Shown in pieces: positions 1 to 42,704 of a DNA stretch of 42,704 nt (position 1 is its first letter; every line of letters starts with the position of its first letter). The DNA lies in sequence record SRR16133337_22365; one strand, written 5' to 3'. The notes below the pieces were generated by a model, which saw only the letters and a program-made list of their open reading frames with translations, was not told the origin of the DNA and made no database searches. The position numbers and the translations under genes were made by a program.

Positions 1-30
1 TCATTTACCCACCCAGCCTGTGATGATGCA
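1..30. repeat. 30-bp terminal direct repeat (left copy); probable circular-assembly overlap
   Basis: TCATTTACCCACCCAGCCTGTGATGATGCA at 1-30 is identical to 42675-42704 and lies inside a gene that reads through the junction. Confidence 0.95.
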
Positions 31-920
31 CCTTGTGCTGCTCCCTGAATGTTTAAGACGTTAATATAGTTAAGCCAAAAATTAGAATAACCTATGCTAG
101 AGTTGGTTGGTGAATCGGAGTTCTCAACATCGAGCTTTAATGATGCGCACACATCTATGGTTATGTCTTGATTTTTAGTTCCTTTAACAACGCAAAGAGG
201 TGTTGTTTCATCTCTAGCTTCATCGCTTCTAATTCTTGTTATTGACTGTCTTTTATTTAGCGAAGAGTTTGAATCTCCACCAATTACGCAAAACCAAGAC
301 GTATCTCCAGTGAAGTCAAGTATACCGTCAATTTCAACCTCAACCCCTCTAAAGTCAACAAGTCCTGAACCCTCAAGCTTAATTGTTCCGCTGCCTATTA
401 GTTTTGATTCTGATGATTTGCAGTAATCTATAGCGCTAATAACAATGGCGTTGTTAAGCGATGAGCTTGCTGATATCTCGCCAAAAGCCTCAATATCAAC
501 TGGCCCAATCTCTTTGAAGTCTGAAATATCTCCAGACGCATCTGAAATCCTCTTCCAAATTGTCAGCGACGTTCTACACTTGTCACCAACTTCCGCAGCA
601 ATAGGAACCCCAGCAAGCATATCATCGACATTATCGTAAACTATGTCTGTGTAATTACTTGCGTTATTTGCAACCACCGATTTAATTGAATCCAAAATCT
701 GAGGGTTTGTAACGCTGTCAGGGTTTCCGTTTGCAGCAATACCAGCCTCAGTTAGTGCGGATTGCTTAAAGCCTTCCCAGTCATTGCCAACGCGCTGATC
801 TAGAGGTGATCCATCATTTGATACTCCTGGGTTGGTTTCATTTTTTAAAGACCCGTCTGGGTATGCCCCATCTGGCGGATTAGCTCTTACTCCGAATTCA
901 TCTGTTACTCTGATAGCCAT
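1..920 (-). CDS. Tailspike / receptor-binding protein, 5' part; continues across the circular junction to 41762, about 610 aa in total
   Basis: ATG at 920 overlaps the upstream stop (TAATG). Open frame MAIRVTDEFGVRANPPDGAYPDGSLKNETNPG... runs to position 1 and is in frame with ORF 41762..42529 once the overlap is removed. VDIEAFG...NNAIVISAIDYC resembles a beta-helix cap. Missed by the ORF track. Confidence 0.85.
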   Translation of the reverse strand, partial: MAIRVTDEFGVRANPPDGAYPDGSLKNETNPGVSNDGSPLDQRVGNDWEGFKQSALTEAGIAANGNPDSVTNPQILDSIKSVVANNASNYTDIVYDNVDDMLAGVPIAAEVGDKCRTSLTIWKRISDASGDISDFKEIGPVDIEAFGEISASSSLNNAIVISAIDYCKSSESKLIGSGTIKLEGSGLVDFRGVEVEIDGILDFTGDTSWFCVIGGDSNSSLNKRQSITRIRSDEARDETTPLCVVKGTKNQDITIDVCASLKLDVENSDSPTNSSIGYSNFWLNYINVLNIQGAAQGASSQAGWVN

Positions 921-1621
921 TAGTTACTCCACTTTGATTTCATTGACCATAAAACCTCTGCACTTCCAGAAAATGATGTCTTTATAAATATTTCATTAAT
1001 CTTTCCTGTTGTGTTATCTGTATCTACAATCATGTTTACATTTTCACTAGTCCCAATGTGAGTCGCTTGGATGTCGTCTCTGTTTTTGTCAAAACCAGAG
1101 GCTAGATTTACTGGTAGTTGTATTGATGCTGGTTGCTGGGATGAGCTGTAAGCAAAGCCCTTCCCAAACATATCCAAATCTCCATTAAAATACTTTTTTG
1201 CTGTTGCTGTTGCTGTAATAATCTCTTCGTATGGATACTCTCGCCACCTATCGAGTGCATCTGTTACTGGATCCACTGCATTGCTATCTCGACCGCTATC
1301 TTGATTGCAGTAGTATTGCTTACCGTTTGATGCAGTTACAATTGTTCCGACTGAGTAGTTGCCAATTGCAGACCATCGGTTGTTTAAAAGCGCATCAAAA
1401 ATCTGACTGGCCGTGCCTACATCCTGAACTCCATTAGGCGTGATTCCAGATGCGATAAATAGCGCCTGATGTAATGAATCCATATCATCAAACCAAACCT
1501 TGTCAAAGTAAGAACCATCATTAGAGCCTACAGCTGTTCTGTTTTTACCTGAACCTTGTGGTGAGTTTGAATCAGGCACATTCCAGCGCCCTGGATATTG
1601 AGTTGATCTAATTACGCTCAT
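920..1621 (-). CDS. Short tail fibre protein: N-terminal baseplate anchor, CBM5/12-like module, gp53-like C-terminus
   Basis: Follows the baseplate wedge genes; N-terminus is paralogous to the tailspike; WSAIGNYSVGTIVTASNGKQYYC resembles a chitin-binding-type module. Confidence 0.7.
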   Translation of the reverse strand: MSVIRSTQYPGRWNVPDSNSPQGSGKNRTAVGSNDGSYFDKVWFDDMDSLHQALFIASGITPNGVQDVGTASQIFDALLNNRWSAIGNYSVGTIVTASNGKQYYCNQDSGRDSNAVDPVTDALDRWREYPYEEIITATATAKKYFNGDLDMFGKGFAYSSSQQPASIQLPVNLASGFDKNRDDIQATHIGTSENVNMIVDTDNTTGKINEIFIKTSFSGSAEVLWSMKSKWSN

Positions 1622-1623
1622 AT

Positions 1624-2352
1624 TTAATTACCTGTATATCCTGCCATTTGTGAGAGCTCATCGCCCATTTCGAAATCTTGATTTCCAAACTCAATTAAGT
1701 CTGTAGTTTCAACGAAACCTAAATATCTAACACCTTGAGGTTTTGGTACAACTCCATCTTGCAAAAGTATATCTCTCTCAATTGCAGATAGATCTCCAAA
1801 TATTTCAAGTGAGAATGTCATATCCTCACTATCCTGAAGTGTTACATTTTCCGCTGATGTTGCAATTATCTTTACAGCTTCAATTATATCATCAATCGTT
1901 GCATCAGACGTATTCTTGGCAACTTTGGATTTTAGAAGAGGCCTAAAGTACAAATCCTGAAGCTGACTATCCGCCCCTATAGACGTTTCAGACATCTGTG
2001 CCGCAGGGTCGCCCATCTCGCAATCCGGAGTGAGAGTTATTGCATTTGCATACTGACCAGCTCCGTATTGAGTGTTCCCGTAACCAACATAGTTAGCAAC
2101 AACGGTTTCTTCAGCGCCGAACTCACAAACCTCTAAAGGCGTGTCGATAATGATACTTCGATCTGTTCCGATTAATCGGCCAATAACATCAAGCTGAGCG
2201 CCAACGTTTGAGTCAATATCGTATGAGTTAGTAACTGACTTGTACGCACTGCATATCTCATTACCAATATCAGGAACGATTCCATACCAAGCGACCGCCT
2301 TTGGTTTGTCTCGGTATTGGTTGTAAATCCTATCGTAATTCAGACATGTCAT
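1624..2352 (-). CDS. Baseplate wedge protein (DUF2612-like)
   Basis: RIYNQYRDKPK, GAQLDVIGRLIG and VPKPQGV motifs; follows baseplate J. Confidence 0.8.
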   Translation of the reverse strand: MTCLNYDRIYNQYRDKPKAVAWYGIVPDIGNEICSAYKSVTNSYDIDSNVGAQLDVIGRLIGTDRSIIIDTPLEVCEFGAEETVVANYVGYGNTQYGAGQYANAITLTPDCEMGDPAAQMSETSIGADSQLQDLYFRPLLKSKVAKNTSDATIDDIIEAVKIIATSAENVTLQDSEDMTFSLEIFGDLSAIERDILLQDGVVPKPQGVRYLGFVETTDLIEFGNQDFEMGDELSQMAGYTGN

Positions 2353-3545
2353 GAAATACCCACCGTTATATTTCCTTCAGTGAATCGAGATAGCTCATTG
2401 AACGCGATAGCTACATTAGACGACAATCCATTTAACGTTAGAGTGTCTATGTATGAGTTACCGTACTGACCGATAACTTGGTTGATTGGCGTATACATGC
2501 GACTAATTGGAACATCCTCGCCAATATCAAATCCATTACCATTAAAACCACAAGTAGGGTCAAGTAGGTCGCCGCCAACATAATCAAGGATTGCAGCCGT
2601 TATCAATTCGTCAGCATTGCCCGGTAGAGTTCCATCATTAATGATCGCAACAACAATCACAACATCAATGTAATCTGGTCGGCTGAATGTGATGTCCTTT
2701 TGATTTCCAGTTACTGGAGATGTCACAGGAACAACTACGGGAGTATTAACAGGGTGAAGCAATACTCCCGGATTCTTTTTGACGTAAATTGATAATGCTA
2801 CATCTTCATCAGTACCACCATCTACGATAGGTGCGATAGAGTGAGCTGGCAATCCATTAGCATCAGTTGCGTTAGTGTCATTTTCAGGAATCGAAACACG
2901 TCGAACGCCTTCTGTTGTTTGAATTGATGAAACCATGTTATCAACTTGGTTACTGCCAACCTTTGCCACGCTTCTGTTTCGAATGGCACGAAGCTCTGCA
3001 TTCGTAGGTGGATTAGAGCCAGGAGTTGCTACTGCTAGGTTGGTTACAGACTGCCAACCACCAGTTGGAGACTTAATGATTGAGATATCACCAATAGACG
3101 CCTGAGTATCGCCGTTAACCGTGCATGTTGCTGAAATAGATGCTGACGTACCATTGATAATAACCGCTGCATCAGTAGTCCATTTGGAACCATTGATAAG
3201 GGATTCAGCGATAGAACCAGCAGGAATTACAGTGCCATCAGTACCGGTAACAGTTAGCGGTACGGTTGAAGGGGTTCCAGTAGGTCGAATCTTGCCAGTC
3301 GTAAGATAGTATAGAGTATTTAGCTCAACGCCCGATGCCTTGTTAGGGTCTTTGGAGTTGTAAGCCTGCAATCCTAGCTCGTCCAGTGTCGCCCAGATTT
3401 CCGCATCACTAGCCAGTTTTAATCCGTCTGGAGTGGAAGGGTCTAACGACCAGTTCGAATCTATCGCAAGGTATCGCTGCCTTTCTTCTTCGTGCCACTG
3501 GTTTTCTGTCTTAACGACATAGCCGTTAAATGTAATTTCAGCCAT
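2349..3545 (-). CDS. Baseplate J/gp47-family wedge protein
   Basis: 398 aa; GTDGTVIPAG, GWQSVTN, ENDTNATDANGLPAHSI motifs; synteny. Confidence 0.9.
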   Translation of the reverse strand: MAEITFNGYVVKTENQWHEEERQRYLAIDSNWSLDPSTPDGLKLASDAEIWATLDELGLQAYNSKDPNKASGVELNTLYYLTTGKIRPTGTPSTVPLTVTGTDGTVIPAGSIAESLINGSKWTTDAAVIINGTSASISATCTVNGDTQASIGDISIIKSPTGGWQSVTNLAVATPGSNPPTNAELRAIRNRSVAKVGSNQVDNMVSSIQTTEGVRRVSIPENDTNATDANGLPAHSIAPIVDGGTDEDVALSIYVKKNPGVLLHPVNTPVVVPVTSPVTGNQKDITFSRPDYIDVVIVVAIINDGTLPGNADELITAAILDYVGGDLLDPTCGFNGNGFDIGEDVPISRMYTPINQVIGQYGNSYIDTLTLNGLSSNVAIAFNELSRFTEGNITVGIS

Positions 3546-3895
3546 TAGATCCCCTCTGCAGTGAGAGAAACCTCACCATAAATAGTTAAAACACTTACGT
3601 CTATTTTATACTCTCTGGTGTCCAAATCAAAATCTGCATTGTAAGAGGTTATCTGTTGCACTCCGTCAGTCTGTGAAATTACACGCCTAATGATAGCGTC
3701 AGACTCGCTTAAGTTTGCACCCTTAATCAATATAGACTGGAACCACGGCGTACCCTCCGTGATATCCCGAAAGAATTCACCGCGGAATAATCGCAACCTC
3801 GTACTTATGTTTTGAGCCACCTCAGCCTGTTCATTGATAAACTGCTGGCCGCTTGTTGATATGTCGCCATTGCTATCTAATCGTCTTACGGTCAT
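3545..3895 (-). CDS. Baseplate wedge / sheath-initiator protein (gp46/W-like)
   Basis: RRLDSNGD...AQNISTRLRLFRGEFFRDITEGTPW motif; synteny. Confidence 0.8.
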   Translation of the reverse strand: MTVRRLDSNGDISTSGQQFINEQAEVAQNISTRLRLFRGEFFRDITEGTPWFQSILIKGANLSESDAIIRRVISQTDGVQQITSYNADFDLDTREYKIDVSVLTIYGEVSLTAEGI

Positions 3896-4581
3896 TAGTT
3901 ATTATCTCCAGTTACGCCACTTCCTGCCGGGTCTGTCCATGTGTAATTGTGGTCATGGTCTGATAATTCCTTACCATTACCAACAATGCTAGGTGATACC
4001 ACAGAGGTTTGAGCTGTTACAGTTCCGGTTGATGTTGTATTGCCGGTCTGATTGGTGTCGCCAGTGTGGACTATGTTCCCGTTAACGAATAGGGTATCAA
4101 CCGTAATCTCTCCGGTGTTGTCATTTTTTAGCCACATGTATCGAGAGCCATCCTTATTTCTGATTCGCATCCCATCGTTCGAGAATGATTGAATCTTGTT
4201 TGGCTGACTTCTTAACCCTGGAATAAACATCGCGTCATTAATGTCGTGAAACTGAATTCTGGTTTGCGGGGCAACGCCGCCTTGATCCATCCAAGCATCG
4301 ATGCAACGCTGTGAGAATATTACAATACCCTCCGCGCCTTCATCTATCTGGTACTCAAGAACAAAGTCACAACCAGGAAACTGAACAGGACATTCAATCA
4401 AGGGGGACCATTTCGAGCTATTGCCATCTTTATCAATTCGCTCAATGCTTACCTGAATTTCAGCTAATTGTGTGTTAGGGTCGAACTTTAGAAAGCTACC
4501 AGGTATGGCGGTATTAACCAGCTTTAATCGCTGACTAATACCATTACCAATAGCTTCTGTTATCGTGGCCTTATTGCTCAT
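3895..4581 (-). CDS. Baseplate central spike (Gp138-like)
   Basis: CPVQFP, FSQRCIDAW, HDINDAMFIPG motifs and C-terminal HxH (HDH) metal-binding tip. Confidence 0.9.
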   Translation of the reverse strand: MSNKATITEAIGNGISQRLKLVNTAIPGSFLKFDPNTQLAEIQVSIERIDKDGNSSKWSPLIECPVQFPGCDFVLEYQIDEGAEGIVIFSQRCIDAWMDQGGVAPQTRIQFHDINDAMFIPGLRSQPNKIQSFSNDGMRIRNKDGSRYMWLKNDNTGEITVDTLFVNGNIVHTGDTNQTGNTTSTGTVTAQTSVVSPSIVGNGKELSDHDHNYTWTDPAGSGVTGDNN

Positions 4582-5435
4582 CTGAACCCCGTTATTTTAG
4601 TGTCCCACTCATCACCGTAAGAATCCCCACTGTGCTCGATGCGGAAGATTCTATACACACCCAAACCATCGCTAGGCTTGATGTTTTGAAAGTAGATATT
4701 GCTGAAGTTAAAGGTTTTGTACTCAGAGGAGATTTCGAATCGACCGAATATTTTAACCTTCGGATTCATCTTAACTACTACGTCTGCGCCTTCCTCTGTA
4801 ATTTCAGGTTGGCCAACCATGCCGGTAAACTGAGAGACTTTAGTTATTGCGCCTTCTCGGTATGAGTCCAAGCCTGTAACGATGATTTTATCATTCTCGA
4901 TCACATAGTTGAAACCGTTCTCTTTGGCTAACTTCTTTAGGTACTCGTCAGGAGACCCATTAAGAGCGCGACCTCTTGAGAATGGTCTAGATGCTGAGAA
5001 GTCATTAGCATTAATTACTAGTGACAATCCCATCGCATCAGCGCAAGCCTTAATTACGTCAGGGAGCACAGTTCCAGTTCCTAGTGTTTGGTAGATACTT
5101 GAGTTATCACGCGCCAGAGCGCCAGAGCGGCAGATTAAACGCGTTATTCTATCTGCGCCTCGCTTATCTCTTATCAGGTTGACTAAATCACCTTTAAAGA
5201 TGTAATCCACGTTATCTTCGTAACCGCATCTAAACGCTACCTTCTGGCCAAGTTTAAACACCTTAGCTTCGGTATCTCGTGATAATCCATAAATCTGGAT
5301 GTCAGCGTATGACGTATAGCCGCCATAGTCGTGAAGTATTTGAAACACAACTCTAAACTGTCTACCTGTGGTCTCTAGGATGAACTCTTTACTATCCAGC
5401 TCAAGAGAAAATACTCTGTTATAGAAGTTACTCAT
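4578..5435 (-). CDS. Baseplate hub protein
   Basis: IQIYGLS, CGYEDNVDYIFKG, TGMVGQP, HSGDSYGDEWDT motifs; synteny. Confidence 0.85.
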   Translation of the reverse strand: MSNFYNRVFSLELDSKEFILETTGRQFRVVFQILHDYGGYTSYADIQIYGLSRDTEAKVFKLGQKVAFRCGYEDNVDYIFKGDLVNLIRDKRGADRITRLICRSGALARDNSSIYQTLGTGTVLPDVIKACADAMGLSLVINANDFSASRPFSRGRALNGSPDEYLKKLAKENGFNYVIENDKIIVTGLDSYREGAITKVSQFTGMVGQPEITEEGADVVVKMNPKVKIFGRFEISSEYKTFNFSNIYFQNIKPSDGLGVYRIFRIEHSGDSYGDEWDTKITGFR

Positions 5436-5715
5436 ACCACACCAGTGCGTTATCTGTACCTAAGTTATCAAGTGTGGGCTCATCACCAACAAAGAAGAAT
5501 CGACCAAGACCAGCTCCGTAAGTAATTGAAACCTCACAGTCAGGCTTTAGCATTACGCCGGACATCTTACTTACACCCTCAACTGATACATTCATTACCC
5601 AATCGCCAGTTAGGGTTACGTAGTTGATAACCAGCTCGCAAAAATTATCGCCCAATTGAACGTATTGAGTTTGATGGGAGTTAACCGCCCCGCCGACTAA
5701 AGGAATTGTGATCAT
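5428..5715 (-). CDS. Baseplate plug / small baseplate protein
   Basis: 95 aa ending GDEPTLDNLGTDNALVWYE; lies between organiser and hub. Confidence 0.75.
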   Translation of the reverse strand: MITIPLVGGAVNSHQTQYVQLGDNFCELVINYVTLTGDWVMNVSVEGVSKMSGVMLKPDCEVSITYGAGLGRFFFVGDEPTLDNLGTDNALVWYE

Positions 5716-6368
5716 AAAATAGCCTCCACTTGAGAGGTTATTTTACCAGAAGGTGCAGAACCTAGCACCTCACCCTTATTTACATCTGCAGCAGCCATAG
5801 TTTGTGATGGGTCTCCAAAGTTTAACTGACCTTGACCTGGTTGATTCTGTAGAAGAACAGTTGATAGTAGTGGTAGCTCTTGCATTTCAGCGACGAACTC
5901 AAGACCGTTTTCGTTATTGGTGTTGCGAGTTCTTCGGATTGAGGTGATTACCATGCTCTTTAGTTGGTAATCTACTGCGTCCACGTCAAACGGAATTCGC
6001 GAATACTGTAGGCCAATCAATAATTCCAAAGTCGCACCCGCACGCGTACTGCTTGAACCAGCCAGGAATCCAGCACTCAAACCGGCAACTGTCGACACTA
6101 AAGCTGAATCAAAGAAGTTAGAAACAACGCCGCCAGCAAAGTCTGTAAGGCCGGGTGAGATTGGGTTGTTAGATACAGCGCCGGTTAGTGTGTATTTTAT
6201 TGGCCTAATAATGCCGTGGTCACTTGCGTCAGCGCCTAGCTCTATAGGGAATTGAGTGTAATCAACCTGAGTTTCGATTGTATCCTCAATGACCGCATCA
6301 AAAACAATGGGGTCGCCCCCTGCGTTAATGCTTGGTGATTTCGCCGTAAATAAACTGATGATAGACAT
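5712..6368 (-). CDS. Baseplate organisation / tube-initiator (Dit-like) protein
   Basis: FDAVIED, TQFPIELGADASDH motifs; directly after the tape measure gene. Confidence 0.8.
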   Translation of the reverse strand: MSIISLFTAKSPSINAGGDPIVFDAVIEDTIETQVDYTQFPIELGADASDHGIIRPIKYTLTGAVSNNPISPGLTDFAGGVVSNFFDSALVSTVAGLSAGFLAGSSSTRAGATLELLIGLQYSRIPFDVDAVDYQLKSMVITSIRRTRNTNNENGLEFVAEMQELPLLSTVLLQNQPGQGQLNFGDPSQTMAAADVNKGEVLGSAPSGKITSQVEAIL

Positions 6369-7600
6369 TAACCAGCCTCCGAGTTTGATAGGTCTTGAAT
6401 TGCTTGCTCAGCCTGCTCGCCGATAACCTTTGTTACACTACTCTCAACAACTTTACCATCAAGTATAGTTTGATGATTAATCGTGATTGGCTGTGCTGAC
6501 TGTTGACCGCCTTGATTATGAATGTAAGATGAAACTGGAGTTGCAGATGATGAGCTAAGCATTTCGTTTAGCGGTGTGTCTAGGAATCGCGTAACCGCGT
6601 TGTCACCGAATACGCCAACGGCTGAGTATTCCTCACCTTCACCCGCAGCGGTAGCTACAGTATAGAGAGCCGTTGCAGCAGCAACCCACGGAGCCGCAGC
6701 GGCAGCGCCAGTAACAAGCGATGCGGAAATTCCCGCAACCAATACAGCTACAGATTTAAGCCCAGCAATAACACCAGCAGCCGCAAATGAACCTAAAGCA
6801 ACGGAGATGATTTCAATGTTATCGCCAATTACCTTTCCTCCAAAACTAGCGAACTGATTGATTATTTCACGGTTAACACCTATCCACTGGTTTGTCTTGC
6901 CGATGACTTCCGAGATACCTTTAACTAATGGTGTTGCAATCTTATCAGCGAACCCGCCGACGTTAGAGTTAATGTCTTGCCATTGGTCGTTAAATGCAGC
7001 CGCAGAGCTGGTCATGTCATCGGTAACAGGTCGAAGTTTTCTCTCTGCATCAACCGCAGCAAGAATGCCATCACGACCACTACGGAGTAATCCCACCTCT
7101 GCATCACTGAACCCTAGCGCCTGTATGAATCTCTCTTGGCGCTTAAGGTCTAATCCTTCCATTGCATCAGCAGCGGCAAGAAAGCCTTCTAGAGCGTCAC
7201 TAGCGTTAATTACTCGCGCCACTTGATCGCTTATTCCTTCAGGTGCTAAACCTGCAAGAATGCCAGCTTTGTTTTGTTGTGATTGAGCTTGGAGTTGGGT
7301 TAGTCGAGCAACTGAACCATAGAACTCGCCAGCAGTACCACCAGCATGCTGAAGCGCCCTATCGAATGTAATTACATCCTCAGCGGCTACATTAAACCTC
7401 TGGCCAAACTTACCAAGCTCATCGTAAGCGGTAGCAAAGCCAAAGGTTAATGCGTTAGCACCGAAAGCACCTGCAACTAGAGAACCTAACTGCAGGGCTT
7501 TGGATTGAATGTTGTCTATTGAGCTTTCTACGTTATCGGCGGATTTGTCGTCCACTTGGAACCCAATCCCGATAAGTAAATTTGAAATTGTATTCGCCAC
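6368..7600 (-). CDS. Tape measure protein (short, about 410 aa; probable GTG start at 7600)
   Basis: Ala/Gly-rich helical protein, N-terminal LLIGIGFQVD, hydrophobic segments; first gene of the baseplate block. Confidence 0.85.
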   Translation of the reverse strand: MANTISNLLIGIGFQVDDKSADNVESSIDNIQSKALQLGSLVAGAFGANALTFGFATAYDELGKFGQRFNVAAEDVITFDRALQHAGGTAGEFYGSVARLTQLQAQSQQNKAGILAGLAPEGISDQVARVINASDALEGFLAAADAMEGLDLKRQERFIQALGFSDAEVGLLRSGRDGILAAVDAERKLRPVTDDMTSSAAAFNDQWQDINSNVGGFADKIATPLVKGISEVIGKTNQWIGVNREIINQFASFGGKVIGDNIEIISVALGSFAAAGVIAGLKSVAVLVAGISASLVTGAAAAAPWVAAATALYTVATAAGEGEEYSAVGVFGDNAVTRFLDTPLNEMLSSSSATPVSSYIHNQGGQQSAQPITINHQTILDGKVVESSVTKVIGEQAEQAIQDLSNSEAG

Positions 7601-7632
7601 GGTTAGCAATCCTATATCAAAGTATACCTCTT

Positions 7633-7641
7633 ATTATACCC
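7633..7641 (-). promoter_or_regulatory. Putative late promoter (-10 TATAAT, weak -35) for the tape measure/baseplate operon
   Basis: GGGTATAAT on minus strand, just downstream of a terminator. Confidence 0.55.
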
Positions 7642-7666
7642 TTATTAGGATTTGATGCCATTTAAG

Positions 7667-7690
7667 CAAAAACCCCGCAATGCGAGGTTA
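7667..7690 (-). terminator. Intrinsic terminator ending the leftward accessory operon
   Basis: AACCTCGC-ATT-GCGGGGTT followed by a T run on minus strand. Confidence 0.75.
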
Positions 7691-7792
7691 GATGAATGTT
7701 CCGATAGTCAATCCTAATGCAAACGCTATTAAGGCTATCAGGATGACGAGGGTTAGTATTAGGTTCTTGCGTTTTATTGACCTTCCTTGCAT
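7688..7792 (-). CDS. Small single-pass membrane protein (34 aa)
   Basis: MQGRSIKRKNLILTLVILIALIAFALGLTIGTFI, preceded by an AAGGA RBS. Confidence 0.55.
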   Translation of the reverse strand: MQGRSIKRKNLILTLVILIALIAFALGLTIGTFI

Positions 7793-7804
7793 GGTGCTAT
7801 CCTT

Positions 7805-8005
7805 TTAGGTGTGGTGGTTATTTGTAGCATGATTCATCTTAATCTGATTCTGCATGTTTAGCATTGCTGTTTCTAGTCTCGCTATCTCATCACGCGCTAA
7901 GTCTTTGTCTGACTCACTCTTAGCGTGCTTTAACTTCTTGCGCTGCTTTGCTATCTGTTTTCGCTTTCGTTCAATAGCGGTTAGTAGGGTTTTGTTATTT
8001 GCCAT
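7805..8005 (-). CDS. Hypothetical basic coiled-coil protein
   Basis: ORF overlapping the upstream gene end, in operon orientation. Confidence 0.65.
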   Translation of the reverse strand: MANNKTLLTAIERKRKQIAKQRKKLKHAKSESDKDLARDEIARLETAMLNMQNQIKMNHATNNHHT

Positions 8006-8573
8006 CCGTCAAACTCTTAATCCAATCTTGAAGCTCTCTGAATTGCGGCGACCAATAAGCACTTTCAACGTAGGTGTAAAGCTTAGGGTAATCATGCTGC
8101 TTTCTTTGGATAAACCACTCAGCGTCAGATTGAGTCATGTGCGTTGTAACAACTTGCTCAATCTCCTGCATGTGAAGCTTTTTCATATCATCAGGAAGAT
8201 CCATATAATCCGGATCGAACTTATCTTCAAAGTCATCATAAAGCTCATCAAATAAAGCCTCATCAATCTCACCAGCTACATATTCAACCTCTTTGTCGCA
8301 TTCATATCCAATCCAGTTAACAAGCCACTCAACTTCATTTTCAAAAATGTATTCAAACAACTCCTTGTAGCTATCGTCATTTTCTGAATGGTAAAGTGTA
8401 ACCCCCTCCTCACCAATTATCTCCCAGTGACTTTCGTTGTAACCATCTTCTGTAACAAGATATCTTTTACACCTAACCTGCCAGAATGGATGCGCCGTGC
8501 ATCGGTTTGGGTCTTCATTCATTTGTTTTGACATCTCAACCAAAAAATCAGGCAATTCAATTTTGCTGTTCAT
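7995..8573 (-). CDS. Ead/Ea22-like protein (probable ATG at 8573)
   Basis: DPNRCTAHPFWQVR and LYTYVESAYWSPQFRELQDWI resemble lambdoid Ead/Ea22-like domains; acidic middle. Confidence 0.6.
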   Translation of the reverse strand: MNSKIELPDFLVEMSKQMNEDPNRCTAHPFWQVRCKRYLVTEDGYNESHWEIIGEEGVTLYHSENDDSYKELFEYIFENEVEWLVNWIGYECDKEVEYVAGEIDEALFDELYDDFEDKFDPDYMDLPDDMKKLHMQEIEQVVTTHMTQSDAEWFIQRKQHDYPKLYTYVESAYWSPQFRELQDWIKSLTDGK

Positions 8574-8590
8574 TATATTTCTCTCATAGT

Positions 8591-8849
8591 CCAATCTAAG
8601 CGTGGGTGGTATATAGACCCATTCTCTAGATTTAAAGTTATAGTATTTATCTATCAAGTATTGCCACGAGAGTTTAGGACTCCCCAGACCGTATTAGACA
8701 ACCCTTTTGTGTGATGCGTGACCATCGGGTGAAAACTGCCTTACTACCACCAATAACGTGAACATTTATCGCCGCTTAAGCTTAGATAGATAAAAAGTTG
8801 TGGTCTTGACGGTTTAAGAATGGGAAAACTTTTAGAAAACGCCGATTGA
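8591..8849 (-). ncRNA. Candidate structured non-coding RNA domain with nested long-range helices
   Basis: Nested complementary pairs 8839-8849/8591-8603, 8817-8824/8618-8625 and 8781-8794/8646-8658 enclose smaller hairpins; no convincing ORF. Confidence 0.45.
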
Positions 8850-8867
8850 ATTTTTGCTTTTTCTTTT

Positions 8868-8980
8868 TAGTTACACACTTTGGTAGGCGGCTCTTCGAGA
8901 GTCTTGGCGGGAATCTTTCGCTCTAGGTGAGCTAGAAAAGAGAACCGCCTCCAAAATGTATAACTATCCCGCCAAGGACA
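8868..8980 (-). ncRNA. C4/CI-like antisense RNA element (cloverleaf with upstream complementary target)
   Basis: About 26-bp outer stem 8938-8966/8868-8895 with G-U pairs that work on the minus strand, and two inner hairpins. Loop UCCCGCCAAG (8903-8912) is complementary to leader CUUGGCGGGA (8967-8976). Confidence 0.7.
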
Positions 8981-8985
8981 CGTTA

Positions 8986-9014
8986 ATTATACTACCCACT
9001 CCGCACGAATGCAA
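8986..9014 (-). promoter_or_regulatory. Sigma70-type promoter driving the C4-like leader
   Basis: TTGCAT-17 bp-TATAAT on minus strand. Confidence 0.8.
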
Positions 9015-9026
9015 AGTGGGGTTTGG

Positions 9027-9221
9027 TTAGTTTTGAACTGGATGTAAAGGTAACGGCATCCAGTGAGTAAACTGCCTACCATTACCATCTATTAGAGCTT
9101 CTGGTTTTTTATATTTAGCAGCGTAACCACTAATAAATCCACACTTAACACCAACGGTCTTTGTTGCAAATAAGTAATGACCTTCATCTGGAAGTTGGTC
9201 TTTTATATCAATCCACATCAC
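9027..9221 (-). CDS. DUF551-like protein
   Basis: WIDIKDQLP...FTHWMPLP signature. Confidence 0.8.
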   Translation of the reverse strand: MMWIDIKDQLPDEGHYLFATKTVGVKCGFISGYAAKYKKPEALIDGNGRQFTHWMPLPLHPVQN

Positions 9222-9239
9222 TCTTCTCTCTCTTGTTGT

Positions 9240-9494
9240 TTAGATATTTATCAATTTACCATTCATGTTTACGTACTTTTTGCACTTTGGGGTAATCTCG
9301 GACTCAAAGAAACCGTAAGACCAAAAATCGTCATGCCCACAATCTTTGCACTTTGTCCTTATGTCGCCACTCTCAAAGCTGCCAGATAATTGCTCATTGT
9401 TCATTGACCCGCAACTATTGCAACTTTCAGGCCTATGGTAGTGCGGTCTCATCTCTTCCGGTTTCATCACATCCCCTCCAAATAAATTAACCAA
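9240..9494 (-). CDS. Hypothetical zinc-ribbon protein
   Basis: CNSCG...CKDCG motif pair. Confidence 0.6.
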   Translation of the reverse strand: MVNLFGGDVMKPEEMRPHYHRPESCNSCGSMNNEQLSGSFESGDIRTKCKDCGHDDFWSYGFFESEITPKCKKYVNMNGKLINI

Positions 9495-9563
9495 TCTTGT
9501 GCGCTAGTGTTAAGCCACACTGAAAGCGCGACAAATGCGTAGGTTAGTTTTATCATGTGTTAC

Positions 9564-9764
9564 CTACTTACTCGCTAATGTTCTGTTGTGTACGGTTCGA
9601 CCGATGCCTTTTGGGTCGCCAAACACAGCGCCCATTAGGTCGTCTAGCTGACCTAGAAACTTACGACTCTGATTAACCTTTACTAGCTTGTCCTTGGTTA
9701 GTCTGTCTTGAGTTGCGCGTCTTGGTCGGAATTTATCAGTCACCCATTTACCATCTACGTACAT
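9564..9764 (-). CDS. Hypothetical protein
   Basis: ORF tightly packed in operon, GGAG RBS. Confidence 0.6.
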   Translation of the reverse strand: MYVDGKWVTDKFRPRRATQDRLTKDKLVKVNQSRKFLGQLDDLMGAVFGDPKGIGRTVHNRTLASK

Positions 9765-9765
9765 T

Positions 9766-9936
9766 TTAAATCTCCAGGTACATTAAAAGTTCATGCTCAT
9801 TATCGGATTTGATATCGACAATGCGCCAAGTTAAACCGCGATGTTTGAATGTTGCTTTGCTGCCGTATTTCTCCAAGACTTCTTGAACGTGGAATCTTGT
9901 TTTAGAGTTCTTCTTGAATCTGTATGTGTCTTTCAT
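9766..9936 (-). CDS. Hypothetical protein (56 aa)
   Basis: MKDTYRFKKNSKTRFHVQEVLEKYG...; TAATG coupling to upstream gene; below the ORF-track cutoff. Confidence 0.6.
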   Translation of the reverse strand: MKDTYRFKKNSKTRFHVQEVLEKYGSKATFKHRGLTWRIVDIKSDNEHELLMYLEI

Positions 9937-10316
9937 TAGCAAAACACCTGATTGATTAGTTGATCGTTTCTAGTGGCTTGGTAAATGCACACTTGTTGTT
10001 TTGGCTCTTTCTTCTTGCGGCTGCGCTTGCGAGGGGTAAAGAATCCGACCAGCTTATAACTAGATTTATTGCTCGACTTGTTTAGCACTCTAATGCCGTG
10101 AATCGTGTTTAGGTTTGAAACCTTTTTGATTACGTCGTCAGATGTAGTGCCAAGCTCTCTGGCAAGCTCTGCAACGCTTGTGTTTACGTCAGATAATGCA
10201 TTGGTGTACAGAGTTGTTAAAAGTTGCTTGGTGAGTATTGAGCGCATCTTTTTGCGTCTAGCGATAAATTCAATCTCAAACTCTTCTTTGGTGTTTTTGT
10301 GTAAGGTAATCATCAC
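9936..10316 (-). CDS. Putative helix-turn-helix DNA-binding protein
   Basis: SVAELARELGTTSDDVIKKVSNL HTH-like segment and basic tail. Confidence 0.6.
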   Translation of the reverse strand: MMITLHKNTKEEFEIEFIARRKKMRSILTKQLLTTLYTNALSDVNTSVAELARELGTTSDDVIKKVSNLNTIHGIRVLNKSSNKSSYKLVGFFTPRKRSRKKKEPKQQVCIYQATRNDQLINQVFC

Positions 10317-10326
10317 TCTTTCCTTA

Positions 10327-10530
10327 TTAACCTATTTGATATCTAGTTTCATCAACAGACATTATCGTCTTTATCTTTGCGCCAGCTTTGCGAAGGTTGT
10401 TAACCGTCCTAACTACCCCCTGATGGCTCTGTATGCGAACCAGAAGCATGAGTTCTGATATTGCGAACGAGCGTGAAGGGTTATCGTAAAGAAGCCCTAT
10501 AAGGCTACGCTGCTTGTTGGGTGCACTCAT
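10327..10530 (-). CDS. Small winged-helix-like protein
   Basis: SFAISELMLL...VVRTVNNLRKAGAKIKT...YQI pattern. Confidence 0.55.
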   Translation of the reverse strand: MSAPNKQRSLIGLLYDNPSRSFAISELMLLVRIQSHQGVVRTVNNLRKAGAKIKTIMSVDETRYQIG

Positions 10531-10979
10531 CGTTTAACTACCTTTGCGTAATGCTTTGCAACTAACTCATGAATAATAGTGGCCTTGCTTGGCTTTTTAG
10601 CTGGAGCCTCCCACTTGGCTAGTTCAACATCAAGAATCTCATCTATTAAATCATGCGTTGCTTTGTATAGATTTACTTGACTGTGATGACCCGCTGTTTT
10701 GATTTTCTTGTGATTAACCTTTGACTCGCCACTTGCAATCTCGCAAGCTTTTTCAAAATCAATTGAAAACCACTCTCTGAATATTGATGACTGCTTCAAA
10801 ATTTCATGGGCTTTGCTTTCTGTCGCGATAGGGTCGCCAATGCATTCGAACTTTTCAATCCTTGTGATTGATATTCCCATCTCGCTCTCTATTGTCTTTA
10901 ATATAACTTCTGGATTGTCTGACTTACCAATCTTGCAGTACCCAGACCCTGACTCCATTACGTATATGTAGCTAGGCAT
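10527..10979 (-). CDS. T5orf172/GIY-YIG-like protein with C-terminal ribbon-helix-helix-like region
   Basis: YIYVME...KIGKSDNPE...ESKAHE...REWF motif. Confidence 0.75.
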   Translation of the reverse strand: MPSYIYVMESGSGYCKIGKSDNPEVILKTIESEMGISITRIEKFECIGDPIATESKAHEILKQSSIFREWFSIDFEKACEIASGESKVNHKKIKTAGHHSQVNLYKATHDLIDEILDVELAKWEAPAKKPSKATIIHELVAKHYAKVVKR

Positions 10980-11109
10980 TTTCAATCTCCTTTTGAATCA
11001 AACCTCGAACAATAGCCGCTTCGCTATTTCCAGTGCGCTTCTTTTCTGCATCTAACCACTTACGCTGCTCTTGGGTTGGCTGGATAACTGGGATTACTTT
11101 AGCTTTCAT
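10972..11109 (-). CDS. Ribbon-helix-helix (Arc/CopG-like) regulator, 45 aa
   Basis: MKAKVIPVIQPTQEQRKWLDAEKKRTGNSEAAIVRGLIQKEIENA; GAGG RBS; first gene after the promoter. Confidence 0.7.
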   Translation of the reverse strand: MKAKVIPVIQPTQEQRKWLDAEKKRTGNSEAAIVRGLIQKEIENA

Positions 11110-11138
11110 GTTGAACCTCATTTCGTTTCGTTGAGCTA

Positions 11139-11222
11139 AATTTAGTTCATTGCTTTTATATAGTCAACATATAAATTAAATTCTTTTTTATATTGACACC
11201 AATCCACCCTTGATATTATAGT
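11139..11222. promoter_or_regulatory. Divergent sigma70 promoter pair
   Basis: Minus: TTGACT(11167-11162)-17-TAAATT. Plus: TTGACA(11193-11198)-18-TATAGT. Confidence 0.75.
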
Positions 11223-11259
11223 TACCCCATCAAAACGATAACGCATTAATGGAGAAAGA

Positions 11260-11451
11260 GTGATGAGTGATAAATTAAGCCTAACCAAGAAGCAGATTAA
11301 GCTTGTTAATTTAATGGAGAAGTGCGGATACCTTCGTGAGCATGAGATTGTTGAGTCTGAGTACCCGAAGAGTCTTGTTAGTGCGCTTATTGATAAGGGC
11401 GTGATAGCAAGAGTTATTGGCACTGATAAACTAATTTCAATGGTGGGTTAG
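11260..11451 (+). CDS. Hypothetical small winged-helix-like protein
   Basis: LTKKQIKLVNLM...LVSALIDKGVI; GGAG RBS. Confidence 0.6.
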   Translation: MMSDKLSLTKKQIKLVNLMEKCGYLREHEIVESEYPKSLVSALIDKGVIARVIGTDKLISMVG

Positions 11452-11530
11452 TTATGAAACTAGTGCCAATCAAACAACCAATAGCGCGCTCATACGGGCA
11501 AGTTTATGAATTGAGAAATAGGAAGGTGAA

Positions 11531-11938
11531 GTGATGAATTACGAAGAGATGAGTGACTTTGAGATTAATAAGCTGGTAGTTGATAAGCACTTACGCATGT
11601 TTGTTAATGAAAGCAAATCAAGAGGAAAGCTTGAAAGTGACGTTTGGGTTTTTGATTCAGAAGGATTGCCAAGAAACACGAACTACAACCCATGCAATAA
11701 CCCATCAGACGCATGGCCTATTATTGTTGAGAATAATATTAGCATGCTTGCTGATAGTGATTACACGCTAGACCGTCACTTACATAAGTTTAAACTTAAC
11801 TTTACTGGGCGTTATGTTGCAAGTGCATTTCCTGTAATGAGTGATGGATTCAATTGCGATGAGTTGCAAGTTGTAGATAAAAACCCACTACGCGCGGCAA
11901 TGATTTGTTTCTTAAAAATGAAGGATGCAGAAAAATGA
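11531..11938 (+). CDS. NinX/DUF2591-like protein
   Basis: MNYEEMSDFEINKLV, YNPCNNPSDAWPII and NPLRAAMICFLKMKD signature. Confidence 0.85.
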   Translation: MMNYEEMSDFEINKLVVDKHLRMFVNESKSRGKLESDVWVFDSEGLPRNTNYNPCNNPSDAWPIIVENNISMLADSDYTLDRHLHKFKLNFTGRYVASAFPVMSDGFNCDELQVVDKNPLRAAMICFLKMKDAEK

Positions 11939-12084
11939 GTGAAACAATGGCTGAGTTCTACGAAAGAAAGTGGATCGAGACAGGTGATTTGAATTACCTT
12001 GAGCTAGCTAATCAGCTGCGAAATAAGCAGGATAGCGAACTTAAACGAATTGCGGGAGTAGAGTTATATGAAGGTGGAAATTAA
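11935..12084 (+). CDS. Hypothetical protein (49 aa)
   Basis: ATGA overlap with upstream stop; MSETMAEFYERKWIETGDLNYLELANQLR... Confidence 0.6.
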   Translation: MSETMAEFYERKWIETGDLNYLELANQLRNKQDSELKRIAGVELYEGGN

Positions 12085-12340
12085 ATGGGTAAGTATTTAC
12101 TCACCAATTGGTGAGTGGCAGTTGGAGAATGGTGACAGGGTAAGTATTGATGGTGGATTTAAGTGTAGGAGTGGCAGTGCTGATCTTATTGTTGTCATGA
12201 CAAATTCGACCTCCCACCATGGTCATGGTGAACCGTCGATAATAGCACAGACTCCGATGTTTATTGATGCACACACATTAAAATTGGTAAACGTTGAAGG
12301 CCTTGTAACTGTTGATGGCGCGACCTTGCGAAAGGTGTAA
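12068..12340 (+). CDS. Hypothetical protein
   Basis: ORF packed in operon with GGAG RBS. Confidence 0.6.
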   Translation: MKVEIKWVSIYSPIGEWQLENGDRVSIDGGFKCRSGSADLIVVMTNSTSHHGHGEPSIIAQTPMFIDAHTLKLVNVEGLVTVDGATLRKV

Positions 12341-12342
12341 TT

Positions 12343-12480
12343 ATGGGTACTTATCACTGGATTATTGTTGTACTTGCATTCTTTATGGTTTGTGTAAATG
12401 TGAAAACGAGAAAGGACTTATCTTCAGTTCTTTGGCCTGTAATTGCTGCCATGTGGTGCTTAATGCATGCATTTAAATAA
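12343..12480 (+). CDS. Small two-helix membrane protein (45 aa)
   Basis: MGTYHWIIVVLAFFMVCVNVKTRKDLSSVLWPVIAAMWCLMHAFK; last gene before terminator. Confidence 0.55.
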   Translation: MGTYHWIIVVLAFFMVCVNVKTRKDLSSVLWPVIAAMWCLMHAFK

Positions 12481-12485
12481 AAACT

Positions 12486-12513
12486 AAGCCCCCGCACATG
12501 CCGGGGCTTTTCT
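12486..12513. terminator. Terminator between convergent operons, probably bidirectional
   Basis: AAGCCCC-CGCACATGCC-GGGGCTT with a T run on plus and an A run upstream. Confidence 0.8.
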
Positions 12514-12761
12514 TATGCATTCATCTGAGCTACATACTGACGCCTTAACTCCTTCATGGTTAGATGCATTTCAAGGCAGTCTCTCATGTTGTGAGTTCCA
12601 TCCTTGAAGTCTGAGCGCCTAGCCAATGGAGGGCATACGTTTTGTATGCCCACGCAAGGAGTCATGAAGAACCAGTTTACAAACGTGCGTCTTTCTCGGC
12701 CTGAGCCTTTTGCATGTTTTCCTTCATCAAAGAAACCTGACTCTTTACTGAGATAAAAAAA
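12513..12761 (-). CDS. Tail assembly chaperone -1 frameshift extension (gpGT-like; fusion about 190 aa)
   Basis: Slippery T TTT TTT at 12761-12755; -1 frame open to TAA at 12513, encoding ...VNWFFMTPCVGIQNVCPPLARRSDFKDGTHNMRDCLEMH... Confidence 0.8.
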   Translation of the reverse strand, partial: FFYLSKESGFFDEGKHAKGSGRERRTFVNWFFMTPCVGIQNVCPPLARRSDFKDGTHNMRDCLEMHLTMKELRRQYVAQMNA

Positions 12762-13084
12762 TCAGCGAGATTCAGACATACCGCCTCCGCAATTAGAGAG
12801 TAGTACGCGTCAATCTTGCTTTGGAAGTCACCTAGCGTGACTTTGGTTTCAGTGTTAGCGATGAATGCTTTGTATAAAACAATCTCCGCTACGTCACTTG
12901 TAAAGCCCTTCTCAGACGACATCAGAATACCCTTAACCAAGTCAGCGTTAACGTCTTCTGTCATAGTAGCGGCACACTGGTGAAGAATGCGAGCTGAAAT
13001 CATGCCGTATAGCTCAAATTGATTCTCGGCTGTTGCTTCAGCTACGTTTACTTTAACGCCGCCTGCATCGATAGTCTTAATCAT
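12677..13084 (-). CDS. Tail assembly chaperone (gpG-like)
   Basis: Follows the tail tube gene; NLADFF motif at the slippery site. Confidence 0.85.
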   Translation of the reverse strand: MIKTIDAGGVKVNVAEATAENQFELYGMISARILHQCAATMTEDVNADLVKGILMSSEKGFTSDVAEIVLYKAFIANTETKVTLGDFQSKIDAYYSLIAEAVCLNLADFFISVKSQVSLMKENMQKAQAEKDARL

Positions 13085-13497
13085 TAATCGTCACCGCCTG
13101 CAGTTTCATCCCAAACACCAAATGCCAATACGTAAGAGTCATCAGAGAAGTTAGCATCACCACGGTCTGATGAGCCTTTACCTAGGAACATGCCCTTTGT
13201 ACCAAGCTTGTTTTCTAGCGTTGAAACCTGAGTGATTGATAGTGTTAGGTTTGCTTTCTGTAGTCGCAAGCCTTGGATGTATGCAGAGTCTGGTGTACCT
13301 GGCGCCATATTTAAAGTCACCTGACGGCCTGGGTTAGTTCGATCGAATCGAATAACCGTACCACCAAGTCCGCGAACCAGCGCACCATCTGGGTCAATCT
13401 CTGAATCGTTAACCGGAATGCCTACGCCCCATTGAGTTAAGATTCGACCGTTTAGTGTCACTACCAGGTTGTCGGTAGAATAGTTTGAATCAGCCAT
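13084..13497 (-). CDS. Tail tube protein
   Basis: 137 aa after sheath; VVTLNGRILTQWG...RGLGG...NPGRQVTLN motif. Confidence 0.85.
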   Translation of the reverse strand: MADSNYSTDNLVVTLNGRILTQWGVGIPVNDSEIDPDGALVRGLGGTVIRFDRTNPGRQVTLNMAPGTPDSAYIQGLRLQKANLTLSITQVSTLENKLGTKGMFLGKGSSDRGDANFSDDSYVLAFGVWDETAGGDD

Positions 13498-13506
13498 TTT
13501 TAGCTC

Positions 13507-14637
13507 CTAGTAAATAGTTAGGTCAACAGGGACTTTGTGAATAGCGCCAGCACGGAAGATGCGGACAACCATTGGTGCGGAAAGTCGCTCTGTACGGTCG
13601 CCGTCACTGATATCCAGGATATCTTCTGGGCGTGTCAGAATCTCATAACCAATAGTGTAAGTAGTTAAACCCGTTTCAGGCTTGATGTAATTACGTGGAC
13701 CCAAGTATCGGTTTTCAAGGTACTGAACAAGAACCTGCTGTGTAGCTGTAATCTCTGCCTGTTGGCCTGCTGGTGTTTGAGGCAGTTTGGTTGGAGAGTT
13801 AGCTGTCACGTTTGTGATACTTACCTTGATCGCATTAATTAAAGCTGATGAGTTAAATACATCGTCAATCCACTCGTTATTAGCAGAGTGAGTTTTAGAG
13901 TTGATGTATCGATTTTTCAACTTCTGACCTTGCAAGTCGATATCCGAAATGAAACCAATGTTCTTTTCGATAAGCGCGTTTTGCTCAGTTGGCGACAGGT
14001 CTTGCGGTGAAGTATTGCCAATTACCTTGTATTCACCGGTAATTGTCGATGCTTCAACAGAGTAGTTTACCGTAGCGAACCAGTTAAGAATCGGGAATGA
14101 TGCGTAACGGTCTAAAGGGTCGTATGTTGAATGACCAAAGCGATAACCCAATGCGTCAACTTGAGATGATACTGTAGATGTATCGCCGATGGTCAGAGCG
14201 TTAACATCTGATTCAGTGTATGCAAACCAAGTTTCGTTTGAGTTATTCCAGCCCCAAGCTAGCAGTGTATCTGCAGCATCATCGAACAAGTCGATAGTAT
14301 TTAGAGTGATGAACCACCAGAATTTAGCGCGAGCCTTGGTGTAGGTGTCAACGTAACTAGCATCAGCAGTCGCCTTTACGTATACGCGCAATTGACGCGT
14401 GCGAGGGTCAGCACCTAGCCACTTATTAGCAGCCTTGTAAGACTCTGAAGTCGTAAGGAAGCCATCCTCTGCGACCGCTGAAGATGTTGTGTAATCTCGG
14501 AATGTATCAGGAGCAAAGCCTACAGGGGCCTCGGATTCTGGTACGAACAAAACAGCAAAGCCAAAGTTTGCTGTTGATAAGCCACCCGGAACAAACCGTG
14601 TGGTTACTGGAACTATGTTATCGACACTATAAGACAT
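13507..14637 (-). CDS. Tail sheath protein (DUF3383-like)
   Basis: MSYSVDNIVPV, ITGEYK, KLPQTPAGQ, RAGAIHKV motifs. Confidence 0.9.
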   Translation of the reverse strand: MSYSVDNIVPVTTRFVPGGLSTANFGFAVLFVPESEAPVGFAPDTFRDYTTSSAVAEDGFLTTSESYKAANKWLGADPRTRQLRVYVKATADASYVDTYTKARAKFWWFITLNTIDLFDDAADTLLAWGWNNSNETWFAYTESDVNALTIGDTSTVSSQVDALGYRFGHSTYDPLDRYASFPILNWFATVNYSVEASTITGEYKVIGNTSPQDLSPTEQNALIEKNIGFISDIDLQGQKLKNRYINSKTHSANNEWIDDVFNSSALINAIKVSITNVTANSPTKLPQTPAGQQAEITATQQVLVQYLENRYLGPRNYIKPETGLTTYTIGYEILTRPEDILDISDGDRTERLSAPMVVRIFRAGAIHKVPVDLTIY

Positions 14638-14679
14638 TTTTTAACCCTCGTGTGTTATTTGAGTATTATACCAAATTTA

Positions 14680-15225
14680 TTAACTAATAGGAGTGATGGA
14701 TATATCTTCAGCTATTACCTCTCCATTTTCATTTTGAATCTGAATTGGAACTTTGTAAATCGCGTTAGTATCCTCTTCATTAATCTCACTATACATTAGG
14801 GTTACATTTAACTGTGCCCTGTTCTCCCAATTCTCAGACTGAAGTGCATTAAGGTTGTTTACTGCAGAGCTCTTTAACCATCCAATTTTGTTTTTGTATA
14901 GTAGCTCGGACACGCTAGGAAGCTTATTAGCTCCAAATACCTTTCGAGCGTACATGTGGGCATTACCTCTATAGAAGTTAATTGAAACATCAGTCTGGCA
15001 GTTAGAGATAAGTTCATGTTTAACACCTACGTACCCCATGGTTTGGTCTGCATTTGACATCCTAACTGCTGGCTGACTTCTTTGCCCGGTAGTTTGAGTT
15101 ACTGATATCGCGCAGTATTCACCATCCGGAGATGGGGCGTTAGGGTTCGATCTGATTACGTTAGGAACTCCAGTGACCTGTAGAACAATCTCTCTAATTA
15201 CTTTGTATATCTCAAGGTTAGTCAT
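14680..15225 (-). CDS. Neck / tail terminator protein
   Basis: NPNAPSPDGEY, SINFYRG, NWENRAQ motifs; precedes sheath. Confidence 0.75.
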   Translation of the reverse strand: MTNLEIYKVIREIVLQVTGVPNVIRSNPNAPSPDGEYCAISVTQTTGQRSQPAVRMSNADQTMGYVGVKHELISNCQTDVSINFYRGNAHMYARKVFGANKLPSVSELLYKNKIGWLKSSAVNNLNALQSENWENRAQLNVTLMYSEINEEDTNAIYKVPIQIQNENGEVIAEDISITPIS

Positions 15226-15601
15226 TTGGCGCACCATCAATTAAACATACAACAATCTTAGCGTAACTTCTCCACACTCGGATATCTCCGCTAATTACCT
15301 TGTATCGTTCAATGCCGTTATTGTTAGCATCGAACTCCCAGAAAGCTTTCGGGCTTAATGAGTGGAAGTCTCCATCGTTAACGTAAATCTTTCGGTAGTC
15401 TAAAGTTCTCTCTCCACCAATCTGAAGTGAGTTAATTTCTCGATCGCTTAATGGCTGAATATTTACCGTGTAAGGTGTCGAGGTTTCAGCTCCGGGAACC
15501 CAAATACCATCACCATCGTAACCACCACCAGTCTGTGAAATCTGATTGGCAGGAATTGAAACGAAATCAGAATCAATGAATCCACCCATATCTAAACTCA
15601 T
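15218..15601 (-). CDS. Head-closure / head-tail joining protein
   Basis: GGYDGDGIWVPG, VNIQPLSDRE, DIRVWRSYAK motifs; synteny. Confidence 0.75.
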   Translation of the reverse strand: MSLDMGGFIDSDFVSIPANQISQTGGGYDGDGIWVPGAETSTPYTVNIQPLSDREINSLQIGGERTLDYRKIYVNDGDFHSLSPKAFWEFDANNNGIERYKVISGDIRVWRSYAKIVVCLIDGAPND

Positions 15602-16068
15602 TTAATACCCTCCTCTAGAGGCTCAGAAGTTACAGCGTAAGTTATTGAGCCAACCAAAGCACCTGTATCGATTAGCGGGTTTGAAGACTTTTTCTTTGCA
15701 ATCGTACTTGCTGCGTTAGGCGGGGTTTTTAGATCAACCATGTAGTTCTGAACCGATGCCTGAGCAATCATCCCGACCTTCCCTAGTGTCTTTTCGATAC
15801 CATCAATTGGAAGGTACTTGATAACCGCCTTGGTAATGTTAGGCCCGGCCATCTCAACGCCAGGAACCAAGAATGGACGCTCTGGAATTGTTGGAGTTCC
15901 GAACTCATGAATAGCACCTAATTGCGCCATGGTGATATCTTCACCCTCAACCATACCAGCTTCACCGCGAATGCCAACAACGACAGAGGGGGCTTCTTTG
16001 TACTTCTTAAGCTCCTTCTTAAGTTCGTTTTGAACCTGTTGAATGCCTTTGATGTTGGTTTTAATCAT
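15598..16068 (-). CDS. Neck / tail-completion protein
   Basis: AIHEFG, IPERPFL, PPNAASTIAKK, PLIDTG motifs. Confidence 0.8.
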   Translation of the reverse strand: MIKTNIKGIQQVQNELKKELKKYKEAPSVVVGIRGEAGMVEGEDITMAQLGAIHEFGTPTIPERPFLVPGVEMAGPNITKAVIKYLPIDGIEKTLGKVGMIAQASVQNYMVDLKTPPNAASTIAKKKSSNPLIDTGALVGSITYAVTSEPLEEGIK

Positions 16069-16433
16069 CCTTGGTAAGCCTCTGCCATTAAGCCTCCACC
16101 GCCGTACAGTTTGATATTATTCCAGAACTGAATGCCATAGGCTGTAGATGAGTAATCGCCGTAACCACCTTCACCGCCGCCAGCTACGTAGCCACCAAGC
16201 GACTCATCACCTACCGACTTAGATGTAACGGTAACAACTGCTGAACTTGAACCGGCGTTAGTTCGCTTCCAGATAGTTAATCTATGAGCCACAAATAAAC
16301 CTTGCAACTCATCCGTCATGCATCCGTATTGGTCGCCAAACTGACAAATAAAAAGGTCTAGGTATCGCTGAACAACGATATCATCAATAGTGCTGAACTC
16401 TGGATAGAATGCGCGAAACTCTGCAAGTGTCAT
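16065..16433 (-). CDS. Head-tail adaptor (DUF4054-like)
   Basis: FRAFYPEF, FVAHRL, SKSVGDES, TAYGIQFW motifs. Confidence 0.85.
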   Translation of the reverse strand: MTLAEFRAFYPEFSTIDDIVVQRYLDLFICQFGDQYGCMTDELQGLFVAHRLTIWKRTNAGSSSAVVTVTSKSVGDESLGGYVAGGGEGGYGDYSSTAYGIQFWNNIKLYGGGGLMAEAYQG

Positions 16434-16498
16434 GGTTAATCCTCTAATGCTTATTAGGTCATTATAACACCAATGAGCAATCTTAAAAAATAAGCTGA

Positions 16499-16582
16499 TT
16501 ACATATGCTGAAGTACAAACAAAACCGATATACCTAGCAATACAATCTTAATCCCTGTTATCTCATCGATGCATTTAATCAT
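16499..16582 (-). CDS. Small hydrophobic peptide (27 aa) with its own RBS and promoter
   Basis: AAGGAG RBS; MIKCIDEITGIKIVLLGISVLFVLQHM; upstream TGTGATATTCT extended -10-like site. Confidence 0.45.
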   Translation of the reverse strand: MIKCIDEITGIKIVLLGISVLFVLQHM

Positions 16583-16623
16583 GTGATTATCTCCTTGTGT
16601 TTTTATCAGAATATCACAGATAT

Positions 16624-16651
16624 AAAAAAGCCCACAATCAAGTGGGCTTTG
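16624..16651 (-). terminator. Intrinsic terminator after the capsid operon
   Basis: AAAGCCCAC-TTGATT-GTGGGCTTT followed by a T run. Confidence 0.85.
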
Positions 16652-16667
16652 TTCGTTTAAGTTATCA

Positions 16668-16847
16668 CTAAGCTAGTGTTAGGTCTTTACTTTCAACCCA
16701 CGCCATAGCAACAGGGTTAGCTTCAACCAACTTCAATTGCTCAGCGCTTAGAGTAACCGATTTACCCGGTAGAATCTTAACGCCAGCAACATGACGAAGG
16801 CCTTTTGTGTTGTTAGTTAGCACTTTCTCTTTAACAGTGTTAGCCAT
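16668..16847 (-). CDS. Small head-associated protein (59 aa)
   Basis: MANTVKEKVLTNN...; ATG 2 nt after the capsid stop. Confidence 0.65.
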   Translation of the reverse strand: MANTVKEKVLTNNTKGLRHVAGVKILPGKSVTLSAEQLKLVEANPVAMAWVESKDLTLA

Positions 16848-16848
16848 C

Positions 16849-17877
16849 TTATAGACCCTCGATAATTGTGATTGATAGTGGGAAGTAAGCAACTACGCCA
16901 GCTGTACGCATGCGTGCGTTGATGATTGTTACCAAGTTACGGAACTGAGGCGCTAGAACGTTGTACGGAAGTGGAGTTTCCATTGCAACTTTCATAGGGT
17001 CATTTCGGTAAGCTAGGATAACGTTAGTACCCGCAGCGCCAGCGCCTTTCATGTACGCTGAAGTTTCGATAGTGATTTCTGGGTAGTTCTGCTTGAAGCG
17101 TTGCATTGCAGACTGACCAGATGCATCAGCAAAGAACACGCTGTTTGCATACTCGTAATCACTTAGTGACATTACGTATGTATCAGGACGCTCGATTTCG
17201 TTTGTGTCTTCAGTTTGCTGAATGACAGGGCGAACAAGGTCAGCGTACACTTCAACCGCCGTTGCATTACCTGCTGGAGTATTCCAACGAGTGCCGCCAC
17301 CAGCTTTAGTTGCTGCAGTCTCTTTGGTTGCGTTAGGCGTAGTAAGCATGCCGTCTTGACCACCATCTGCATCACCTAGCCAGCCGATACGCTCAAACTT
17401 ACGTTCAGCTGCATCACGGTTAGATACCATCTTGCGAGAAGTAAGAGGGACGCCAGCCATGTTAGCGCGCTCTACGTCATTGACAGAGTAGTGAACAGCG
17501 CCGCCAAACTCAGCAATGTTTACAACTTCTTTCTCGCCTTTAACGTCAGTTACCGGCAAGTCATCAGCGTAGTTAGTGATTAGCTCAAACATACCAACTT
17601 GGTCAGCAACGATATAGGCAAACTCTTCCGCACCCGCTGGAGACTCAGACTGTTGAGGGATTAGACGTCGAGCCTTAAGCTCTGGGTAAGGGCGATCTAA
17701 AACTTGAGCGCGTAAGTGCTGAAGCTGTAGTGCGAAAATCATTGACTCGCCAGCATCCATACGCTTGCCTTGCTGCTCCATTGACGCAGTAATGGCGTTA
17801 GGTACAAAGTCCCAATCTTGAAGCTCTACACCGTTAAGGTGGTCAAAGCGAATTTCTTTAGTAAAGCTAGTCATCAT
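16849..17877 (-). CDS. Major capsid protein (DUF2184-like, HK97 fold)
   Basis: 342 aa; YPELKARRLIP, YADDLP, RTAGVVAYFP motifs; strongly biased codon use. Confidence 0.9.
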   Translation of the reverse strand: MMTSFTKEIRFDHLNGVELQDWDFVPNAITASMEQQGKRMDAGESMIFALQLQHLRAQVLDRPYPELKARRLIPQQSESPAGAEEFAYIVADQVGMFELITNYADDLPVTDVKGEKEVVNIAEFGGAVHYSVNDVERANMAGVPLTSRKMVSNRDAAERKFERIGWLGDADGGQDGMLTTPNATKETAATKAGGGTRWNTPAGNATAVEVYADLVRPVIQQTEDTNEIERPDTYVMSLSDYEYANSVFFADASGQSAMQRFKQNYPEITIETSAYMKGAGAAGTNVILAYRNDPMKVAMETPLPYNVLAPQFRNLVTIINARMRTAGVVAYFPLSITIIEGL

Positions 17878-18359
17878 TAAGCCCCTTGTAGTGCAGGAAG
17901 TAGTTTAACGCGGATTAATTGACCCGCACCTGTTGTAGCTGTTTCAGCGCGACCAACTGGAAGAGTGGTTGTATCAGCACCAGAAGTTGACTTGACATCA
18001 CCAGCAACGTTACCAGCGCCAGAGATTACAGCGTAAACTAGAGCGTCTTGTGCGATAGCTTCTTGAGCTTCTAGCCAGATTGGGTCGGCTTGAGTGATAG
18101 GAACAGCTTTATCAGCTTCCCATACAGCATCGCCTGTTTCTGGTTGAACTAGAGTTGTAGTCCAGATTGTGGAGCCTAGAATGAAGTCGCCAGCAGCAGA
18201 AGGGATTACAGCCTTACCAGCAGATCGAGTAACAAGCTTGCCAGGAAGTAAGTCAGCACCAGCAATAGCAGTGATGGTATCGAAGCCTCGACGACTATCA
18301 GCAACCATACCTTTAATCGCCGCATCTGGCTCAAGTGAGTAAGTAGTATTTAAAGGCAT
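17877..18359 (-). CDS. Capsid decoration / cement protein
   Basis: 160-aa Ala/Gly-rich gene between scaffold and capsid. Confidence 0.75.
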   Translation of the reverse strand: MPLNTTYSLEPDAAIKGMVADSRRGFDTITAIAGADLLPGKLVTRSAGKAVIPSAAGDFILGSTIWTTTLVQPETGDAVWEADKAVPITQADPIWLEAQEAIAQDALVYAVISGAGNVAGDVKSTSGADTTTLPVGRAETATTGAGQLIRVKLLPALQGA

Positions 18360-18361
18360 AA

Positions 18362-19411
18362 TTATTTCTCCGTGCCGTTATAGAACTGTGAATCAGATTT
18401 TTGTTGAACTGTTAGCGTTGGTTTTGAATCGTTACGCTCACCATTGCCGCGCTGCTTGCGCACGTTGTCATCTTCAATATGCTCGATTGTTGTATCTAGT
18501 CGAGCCATTACATAAGTGTCACTCTTCTCATTCATCTTAACGTTAGGCATTGCTTCAATAGCCAACTCGCGAGATGTTTTGATTTCACCTGAGTCTTTGC
18601 GGATCTTGATTTCGTGATTTAGCTTAAGAGCCTTCTCATGAGTGTCGAAGATTTCAGAGAGCTCATTTGAATCCATCTTACCTTCAGAGCTCTTCATTTT
18701 CTCTTTAAGTTCATCGTACTGAGCTTGAAGCTTTTCGGTATCTTCACCGTCTTTCTTCATCTGAGCCAGCTCGGCCTTCATGTCGTCTAACTTTTTCTTG
18801 CCATCTTCTTCTGACATATCAAAGTTAGCTTTCATTGTGTCAACTTCGCCTTGCAGCAATTGGCCTTCAGCCTCAGAGCAGTCGAGCTTGATCTCTTTCC
18901 CGTTCGGGAATTTGATTACTTGCATTGTGTTTTCCTCGTTTAAATCATAAGAATCACGGCGCTCGTCTGCACGAATACCGCTAGATGGACTGCGACCAAC
19001 TGGACACAGAGCCAAATGGTTATTTGAACGACCTACCTGAGTTTGACCATCCAATTGAGCTAAGTATCCAGCAGATAAACCACGAACGCCAGACTTAACA
19101 GCATCTAGAGCGGTTTTAGCAGTTACCTTGAATCTAGCCCATAATTCATTATCTTGACGCCAAGCTTTAACTACAGAGCCAACTTGGTGCTTTTGAGCGG
19201 TGTCTGGAGTAAGCAGCATCTTAGGATGATTTAATGTAAGAGGTAGACCCTCCCACTCATCCATATTCTGAAATAATGCTGAATCAGAAATAGTCTCTAC
19301 ACCATCCTTGTAGACAATTTTCTCACCAGCAGAGGCGATTACACCTTCAGCAACTAGAAATCCGTTTGAGTCTTCTACAATCTTGAATTTACGAGCACTA
19401 TCGAAACGCAT
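18362..19411 (-). CDS. Prohead protease/scaffold (DUF2213-like)
   Basis: PLTLNHP, GLSAGY, NHLALCPVGR motifs with charged coiled-coil C-terminus. Confidence 0.85.
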   Translation of the reverse strand: MRFDSARKFKIVEDSNGFLVAEGVIASAGEKIVYKDGVETISDSALFQNMDEWEGLPLTLNHPKMLLTPDTAQKHQVGSVVKAWRQDNELWARFKVTAKTALDAVKSGVRGLSAGYLAQLDGQTQVGRSNNHLALCPVGRSPSSGIRADERRDSYDLNEENTMQVIKFPNGKEIKLDCSEAEGQLLQGEVDTMKANFDMSEEDGKKKLDDMKAELAQMKKDGEDTEKLQAQYDELKEKMKSSEGKMDSNELSEIFDTHEKALKLNHEIKIRKDSGEIKTSRELAIEAMPNVKMNEKSDTYVMARLDTTIEHIEDDNVRKQRGNGERNDSKPTLTVQQKSDSQFYNGTEK

Positions 19412-19478
19412 TTAAACACCCATGAACGGTTGATACATTAGCATTATAACACCTTGACATTAAGGCGCAAACTGTCTT

Positions 19479-19604
19479 CTATCCTTCCATTGCTTGATCC
19501 ACCTTTTCAGCTTCCTCTTTTGAGTCTGGACCTACGTAGCATTTACCCGAACTTCCCCATCGATGGCCTAACTTGCCATATAATTGACATTGCATTACTG
19601 GCAT
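19479..19604 (-). CDS. Small phage head-region protein (41 aa)
   Basis: MPVMQCQLYGKLGHRWGSSGKCYVGPDSKEEAEKVDQAMEG; WG-x-SGKCY pattern recalled from small phage head-region ORFs. Confidence 0.55.
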   Translation of the reverse strand: MPVMQCQLYGKLGHRWGSSGKCYVGPDSKEEAEKVDQAMEG

Positions 19605-20314
19605 TTTAACTTCCCGTGATTTTTGTGGTAACCGTATTTTTTGTTGGCTTCTTTTCTTGCGCTTATGGCATTGTTAACATCATCAAAGTACCCAAGATGC
19701 TTATCCTTACCATCAACCTTTATCCTTGCCATCCATTTTTGAGTCCCTTTGTGAAATGAAACCCCCGTGCATCCAGACTTATTGTCTTTCCTTAGTGATG
19801 AATTTCTATTGTTGTCTTGATATGTTGCATCCCTAAGGTTTAACTTTCTGTTATTTAGAGTGTCACCATCAATGTGATCTGTGATCATACCTTCCGGAGT
19901 GTTGTTTATAAGTCTATGTAGGGCGTCCTCTCTACCCCTGTATACATATGTTGCGCTGCCCCTTCCAATTAATGCGCCCCATCTTCCTGCGCCATCTATA
20001 ACTCTATCTAAATCTTCAATATCAATCACTGTCATTGTGTTTGGAGATTTTTTTGTAGATACGTCAATTATCACAACATCACCAGAAACCGTGTAAGAGT
20101 TAGTTTTTGTGACCTTCTCTGCTTGCCTTTTAATTCCACACTCTCTGCATGATTTCTGCTTTCCAGAATGAAGATCGCCACCAGAAACCAAGGCACTAGC
20201 TCCACAATCACACTTGCAATTCCACATTACCCTTTTATTCACTACACCATGAAAGCTAATTGCGGTTAGGTTGTTATACTTAACACCAGATCTATCTTTT
20301 ACTTGGGAATTCAT
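19595..20314 (-). CDS. HNH homing endonuclease with AP2 DNA-binding domain
   Basis: WNCKCDCG; LHRLI...TDHIDGDTLNNRKLNLR (HNH); SGCTGVSFHK...WMARI...HLGYF (AP2). Confidence 0.9.
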   Translation of the reverse strand: MNSQVKDRSGVKYNNLTAISFHGVVNKRVMWNCKCDCGASALVSGGDLHSGKQKSCRECGIKRQAEKVTKTNSYTVSGDVVIIDVSTKKSPNTMTVIDIEDLDRVIDGAGRWGALIGRGSATYVYRGREDALHRLINNTPEGMITDHIDGDTLNNRKLNLRDATYQDNNRNSSLRKDNKSGCTGVSFHKGTQKWMARIKVDGKDKHLGYFDDVNNAISARKEANKKYGYHKNHGKLKCQ

Positions 20315-20362
20315 TTTACTACCTCTGATTTCTTAGTTTGCCAAATCATAGTAGCACCAAAT

Positions 20363-21184
20363 CTAATCAAGATCTATTACGCTTACCGCATAGCATCTGC
20401 AATTCACTGGCATACCGGGAAACTCCCCATCTATACCTTTATTTATATCGTAAACTTCACCATGCCTAGCCCAATGACTAGGTCGAGCGTTCGGATACAA
20501 GCCACCTGGTCGACCCCTAACCCTTTCGTCTGAAACTGTCATCCATTGAGCCTTCTCAATACCGAGCTCTTTACTTCTTTGCTGGTTAACCTCCGCATTA
20601 AGGTTGCCAACTTCATTTCTTGCAATGGTGTTAGCTCGACGCCAAGTTATGTCGGTTGCCTTTTGAATGTCCTTAGCGATCTCTCTGTTAGTCTTGCCTT
20701 GAGTGTAACCGCTTGCTACTGACTTCTGAATTCGAGTTAAATACTCTTCCTGTAAGTCTTGAATGAGTAGTTCGTTATTAGTAACCCAGTCATTAACGTA
20801 AGACAAATCACCTTGCGGAAGCTTAACAGCAACACCCACAGACCTCTCAATTGAGTTGGTAATGTTACGCTCATTTGCCTCATAAGTCTTTATTGCGTAC
20901 TCATTAGCAAGAGCGAAGCCGGGAAAGATTCTGTCCTTTAGTAATTTGATTTGAATCAATATATCACCAAGAGAATCATTGCGAACGCCATCACGCTGAG
21001 CAACTTGCTCCTTTAGCTCTGGAAGGATAATTTCCTTAACCTGCCTGGCCATGTACCTAACAATCTTTCTCATATCCGAGGTGTACTGGAGAGACACACC
21101 GTGCGGGTAAGTGTGTCCAACCTTGATTGATTTAGGCTTGCCGCTAGTGTTTAGCGGCTGAAGCATGTTTTTAAGTTCACTCAA
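20363..21184 (-). CDS. Minor head morphogenesis protein (SPP1 gp7 / Mu gpF family)
   Basis: RANTIARNE, WMTVSDERVR, PGMPVNCRC motifs. Confidence 0.9.
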   Translation of the reverse strand: MSELKNMLQPLNTSGKPKSIKVGHTYPHGVSLQYTSDMRKIVRYMARQVKEIILPELKEQVAQRDGVRNDSLGDILIQIKLLKDRIFPGFALANEYAIKTYEANERNITNSIERSVGVAVKLPQGDLSYVNDWVTNNELLIQDLQEEYLTRIQKSVASGYTQGKTNREIAKDIQKATDITWRRANTIARNEVGNLNAEVNQQRSKELGIEKAQWMTVSDERVRGRPGGLYPNARPSHWARHGEVYDINKGIDGEFPGMPVNCRCYAVSVIDLD

Positions 21185-22451
21185 ACTTTACACCTATATC
21201 ATCAGTTTCATTCTCAATATTCCACACGCCAAGGCTGTTAAGTTGGTTGATCGCCTCTTCTGGAGTTAGGATTGAATTAATCAGAGGAAGGATAGCTGCA
21301 GATGATTGCTGCATGATTAGAGACTTATTGGCGTCTGACATTTCGTGTAATGACTCAAATACCCACTCTTCATTCTCATAACCGTCAGCATACAGAAGCG
21401 TTTCGATGCATGGAGCTATCTGGTCCTGTCGGATATCTTCTACCATATCGTAATAGGTCGTTAGCAATTCTTCTTGTGAGCCACCAAAGCCACCAGGAGA
21501 CTCACCAAATAAAACAAGCTCACCCATTTCAGATGCAGCACCAACCGCAGTTTTGAACTGATTCATTAGGTCGGTCACACCAGATACGGTCCTATTGATA
21601 AACTGGAAGTCTTCTTCAGTATCAATAGCAGCTACACGATAGTTAGACTTTGTATGATTGAACTTGTTCACCCTTCGTTGAACTGCAGCCTGAGCACCAC
21701 CTTGAATGTTAGTGGAGGTTAGGTTTGGAACTTTTAGAATGCCAATATTTAGCTCAGTTAGAATATGTCGAACATCTTCATAGGTAGCCTGAAGGTGTTT
21801 GATTGACGAATACACAGAAGCGACGATAGACCCGCCCCAATACAACTCTTCAATCCACTCTCTACGCGTTAGCTCCGCACCCATAAACTTACACACGCGA
21901 GTATGGTGGAATCGCTTACCTTCATAGGTTTGAAAGATTAGTGGCTTCATGTAGTTAGTTGAATTGTAGTCCGTATCATAGGCTACAGGCGTTAAATCCC
22001 AGCGGTCATACACTTCAATATCAACCAAGTTATCAGGCTTTGATTCGAGAGGTAGTTCTGGGTCTGAGTCCTTGGTGATAAGCACAATGCCAGCACCGCC
22101 AAATAGGCGAGCCCACGCAATGGCCGTCTTAACCTTTTGGCGAACACCGATATCTTTGAACTTATTGGATACACCCTTAGACTTTTCAACATCTTTGAAT
22201 TGAATGAATTTGCGAGTCGCATCCTTTGCTGGTCGCATGCAAATCTTGCGCGATAACCAATCAGAGCGATACATAGACTGTAGTACTTGATAGTTAAGCA
22301 CTGAGTTAAGTGGTGAGTATGTTGTGTATAGGGTTTTATCAATACCCGGCATACCTTGTCCAGACGCTGAGTTTTCCCAGGCATCGTGTCGGTATGAAGG
22401 CTTTTCAGGGACTAGAATCCCGCTAGGTGTTTCTGTGTATTCTGTAGACAT
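21177..22451 (-). CDS. Portal protein (DUF1073-like)
   Basis: YRSDWLSRKI, WARLFGG, HHTRV, LFGESPGG motifs; precedes minor head gene. Confidence 0.9.
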   Translation of the reverse strand: MSTEYTETPSGILVPEKPSYRHDAWENSASGQGMPGIDKTLYTTYSPLNSVLNYQVLQSMYRSDWLSRKICMRPAKDATRKFIQFKDVEKSKGVSNKFKDIGVRQKVKTAIAWARLFGGAGIVLITKDSDPELPLESKPDNLVDIEVYDRWDLTPVAYDTDYNSTNYMKPLIFQTYEGKRFHHTRVCKFMGAELTRREWIEELYWGGSIVASVYSSIKHLQATYEDVRHILTELNIGILKVPNLTSTNIQGGAQAAVQRRVNKFNHTKSNYRVAAIDTEEDFQFINRTVSGVTDLMNQFKTAVGAASEMGELVLFGESPGGFGGSQEELLTTYYDMVEDIRQDQIAPCIETLLYADGYENEEWVFESLHEMSDANKSLIMQQSSAAILPLINSILTPEEAINQLNSLGVWNIENETDDIGVKFE

Positions 22452-22513
22452 AGGTAATCCCCGTTTTTATAGAGGATAGTATAACACTTGTTAGTTTAAT
22501 CTTTAAACTCAAA

Positions 22514-22540
22514 GAAAAGCCCCGCTAGTTGCGAGGCTTG
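22514..22540 (-). terminator. Intrinsic terminator
   Basis: AAGCCTCGC-AACTA-GCGGGGCTT followed by a T run. Confidence 0.8.
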
Positions 22541-22543
22541 GTG

Positions 22544-22612
22544 TTAATCTTCGTCGTAATCAGATTCAGTCGGAACTTCACTCATCCACCAGTCATTTAG
22601 GTAGTCGTCCAT
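22544..22612 (-). CDS. Acidic micropeptide (22 aa)
   Basis: AAGGAGAG RBS; MDDYLNDWWMSEVPTESDYDED. Confidence 0.45.
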   Translation of the reverse strand: MDDYLNDWWMSEVPTESDYDED

Positions 22613-22700
22613 GTTACTCTCCTTGCTCTAGTAGTTTATTGGTCATCCTCATCACTCTCTATTTAATTAGTTCTGGGTTTTACGGTTTGAAACCGCATAT

Positions 22701-23408
22701 CTATGCTTCTAGTAACTTTACTTCTTCAATCAACTTTTCTTTAAATCTAAGATTGAACATCTTAGTTAGCTTTTTCTTTCTATCTTCGTATGAGTCTCCG
22801 ACCTGAATAAACACTGTGTTAGCACGCTGCAAATCAATAACAGCTAGCATCTGTAAGTCTGTCATATAGTCTCGAATTGATTCGTTCTTTCCAATTTCGT
22901 GATAAGCCTTGTACTTGCTCGCCGTAACTCCAAGAACTATTCTGTTGATCATGTCAGATTCATTGCTGTAATGGTAATGCTTGGGCTCGTCGTGAATGTC
23001 TTTAATTGCATCAGTCATCGGTCTGAACTCAAGTTTTAGCGACTCTCTATGCTCAAGTTGCTTTTGATTCTCCATTGTCTTAACTTCGCAATCCAAGAAA
23101 TAAAGCCTAGCAAGCTTGCCCATCTCTGAGCTTTCAATCATTGCCAGTTGCTTAACCATGTCTGGGGTGCAGTGGTAGTTTGTTTCTTCACCACGGACAA
23201 CTTTGTCCACGGTTAAACAGTAATCAACATGCTCATCGAATCCATACTTTTCAATTCTGCGCTGAATCCACTTATGAAATGGAGTCTTCACGCCAAGCCA
23301 CTCATGAACAATACGAGCGTTAACCGCGGTAACAAATCCATTCTGCTTAGATGCTTGAAATGTTTTCTTTATCTCGTTAAACGTCTTTACTGGTAGGTGC
23401 TTCTTCAT
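22701..23408 (-). CDS. AntA/AntB-family antirepressor-like DNA-binding protein (probable ATG at 23408)
   Basis: VNARIVHEWLGVKTPFHKWIQRRIEKYGF...ARLYFLDCE (AntA-like); HYHYSNESDMINRIVLG C-terminal module. Confidence 0.8.
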   Translation of the reverse strand: MKKHLPVKTFNEIKKTFQASKQNGFVTAVNARIVHEWLGVKTPFHKWIQRRIEKYGFDEHVDYCLTVDKVVRGEETNYHCTPDMVKQLAMIESSEMGKLARLYFLDCEVKTMENQKQLEHRESLKLEFRPMTDAIKDIHDEPKHYHYSNESDMINRIVLGVTASKYKAYHEIGKNESIRDYMTDLQMLAVIDLQRANTVFIQVGDSYEDRKKKLTKMFNLRFKEKLIEEVKLLEA

Positions 23409-23520
23409 TCTTTCTATCCCTATATGATTTCTGCTTACAAGCCTTGCTGCAATAGTTACGAGCAAAGCGCCTTTTTACCTGCATTTCTACTTTGCAGTTA
23501 TGACAATATGCTATCTTCAT
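23377..23520 (-). CDS. Small zinc-finger regulator (47 aa)
   Basis: MKIAYCHNCKVEMQVKRRFARNYCSKACKQKSYRDRK...; GGAGG RBS; first gene after the promoter. Confidence 0.7.
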   Translation of the reverse strand: MKIAYCHNCKVEMQVKRRFARNYCSKACKQKSYRDRKNEEAPTSKDV

Positions 23521-23531
23521 TCCTTACCTCC

Positions 23532-23566
23532 GTTACCAATGTAGAGCTAACGGTAACACAAGTCAA
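23532..23566 (-). promoter_or_regulatory. Sigma70 promoter with overlapping inverted-repeat operator
   Basis: TTGACT-17-TACATT; GTTACC(23532-23537)/GGTAAC(23552-23557) inverted repeat. Confidence 0.7.
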
Positions 23567-23578
23567 GAACTTTGGACA

Positions 23579-23603
23579 CAAAAAAGCCCTCACGTAGAGG
23601 GCT
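23579..23603 (-). terminator. Intrinsic terminator after the terminase operon
   Basis: AGCCCTC-TACGT-GAGGGCT followed by a T run. Confidence 0.85.
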
Positions 23604-23619
23604 AGTTGTTATTGCCTGA

Positions 23620-24174
23620 CTATCCGGCGGGGGTAATTCTAACTGCAAACATAATCAAATCAGTTAGGGTTAAGTTACCAGCCGTATTAGATGACAACTC
23701 AATGCCAATCTCTTCATTTGGCGCAATGCTACCAAAGACCACGATTGAGAAACCAATCGCAGGAGACGAGCCACCGAACGACACGCCAACAGGGTAGAAC
23801 TTAATCCCGCCAGTGAACTCTTGCCCTAAGTTACTAGCAACCTTAATTCCGATATAGGTATCAAGAAATGCCGGGTCGTCAGCTATAATCGTTCCGTTAA
23901 AGTCTATACGGTAGGACTGCGTTTCCGTTGAGTTATGTTTAATAACCGCAAATGAGTTACTACCAGATATAAAGTCACCATCATAGCCTGGGGCTGGCGG
24001 CGCTAGCGGTGTTGATATTAATGCAGTCTCAAATAGGTTTGGGTCTGAGGTTACAGTGGTTGTTGCCGTGTCGTTATTGGTAACTAGAATATTTGATGGG
24101 GCTCCGGTGAACTCGCCGCCTCCACCTCCACCACCAAGGCTTATCACCTTGCTATTCTTTCCTCCACTTGGCAT
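23620..24174 (-). CDS. Putative virion fibre/decoration protein (poly-Gly linker, beta-rich C-terminus)
   Basis: ATG at 24174 with GGAG RBS; G7 linker; beta-strand-rich C-terminal domain; function inferred. Confidence 0.5.
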   Translation of the reverse strand: MPSGGKNSKVISLGGGGGGGEFTGAPSNILVTNNDTATTTVTSDPNLFETALISTPLAPPAPGYDGDFISGSNSFAVIKHNSTETQSYRIDFNGTIIADDPAFLDTYIGIKVASNLGQEFTGGIKFYPVGVSFGGSSPAIGFSIVVFGSIAPNEEIGIELSSNTAGNLTLTDLIMFAVRITPAG

Positions 24175-24175
24175 G

Positions 24176-24451
24176 TTAAGCTCCTTTTGGTGATTTAACG
24201 ATGACTGAAGCACCGGTTAATGAGTAAGCATACATATTCTCACCTGCTGCAATGCCGTAGTAAGGGAATGTATCACCTCGGTGTGTCTGCTCCATATCTG
24301 GAGTATTAGCGTCAAACGTAGTTGGTAGAGTTGCTGACTCTAGATAAAGCACAACACTCTCACCTGACTTATGTCGGATTGAGCCCTCTTTGTCGGTAGT
24401 GGACACTTGCGTCCACACACCTTTTTCTAATTCAATGATTTCTGAAGCCAT
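24176..24451 (-). CDS. Hypothetical protein, putatively virion-associated
   Basis: AAGGAG RBS; directly after terminase large subunit. Confidence 0.6.
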   Translation of the reverse strand: MASEIIELEKGVWTQVSTTDKEGSIRHKSGESVVLYLESATLPTTFDANTPDMEQTHRGDTFPYYGIAAGENMYAYSLTGASVIVKSPKGA

Positions 24452-24478
24452 GGTTTTCTCCTTTGTTTAACCTATACA

Positions 24479-26023
24479 TTACCATGCTGAAATGTTGTAA
24501 TCACTACCTCCAAGCATGTCACTTATAGCATCGCACATAGGGTCAATAAAGTCATCGTGAGAGTGGTTCATCTCCATGGTAAAAGACTCGCATTCCATTA
24601 TAAATTCACTAATCCACGAGCAATCTGTAATCTCTGACCCGTCTTGGTACTCGTGCCTTGACATTGGATCTGGCAGCATAACCAATCCAGACTGTATAAA
24701 TCCTTGCACATCCATAACCCTGCTGGCCTTACTTCCGCTCGCTCCAGTTCTTGGGATTGGCTTTATTGGTATGCTCCCCTCTCTCTTTATCTTCTGAATT
24801 AACCCAGTGCCCGATGACTTATCCTCAATCGCCATGTACCTAATTTGCGGTTCAGACCCTTTATTGTGCTTTTTCCAGAATGCCGGCGCTTTTATTTCAA
24901 GCTCCCAAGCCTCAAACTTTCCATGAAGAGCATCCATGAGATAGACCTTTCCATCATCACCCAAACCCCATAGCTCAAACACCGTCTTATCGTTCTCCTC
25001 ACCTTTCTTCTGCGCTGTATCGGCATATATCCCACGCCATAGAATTCTCGGAAGCACCTTGTAATACCCAAACCAATCACCACGAAGAACTGAGCCGCCC
25101 TTTGATGTTGGCCTTTGTTGGTATAGCGCATTCCACGTTAGTGAGCCTGACCTTTTGCACTGGTCGACAAATGACTGGGGCATCCTCTCCGGGAACAGTA
25201 TGTCTCCCTCATCCCTCAACTTGTACTTCTTGCCGTTTATCTCGTGAATCTCTTCCTTTTCCGCTTCCATGGGGAACGAAACGACGCGCCAATCATCACC
25301 CTCACCATCATTCATCCTATCAAGAAGCTGGCCAGCTAAATCAAGCGTGTGCCACCTGGTAAGGATGATGATAATCCCATTAAGCTTAGGGTCACGCCGA
25401 GTGAAAAAAGTAGTGTCATACCAGTCCATAACGGCCTCTTGATACGCTGCTGACGCTGCCGTTTTGTAGTCCTTGGCTGGGTCGTCTATAATGCCTATGT
25501 TCATGCCTTGACCAGTAATACCACCGTTAACACCCGCAGCACGGTAAGCGCCACCTTTTAAGTCACCCTTCTCACCAACCACTTCCCACAGTTCTGCAGT
25601 ACGTATTGCGCCCTTAGCCACAGTCTTGATGTTAGAGCTATTAAGTCTGGTGTCGGGGAATACATCATGATACAGGTCGTTATCAATAATGCGCTGTGTG
25701 TCTCTAGACATTCTATTTGCTAGGTCTGACGAGTATGAACAGGCGATTATATTCCACTCAGGGTGATGCCCTAACGCGTATGCGGGGAACCTTCGAGATG
25801 CAATCTCACTCTTACCTGAACGAGGTGGTGCGAATATCATTAAGCGAGGTGACTTACCCTTCCTTACGTCATCCATGAATTTATCCATCTCAACACATAG
25901 TAGCTCGTTGAACCATCCCGCCTCATAATCAGGTTTGGTGAACAAAACAAAGTCCATCAGGTTTGTTGATGCCTGTTTTGCCTTCTTATTTCTGGCTGCT
26001 TGTAGCAGCTCGTTATTATTCAT
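24479..26023 (-). CDS. terL: Terminase large subunit
   Basis: Walker A PPRSGKS, Walker B IIDD, TRWH motif, nuclease residues ADTA and HDDFID. Confidence 0.95.
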   Translation of the reverse strand: MNNNELLQAARNKKAKQASTNLMDFVLFTKPDYEAGWFNELLCVEMDKFMDDVRKGKSPRLMIFAPPRSGKSEIASRRFPAYALGHHPEWNIIACSYSSDLANRMSRDTQRIIDNDLYHDVFPDTRLNSSNIKTVAKGAIRTAELWEVVGEKGDLKGGAYRAAGVNGGITGQGMNIGIIDDPAKDYKTAASAAYQEAVMDWYDTTFFTRRDPKLNGIIIILTRWHTLDLAGQLLDRMNDGEGDDWRVVSFPMEAEKEEIHEINGKKYKLRDEGDILFPERMPQSFVDQCKRSGSLTWNALYQQRPTSKGGSVLRGDWFGYYKVLPRILWRGIYADTAQKKGEENDKTVFELWGLGDDGKVYLMDALHGKFEAWELEIKAPAFWKKHNKGSEPQIRYMAIEDKSSGTGLIQKIKREGSIPIKPIPRTGASGSKASRVMDVQGFIQSGLVMLPDPMSRHEYQDGSEITDCSWISEFIMECESFTMEMNHSHDDFIDPMCDAISDMLGGSDYNISAW

Positions 26024-26549
26024 CGATCGCCTTTCCTATCAGCTGGTTTGATTCTCGGCCATAACCAAGCTTTCCTAACTCCTCTTTTAACTTTTCATCG
26101 CTAATTACTTTAACTGACACTTCGCCTTCAATCTTCTGCGGTGCGTCATAGCCTGCAATCTTGGCTAGCTGGGCCATTGCCGACAATGAAGCTTTCAACT
26201 TTAAATCATACCCACCCTTAAACTCTGTGAGAACGCTTATATCGGACGTTAGTAAATCTGATACATTTATACGGGAAAGATCGGAAAGCACCTTCATCAT
26301 CTCCTCACGACTCATTATGGCCTCAGATACGGATGACTGCTTTATTGAATCAAGGAATAGCTTAACGTTACTATTTGTTACTATCTGACTTGCCTTTGAT
26401 CTCTCTCCGTCGCCAGTAGCCTTCCCTCCAGCAGCTCGATACGCCTCAGTGTTGTTCATGCCTAACAATATGTTAGTGCATACCTTTTGCTGTAGCGGAG
26501 TCAGCCTATCGAACATATCCCTTTGTTCTTCTGTCATTTCAATAGACAT
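26016..26549 (-). CDS. terS: Terminase small subunit
   Basis: N-terminal HTH GMNNTEAYRAAG; overlaps terL start. Confidence 0.85.
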   Translation of the reverse strand: MSIEMTEEQRDMFDRLTPLQQKVCTNILLGMNNTEAYRAAGGKATGDGERSKASQIVTNSNVKLFLDSIKQSSVSEAIMSREEMMKVLSDLSRINVSDLLTSDISVLTEFKGGYDLKLKASLSAMAQLAKIAGYDAPQKIEGEVSVKVISDEKLKEELGKLGYGRESNQLIGKAIDE

Positions 26550-26607
26550 TTCATCACCCTAATTAGTTATACAACACCAGTAAATTATACCCCATTACCC
26601 AGAAATG

Positions 26608-26633
26608 AGAAAACCCGCCTAAGTGGCGGGTTT
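26608..26633 (-). terminator. Intrinsic terminator
   Basis: AAACCCGCC-ACTTA-GGCGGGTTT followed by TCT. Confidence 0.75.
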
Positions 26634-26645
26634 GGATTGGTTCAT

Positions 26646-27056
26646 TTAAATCATTGATCTTAGTTTTTCTTTTTCGCCTTTCCAATATTTTGCTGATGTA
26701 TTTATCTTATCTTGAATGAGGGCCATCACATCGCTAACCTGCCTAACCCATTCTGATTTACACTCAGCTTCGCTATCAAAAACGTGCAACTCATTACCAT
26801 GACGCATTCTGTAGCCTGTATTATCAACAGGGCTGAAAACTGTCTTTGTAGCTAGTCCGTTTTTACCTATCTTCTTAAAGTGAGATTCACTGTAGTAAAT
26901 GGTCTTGCTGGTTTCTGAGTTGTCAGCAATTATGCACTTTGTTGGTGGTACATTTCTCAATGGCTTTTTGTCTAAATCAGGCTGTAGATAGTGACAAATC
27001 CAAACGACCTTACCATTGTGCTTTCCATCTCTAACTTCCTTGGTTTCTATCTTCAT
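26646..27056 (-). CDS. Hypothetical protein
   Basis: 136-aa ORF packed in operon. Confidence 0.7.
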   Translation of the reverse strand: MKIETKEVRDGKHNGKVVWICHYLQPDLDKKPLRNVPPTKCIIADNSETSKTIYYSESHFKKIGKNGLATKTVFSPVDNTGYRMRHGNELHVFDSEAECKSEWVRQVSDVMALIQDKINTSAKYWKGEKEKLRSMI

Positions 27057-27058
27057 AC

Positions 27059-27709
27059 CTACTCACCCTCTACCAGTTTGAATTTGCCTGAGTCGAATAG
27101 CTCACCAAAAAATCCAATTAACGTTGCTGACTTTGCAGTCTTGTTCATTTCTGACATTAGTTCAATAAACTCATCCCTTTCACTTACTTCAACTTCTACG
27201 CGCTCGTGTAAATCATAAAGGAATCGCAAAACATCCGGTGCGTTATCAATTAAAACGAAGTCTTTATGCGAGCGTTTTGTGTATAACTTAGACCCATCCT
27301 CAAAAGCTTTTGCTGCTTCCCATGCGCTATTAAACTTAGCCTTCACATACTCTACACGCATACGCTTTGGTTTCTCTTCCAATGCTGCGGCGCGTAGGAT
27401 GAAGCATTCATCCCAATTTGAATCAATTGCACCACTTGCACCACTTGCTTTGTGGGCGTTAAGGAATTTAGCGATTTCATAGTTGATCTCCATAACGCCT
27501 GACAAATCCATAACAACCATTCCAGACTTAAACTCTTCACACTGGTTATATGTAATGCAATGGTCGGCAGGGTTGCATAACTTCCAGCCGTTGGCAAAGT
27601 GACTAGTAGGCAATTCATTTACCGCGTGAAATTTACCTACGTTGCTAACCAAAATGTAACTCTCTGGATTAGCTGTCTTTGCCGCTGCGTATGTGTTGTA
27701 TGTTGTCAT
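27059..27709 (-). CDS. Hypothetical protein
   Basis: 216-aa ORF with AAGGA RBS. Confidence 0.7.
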   Translation of the reverse strand: MTTYNTYAAAKTANPESYILVSNVGKFHAVNELPTSHFANGWKLCNPADHCITYNQCEEFKSGMVVMDLSGVMEINYEIAKFLNAHKASGASGAIDSNWDECFILRAAALEEKPKRMRVEYVKAKFNSAWEAAKAFEDGSKLYTKRSHKDFVLIDNAPDVLRFLYDLHERVEVEVSERDEFIELMSEMNKTAKSATLIGFFGELFDSGKFKLVEGE

Positions 27710-27731
27710 CTTATTGTTCCTTACTTATTAA

Positions 27732-28502
27732 TTAGTTTTTAAAGTCAATCTTATAAAAGTCAAAGGACTTATCAGACCTAAAGTCGTAACAGAAATCAAA
27801 CGGCTCACAATCAAACTCGCCAAGATCCTCGATACATTCAATTGCAAGAGCCCTGAAGTACTCAAGGTATTCACCGATCGTGTCGAAGCTTTCAAAGTCT
27901 TTACTAGGAGTGAACGAGTGCACCCCGCAATCAGAGACCACAACAAAAGCAGCGCATCCAGCGTCATTATTAACAATGCTCATAGCTTGCTCTGCCGATG
28001 AGATGAGCGATGCACACTTATTAGCTGCATCCTTATTGAAGATATTTACATCAACAAGATAATTAGAAACTGACAGCTTGATAGAGTCGCTATGGTAATC
28101 ATAAGACCCACTATCAATAACCAATCGAATTAAAACTTCCGGATTCGACATGGCAAGTGAAGACCATGCTATCGACTGAGAAAGGTTTGTTAGTTCATCA
28201 TTACCAGTGGTCGATTTTGATTTGGGTTCTGAGTTATTAATAACAACGCGCTTCGCAAGTTCTACTGCAAAATCAACTGACTGACAATACCACTCGCCGA
28301 TCATTCTATCTCCCATAGATGATTTTATTATCGACTCGCAACTGAAATGGTTTCCTATCAACTCAGAACTCCAGCAACACTTAACTTCAAAGCCTGACGA
28401 TGAACTTATCTCTCTCATTCTTCTGCTAACGTCAGAAGTTGCTCCAACCTTAATTAAGTTCGTATCCTTGCAGTGAGCTATATAAACATATCCATCACTC
28501 AT
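27732..28502 (-). CDS. T5orf172/GIY-YIG-like protein with acidic C-terminal extension
   Basis: GYVYIA...IKVGATSDVSRRMREI...GEWY motif. Confidence 0.75.
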   Translation of the reverse strand: MSDGYVYIAHCKDTNLIKVGATSDVSRRMREISSSSGFEVKCCWSSELIGNHFSCESIIKSSMGDRMIGEWYCQSVDFAVELAKRVVINNSEPKSKSTTGNDELTNLSQSIAWSSLAMSNPEVLIRLVIDSGSYDYHSDSIKLSVSNYLVDVNIFNKDAANKCASLISSAEQAMSIVNNDAGCAAFVVVSDCGVHSFTPSKDFESFDTIGEYLEYFRALAIECIEDLGEFDCEPFDFCYDFRSDKSFDFYKIDFKN

Positions 28503-28627
28503 TTCTTTGATTCCTTTTTTATTCTTCGCTGCCTAGCCTTTTGGCACTTGGCCGCGCCGCATGTCTTTGCATCTTTGCGCTTTATCACTTCAACCCCGCA
28601 CTCAGGGCACTTAAGAGTTATATACAT
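28499..28627 (-). CDS. Small zinc-finger regulator (42 aa)
   Basis: MYITLKCPECGVEVIKRKDAKTCGAAKCQKARQRR...; AGGAGG RBS; ATGA coupling to the next gene. Confidence 0.7.
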   Translation of the reverse strand: MYITLKCPECGVEVIKRKDAKTCGAAKCQKARQRRIKKESKK

Positions 28628-28645
28628 AACCACCTCCTGAGATTG

Positions 28646-28675
28646 ATAATAGTCCACCTTATCACGGACTGTCAA
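28646..28675 (-). promoter_or_regulatory. Sigma70 promoter with inverted-repeat operator
   Basis: TTGACA-18-TATTAT; AGTCC(28651-28655)/GGACT(28666-28670). Confidence 0.7.
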
Positions 28676-28697
28676 CATTAATCTGGACATTTTAAGC

Positions 28698-28767
28698 AAA
28701 AAAAAAACCACCCGAGAAAGGTGGTTAAAAAGTAGAGTGATGATATAAGGTCGAGTGATGACGTTAT
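28698..28767 (-). ncRNA. Candidate ~70-nt trans-acting sRNA with two UCAUCACUC seeds and an intrinsic terminator
   Basis: TATACT -10 at 28779-28774; seeds at 28761-28753 and 28743-28735; AACCACC-TTTCTCG-GGTGGTT hairpin running into a T tract. Confidence 0.55.
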
Positions 28768-28889
28768 GAGTTGAGTATAGCGCTTAATGAGGTAGAAAGA
28801 AACTCTCCTGTACTACACAGACAAATACGCCATCTTCATCACACATCAGTATTCCTTGTTCGGTGTCGATGAAGAAGTATCCTGGGAAC

Positions 28890-29051
28890 TCAATCATCAC
28901 TATAGCGTTCATCTTCGAAGTTGCACTCACCAAACATTGCAGACTGAGCTTTACCAGCTAGCTCCTCTGCCTTTCGTTTAATGATTTGGTATCGAGAATC
29001 AAAGTAACCTCTAACCTCTGAGCTATCTTGTTCCACTTCTGATTTTTTCAT
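28890..29051 (-). CDS. Hypothetical protein (53 aa)
   Basis: MKKSEVEQDSSEVRGYFDSRYQIIKRKAEEL...; AAGGTG RBS. Confidence 0.5.
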   Translation of the reverse strand: MKKSEVEQDSSEVRGYFDSRYQIIKRKAEELAGKAQSAMFGECNFEDERYSDD

Positions 29052-29055
29052 GTCA

Positions 29056-29361
29056 TCACCTTGTTAGTATTAAACCCATAACAGCAGCAACTAGTGACAA
29101 CACAACAGCTCTTTTAATCCAGATAATAACCTGGTCGTCAGATTGTCTAATTGCTTCTTTCTTATCTAGTTCAGCGGTCTTTTGCTCAACCTTCTCAACT
29201 CTTGATTCTAACTTCTCGTGAGACTTAACCATATGTCTAATCTCACCAGTCAGCTCAACTGTCGCCTTTGTCGATTGCTTTATCTCTGAAGCGAGAGTTA
29301 CAACCGTCTCCCGCATCAAATCGACATCTTTCTCTAGGCTGGAAATTTTCTCTGCGCTCAT
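29056..29361 (-). CDS. Coiled-coil protein with C-terminal membrane anchor (XhlA/holin-like)
   Basis: Heptad-rich soluble region followed by AVVLSLVAAVMGLIL. Confidence 0.6.
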   Translation of the reverse strand: MSAEKISSLEKDVDLMRETVVTLASEIKQSTKATVELTGEIRHMVKSHEKLESRVEKVEQKTAELDKKEAIRQSDDQVIIWIKRAVVLSLVAAVMGLILTR

Positions 29362-29494
29362 TGTGAATACCTAAGTTATAAATTACCAAGCCCCACGCTA
29401 CAGCAAGAACAACAGCCATAACTGCAAATATGATCATTAATTCCATTGTTAGCCCTGACTTTTTTATTCATTATACTCTTCAGTAGGTTAATTC

Positions 29495-29683
29495 TCAATC
29501 AAGCAACTCTCTTCTTCTTGACTGTGAGCGCGTTCTAGGTGTTCTACATCGCATCATTACCACATGATTAGGCGTGTGATATGGAGAGCAAGACATCACA
29601 GTGTATAAGCGCCATATGGTCGATTGAGCAACAGCGCCAACAACAAGAGTGACGCACAATGCCATGATAATCCTTCTCTTCAT
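29495..29683 (-). CDS. Hypothetical membrane/exported protein
   Basis: MKRRIIMALCVTLVVGAVA N-terminal hydrophobic segment. Confidence 0.5.
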   Translation of the reverse strand: MKRRIIMALCVTLVVGAVAQSTIWRLYTVMSCSPYHTPNHVVMMRCRTPRTRSQSRRRELLD

Positions 29684-29771
29684 ATCGTCCATCCAGTAAG
29701 TGAGCAAGCAATAGCAAATGCAAACATTGAGAAATAGGCCGCTCCTATTGCAACGGCCATGTATAGAAAGG

Positions 29772-29999
29772 TTAGCTTGATGTGGTGCATGGCGAGTCTG
29801 GAATCTTCATCCAGTGAGTAACACAGTCGGCGTATAGCTTTATTTTATTTTTGCACTTGTCATCCCAATACCAAAACTTGTTGTTTTTTGGGTTGTAAAA
29901 GCAATTGCAAATTCGACCCGTCAAGTCTTGATAGTCAACCCAGATATCAACACACTCATCGACCGGAACTTTCTCTTTATTAATATCAATCCACATCAC
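29772..29999 (-). CDS. DUF551-like protein (second copy)
   Basis: WIDINKEKVP...VTHWMKIPDSP signature. Confidence 0.8.
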   Translation of the reverse strand: MMWIDINKEKVPVDECVDIWVDYQDLTGRICNCFYNPKNNKFWYWDDKCKNKIKLYADCVTHWMKIPDSPCTTSS

Positions 30000-30009
30000 T
30001 CTTACTCCG

Positions 30010-30378
30010 TTATTTGTTTAGCGCTTCAGTTGCAATATTTCGGTAATAATCTCTCTGCCCATTAGATCCAATGTCTAATCTTTTTTCGAAACTCAACTCA
30101 TCCCATGCTTTGATTCGAGTTAAAGCCTCACGCAACTCTGCATTCTCTTCAGCTAGTCTGGATTTCTCCTCAACCACTAAAGCCATCATGTCAGTTTTAG
30201 CTTTTAGCTCCTCACTCATGGCTTTAACTGAACTCTTATTTGAAATTGTAATCTCAAACTCTTCACCAGTTTCTAAGTGATCAAAGACTCCACCACAAAA
30301 ATTAATTCCACCAGCTGTCATGGCGTCAGCTATTGATTGTAAATCTGAATCAACGTTAAACTTCTCAATATCACTCAT
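30010..30378 (-). CDS. Hypothetical coiled-coil protein
   Basis: LAEENAELREAL heptads; operon position. Confidence 0.65.
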   Translation of the reverse strand: MSDIEKFNVDSDLQSIADAMTAGGINFCGGVFDHLETGEEFEITISNKSSVKAMSEELKAKTDMMALVVEEKSRLAEENAELREALTRIKAWDELSFEKRLDIGSNGQRDYYRNIATEALNK

Positions 30379-30456
30379 CTTCCAAACTCCATTATCCAGT
30401 TAAAATTCCATGCTAGCGCTATTATCGAAGGGATTAGCATGGTTATTAGTTCTTGT

Positions 30457-30663
30457 TTACGTGTCACTTACAATAATCATCATGTGTTTGAAGAACTTCT
30501 CTTCATCGTGTACATAGTCGTCGTGACCGTTATCGAATCTATCAGCCCAGAAAGCCTCTTCGTCCTTTAGCCATTTAACCTTGTACGTGCGGAAGAATTT
30601 ATCTTGACCGTGTGTTACTAGGAATGTTTCGCCTGTCTTTGGTGGTTCAGTTACCGTTTTCAT
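30457..30663 (-). CDS. Hypothetical protein
   Basis: MKTVTEPPKTGETFLV...; ATGA coupling. Confidence 0.6.
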   Translation of the reverse strand: MKTVTEPPKTGETFLVTHGQDKFFRTYKVKWLKDEEAFWADRFDNGHDDYVHDEEKFFKHMMIIVSDT

Positions 30664-30824
30664 ACAAACGCCCATAGGTAGAGGATACCGCCAAGAAAGC
30701 CACCACATGCAATCACAGCGGCAATGTATTTAAGTTGACCCCATAGCGTTAAGAACTGCATCGCTACGTGGTCGCTGTGCTCATTGATTAATTCCGATTG
30801 AGCTAGAGTGTTATGCTTGTTCAT
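30660..30824 (-). CDS. Small membrane protein (54 aa)
   Basis: MNKHNTLAQSELIN...YIAAVIACGGFLGGILYLWAFV; ATGA coupling at both ends. Confidence 0.6.
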   Translation of the reverse strand: MNKHNTLAQSELINEHSDHVAMQFLTLWGQLKYIAAVIACGGFLGGILYLWAFV

Positions 30825-30979
30825 TTCTTACCCTTACTTGCTAGTGATTCAATTCTATCCAGCGCATTAAATGTTAGTTGCCTAACCGCCATATTAAAGT
30901 TACCTTCACAGTGCTCGTTCGCGTAATCTTGAATCTTATCTACCAGTTTCTTATCTTTAAAATCAATTAGCTTTTTCAT
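30821..30979 (-). CDS. Ribbon-helix-helix regulator (52 aa)
   Basis: MKKLIDFKDKKLVDKIQDYANEHCEGNFNMAVRQL; GGAG RBS; first gene after the promoter. Confidence 0.7.
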   Translation of the reverse strand: MKKLIDFKDKKLVDKIQDYANEHCEGNFNMAVRQLTFNALDRIESLASKGKK

Positions 30980-31007
30980 ATTAACTCCGTATCGTTTCCA
31001 TATACAC

Positions 31008-31036
31008 AATGTATACCTATCAACATATAGAGTCAA
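31008..31036 (-). promoter_or_regulatory. Sigma70 promoter
   Basis: TTGACT-17-TACATT on minus strand. Confidence 0.75.
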
Positions 31037-31058
31037 TATATTATTTTCATCCAGACAT

Positions 31059-31097
31059 AAAAAAAGACCTCAGGGAAATTCCGGCTTGAGGTCTCTT
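31059..31097 (-). terminator. Intrinsic terminator after the lysis operon
   Basis: AGACCTCA...TGAGGTCT followed by a T run. Confidence 0.75.
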
Positions 31098-31351
31098 TGA
31101 TTATCCACACTAGTTCAATAGGCTAACACGTTTTAAGTCTTAGCAAGGGAATGCACGGCTCACGCAGTTCACTGTAAGGTTATCTAGCGACAAGCTCATA
31201 GATTATTGACCACCCCCTTTAAAGTAGAGCTCCCTAAATAGAAGTCTACTAGCATAACCAGAGTTTGTATCGTATCGCTTCTGGTTTCTCATGGTTCGCT
31301 TGGTGCGTGGTTGCTTACTACCTGGACGCTTTGATTTACCTTTTGGTTTTG

Positions 31352-31528
31352 TCATAGTCGCTCCAGGTCAGCTTTAAACTCAGCTAGTCGAACCGCAGAA
31401 TCAGCATCTAGGCAGATACCACCATCACTCAGTTGAATCACGTTCAGATTCTCCGGCCACGTCATCGAATGATTTGTCTGACTTGCGCACCCGGTCAGAG
31501 ATAGCGTTAGCAGCATCGTTACTAGCAT
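31352..31528 (-). CDS. Outer-membrane spanin-like lipoprotein (Rz1-like)
   Basis: MLVTMLLTLSLTG|C lipobox; overlaps the preceding ORF in another frame; follows endolysin and holin. Confidence 0.7.
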   Translation of the reverse strand: MLVTMLLTLSLTGCASQTNHSMTWPENLNVIQLSDGGICLDADSAVRLAEFKADLERL

Positions 31529-31601
31529 CGCGCTTTTTCTTTCTGTTGTATGCATCCATCACCCCGTTTAGGATTCTATCTACAGTGGCTAACCAGCTCA
31601 C
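31425..31601 (-). CDS. Protein in the Rz position (58 aa, GTG start)
   Basis: MSWLATVDRILNGVMDAYNRKKKRDASNDAANAISDRVRKSDKSFDDVAGESERDSTE; GTGA overlap with holin stop. Confidence 0.55.
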   Translation of the reverse strand: MSWLATVDRILNGVMDAYNRKKKRDASNDAANAISDRVRKSDKSFDDVAGESERDSTE

Positions 31602-31795
31602 ATTGGATTACCTTTATTATCGGCCTTCTTGTTAGACGCTAATGCTAGTGCGCTAATAATCATCATAACCGTATCGGGAATCTTTTCAGTTAGCTTAACA
31701 GGCGCTACAGTGACGAATACGCGGCATAGTAAGCAGATAGCCATAACGTATTGGCCGTAAGGTGTGTTTAGTAGTACTTCAATAAATTCATTCAT
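31598..31795 (-). CDS. Holin-like small membrane protein
   Basis: Two hydrophobic segments and a basic C-terminus; TAATG-coupled to the endolysin. Confidence 0.6.
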   Translation of the reverse strand: MNEFIEVLLNTPYGQYVMAICLLCRVFVTVAPVKLTEKIPDTVMMIISALALASNKKADNKGNPM

Positions 31796-32253
31796 TAGAT
31801 TAGACCCTCGTATACTTCGTTTAGTTTACCCCATCCAATAACAGCAGCGTGACGCTCTGCTCGTGCTGGAGTCTGCTTTGCCCATCGGCTATCTAAAGCA
31901 TCTCTAGACGCTCGTGAGTAGTCTTCAGCTTCTAGAGCTTCAATCATATTCTTGAACTTTAATAAGCCCTCTACGCCCATTTGGTAAGCCATGGATTTGA
32001 TAATCGTTTGACGGTCTGAGTCTAACGCGATGTACCATGGAAATTTTAGTAGTGACTTGCGAATCTTTTTGACTTCATCATCAAGCAATGCCTTTGCGGC
32101 CTGTTCAGTCACAACAAAAGTGTAGTTAGATAGCGGTACATTCTTAGGGCCTAGCTTTGTGCCAATGCCAATCGTGGGATAACCCTCACTGCAATGGTAA
32201 GCCTTAGCTCGAAAGCCTTCCTCAAACTGAAGCACATCTAATAAGTTCATCAT
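31795..32253 (-). CDS. Endolysin (T4-lysozyme-like muramidase)
   Basis: EEG...AYHCSEGYPTIGIG (Glu-x8-Cys-x5-Thr triad), MAYQMG, DSRWAKQTPARAER. Confidence 0.9.
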   Translation of the reverse strand: MMNLLDVLQFEEGFRAKAYHCSEGYPTIGIGTKLGPKNVPLSNYTFVVTEQAAKALLDDEVKKIRKSLLKFPWYIALDSDRQTIIKSMAYQMGVEGLLKFKNMIEALEAEDYSRASRDALDSRWAKQTPARAERHAAVIGWGKLNEVYEGLI

Positions 32254-32293
32254 TTAACCTCTATAGAAAAGGCGTCACAAAGACGCCTGTTAA

Positions 32294-32731
32294 TTATACC
32301 ATTCCTGAAAGGTTTGGAGCAGTGTAGTTCTTACCCTTGGTAATCTTGCCGTTTTCATTAAACACTGGCTTACCATCTTCGAATTTAGAATAGTTAGAGC
32401 GGTTTACTTCAGCTAGTGCCGCGAGAATATCAAACCCCATACAGTGAGCAATACCAACCCTTGTAACAATCTCATCCACAATGTCATCAAGCATTTGTAC
32501 TTTAGACGAGTCGCACATAGTTTCAATTTCTTGCATATATCCAATCTCAGCACTCTTGTAAGATTCTGCAACGTAATGCAATTCATTGTAAGTACTCATA
32601 TCAGAAAGTGTTGATGCAAGTTCTGATGTTTCTTCATATGCACATCCTATCTGAATGCACGCTGATTGTGTCGTAGGCTCTGGAATTGCCTGCTTAAACC
32701 ATTCAACTGTGTTTTGTAATTCGTTCATCAT
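32294..32731 (-). CDS. MazG-like / PRA-PH-type nucleoside triphosphate pyrophosphohydrolase
   Basis: YEETSEL, LDDIVDEIV, EVNRSNYSKF...GKITKG motifs. Confidence 0.85.
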   Translation of the reverse strand: MMNELQNTVEWFKQAIPEPTTQSACIQIGCAYEETSELASTLSDMSTYNELHYVAESYKSAEIGYMQEIETMCDSSKVQMLDDIVDEIVTRVGIAHCMGFDILAALAEVNRSNYSKFEDGKPVFNENGKITKGKNYTAPNLSGMV

Positions 32732-32763
32732 CTATCCATAGGCAGCGTTACACTGCTTGTTTG

Positions 32764-32973
32764 TTAGTCTTCTAAAATGTCTTGAATTTCAGATTCAATC
32801 TGATTTGCTCTAGACTCGCAGTCAAAGTTATCAATAGTTAAGTCGCAACCGTCCCAGCTTACATCTAATCCGCACAGCTCATCATGGTTATCTAGCAATT
32901 CAGCAACACTTTCCACTATGTCTTGAGGCACGCTTACGTGAATATAATATTCTTCAACTTGATATACACTCAT
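32764..32973 (-). CDS. Small acidic hypothetical protein
   Basis: MSVYQVEEYYIHVSVP...; AAGGA RBS. Confidence 0.6.
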   Translation of the reverse strand: MSVYQVEEYYIHVSVPQDIVESVAELLDNHDELCGLDVSWDGCDLTIDNFDCESRANQIESEIQDILED

Positions 32974-33023
32974 CACTTCTTTCCTTATACGCCCCATATA
33001 GAGGCGTGTTGTTTTGGGTTAAA

Positions 33024-33506
33024 TTAAAATGGGATCCCACAATTTTTACATTCTGGATCATTACCACCACACTCAGGACATGGGGCGCTGTATGGGTTTT
33101 GTGGTGGCGCATACTGTTGCTGTTGTGGCGCTCGCTGCGGAGCTTGTTGAGGCTGTCGCATTGGTTGCTGTGGAGCATTGTATTGCTGCTGTTGTGGAGC
33201 GTCACCAGTAAAGATTCCACCGACACGCGCATCAATCAGTTCAATGCTTAGGTATTCAGGATTGTAGTTATCAATCTTCAAATCGTCAGCCGATAGTTCG
33301 ACGATAGTGCCGACAACTAAAGCCTGCTGATAGAAGCCTAACTGATTACCTTTAGCGAACACTACAGCCTTATAGTTAGCCCACTCTTTTTGCTTAGACT
33401 TGCGGTCGTAGTATTGAGAACCTAGCGACAGTTGAAAACCTGTTGATTCACCCGCTTGAAATGTGCGAGGCTCTTTTGTGATTTTAAACGCTTTAGTAAA
33501 TGCCAT
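33024..33506 (-). CDS. ssb: Single-stranded DNA-binding protein
   Basis: OB-fold-like N-terminus, Q/P-rich linker, C-terminal IPF; follows ERF. Confidence 0.8.
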   Translation of the reverse strand: MAFTKAFKITKEPRTFQAGESTGFQLSLGSQYYDRKSKQKEWANYKAVVFAKGNQLGFYQQALVVGTIVELSADDLKIDNYNPEYLSIELIDARVGGIFTGDAPQQQQYNAPQQPMRQPQQAPQRAPQQQQYAPPQNPYSAPCPECGGNDPECKNCGIPF

Positions 33507-33508
33507 TA

Positions 33509-34069
33509 CTACCAACCTTGTACTGTTTTAATTGATGTATCTAAATCTGTGTTCGTTAATGATTGAACACCCCACGTTTGGCAAACCTGCTCAACCGTGT
33601 AACCCTTACTTACTATCAAGTCTTGAAGTTGTTTAAGCTTAGCTTGATCTACTTGTTTTGATTGTTGCTTAGCTTGACCGCCCTTAACCGCCGCATTTCC
33701 ATCATCATCTTCCGCAGGAATACCAGCGATTGACTGAAGCGAGTAACGTCTAGCGTATGTAATCGCAGAACCCGCCGCTTGAGCATCTAACTTCCCAGTG
33801 GGGAGCAGAAGAGTTGACACTATAAACTCACCGCTCTCGTGCATCAGAATTGTTTCAACACCTACACGATTTTCATCCATAATAGGGAACTGACTATAGC
33901 TCAAACCGTTCTCAGCAAATGGAATTCGAATAGCATCAACAACCGCATTTAAATCTGCGTACTTACTTTTAAAGAAAGGGTTGTCAGCACCCTTCTTTGC
34001 GCCACTCATATCAGCCTGCGCCTTGTTAAGCGCTATGGCTATATTCTTGATTGAATCCGACCTTTCCAT
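33509..34069 (-). CDS. erf: ERF-family single-strand annealing recombinase
   Basis: NPFFKSKYADL, LMHESGEF, GSAITYARRYSL, EDDDGN signature. Confidence 0.92.
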   Translation of the reverse strand: MERSDSIKNIAIALNKAQADMSGAKKGADNPFFKSKYADLNAVVDAIRIPFAENGLSYSQFPIMDENRVGVETILMHESGEFIVSTLLLPTGKLDAQAAGSAITYARRYSLQSIAGIPAEDDDGNAAVKGGQAKQQSKQVDQAKLKQLQDLIVSKGYTVEQVCQTWGVQSLTNTDLDTSIKTVQGW

Positions 34070-34070
34070 C

Positions 34071-34259
34071 CTACTCACCATTTAATACTTGAAGCGCCTC
34101 ATAAATCGCAACTTCATCACTAACATCACTCGCAACCTCAACAACAATAAACTTCTTGTCGATAATCTTGTCGCGCCCTTGCTTCATCTTGTTGAGAATA
34201 AAACTACCACTCAAAACAGAAGCGTCCTTTCTTAATTCTGCCGTTGTTACTGTCTTCAT
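34071..34259 (-). CDS. Small protein with Phd/YefM-like N-terminus
   Basis: MKTVTTAELRKDAS resembles the Phd/YefM DNA-binding start; GGAGG RBS; first gene after the promoter. Confidence 0.5.
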   Translation of the reverse strand: MKTVTTAELRKDASVLSGSFILNKMKQGRDKIIDKKFIVVEVASDVSDEVAIYEALQVLNGE

Positions 34260-34286
34260 GCGTCCTCCGCCCTGCTGATGTAGTGA

Positions 34287-34369
34287 ATATTAATACGCCT
34301 AATTTAAAAGTGCAACATTTATTTTGACTAATTTAAATATTGACAGTTTATCTCTATATACACTAAGCT
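34287..34369. promoter_or_regulatory. Divergent sigma70 promoter pair with repeated CTAATTTAAA boxes
   Basis: Minus TTGCAC-17-TAATAT; plus TTGACA-18-TAAGCT; CTAATTTAAA at 34299 and 34328. Confidence 0.7.
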
Positions 34370-34387
34370 TCACCTACACAAACAGAG

Positions 34388-34579
34388 GTGATGATTATGA
34401 GACAAGTTTGGATTCCACTATCAATTCCATGCGAATCAGAAGAAGCAGCTAGCATGCAGGCTGATTTGATTAAGCGCAGCAGTAAGACTAAAGACGTTGT
34501 TATTGAAGGGTGTCGCGTTAAGTACAAACACCTAACCTGGAAAGATGGTTACGATAAGGAAGATTTAAATGAGGACTAG
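34388..34579 (+). CDS. Hypothetical protein
   Basis: GAGG RBS; first gene of a rightward operon. Confidence 0.6.
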   Translation: MMIMRQVWIPLSIPCESEEAASMQADLIKRSSKTKDVVIEGCRVKYKHLTWKDGYDKEDLNED

Positions 34580-34841
34580 AGAAGAAAGTCGCGCCATCCA
34601 GGCTAAGGCAATGGCGAGCGCATTGGTTGAGATTGGCGAAAAGTACGGTCATGACAAAGTAATCACCAATGACAATAAGCACCTATTCAAAGCTAAGCAC
34701 GACCAGGAACGCGCAGAAAGGTTACGCAAAGCTGAGATTGCACGAATGCTTCAACAGGCTAACAAAGAGATAATTGATGAGCGAGAACATGATGAACGTG
34801 CGGCTCGTGGTTATGGCCAAGGTCGCAGAATGGGTGATTAA
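34569..34841 (+). CDS. Hypothetical protein
   Basis: Overlapping operon gene ending GYGQGRRMGD. Confidence 0.65.
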   Translation: MRTREESRAIQAKAMASALVEIGEKYGHDKVITNDNKHLFKAKHDQERAERLRKAEIARMLQQANKEIIDEREHDERAARGYGQGRRMGD

Positions 34842-35206
34842 TGAGCCTCAAACAAGCAATTAGAGAAGCGTTAACGGGAAATGATGTAGATGTTCATTCC
34901 AAGATGTTAGCGCTCCGTAAAGAGTGTACAGCTCGCGGAATACACACAGAAGAAGTAACAAGACTAGTAAAGGTAGTAATACATGAAGATAACCAACCCG
35001 CAGCAATGCCAGAACCAGAAGCACCACAACCAGTTACACCCGAACCGCCGCAAGCTGTTTCGAATCTCAGAACCGACAAAGAGCTTTCAGCGAGAGCTCC
35101 AAGAAGCAACAAACCGATACCAGACAACATGACCGAATCAGGCACTAGGAAAACTGGCGCTGCTGGTGGTCGGTCAATATTCGACTTTATAGATGAGAAA
35201 AAATAG
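34841..35206 (+). CDS. Hypothetical protein with Pro-rich linker
   Basis: TAATG coupling; followed by a terminator. Confidence 0.65.
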   Translation: MSLKQAIREALTGNDVDVHSKMLALRKECTARGIHTEEVTRLVKVVIHEDNQPAAMPEPEAPQPVTPEPPQAVSNLRTDKELSARAPRSNKPIPDNMTESGTRKTGAAGGRSIFDFIDEKK

Positions 35207-35230
35207 GAGCCTTCGGGTTCCTTTTTTATT
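35207..35230 (+). terminator. Intrinsic terminator
   Basis: GGAGCC-TTCG-GGTTCC followed by a T run. Confidence 0.85.
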
Positions 35231-35265
35231 GCCTGAACTATTTTACGAAACATTAAAAATAAATG

Positions 35266-35294
35266 TTGCACATTAGAAACAACAGTATTATATT
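35266..35294 (+). promoter_or_regulatory. Sigma70 promoter with four GAAAC boxes nearby
   Basis: TTGCAC-17-TATATT; GAAAC at 35247, 35276, 35304 and 35322. Confidence 0.7.
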
Positions 35295-35335
35295 TATCTC
35301 AACGAAACAAAACGCACAAACGAAACGGAGTTAAG

Positions 35336-35782
35336 ATGAAACCAGAAATCAAAGAACACCTTTACGGAGCGGAGCAGCTTCAAGAGCTTATCGGACTTAG
35401 TCGCACTCAAGCTTGGCGAATCTGGAACGGTCACAGCAAGCTAACTAAGCAGAATGAAGAGTTGTTGCTAATTAAGCTAGATGCAAACAAGTCGGCAAGA
35501 ATCAAGTGCGAAGAGGCTGCTGATATCTGGATTACCAACAAAAAGCAATCGCTAGGCGGAGGAGTTGCAATATCAACAAAGACAACAACGTCCAACTCCG
35601 TAAAGTGCCAGATAGCACTAATAAATTGCGATGAAACTATGAGTTTCATTTCCGAGATTGAGGAGATGATTGAAATGGCAAAGCATGACACAACAAGAGA
35701 TGTGCTAACTGACGCTTACTTTGAAGAAGTTGGCAATTGGGTGGAAGTTAAAACTGAATTTTTTATTAAGGACTACAAATAA
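35336..35782 (+). CDS. Cro-like HTH regulator with C-terminal extension
   Basis: AEQLQELIGLSRTQAWRIWNG HTH. Confidence 0.65.
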   Translation: MKPEIKEHLYGAEQLQELIGLSRTQAWRIWNGHSKLTKQNEELLLIKLDANKSARIKCEEAADIWITNKKQSLGGGVAISTKTTTSNSVKCQIALINCDETMSFISEIEEMIEMAKHDTTRDVLTDAYFEEVGNWVEVKTEFFIKDYK

Positions 35783-36555
35783 TGAACATTACAACACTAG
35801 AGCAAGCAGCATCACACCTAATTTCAGTTGGTGCGGTAAACATGCAGACAATGCAAGTTGAAGGTAAGCAGCTCTTAGAGGTTTGCGGTCTTGGCATTAC
35901 AAACCCAGCACAGGCAATACAAAGACAAATTGAAAAGCATAAATTTGAATTGAACAAGGATTACACAAAAAACATTGATGTTTTTTCTACATCACTAAAA
36001 AAACCTTGGGTTTTCAGATTTACACTAAACGCAGCTAACCATGTTCTATTGGCAGCAATGACCGAACAAGGAAAAGCAGCTCGACAAGAGGCAATTGAAA
36101 TTAAGACGAATGCGACACCGGCACTAACAGGTGATCCACTTTTAGACATGATGCAAATGATGGTCGAGTCTAGAAAAGACCACCTAGCGCTAACGGAGAA
36201 AGTTGAGGAGCAAGGGAACAAACTGGCAGAGCTTGAGGAAAGAACCGCAATTCTACCAAGTAAGCCAGCTAACGCAGAAAGCATTGTTTACATTCGCAAG
36301 CGTATTAATGACCTTTACGGCTTGCCATCGAGAATTGTTAATGAGGTTCTTTATAGTATCCACTACGCACCACGCGCTGCTGGTCAGGTTAGAAATACGC
36401 ACGATAACGCTAGTAACTCAACTTACACAGTTTGGAATAAGAGCGAAGTTAGCAAGCTGTTTAAGCGCTTTGTGAGTGAGTGTGACATGGTTACTAAAAC
36501 TCAAGCTGTACACCCATCAATTAATGGAAAGTTCAAACTAGTAATTAAGCTTTAA
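35782..36555 (+). CDS. Antirepressor-like (AntA-related) DNA-binding protein
   Basis: IQRQIEKHKFELNKDY...FTLNAANHVLLAAMTEQGKAARQ, coiled coil and C-terminal module. Confidence 0.65.
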   Translation: MNITTLEQAASHLISVGAVNMQTMQVEGKQLLEVCGLGITNPAQAIQRQIEKHKFELNKDYTKNIDVFSTSLKKPWVFRFTLNAANHVLLAAMTEQGKAARQEAIEIKTNATPALTGDPLLDMMQMMVESRKDHLALTEKVEEQGNKLAELEERTAILPSKPANAESIVYIRKRINDLYGLPSRIVNEVLYSIHYAPRAAGQVRNTHDNASNSTYTVWNKSEVSKLFKRFVSECDMVTKTQAVHPSINGKFKLVIKL

Positions 36556-36572
36556 CCAACCCATAAGAGAGA

Positions 36573-36860
36573 GTGATAATGACAACAGAAGATAAAATCC
36601 GCGATGCTAAAGAGTTCACAAGCCTTTTACTTAGCTGCGAGCTGGCGGCAGAGTTTAACAAAGACAAGCCGAACAAGGCCATTAAGCACACGTTACGCTG
36701 CGTACAATCACGCGTAACCAGTCCGAACATTAAAAAGGTGTGCCAGCAAGGCATTCAGCAATTGTTCCCGTTAGGTTGGGTACAGAAGCAATTAAACAAT
36801 GTAACTCGTATCGGTGGAATGGATAAAGAAACGTTCCTTAAGATTGGTACAGAGCTTTAA
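36573..36860 (+). CDS. Hypothetical protein
   Basis: 95-aa ORF in operon. Confidence 0.65.
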   Translation: MIMTTEDKIRDAKEFTSLLLSCELAAEFNKDKPNKAIKHTLRCVQSRVTSPNIKKVCQQGIQQLFPLGWVQKQLNNVTRIGGMDKETFLKIGTEL

Positions 36861-36880
36861 CAAGTAATTAATAGGGGTAA

Positions 36881-37189
36881 GTGATGAAGAGTGGGAAATT
36901 AAATTTAGTAGTAAGGCTTGTTCACAACAACTACCTTCACAATGATCAATTGGTTAGCAAATCATCTTTAATTTTGCTAAAGAGAAAAAGCACAGGCTCA
37001 ATATCAGATCTAATCCAAGACCCTGATTACGACCTGTCCAGTATAGACCTAAAAAAATACGATTCTGGATTGTACCTACTAACAACAAAGAACGAAAGCT
37101 ACGACATTGAATCAGGATATGTTGACGATTGGGATTTACATTTAAAACCATACATAGCTGAAGATTCAGAGCAAACTAAATTAGCATAA
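36881..37189 (+). CDS. Hypothetical protein
   Basis: 102-aa ORF; NESYDIESGYVDDWD motif. Confidence 0.65.
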   Translation: MMKSGKLNLVVRLVHNNYLHNDQLVSKSSLILLKRKSTGSISDLIQDPDYDLSSIDLKKYDSGLYLLTTKNESYDIESGYVDDWDLHLKPYIAEDSEQTKLA

Positions 37190-37223
37190 CAACAAGGGCG
37201 GGTTAACTGCCCTATTATTTTAC

Positions 37224-37252
37224 TTGACGTGTATATATGAATAATATATTCT
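37224..37252 (+). promoter_or_regulatory. Sigma70 promoter of the replication operon
   Basis: TTGACG-17-TATTCT. Confidence 0.75.
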
Positions 37253-37278
37253 GGATATACCAGATCAAAGGGGGCTTT

Positions 37279-37479
37279 ATGAAGCAACTAGGCGTTAAAC
37301 ATCCAGAGAAGCAAATCTTACAGGTTTCAGACCTTATGGCGTGCTTAGGTACAAATCAAACTGATACGGTTCGTGCGGCGATGTATCTTGGAATGCAGCA
37401 ACTTAAGGAGTTAGCTGCGAGAGATAAAGAGTCAGCTCAAGAGCTTTTAGCGGTAACAGCATTCAAGGTAATGCAATAA
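37279..37479 (+). CDS. Ribbon-helix-helix-like regulator (66 aa)
   Basis: MKQLGVKHPEKQILQVSDLMACLGTNQTDTVRAAMYLG; first gene after the promoter. Confidence 0.6.
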   Translation: MKQLGVKHPEKQILQVSDLMACLGTNQTDTVRAAMYLGMQQLKELAARDKESAQELLAVTAFKVMQ

Positions 37480-37535
37480 AAGAAAAACCACCCGGCAAGG
37501 TGGCTTTAAACATAGATAACAAAAGGATTATAGCA
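37478..37535 (-). ncRNA. Candidate OOP-like short antisense RNA with its promoter
   Basis: Extended -10 TGCTATAAT (37535-37527); about 40 nt ending in GCCACC-TTGCCG-GGTGGT plus a T run. Confidence 0.55.
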
Positions 37536-38056
37536 TGATTAAGTTTAGCTCAGAAAATGACTTCGAGATGTTTCTTTACAATCACTTTCTAGAAACAAGT
37601 GAGAGCTTGGTTGATGAAAAGAAGTTTCAACACTGTATAAGACAATTTAATGCTGGAGCTTACGGTAAGCCAGATCTTGTTTACTTCACAAAGCTTGATG
37701 ATGATATCGCCAAGGCTATTGGTCACGAATATGAGATTAGCGTTATAGAAATAAAGAATGAGCCAATAAAGAACTCAGACGTTTCTCAGATATGCAGATA
37801 CAAAACAGGGTTTGAGAGGTCTTTTGATTGCAGTGATGTAGAAATATCTTTCTCTCTCGTTGTTCCGAAAGGGTCTATAAAGAATCACTCAGACATATGC
37901 TGGACAATAGAAAACCTTAGCGATGTCCATGTTTATGAGTTCGACCTAGACCCAAGGGAGGGTATTAAGTTTGATCTGTCATATGGTTGGATGAAAACGG
38001 ATGAAGATATCGATCTAATTAAATCTGTAATTGAAGGTGAATTCAATGAGCGCTAA
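37535..38056 (+). CDS. PD-(D/E)xK nuclease-like protein (NucS/EndoMS-like motif)
   Basis: ENDFE...GKPDLV...VIEIK...SQICRY. Confidence 0.65.
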   Translation: MIKFSSENDFEMFLYNHFLETSESLVDEKKFQHCIRQFNAGAYGKPDLVYFTKLDDDIAKAIGHEYEISVIEIKNEPIKNSDVSQICRYKTGFERSFDCSDVEISFSLVVPKGSIKNHSDICWTIENLSDVHVYEFDLDPREGIKFDLSYGWMKTDEDIDLIKSVIEGEFNER

Positions 38057-38699
38057 GTACACATTTCTAGCGTGGGACACGCCAGTCAAAGAGGCATCAA
38101 CAAAGCTTGTAATGCTTCAGTTGGCAAATAACTCTAACGACAACGGATTTAGTTACTACTCAATCGCAAAGATGGCAAAGTCCTGCGGAATGAGTGAAAG
38201 AAACTTTATGCGCAAGATACAGAAACTAGAGGAACTTGGATTTTTAAATGTAGAAAGGAGAGCTAACAGGTCATCTCTTTACACTTTAATAGGAGAAAAT
38301 ATGGGGGTGACAGATTGTCACTTACAGAAATCTGAGGTGACAGGTTGTCATGCTGAGGTGACAGATTGTCATGCTCAAGGTGACAGATTGTCACACGATC
38401 CTAACAGTGTTCCTAAAACTTATCCTAAAAGTGGTCGTTTCACTCCACCTACACAGGAAGAAGTTTTTGATTACATGAAAGAGAAAGACTTTCCATACAG
38501 CAAAGAAGCGGAAACTTTTATTAATTTTTATGAGTGTAAGGGTTGGCTTGTAGGAAAGACAAAGATGAAGAATTGGAAGGCAGCTGTTAGCAACTGGATA
38601 GGAAGAAGCAACCTACCTAAGAAATCAGAACCACAGCAATACGACCACGAAGCAGCTAGGCAGCGTGAGATTGAAGAAATTAGAAAAGGTTTGATGTAA
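38046..38699 (+). CDS. Replication initiator protein (N-terminal HTH; analogous to lambda O)
   Basis: KLVMLQLANNSND...SIAKMAKSCGMSER; internal iterons; FTPPT...FINFYECKGW...KMKNWKAA C-terminal domain; precedes helicase. Confidence 0.85.
   Translation: MSAKYTFLAWDTPVKEASTKLVMLQLANNSNDNGFSYYSIAKMAKSCGMSERNFMRKIQKLEELGFLNVERRANRSSLYTLIGENMGVTDCHLQKSEVTGCHAEVTDCHAQGDRLSHDPNSVPKTYPKSGRFTPPTQEEVFDYMKEKDFPYSKEAETFINFYECKGWLVGKTKMKNWKAAVSNWIGRSNLPKKSEPQQYDHEAARQREIEEIRKGLM
38306..38393. repeat. Four iterons, probable origin of replication
   Basis: GGTGACAG(A/G)TTGTCA at 38306, 38336, 38357 and 38379, each containing the palindrome TGACA-N3-TGTCA. Confidence 0.85.
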
Positions 38700-40081
38700 T
38701 GGAAAACTTATCAAGATTTGAAGCTGAACAATCTGTACTTGGATCGATACTCATTGATAACGATTCATTCAGCAAAGTTTCGTTTCTAGTTGCTGATGAT
38801 TTTTACGCTAGTCACCATAGAGCAATATTCAATAAAATTACCGATCTACTTGATAATGGCGTATCAGTTGACCCCGTAACAATGGCTGACAGGTTCAACG
38901 ATGATGAGCTTAGTAGGATTGGTGGAAGTGACTACCTTATTGAACTTTTTAAGAACACCCCATCAGCAAGAAACATTGTTAGCTATGCTGATGCTGTAAA
39001 AGACATGGCAAACAGACGCCAAGTTATGATCTCAATGCGAGAGGCAATGGAGAAGCTTAACGACGTTAGAGAAAGCACAGTTGGAACAATCGCAGAGCTG
39101 GAAGAGACTCTTGATAAGACCCTAGTGTCTGCTGCTGACTCCGATATCCTAACGGTTGAAGAGCTTATTGATCTGACAATGGACGAGATGAATTACAGCT
39201 CTGTAAATACAAGAACTGGTCTTTCATCAGGAATCCAAGAAATTGACGATAGGCTTGGCTACAAGATGCTTGCTTTCGGTGAGGTTACGGCTCTTGGGGC
39301 GCTATCGAAGAACGGTAAAACACTAACGGCAAATACTATCCTTGCTAGGGCTGGATATCAGGATGGTGAAACTGCTCACGTGTTCTCTATTGAGATGCCA
39401 GCGGTAGGCATGTTTAACGGAATTGTATCTGCGATGAGTGGAGTTCCTAACAACTTTTACGCCCGTCAGGACTTCTATCACAAGCTTTATGGGACTGATG
39501 AATATCAAAAAATGGGTTATCGATGGGGCAAGTCGGCCAACGAACTAAACGAGTCAAACCGAATTACCATTGATAGCAAGAAGCAAGTCGATGCGGATTA
39601 CATTTGCGCGAATATGAAAAAGCAATTCTCAATCCATAGAAACAACGGAAAGAGATTGCGCCTAGTGGTTATCGACCACATTCACCGAATGGAATACAAG
39701 ACGGGAGGCCAGCCCCTTACCTACGCGATTCGTGATGCAATGAGAAAGATTAAGAACACGGCGGCAGAGTTAGACGTTGCGGTGGTTGCACTTTGCCAAC
39801 TGAACAACGCGGCAGATGGTAAAGATCCGACATCATTTCACATTCTTGATAGCTCATCGGTTCGACATGAGATGCAAGCTTTCATTGGCACAAGAATGTT
39901 TAGACAAGATGGCGGTACGTTCTTCGGAATCTACGGAGATTCACAGCGTTATGGAGATATGGATACGCAGATTAAACCTGCATACATGAAGCTGGTCGGC
40001 GGTGTTCTTAAGCCTCTTGGTGAGGGGGAATACTTCACACCGCAGCAAGCCGAAGAAAACCAAAGTAATTACAGAAAGTAA
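38699..40081 (+). CDS. DnaB-like replicative helicase
   Basis: EAEQSVLGSIL N-domain, Walker A GALSKNGKT, FSIEM, VIDHIH, LCQLN. Confidence 0.9.
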   Translation: MENLSRFEAEQSVLGSILIDNDSFSKVSFLVADDFYASHHRAIFNKITDLLDNGVSVDPVTMADRFNDDELSRIGGSDYLIELFKNTPSARNIVSYADAVKDMANRRQVMISMREAMEKLNDVRESTVGTIAELEETLDKTLVSAADSDILTVEELIDLTMDEMNYSSVNTRTGLSSGIQEIDDRLGYKMLAFGEVTALGALSKNGKTLTANTILARAGYQDGETAHVFSIEMPAVGMFNGIVSAMSGVPNNFYARQDFYHKLYGTDEYQKMGYRWGKSANELNESNRITIDSKKQVDADYICANMKKQFSIHRNNGKRLRLVVIDHIHRMEYKTGGQPLTYAIRDAMRKIKNTAAELDVAVVALCQLNNAADGKDPTSFHILDSSSVRHEMQAFIGTRMFRQDGGTFFGIYGDSQRYGDMDTQIKPAYMKLVGGVLKPLGEGEYFTPQQAEENQSNYRK

Positions 40082-40105
40082 ACTTTTAACAACTTATAGG
40101 TAGAG

Positions 40106-40333
40106 ATGATGAAGAAGTGGATTAAAAAGCTAAACATGGTTGAGGCTGCATTGTTAGGGTTATACGCGTCAATGATTCCATCTTGCTATGTGATGGTGAA
40201 GGTTAGTGAGTCTGAGGTGGAAATGGGTGAGCTTGGTTATATGTTTATGATGTGGTCTATGTTGTCTGCATTGCCTATGACTCTAATGTTTTTAAACTAT
40301 TTAGCGACAGCCGAACAGCTAAAGGGGAAGTGA
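40106..40333 (+). CDS. Hypothetical membrane protein
   Basis: Two hydrophobic segments. Confidence 0.6.
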   Translation: MMKKWIKKLNMVEAALLGLYASMIPSCYVMVKVSESEVEMGELGYMFMMWSMLSALPMTLMFLNYLATAEQLKGK

Positions 40334-40334
40334 T

Positions 40335-40472
40335 ATGAAATCTGAATTTATGCTTTTGTGTTGTGCGATAGTGGTTTTAATTGTTGGGTTTCGCTATGAC
40401 GTAAGTATTGAGGCGGCAATGGTTGCTTGTACAGCTTGCATCATTAGAGCGATTAAGGAAGATAAATCATGA
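40335..40472 (+). CDS. Small membrane protein (45 aa)
   Basis: MKSEFMLLCCAIVVLIVGFRYDVSIEAAMVACTACIIRAIKEDKS; tightly packed. Confidence 0.5.
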   Translation: MKSEFMLLCCAIVVLIVGFRYDVSIEAAMVACTACIIRAIKEDKS

Positions 40473-40597
40473 ACTTTCTAGACATAGTAACTCACCCTTA
40501 CTTTGCACTATCTGTAATAGGGTTTGTGGTAATGGGTGCGGTTGGTTGGTGGATTATGGGAAAGATTGAAGAAACGGAGTGGTGGAATGGCGAGTGA
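40469..40597 (+). CDS. Small membrane protein (42 aa)
   Basis: MNFLDIVTHPYFALSVIGFVVMGAVGWWIMGKIEETEWWNGE; ATGA coupling. Confidence 0.5.
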   Translation: MNFLDIVTHPYFALSVIGFVVMGAVGWWIMGKIEETEWWNGE

Positions 40598-41045
40598 GTT
40601 CTTAGTAAGGGGTGCGAATCTAAATGAAGACCTACAGCGCATTGTAAGCGCTGTACATGACCACTTTGATACGAGCACCAAGCATTTGCACTTTAAGCTC
40701 ACAGACAGGCGCTCACTTACAGCAAATAGCCAAGTTTGGGTGTGGGCTAACCAGATAAGTAAAGAAACTGGGGAGGATGTTAAAACCGTCTTCGCTAGAA
40801 TGAAAAGAGATCAGGGTTTGCCGATACTTCTCGCAGATATTGAGCATGGCGCTGTGACTGATTACTTACTTAGTCAAACCAACTTCTACAAATTACGAGA
40901 TGATAAGCAATTGGTTCTTATTGGCGCAATGGAGGTAACCCGTAAATTTTCAACGCGCCAGCACAATGATTTTAGAGATAACGTTCAGTCGTTCTATAAC
41001 AATCATGGTTTCAATTTGAGATACATGGAGAAAGGTGATGATTAA
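40587..41045 (+). CDS. NinB/Orf-like recombination protein
   Basis: RSLTANSQVWVWANQIS...TRKFSTRQHNDFRDNV; precedes NinG. Confidence 0.7.
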   Translation: MASEFLVRGANLNEDLQRIVSAVHDHFDTSTKHLHFKLTDRRSLTANSQVWVWANQISKETGEDVKTVFARMKRDQGLPILLADIEHGAVTDYLLSQTNFYKLRDDKQLVLIGAMEVTRKFSTRQHNDFRDNVQSFYNNHGFNLRYMEKGDD

Positions 41046-41676
41046 AGGTACCGGAAATAGAAAGAGAAAGTGTAAGGCTTGCGAAAAAGAAAGCAGAGCT
41101 CATGAGGGCTACATTGCCGGGGTTAATTTTGTATGTGATTCAGAGTGTGCGTACAAGTTAATGACAAGGGCTCTAGATAAAGGCAGGAGCAAGCAAAAGC
41201 AAAAAGACAAGCAATCACAAGCCAAAGAGGAAAGAAAGGCTAACAAGGCTTATAGGGAGCGTTTAAATAGCATTAAACCAATAAAGGAATGGCAAGATAA
41301 ACTACAGAAGCTAGTTAACCAGTATGTTGTCCATGTTCGAGATAAAGACAAGCCGTGTTGTACTTGCGGTACCACTGCGCCAGATATCAAGTATGACGCT
41401 GGTCACTACAGAACAAGAAAGGCCGCTCCAGAGTTAAGGTATGAGTTAACCAATATCCATATCCAATGCAGTCAGCAATGCAACGTGTTTGGGTCTGGTA
41501 TGCGCAGTGAGTATAGAGAGTTCATTGAAGCGGTTTATGGTACCGAACATTTAGATTGGCTTGATGGCGATCATGGAAAGTTAAAGGATAAGTTCCCGCA
41601 CTGGTCTGATTACGACAATGAGATTAAGCGGTACCGGAAGTTAATACGAAGTCACGGGCTAACCCCTGCTGTTTAG
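41035..41676 (+). CDS. ninG: NinG/Rap-family recombination endonuclease
   Basis: RDKDKPCCTCG, YDAGHYR, ELRYELTNIHIQC...CN signature. Confidence 0.9.
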   Translation: MMIKGTGNRKRKCKACEKESRAHEGYIAGVNFVCDSECAYKLMTRALDKGRSKQKQKDKQSQAKEERKANKAYRERLNSIKPIKEWQDKLQKLVNQYVVHVRDKDKPCCTCGTTAPDIKYDAGHYRTRKAAPELRYELTNIHIQCSQQCNVFGSGMRSEYREFIEAVYGTEHLDWLDGDHGKLKDKFPHWSDYDNEIKRYRKLIRSHGLTPAV

Positions 41677-41728
41677 AGTGGTGGATTAGATGACAGATAG
41701 CCAAGAGCTAGAAGAGTGGTTTAACGAA

Positions 41729-41762
41729 GAAACCCCCAGTGATTAGCTGGGGGTTGTTTGTT
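41729..41762. terminator. Terminator between convergent early and tail operons
   Basis: AACCCCCAG-TGATTAG-CTGGGGGTT. Confidence 0.8.
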
Positions 41763-42704
41763 TAGTTTAGCTTTGGAGTGTTAAATGGCACTACGTAAGA
41801 TGATGGCAGTCTAACCTCTGCACCGTTTGTCCTTGTTGTTACTTTTGGGTTTTTGATTGACACGTTCAACCACCTAAAGCTGGCAGCAATACTGCCACAA
41901 ATAACGGAAATTGATATAAATCTACACCCAGATCTGTTGATGTAAAGCCTTGAGTTTGTGACATTTGTTGTTTGAATGTAACTGCCAAAGCTTGCGCTAG
42001 GAAATCCAACCGTTACAACATCATCAGAGCCTGGAGCCATGACGTCACCGTTATTATCATATCCGTGAATAATTAGCCTATACCCTCCGCCAGACCATCC
42101 ACCACTTGATATCGTAATTAGGGAGTCCTTAGTTGTTGATATTTGGCACTGTGGAGTTCTGCATATTACTGAGAATGCGCTGCATGATATGTCTTTACCT
42201 GATTTTGACAGGTAGTAAGCACCATCAGGCGTTCCATTTTCATTTGTGTTAGTCCAGTTTCCCACACCTTGTATGTTGCACTTTGTTGGTGATACGTCAT
42301 TATCAAATAGAATTACATCAGAATTTAGAGCAAATGCCGGGTGCTCAGAATAAGCGGGATTGTCGTTACTAAATACAATATTCCCTCTACCTAGATCTAA
42401 ATAGTTCCAGTCGTATACAGGCTGATCTGCGAATGATTCAACCCAACTTACGATCACTTTGTTGTTTATCGTTCTTGATGAGAACGAAATTGCGTTGTCG
42501 TCAGCGCTCTCAAGTCTTACACTGTTCATGGTGTTATCATTGCCAGCATTGAAGGTTATGGTTGATCCACCCTCAAACGTTCCTCCATGAAAGATGTTAT
42601 TGTTGTGTGAGTATGTGTCTGGATCTTCATCTCCAACTATTAACTTTGTGCATCGCTTTAGGTAGAAAGTATTCTCATTTACCCACCCAGCCTGTGATGA
42701 TGCA
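41762..42704 (-). CDS. Tailspike / receptor-binding protein, 3' part of the junction-spanning gene starting at 920
   Basis: In-frame continuation ...AGWVNENTFYLKRCTK...SHNNNIFHGGTFEG...; Asn/Ser/Gly-rich beta-strand pattern. Confidence 0.85.
   Translation of the reverse strand, partial: ASSQAGWVNENTFYLKRCTKLIVGDEDPDTYSHNNNIFHGGTFEGGSTITFNAGNDNTMNSVRLESADDNAISFSSRTINNKVIVSWVESFADQPVYDWNYLDLGRGNIVFSNDNPAYSEHPAFALNSDVILFDNDVSPTKCNIQGVGNWTNTNENGTPDGAYYLSKSGKDISCSAFSVICRTPQCQISTTKDSLITISSGGWSGGGYRLIIHGYDNNGDVMAPGSDDVVTVGFPSASFGSYIQTTNVTNSRLYINRSGCRFISISVICGSIAASFRWLNVSIKNPKVTTRTNGAEVRLPSSYVVPFNTPKLN
42675..42704. repeat. 30-bp terminal direct repeat (right copy)
   Basis: Identical to 1-30. Confidence 0.95.

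Follow-up and report, generated by a model that had tools for sequence, protein, structure and literature searches.

Described systems closest to the locus

The boundary or linker sequences of lambdoid phages and the PeSL elements of T4-type phages are short sequences at gene boundaries that serve as points of module exchange, and the c4 antisense RNA acts by two-site (a′/b′) pairing. Among regulatory RNAs, OppZ and CarZ of Vibrio cholerae are described as autoregulatory Hfq sRNAs derived from 3′ UTRs (PMC7398697). The c4 antisense RNA of phages P1 and P7 is described as masking, by short complementary stretches, the ribosome-binding region of a phage mRNA of the same operon, and VpdS of vibriophage VP882 and PreS of lambda as short trans-acting, Hfq-dependent phage RNAs, of which VpdS has targets in Vibrio among phage as well as host mRNAs (PMC12197685). 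In phage T4 a start-region motif of one gene class (GGAG in the case of RegB) lets one factor, RegB or RegA, switch that class off post-transcriptionally (PMC3014915). The part of the phage-RNA review available to us contains no example of a phage RNA acting, by way of a common start-codon motif, on an entire gene class of its own phage (PMC12197685).

The locus analyzed here is the minus-strand stretch 28779→28698 of a 42,704-nt sequence (the window), for which the original prediction proposed a late sRNA with its own promoter and two seeds antisense to a start motif of many of the phage's genes. With moderate confidence we read it as the 3′ UTR and terminator of an accessory transcript, lying on a mosaic joint where a vestigial start cassette in inverted orientation would have been duplicated or tandemly joined, its complementarity to many gene starts being a by-product. 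A functional base-pairing RNA is possible, and we put it forward tentatively. It would be the 3′ end of the unit's mRNA, processed or made from a weak internal promoter, and is predicted to be of the Hfq type; it would bind Hfq through a U-rich tract and a U tail, and its duplicated seed would pair across start codons with (R)AGAGUGAUGA, repressing the two final ORFs of the operon it comes from (an OppZ/CarZ-like feedback) and about 5–14 other non-structural genes in trans. In its favor, autoregulatory sRNAs derived from 3′ UTRs are established in V. cholerae, as described (PMC7398697), and Hfq-dependent phage sRNAs such as VpdS are described as well (PMC12197685).

Genome context and local transcription unit

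The genome is complete and circular (42.7 kb), with a 620-aa ORF spanning the window ends. At both the DNA and the protein level it matches Vibrio phages alone, in a mosaic fashion, its TerL is at most 61% identical to that of any phage in the searched collection, and 37 TerL loci from viral contigs have only terL in common with the window. The minus strand carries, before the terminator under study, Erf, an SSB-like protein, MazG, an endolysin, a spanin-like ORF and many small ORFs including a DUF551-type gene, and after it a promoter, a 42-aa Cys4 ORF, a T5orf172 gene, two unknown genes, terS, terL and the structural genes; Ant, a replication initiator, DnaB, NinB and NinG lie on the plus strand. 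Terminator-plus-promoter marks occur on the minus strand at 32288, 29758, 28726, 26633, 23603 and 22539. That the terminator at 28726 is one of this series speaks for an ordinary 3′ UTR, as does the setting in a circular Vibrio-phage genome. The local features, in the direction of the minus strand, are as follows (X2 is a partial relative described below).

29470–29498, minus: promoter-like site TTGAGA-17-TATAAT, 11/12 (consensus match only)
29056–29361, minus: 101-aa coiled-coil, tail-anchored ORF, first gene of the putative unit
28890–29051, minus: 53-aa ORF; its start region GGTGATGAC (29052–29059) matches seed 1 over 8 nt
28784–28912, minus: last ORF of the upstream unit, about 37–42 codons; an alternative start, ATG 28897, is preceded by TATAGTGATGAT
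28774–28779, minus: TATACT, proposed −10 box, a weak candidate from its sequence
28744–28761, minus: repeat unit 1, TCATCACTCGACCTTATA, with seed 1 at 28753–28761; in the part aligned to X2
28726–28743, minus: repeat unit 2, TCATCACTCTACTTTTTA, with seed 2 at 28735–28743 and the U-rich tract before the hairpin
28698–28726, minus: intrinsic terminator, stem 28726–28706 and then a T run (terminator scan and fold)
28646–28675, minus: sigma-70-type promoter-like site TTGACA-18-TATTAT, 11/12, for the next cassette
28499–28627, minus: 42-aa Cys4 basic ORF with an AGGAGG Shine-Dalgarno (SD) sequence, first gene 3′ of the terminator (weak PHROG match)
27732–28502, minus: T5orf172-domain gene (Pfam PF10544, 32.2 bits against a cutoff of 20), start ATGAGTGATGG with the 8-mer

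Judged by sequence, the 29498–29470 site is likely to be the start of the transcript that ends at the 28726–28698 terminator. Three ORFs (101, 53 and about 40 codons) follow it and end 23 nt before TATACT; with a promoter-like site and three ORFs directly upstream, the stretch is most simply a 3′ UTR. The unit would thus extend from the putative promoter over these three ORFs to the terminator, and the job of the stretch would be to end the accessory transcript and insulate the next cassette, which has a near-consensus promoter of its own. Third codon positions hold 10 of 16 X2 differences within 28811–28883 (last ORF) and 11 of 17 within 28902–29042 (53-aa ORF), counted by hand among the differences listed; since substitutions favor third positions, both ORFs look real, which is a further point for a 3′ UTR here. 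The 101-aa protein has no match in the phage collection by tblastn, one weak partial match in viral contigs and none in species-genome contigs, and the T5orf172 protein has no match in viral contigs or metagenome contigs.

The stretch had been described as ORF-free, and no credible ORF overlaps 28698–28779: the two that touch it are a plus-strand ORF of 33 aa with a TTG start and the downstream 42-aa ORF if extended, implausibly, to a GTG.

Sequence and predicted fold of the stretch

On the minus strand the order from 28779 to 28698 is TATACT-CAACTCATAACG-TCATCACTC-GACCTTATA-TCATCACTC-TACTTTTT-AACCACCTTTCTCGGGTGGTT-T run, with a 12-nt spacer between TATACT and the first TCATCACTC of this 82-nt stretch. 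This agrees letter for letter with the layout first proposed (two copies of TCATCACTC, the seeds, with spacers and a terminator). The terminator was called strong and is so, with 8 pairs (4 of them GC), a loop of 5 and a T run in the terminator scan; the hairpin letters are AACCACC-TTTCTCG-GGTGGTT, followed by the T run. Its 5′ arm is complementary at 9/9 positions to the SD region of the 42-aa Cys4 ORF.

The fold predicted for the 82-nt RNA has an energy of −13 kcal/mol (z = −4.4), which 0/200 shuffles equal, and in a 321-nt context z is −0.18. The predicted 82-nt fold leaves seed 2 unpaired and places seed 1 partly within a weak hairpin, as would suit a base-pairing RNA. UACUUUUUAA is a U-rich tract 5′ of the hairpin, and a U10 tail forms the 3′ end. 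Unpaired seeds, tract and tail together make an Hfq-binding layout, which counts against a simple 3′ UTR, and the 28726–28698 element is rho-independent with a long U tail, like the terminators of Hfq-dependent trans-acting sRNAs.

A search of Rfam had been suggested as a check and gave no family match to the stretch or elsewhere in the window: with Rfam 15 the whole window had 0 families at the gathering threshold, and in a local E-value search the best match had 21 bits against a threshold of 49.5, all matches being terminator-driven. This weighs against a functional RNA. The seeds resemble the 3′ end of 16S rRNA (AUCACCUC). The motif as an SD sequence was considered and rejected, its position (−5 to +3) being too near the AUG.

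The stretch has no credible promoter of its own, which favors a 3′ UTR and weakens the case for an independent RNA. TATACT at 28774–28779 has neither a −35 box (TTTCTT at 17 nt) nor a TG, was not reported by the promoter scan, and is one of 15 copies of TATACT in the window; a second copy of its 18-nt context is absent from the window even at 3 mismatches. For these reasons the class of "late-type" promoters to which it had been assigned is without evidence, and an own promoter of this kind is not supported. By our analysis the best version of the base-pairing idea would be a 3′-UTR-derived Hfq-type RNA and not a late sRNA with its own promoter.

Tandem repeat and the opposite strand

Both seeds are the cores of an 18-nt tandem repeat, 28726–28743 and 28744–28761, whose units are identical at 15/18 positions. 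The tandem repeat is a point for the 3′ UTR reading. All 3/3 differences between the units fall outside the 9-nt core, a point against that reading, with p only about 0.1 by our own arithmetic. On the plus strand 28744–28761 reads TATAAGGTCGAGTGATGA, that is, TAAGG resembling an SD sequence and, after 7 nt of spacer, an ATG with only three codons behind it. Read on this strand, each unit looks like a form of the phage's commonest accessory-gene start cassette (SD-like sequence, spacer, GTGATGA), and since the units have this form the complementarity to many starts is real. It would most simply be a by-product of an inverted, vestigial start cassette beside a terminator hairpin.

The hairpin has a second copy:

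37478–37516, plus: 82% over 40 nt, directly upstream of a real start region (gene at 37535)

Its spacing to the 37535 start region is similar to that at the 28726 hairpin, and a hairpin so placed before a real start is a point for the vestigial origin. Against that origin, extended similarity to real start regions is not significant: plus-strand similarity to the 10313 and 22652 start regions reaches slightly past the core (E = 0.5 and 1.4, respectively).

Complementary copies at gene starts

The window contains 13 copies of GAGTGATG against 1.27 ± 1.04 expected, a number reached in 0/100 shuffles, and 7 copies of AGAGTGATG against 0.39 expected. The excess of the GAGTGATG motif is seen in both orientations. 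Two more antisense copies are found within tail genes of the minus strand (14304 and 14691).

The longest complementary sites at or near starts are these.

10309–10319, minus: best complementary start region, 11 nt, 125-aa gene (−16.4 kcal/mol)
11257–11266, plus: complementary start region, 10 nt, 62-aa gene (match count and duplex energy)
9216–9224, minus: complementary start region, 9 nt; the gene begins MWIDI like the DUF551-type gene at 29996
29994–30002, minus: complementary start region, 9 nt, second DUF551-type paralog; edge of a 203-nt indel in relatives
22649–22658, minus: motif copy heading a 12-codon mini-ORF (MRMTNKLLEQGE)

All five had been listed with correct coordinates, including the 11 nt of the first, and the shorter 8-nt matches are likewise found at starts at 11534, 28502, 32973, 36579 and 36884. 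As to their being translation starts the list holds in part: 22649–22658 heads only a mini-ORF, and 9218 and 29996 are paralogous. These two genes are presumed, from their sequence, to be DUF551-type paralogs, and as paralogs with the same first codons they are not independent targets. The 22652 mini-ORF is followed on its 3′ side by a 21-codon ORF, then a terminator, then the portal promoter, and its KLLEQGE recurs at the C-terminus of an HNH endonuclease encoded by Vibrio phage 209E38-1; going by sequence, it is a remnant beside the portal gene and no real gene start. That one listed target is a mini-ORF and two are paralogous tells against a base-pairing RNA.

The targets had been thought to be early genes, but most of them lie in late or moron regions. 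The starts at 9218, 10313, 11263 and 11534 are within a moron island (8.7–12.5 kb) inside the structural region, and those at 28897, 29051 and 29996 belong to the stretch's own operon or lie a little upstream of it.

By crude gene calls (longest ORFs of at least 40 aa, start chosen by SD score, overlaps resolved by length, and the starts at 11263, 22652, 28897 and 28627 added by hand), complementarity of at least 8 nt is found at 0/31 structural or packaging starts and 14/51 others (Fisher p = 7e-4). This split used 82 of 91 starts, the 9 dropped being on the strand opposite to the local operon. It bears out the claim that no structural gene start carries the motif, and the suggested count of the motif and its enrichment at starts agrees with it: 13 copies for 1.27 expected, with complementary starts confined to non-structural genes. 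It is also what a class-specific regulator would predict, and thus a point for the base-pairing RNA and against an incidental origin. GTG stands directly before ATG (GTGATG) at 10/51 non-structural and 0/31 structural starts, and the commonest 8-mers in the region −20 to +10 of 92 starts are AGTGATGA (7 starts), AGAGTGAT (6) and GAGTGATG (6).

The complement of the 42-nt single-stranded part shares at least 8 nt with 15/92 start regions and at least 9 nt with 6/92, again in favor of base pairing. The minus-strand 42-mer itself matches 16/92 start regions; the genome maximum is 17, in windows antisense to real starts, and the candidate is the genome's most start-complementary 42-mer among those not themselves antisense to a start, which counts against a by-product. 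With automatic gene calls only, the score of the candidate 42-mer is 13, compared with 12 both for two coding 42-mers and for the 99.9th percentile; at 13 against 12 it is top-ranked yet no extreme outlier, a point against a dedicated RNA. Moreover, given that the motif is a general start feature, every inverted copy of it would collect many "targets".

Short-duplex energies are −13 to −16.6 kcal/mol at the six best sites (including mini-ORF 22652) and −4 to −10 kcal/mol at five structural starts taken as controls, a difference that favors base pairing. Full-length duplex folding of the 42-nt region with 51-nt start regions was uninformative (mean −13.6 kcal/mol; 57/92 at or below −12) and was therefore replaced by exact-match counts and short-duplex energies. 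By fold, match counts and energies, the seeds thus look in silico like those of a trans-acting sRNA, single-stranded and complementary to starts.

Within its own operon the stretch also resembles an OppZ/CarZ-type sRNA, both in position, between the stop of the last ORF (28784) and the terminator (28726–28698), and in predicted pairing. The start of the last ORF (28893–28904) is complementary to 28733–28744, the seed 2 region, at 11/12 positions (about 0.2 such pairs are expected by chance in 401 nt, by our own estimate), and 29052–29059 pairs with seed 1 over 8 nt. Both seeds thus match start regions of their own operon, those at 28897 and 29051, which argues for feedback pairing and against an incidental match.

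Relatives and mosaic joints

A search of sequencing runs found one run with the whole sequence and several with parts, none of them recorded as RNA. Contigs of four partial runs were aligned, of which X3–X5 leave parts of 28000–28740 uncovered and speak neither for nor against. The fourth, a 10.8-kb contig of run X2, aligns to 28745–29790 (48 differences, about 95% identity), 29994–30158 and 30370–31000. In it 27725–28744 (1020 nt) is replaced by 759 other letters (joint 27724→28745), and this joint is the exact boundary between repeat units 1 and 2. Seed 2, the terminator, the next promoter, the Cys4 ORF and the T5orf172 gene (27732–28502) all belong to the replaced segment, which begins with repeat unit 2, and seed 1 is in the aligned part. 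At least 39 of the 48 differences in 28745–29790 could be placed, the first at 28811; seed 1 is perhaps changed in X2, because 0–9 differences may fall in 28745–28810 or 29725–29790.

The conservation of the seeds, proposed as a check, therefore fails in this one relative, in which seed 2 and the terminator are replaced beside a flank (28745–29790) that is about 95% alike. A mosaic joint that splits the stretch in the only relative found counts against a functional RNA, and its position at the unit boundary is a point for the 3′ UTR reading; the 759 replacing letters may, on the other side, carry an equivalent seed and terminator.

The other two X2 joints also abut the motif and point the same way. 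At 29994 the joint reads GAGTGATG|TGG, and the body of the DUF551-type gene (203 nt) is missing in X2 and X4; at 30370 it reads ATGAGTGAT|ATT. From these sequences the motif may serve as a joining point for cassettes. The coincidence of joints and motif is confounded, because cassettes join at gene starts and the motif is a gene-start feature.

Searches of the phage, viral-contig, metagenome-contig and species-genome collections gave no relative of the region. Blastn of 28300–29400 found no relative in the phage collection; the terminator 25-mer had 0 matches in viral contigs; and a pattern of seeds plus hairpin had 0 in species-genome contigs and 5 in metagenome contigs, all unrelated repeats. 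A seed pattern with at least 120 matches in viral contigs was set aside as unspecific, the contigs being of mixed types and 120 loci being without homology to the region.

The motif is also found in other phages. Vibrio phage 209E38-1 has 6 copies of GAGTGATG (about 1.3 expected), three of them at or beside gene starts, and its MazG start is identical over 17 nt to the 10313 start; paired antisense copies were not found in that phage. Gene starts headed by the motif without paired antisense copies are a point for the 3′ UTR reading. Phage 1.090.B has 3 GAGTGATG copies. The start 17-mer TAAGGAAAGAGTGATGA has 8 matches in IMG/VR, which is the chance level, and is therefore no widespread cassette.

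Broader and other explanations

In its broadest form the base-pairing idea holds that the phage tags its non-structural genes with (R)AGAGUGAUGA, and that an Hfq-type RNA from the 3′ end of an accessory operon masks those starts with a duplicated anti-motif seed; this we consider doubtful. Such a multi-gene switch would throttle the whole gene class, the RNA's own operon included, and spare the structural genes.

A role at the DNA level is unlikely. Here (G)AGTGAT(G) copies in either orientation would be recombination edges, or the repeats, as direct repeats 50–85 bp upstream of the 28675 promoter, would be bound by a regulatory protein. In favor, genes for Erf and SSB are present in the phage, both orientations of the motif exceed expectation, and 3/3 X2 joints have their gene-start-side end at most 3 nt from a motif copy, including the inverted copy at 28745 (3/6 joint ends, about 4e-4 by chance in a rough estimate of our own). 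But this last point is confounded, as joints fall at gene starts anyway and the motif belongs to gene starts, and the chance-level count of the 17-mer start cassette in IMG/VR (8 matches) is a further point against recombination edges. Recombination inside the repeat would moreover leave one copy rather than two. Also against the DNA-level role are the 18-bp spacing, which is off helical phase, and the downstream promoter, which is near consensus with the hairpin in between.

A late unit of the lambda PR′/6S-RNA/tR′ type, in which a short constitutive transcript stops unless an antiterminator allows reading into the packaging genes, is very improbable: the terminator does lie just upstream of the terS-terL module and a −10-like TAACGT, which we liken to lambda's pause element, follows TATACT, but no Q-like or other antiterminator family was found in 37 proteins scanned (30 against PHROGs; 7 of those and 7 further ones against Pfam), the main ground for this low rating even though several small proteins have no family and absence is not proven, the lone TATACT is weak where a strong constitutive promoter would be needed, a near-consensus promoter follows the terminator and more terminator-promoter pairs stand before terS and the portal gene, and the terminator is replaced in X2.

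We thus retain a 3′ UTR and terminator on a mosaic joint as the best explanation. Sequence features, enrichment, joint and repeat are shown directly; where the transcript begins and ends, the vestigial origin and the want of a dedicated regulatory role are inferred. If the RNA reading were true, a phage RNA would regulate an entire gene class of its own phage by means of a common start-codon motif, and a multi-gene switch would be an RNA counterpart of T4 RegA/RegB. Even under the ordinary reading, the non-structural genes have a start context (GTGATG, 10/51 against 0/31) that is absent from the structural genes, and mosaic joints in a relative fall at motif copies. Start context and joints bear on the exchange and translation of accessory cassettes in marine Vibrio phages.

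Comparison with known systems

Like the lambdoid boundary sequences and the PeSL elements, the locus has a shared short sequence at joints; here there are only three joints in one relative, and they are confounded with gene starts. VpdS and PreS differ from the candidate in that no sequence or family relation to them was found, and the part of the review available to us mentions for neither of them a doubled seed directed at a start motif common to genes of the same phage (PMC12197685). With c4, as it is described, the candidate has in common that it would be a phage RNA with short complementarity to the ribosome-binding regions of mRNA of its own operon; c4 differs in lying upstream of its target, in being a structured, processed RNA and in having essentially one target. 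The likeness to RegA and RegB, in the account available, is one of logic, a short start-region motif marking one gene class; those factors are proteins (a nuclease and a repressor), whereas an RNA would play that part here, with the non-structural genes as the class.

The nearest parallel is with OppZ and CarZ, as far as their source describes them. The candidate, predicted from sequence, differs from these in having a duplicated seed that also matches many starts outside the operon and no sequence relation to either. It has in common with them the place at the 3′ end of an operon, the shared terminator, the complementarity to starts in the same operon, and the host genus.

Genome completeness
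A single minus-strand 620-aa ORF crosses the ends of the window (1-920 and 41762-42704), and the window is therefore an entire Vibrio phage genome, closed into a circle.

Genes with motif-bearing starts
The two seeds of the candidate RNA are complementary to a start-region motif that includes GTGATG, and the genes that carry it are here called "targets". The best of these is

9936-10313, minus strand, gene for a 125-aa protein

whose product has only sub-threshold Pfam matches, one to IF2_N (22.9 bits, cutoff 25.3) and another to an HTH domain.

The body of the DUF551-type gene (29791-29993, 203 nt) is missing from the relatives found in sequencing runs X2 and X4. In the X2 relative the start GAGTGATG is fused directly, at 29790, to the ATG that opens the following small membrane ORF, and in the X4 relative 17 different letters separate the two. 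The gene at 9027-9218 has the same first codons (MWIDI) as the DUF551-type gene and is presumed to be its paralog.

Two very short reading frames separate the portal gene from the gene that ends at 22701:

within 22540-22660, minus strand, mini-ORFs of 12 and 21 codons

The shorter one ends in KLLEQGE, resembling the C terminus of an HNH endonuclease encoded by Vibrio phage 209E38-1, and it is probably a leftover of a lost homing endonuclease.

The terminator and its surroundings
In the terminator stem, the 5′ arm (UAACCACCU, 28719-28727) is complementary at 9/9 positions to 28627-28635, where the next ORF has its SD and start region:

28499-28627, minus strand, gene for a 42-aa basic protein (CxxC-x12-C-x4-C) with an almost perfect SD and a promoter close to consensus

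By this pairing the arm could mask the start of the 42-aa ORF in read-through transcripts; transcripts from the promoter at 28675, just past the terminator, could not be masked in this way. A Pfam search with the 42-aa protein gave no match, and its PHROG match is weak and to a family of unknown function; it may be a nucleic-acid binding protein or a regulator. The terminator hairpin itself recurs immediately 5′ of the gene at 37535:

37478-37516, oriented as a minus-strand terminator, second copy of the hairpin (82%), within the plus-strand replication operon

Frequency and position of the motif
Two more copies of the motif run antisense to tail genes on the minus strand:

14302-14312 and 14691-14698, plus strand, motif copies

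and one of them is an 11-nt match, TAGAGTGATGA, the same as 28733-28743. GTGATG occurs 57 times in the whole window, where base composition predicts about 19.5. With starts taken from crude gene calls, GTG immediately precedes the ATG at 10/51 non-structural starts but at none of the 31 structural ones. Two other Vibrio phages contain 33 and 45 copies of GTGATG, just 2-4 of them at ORF starts.
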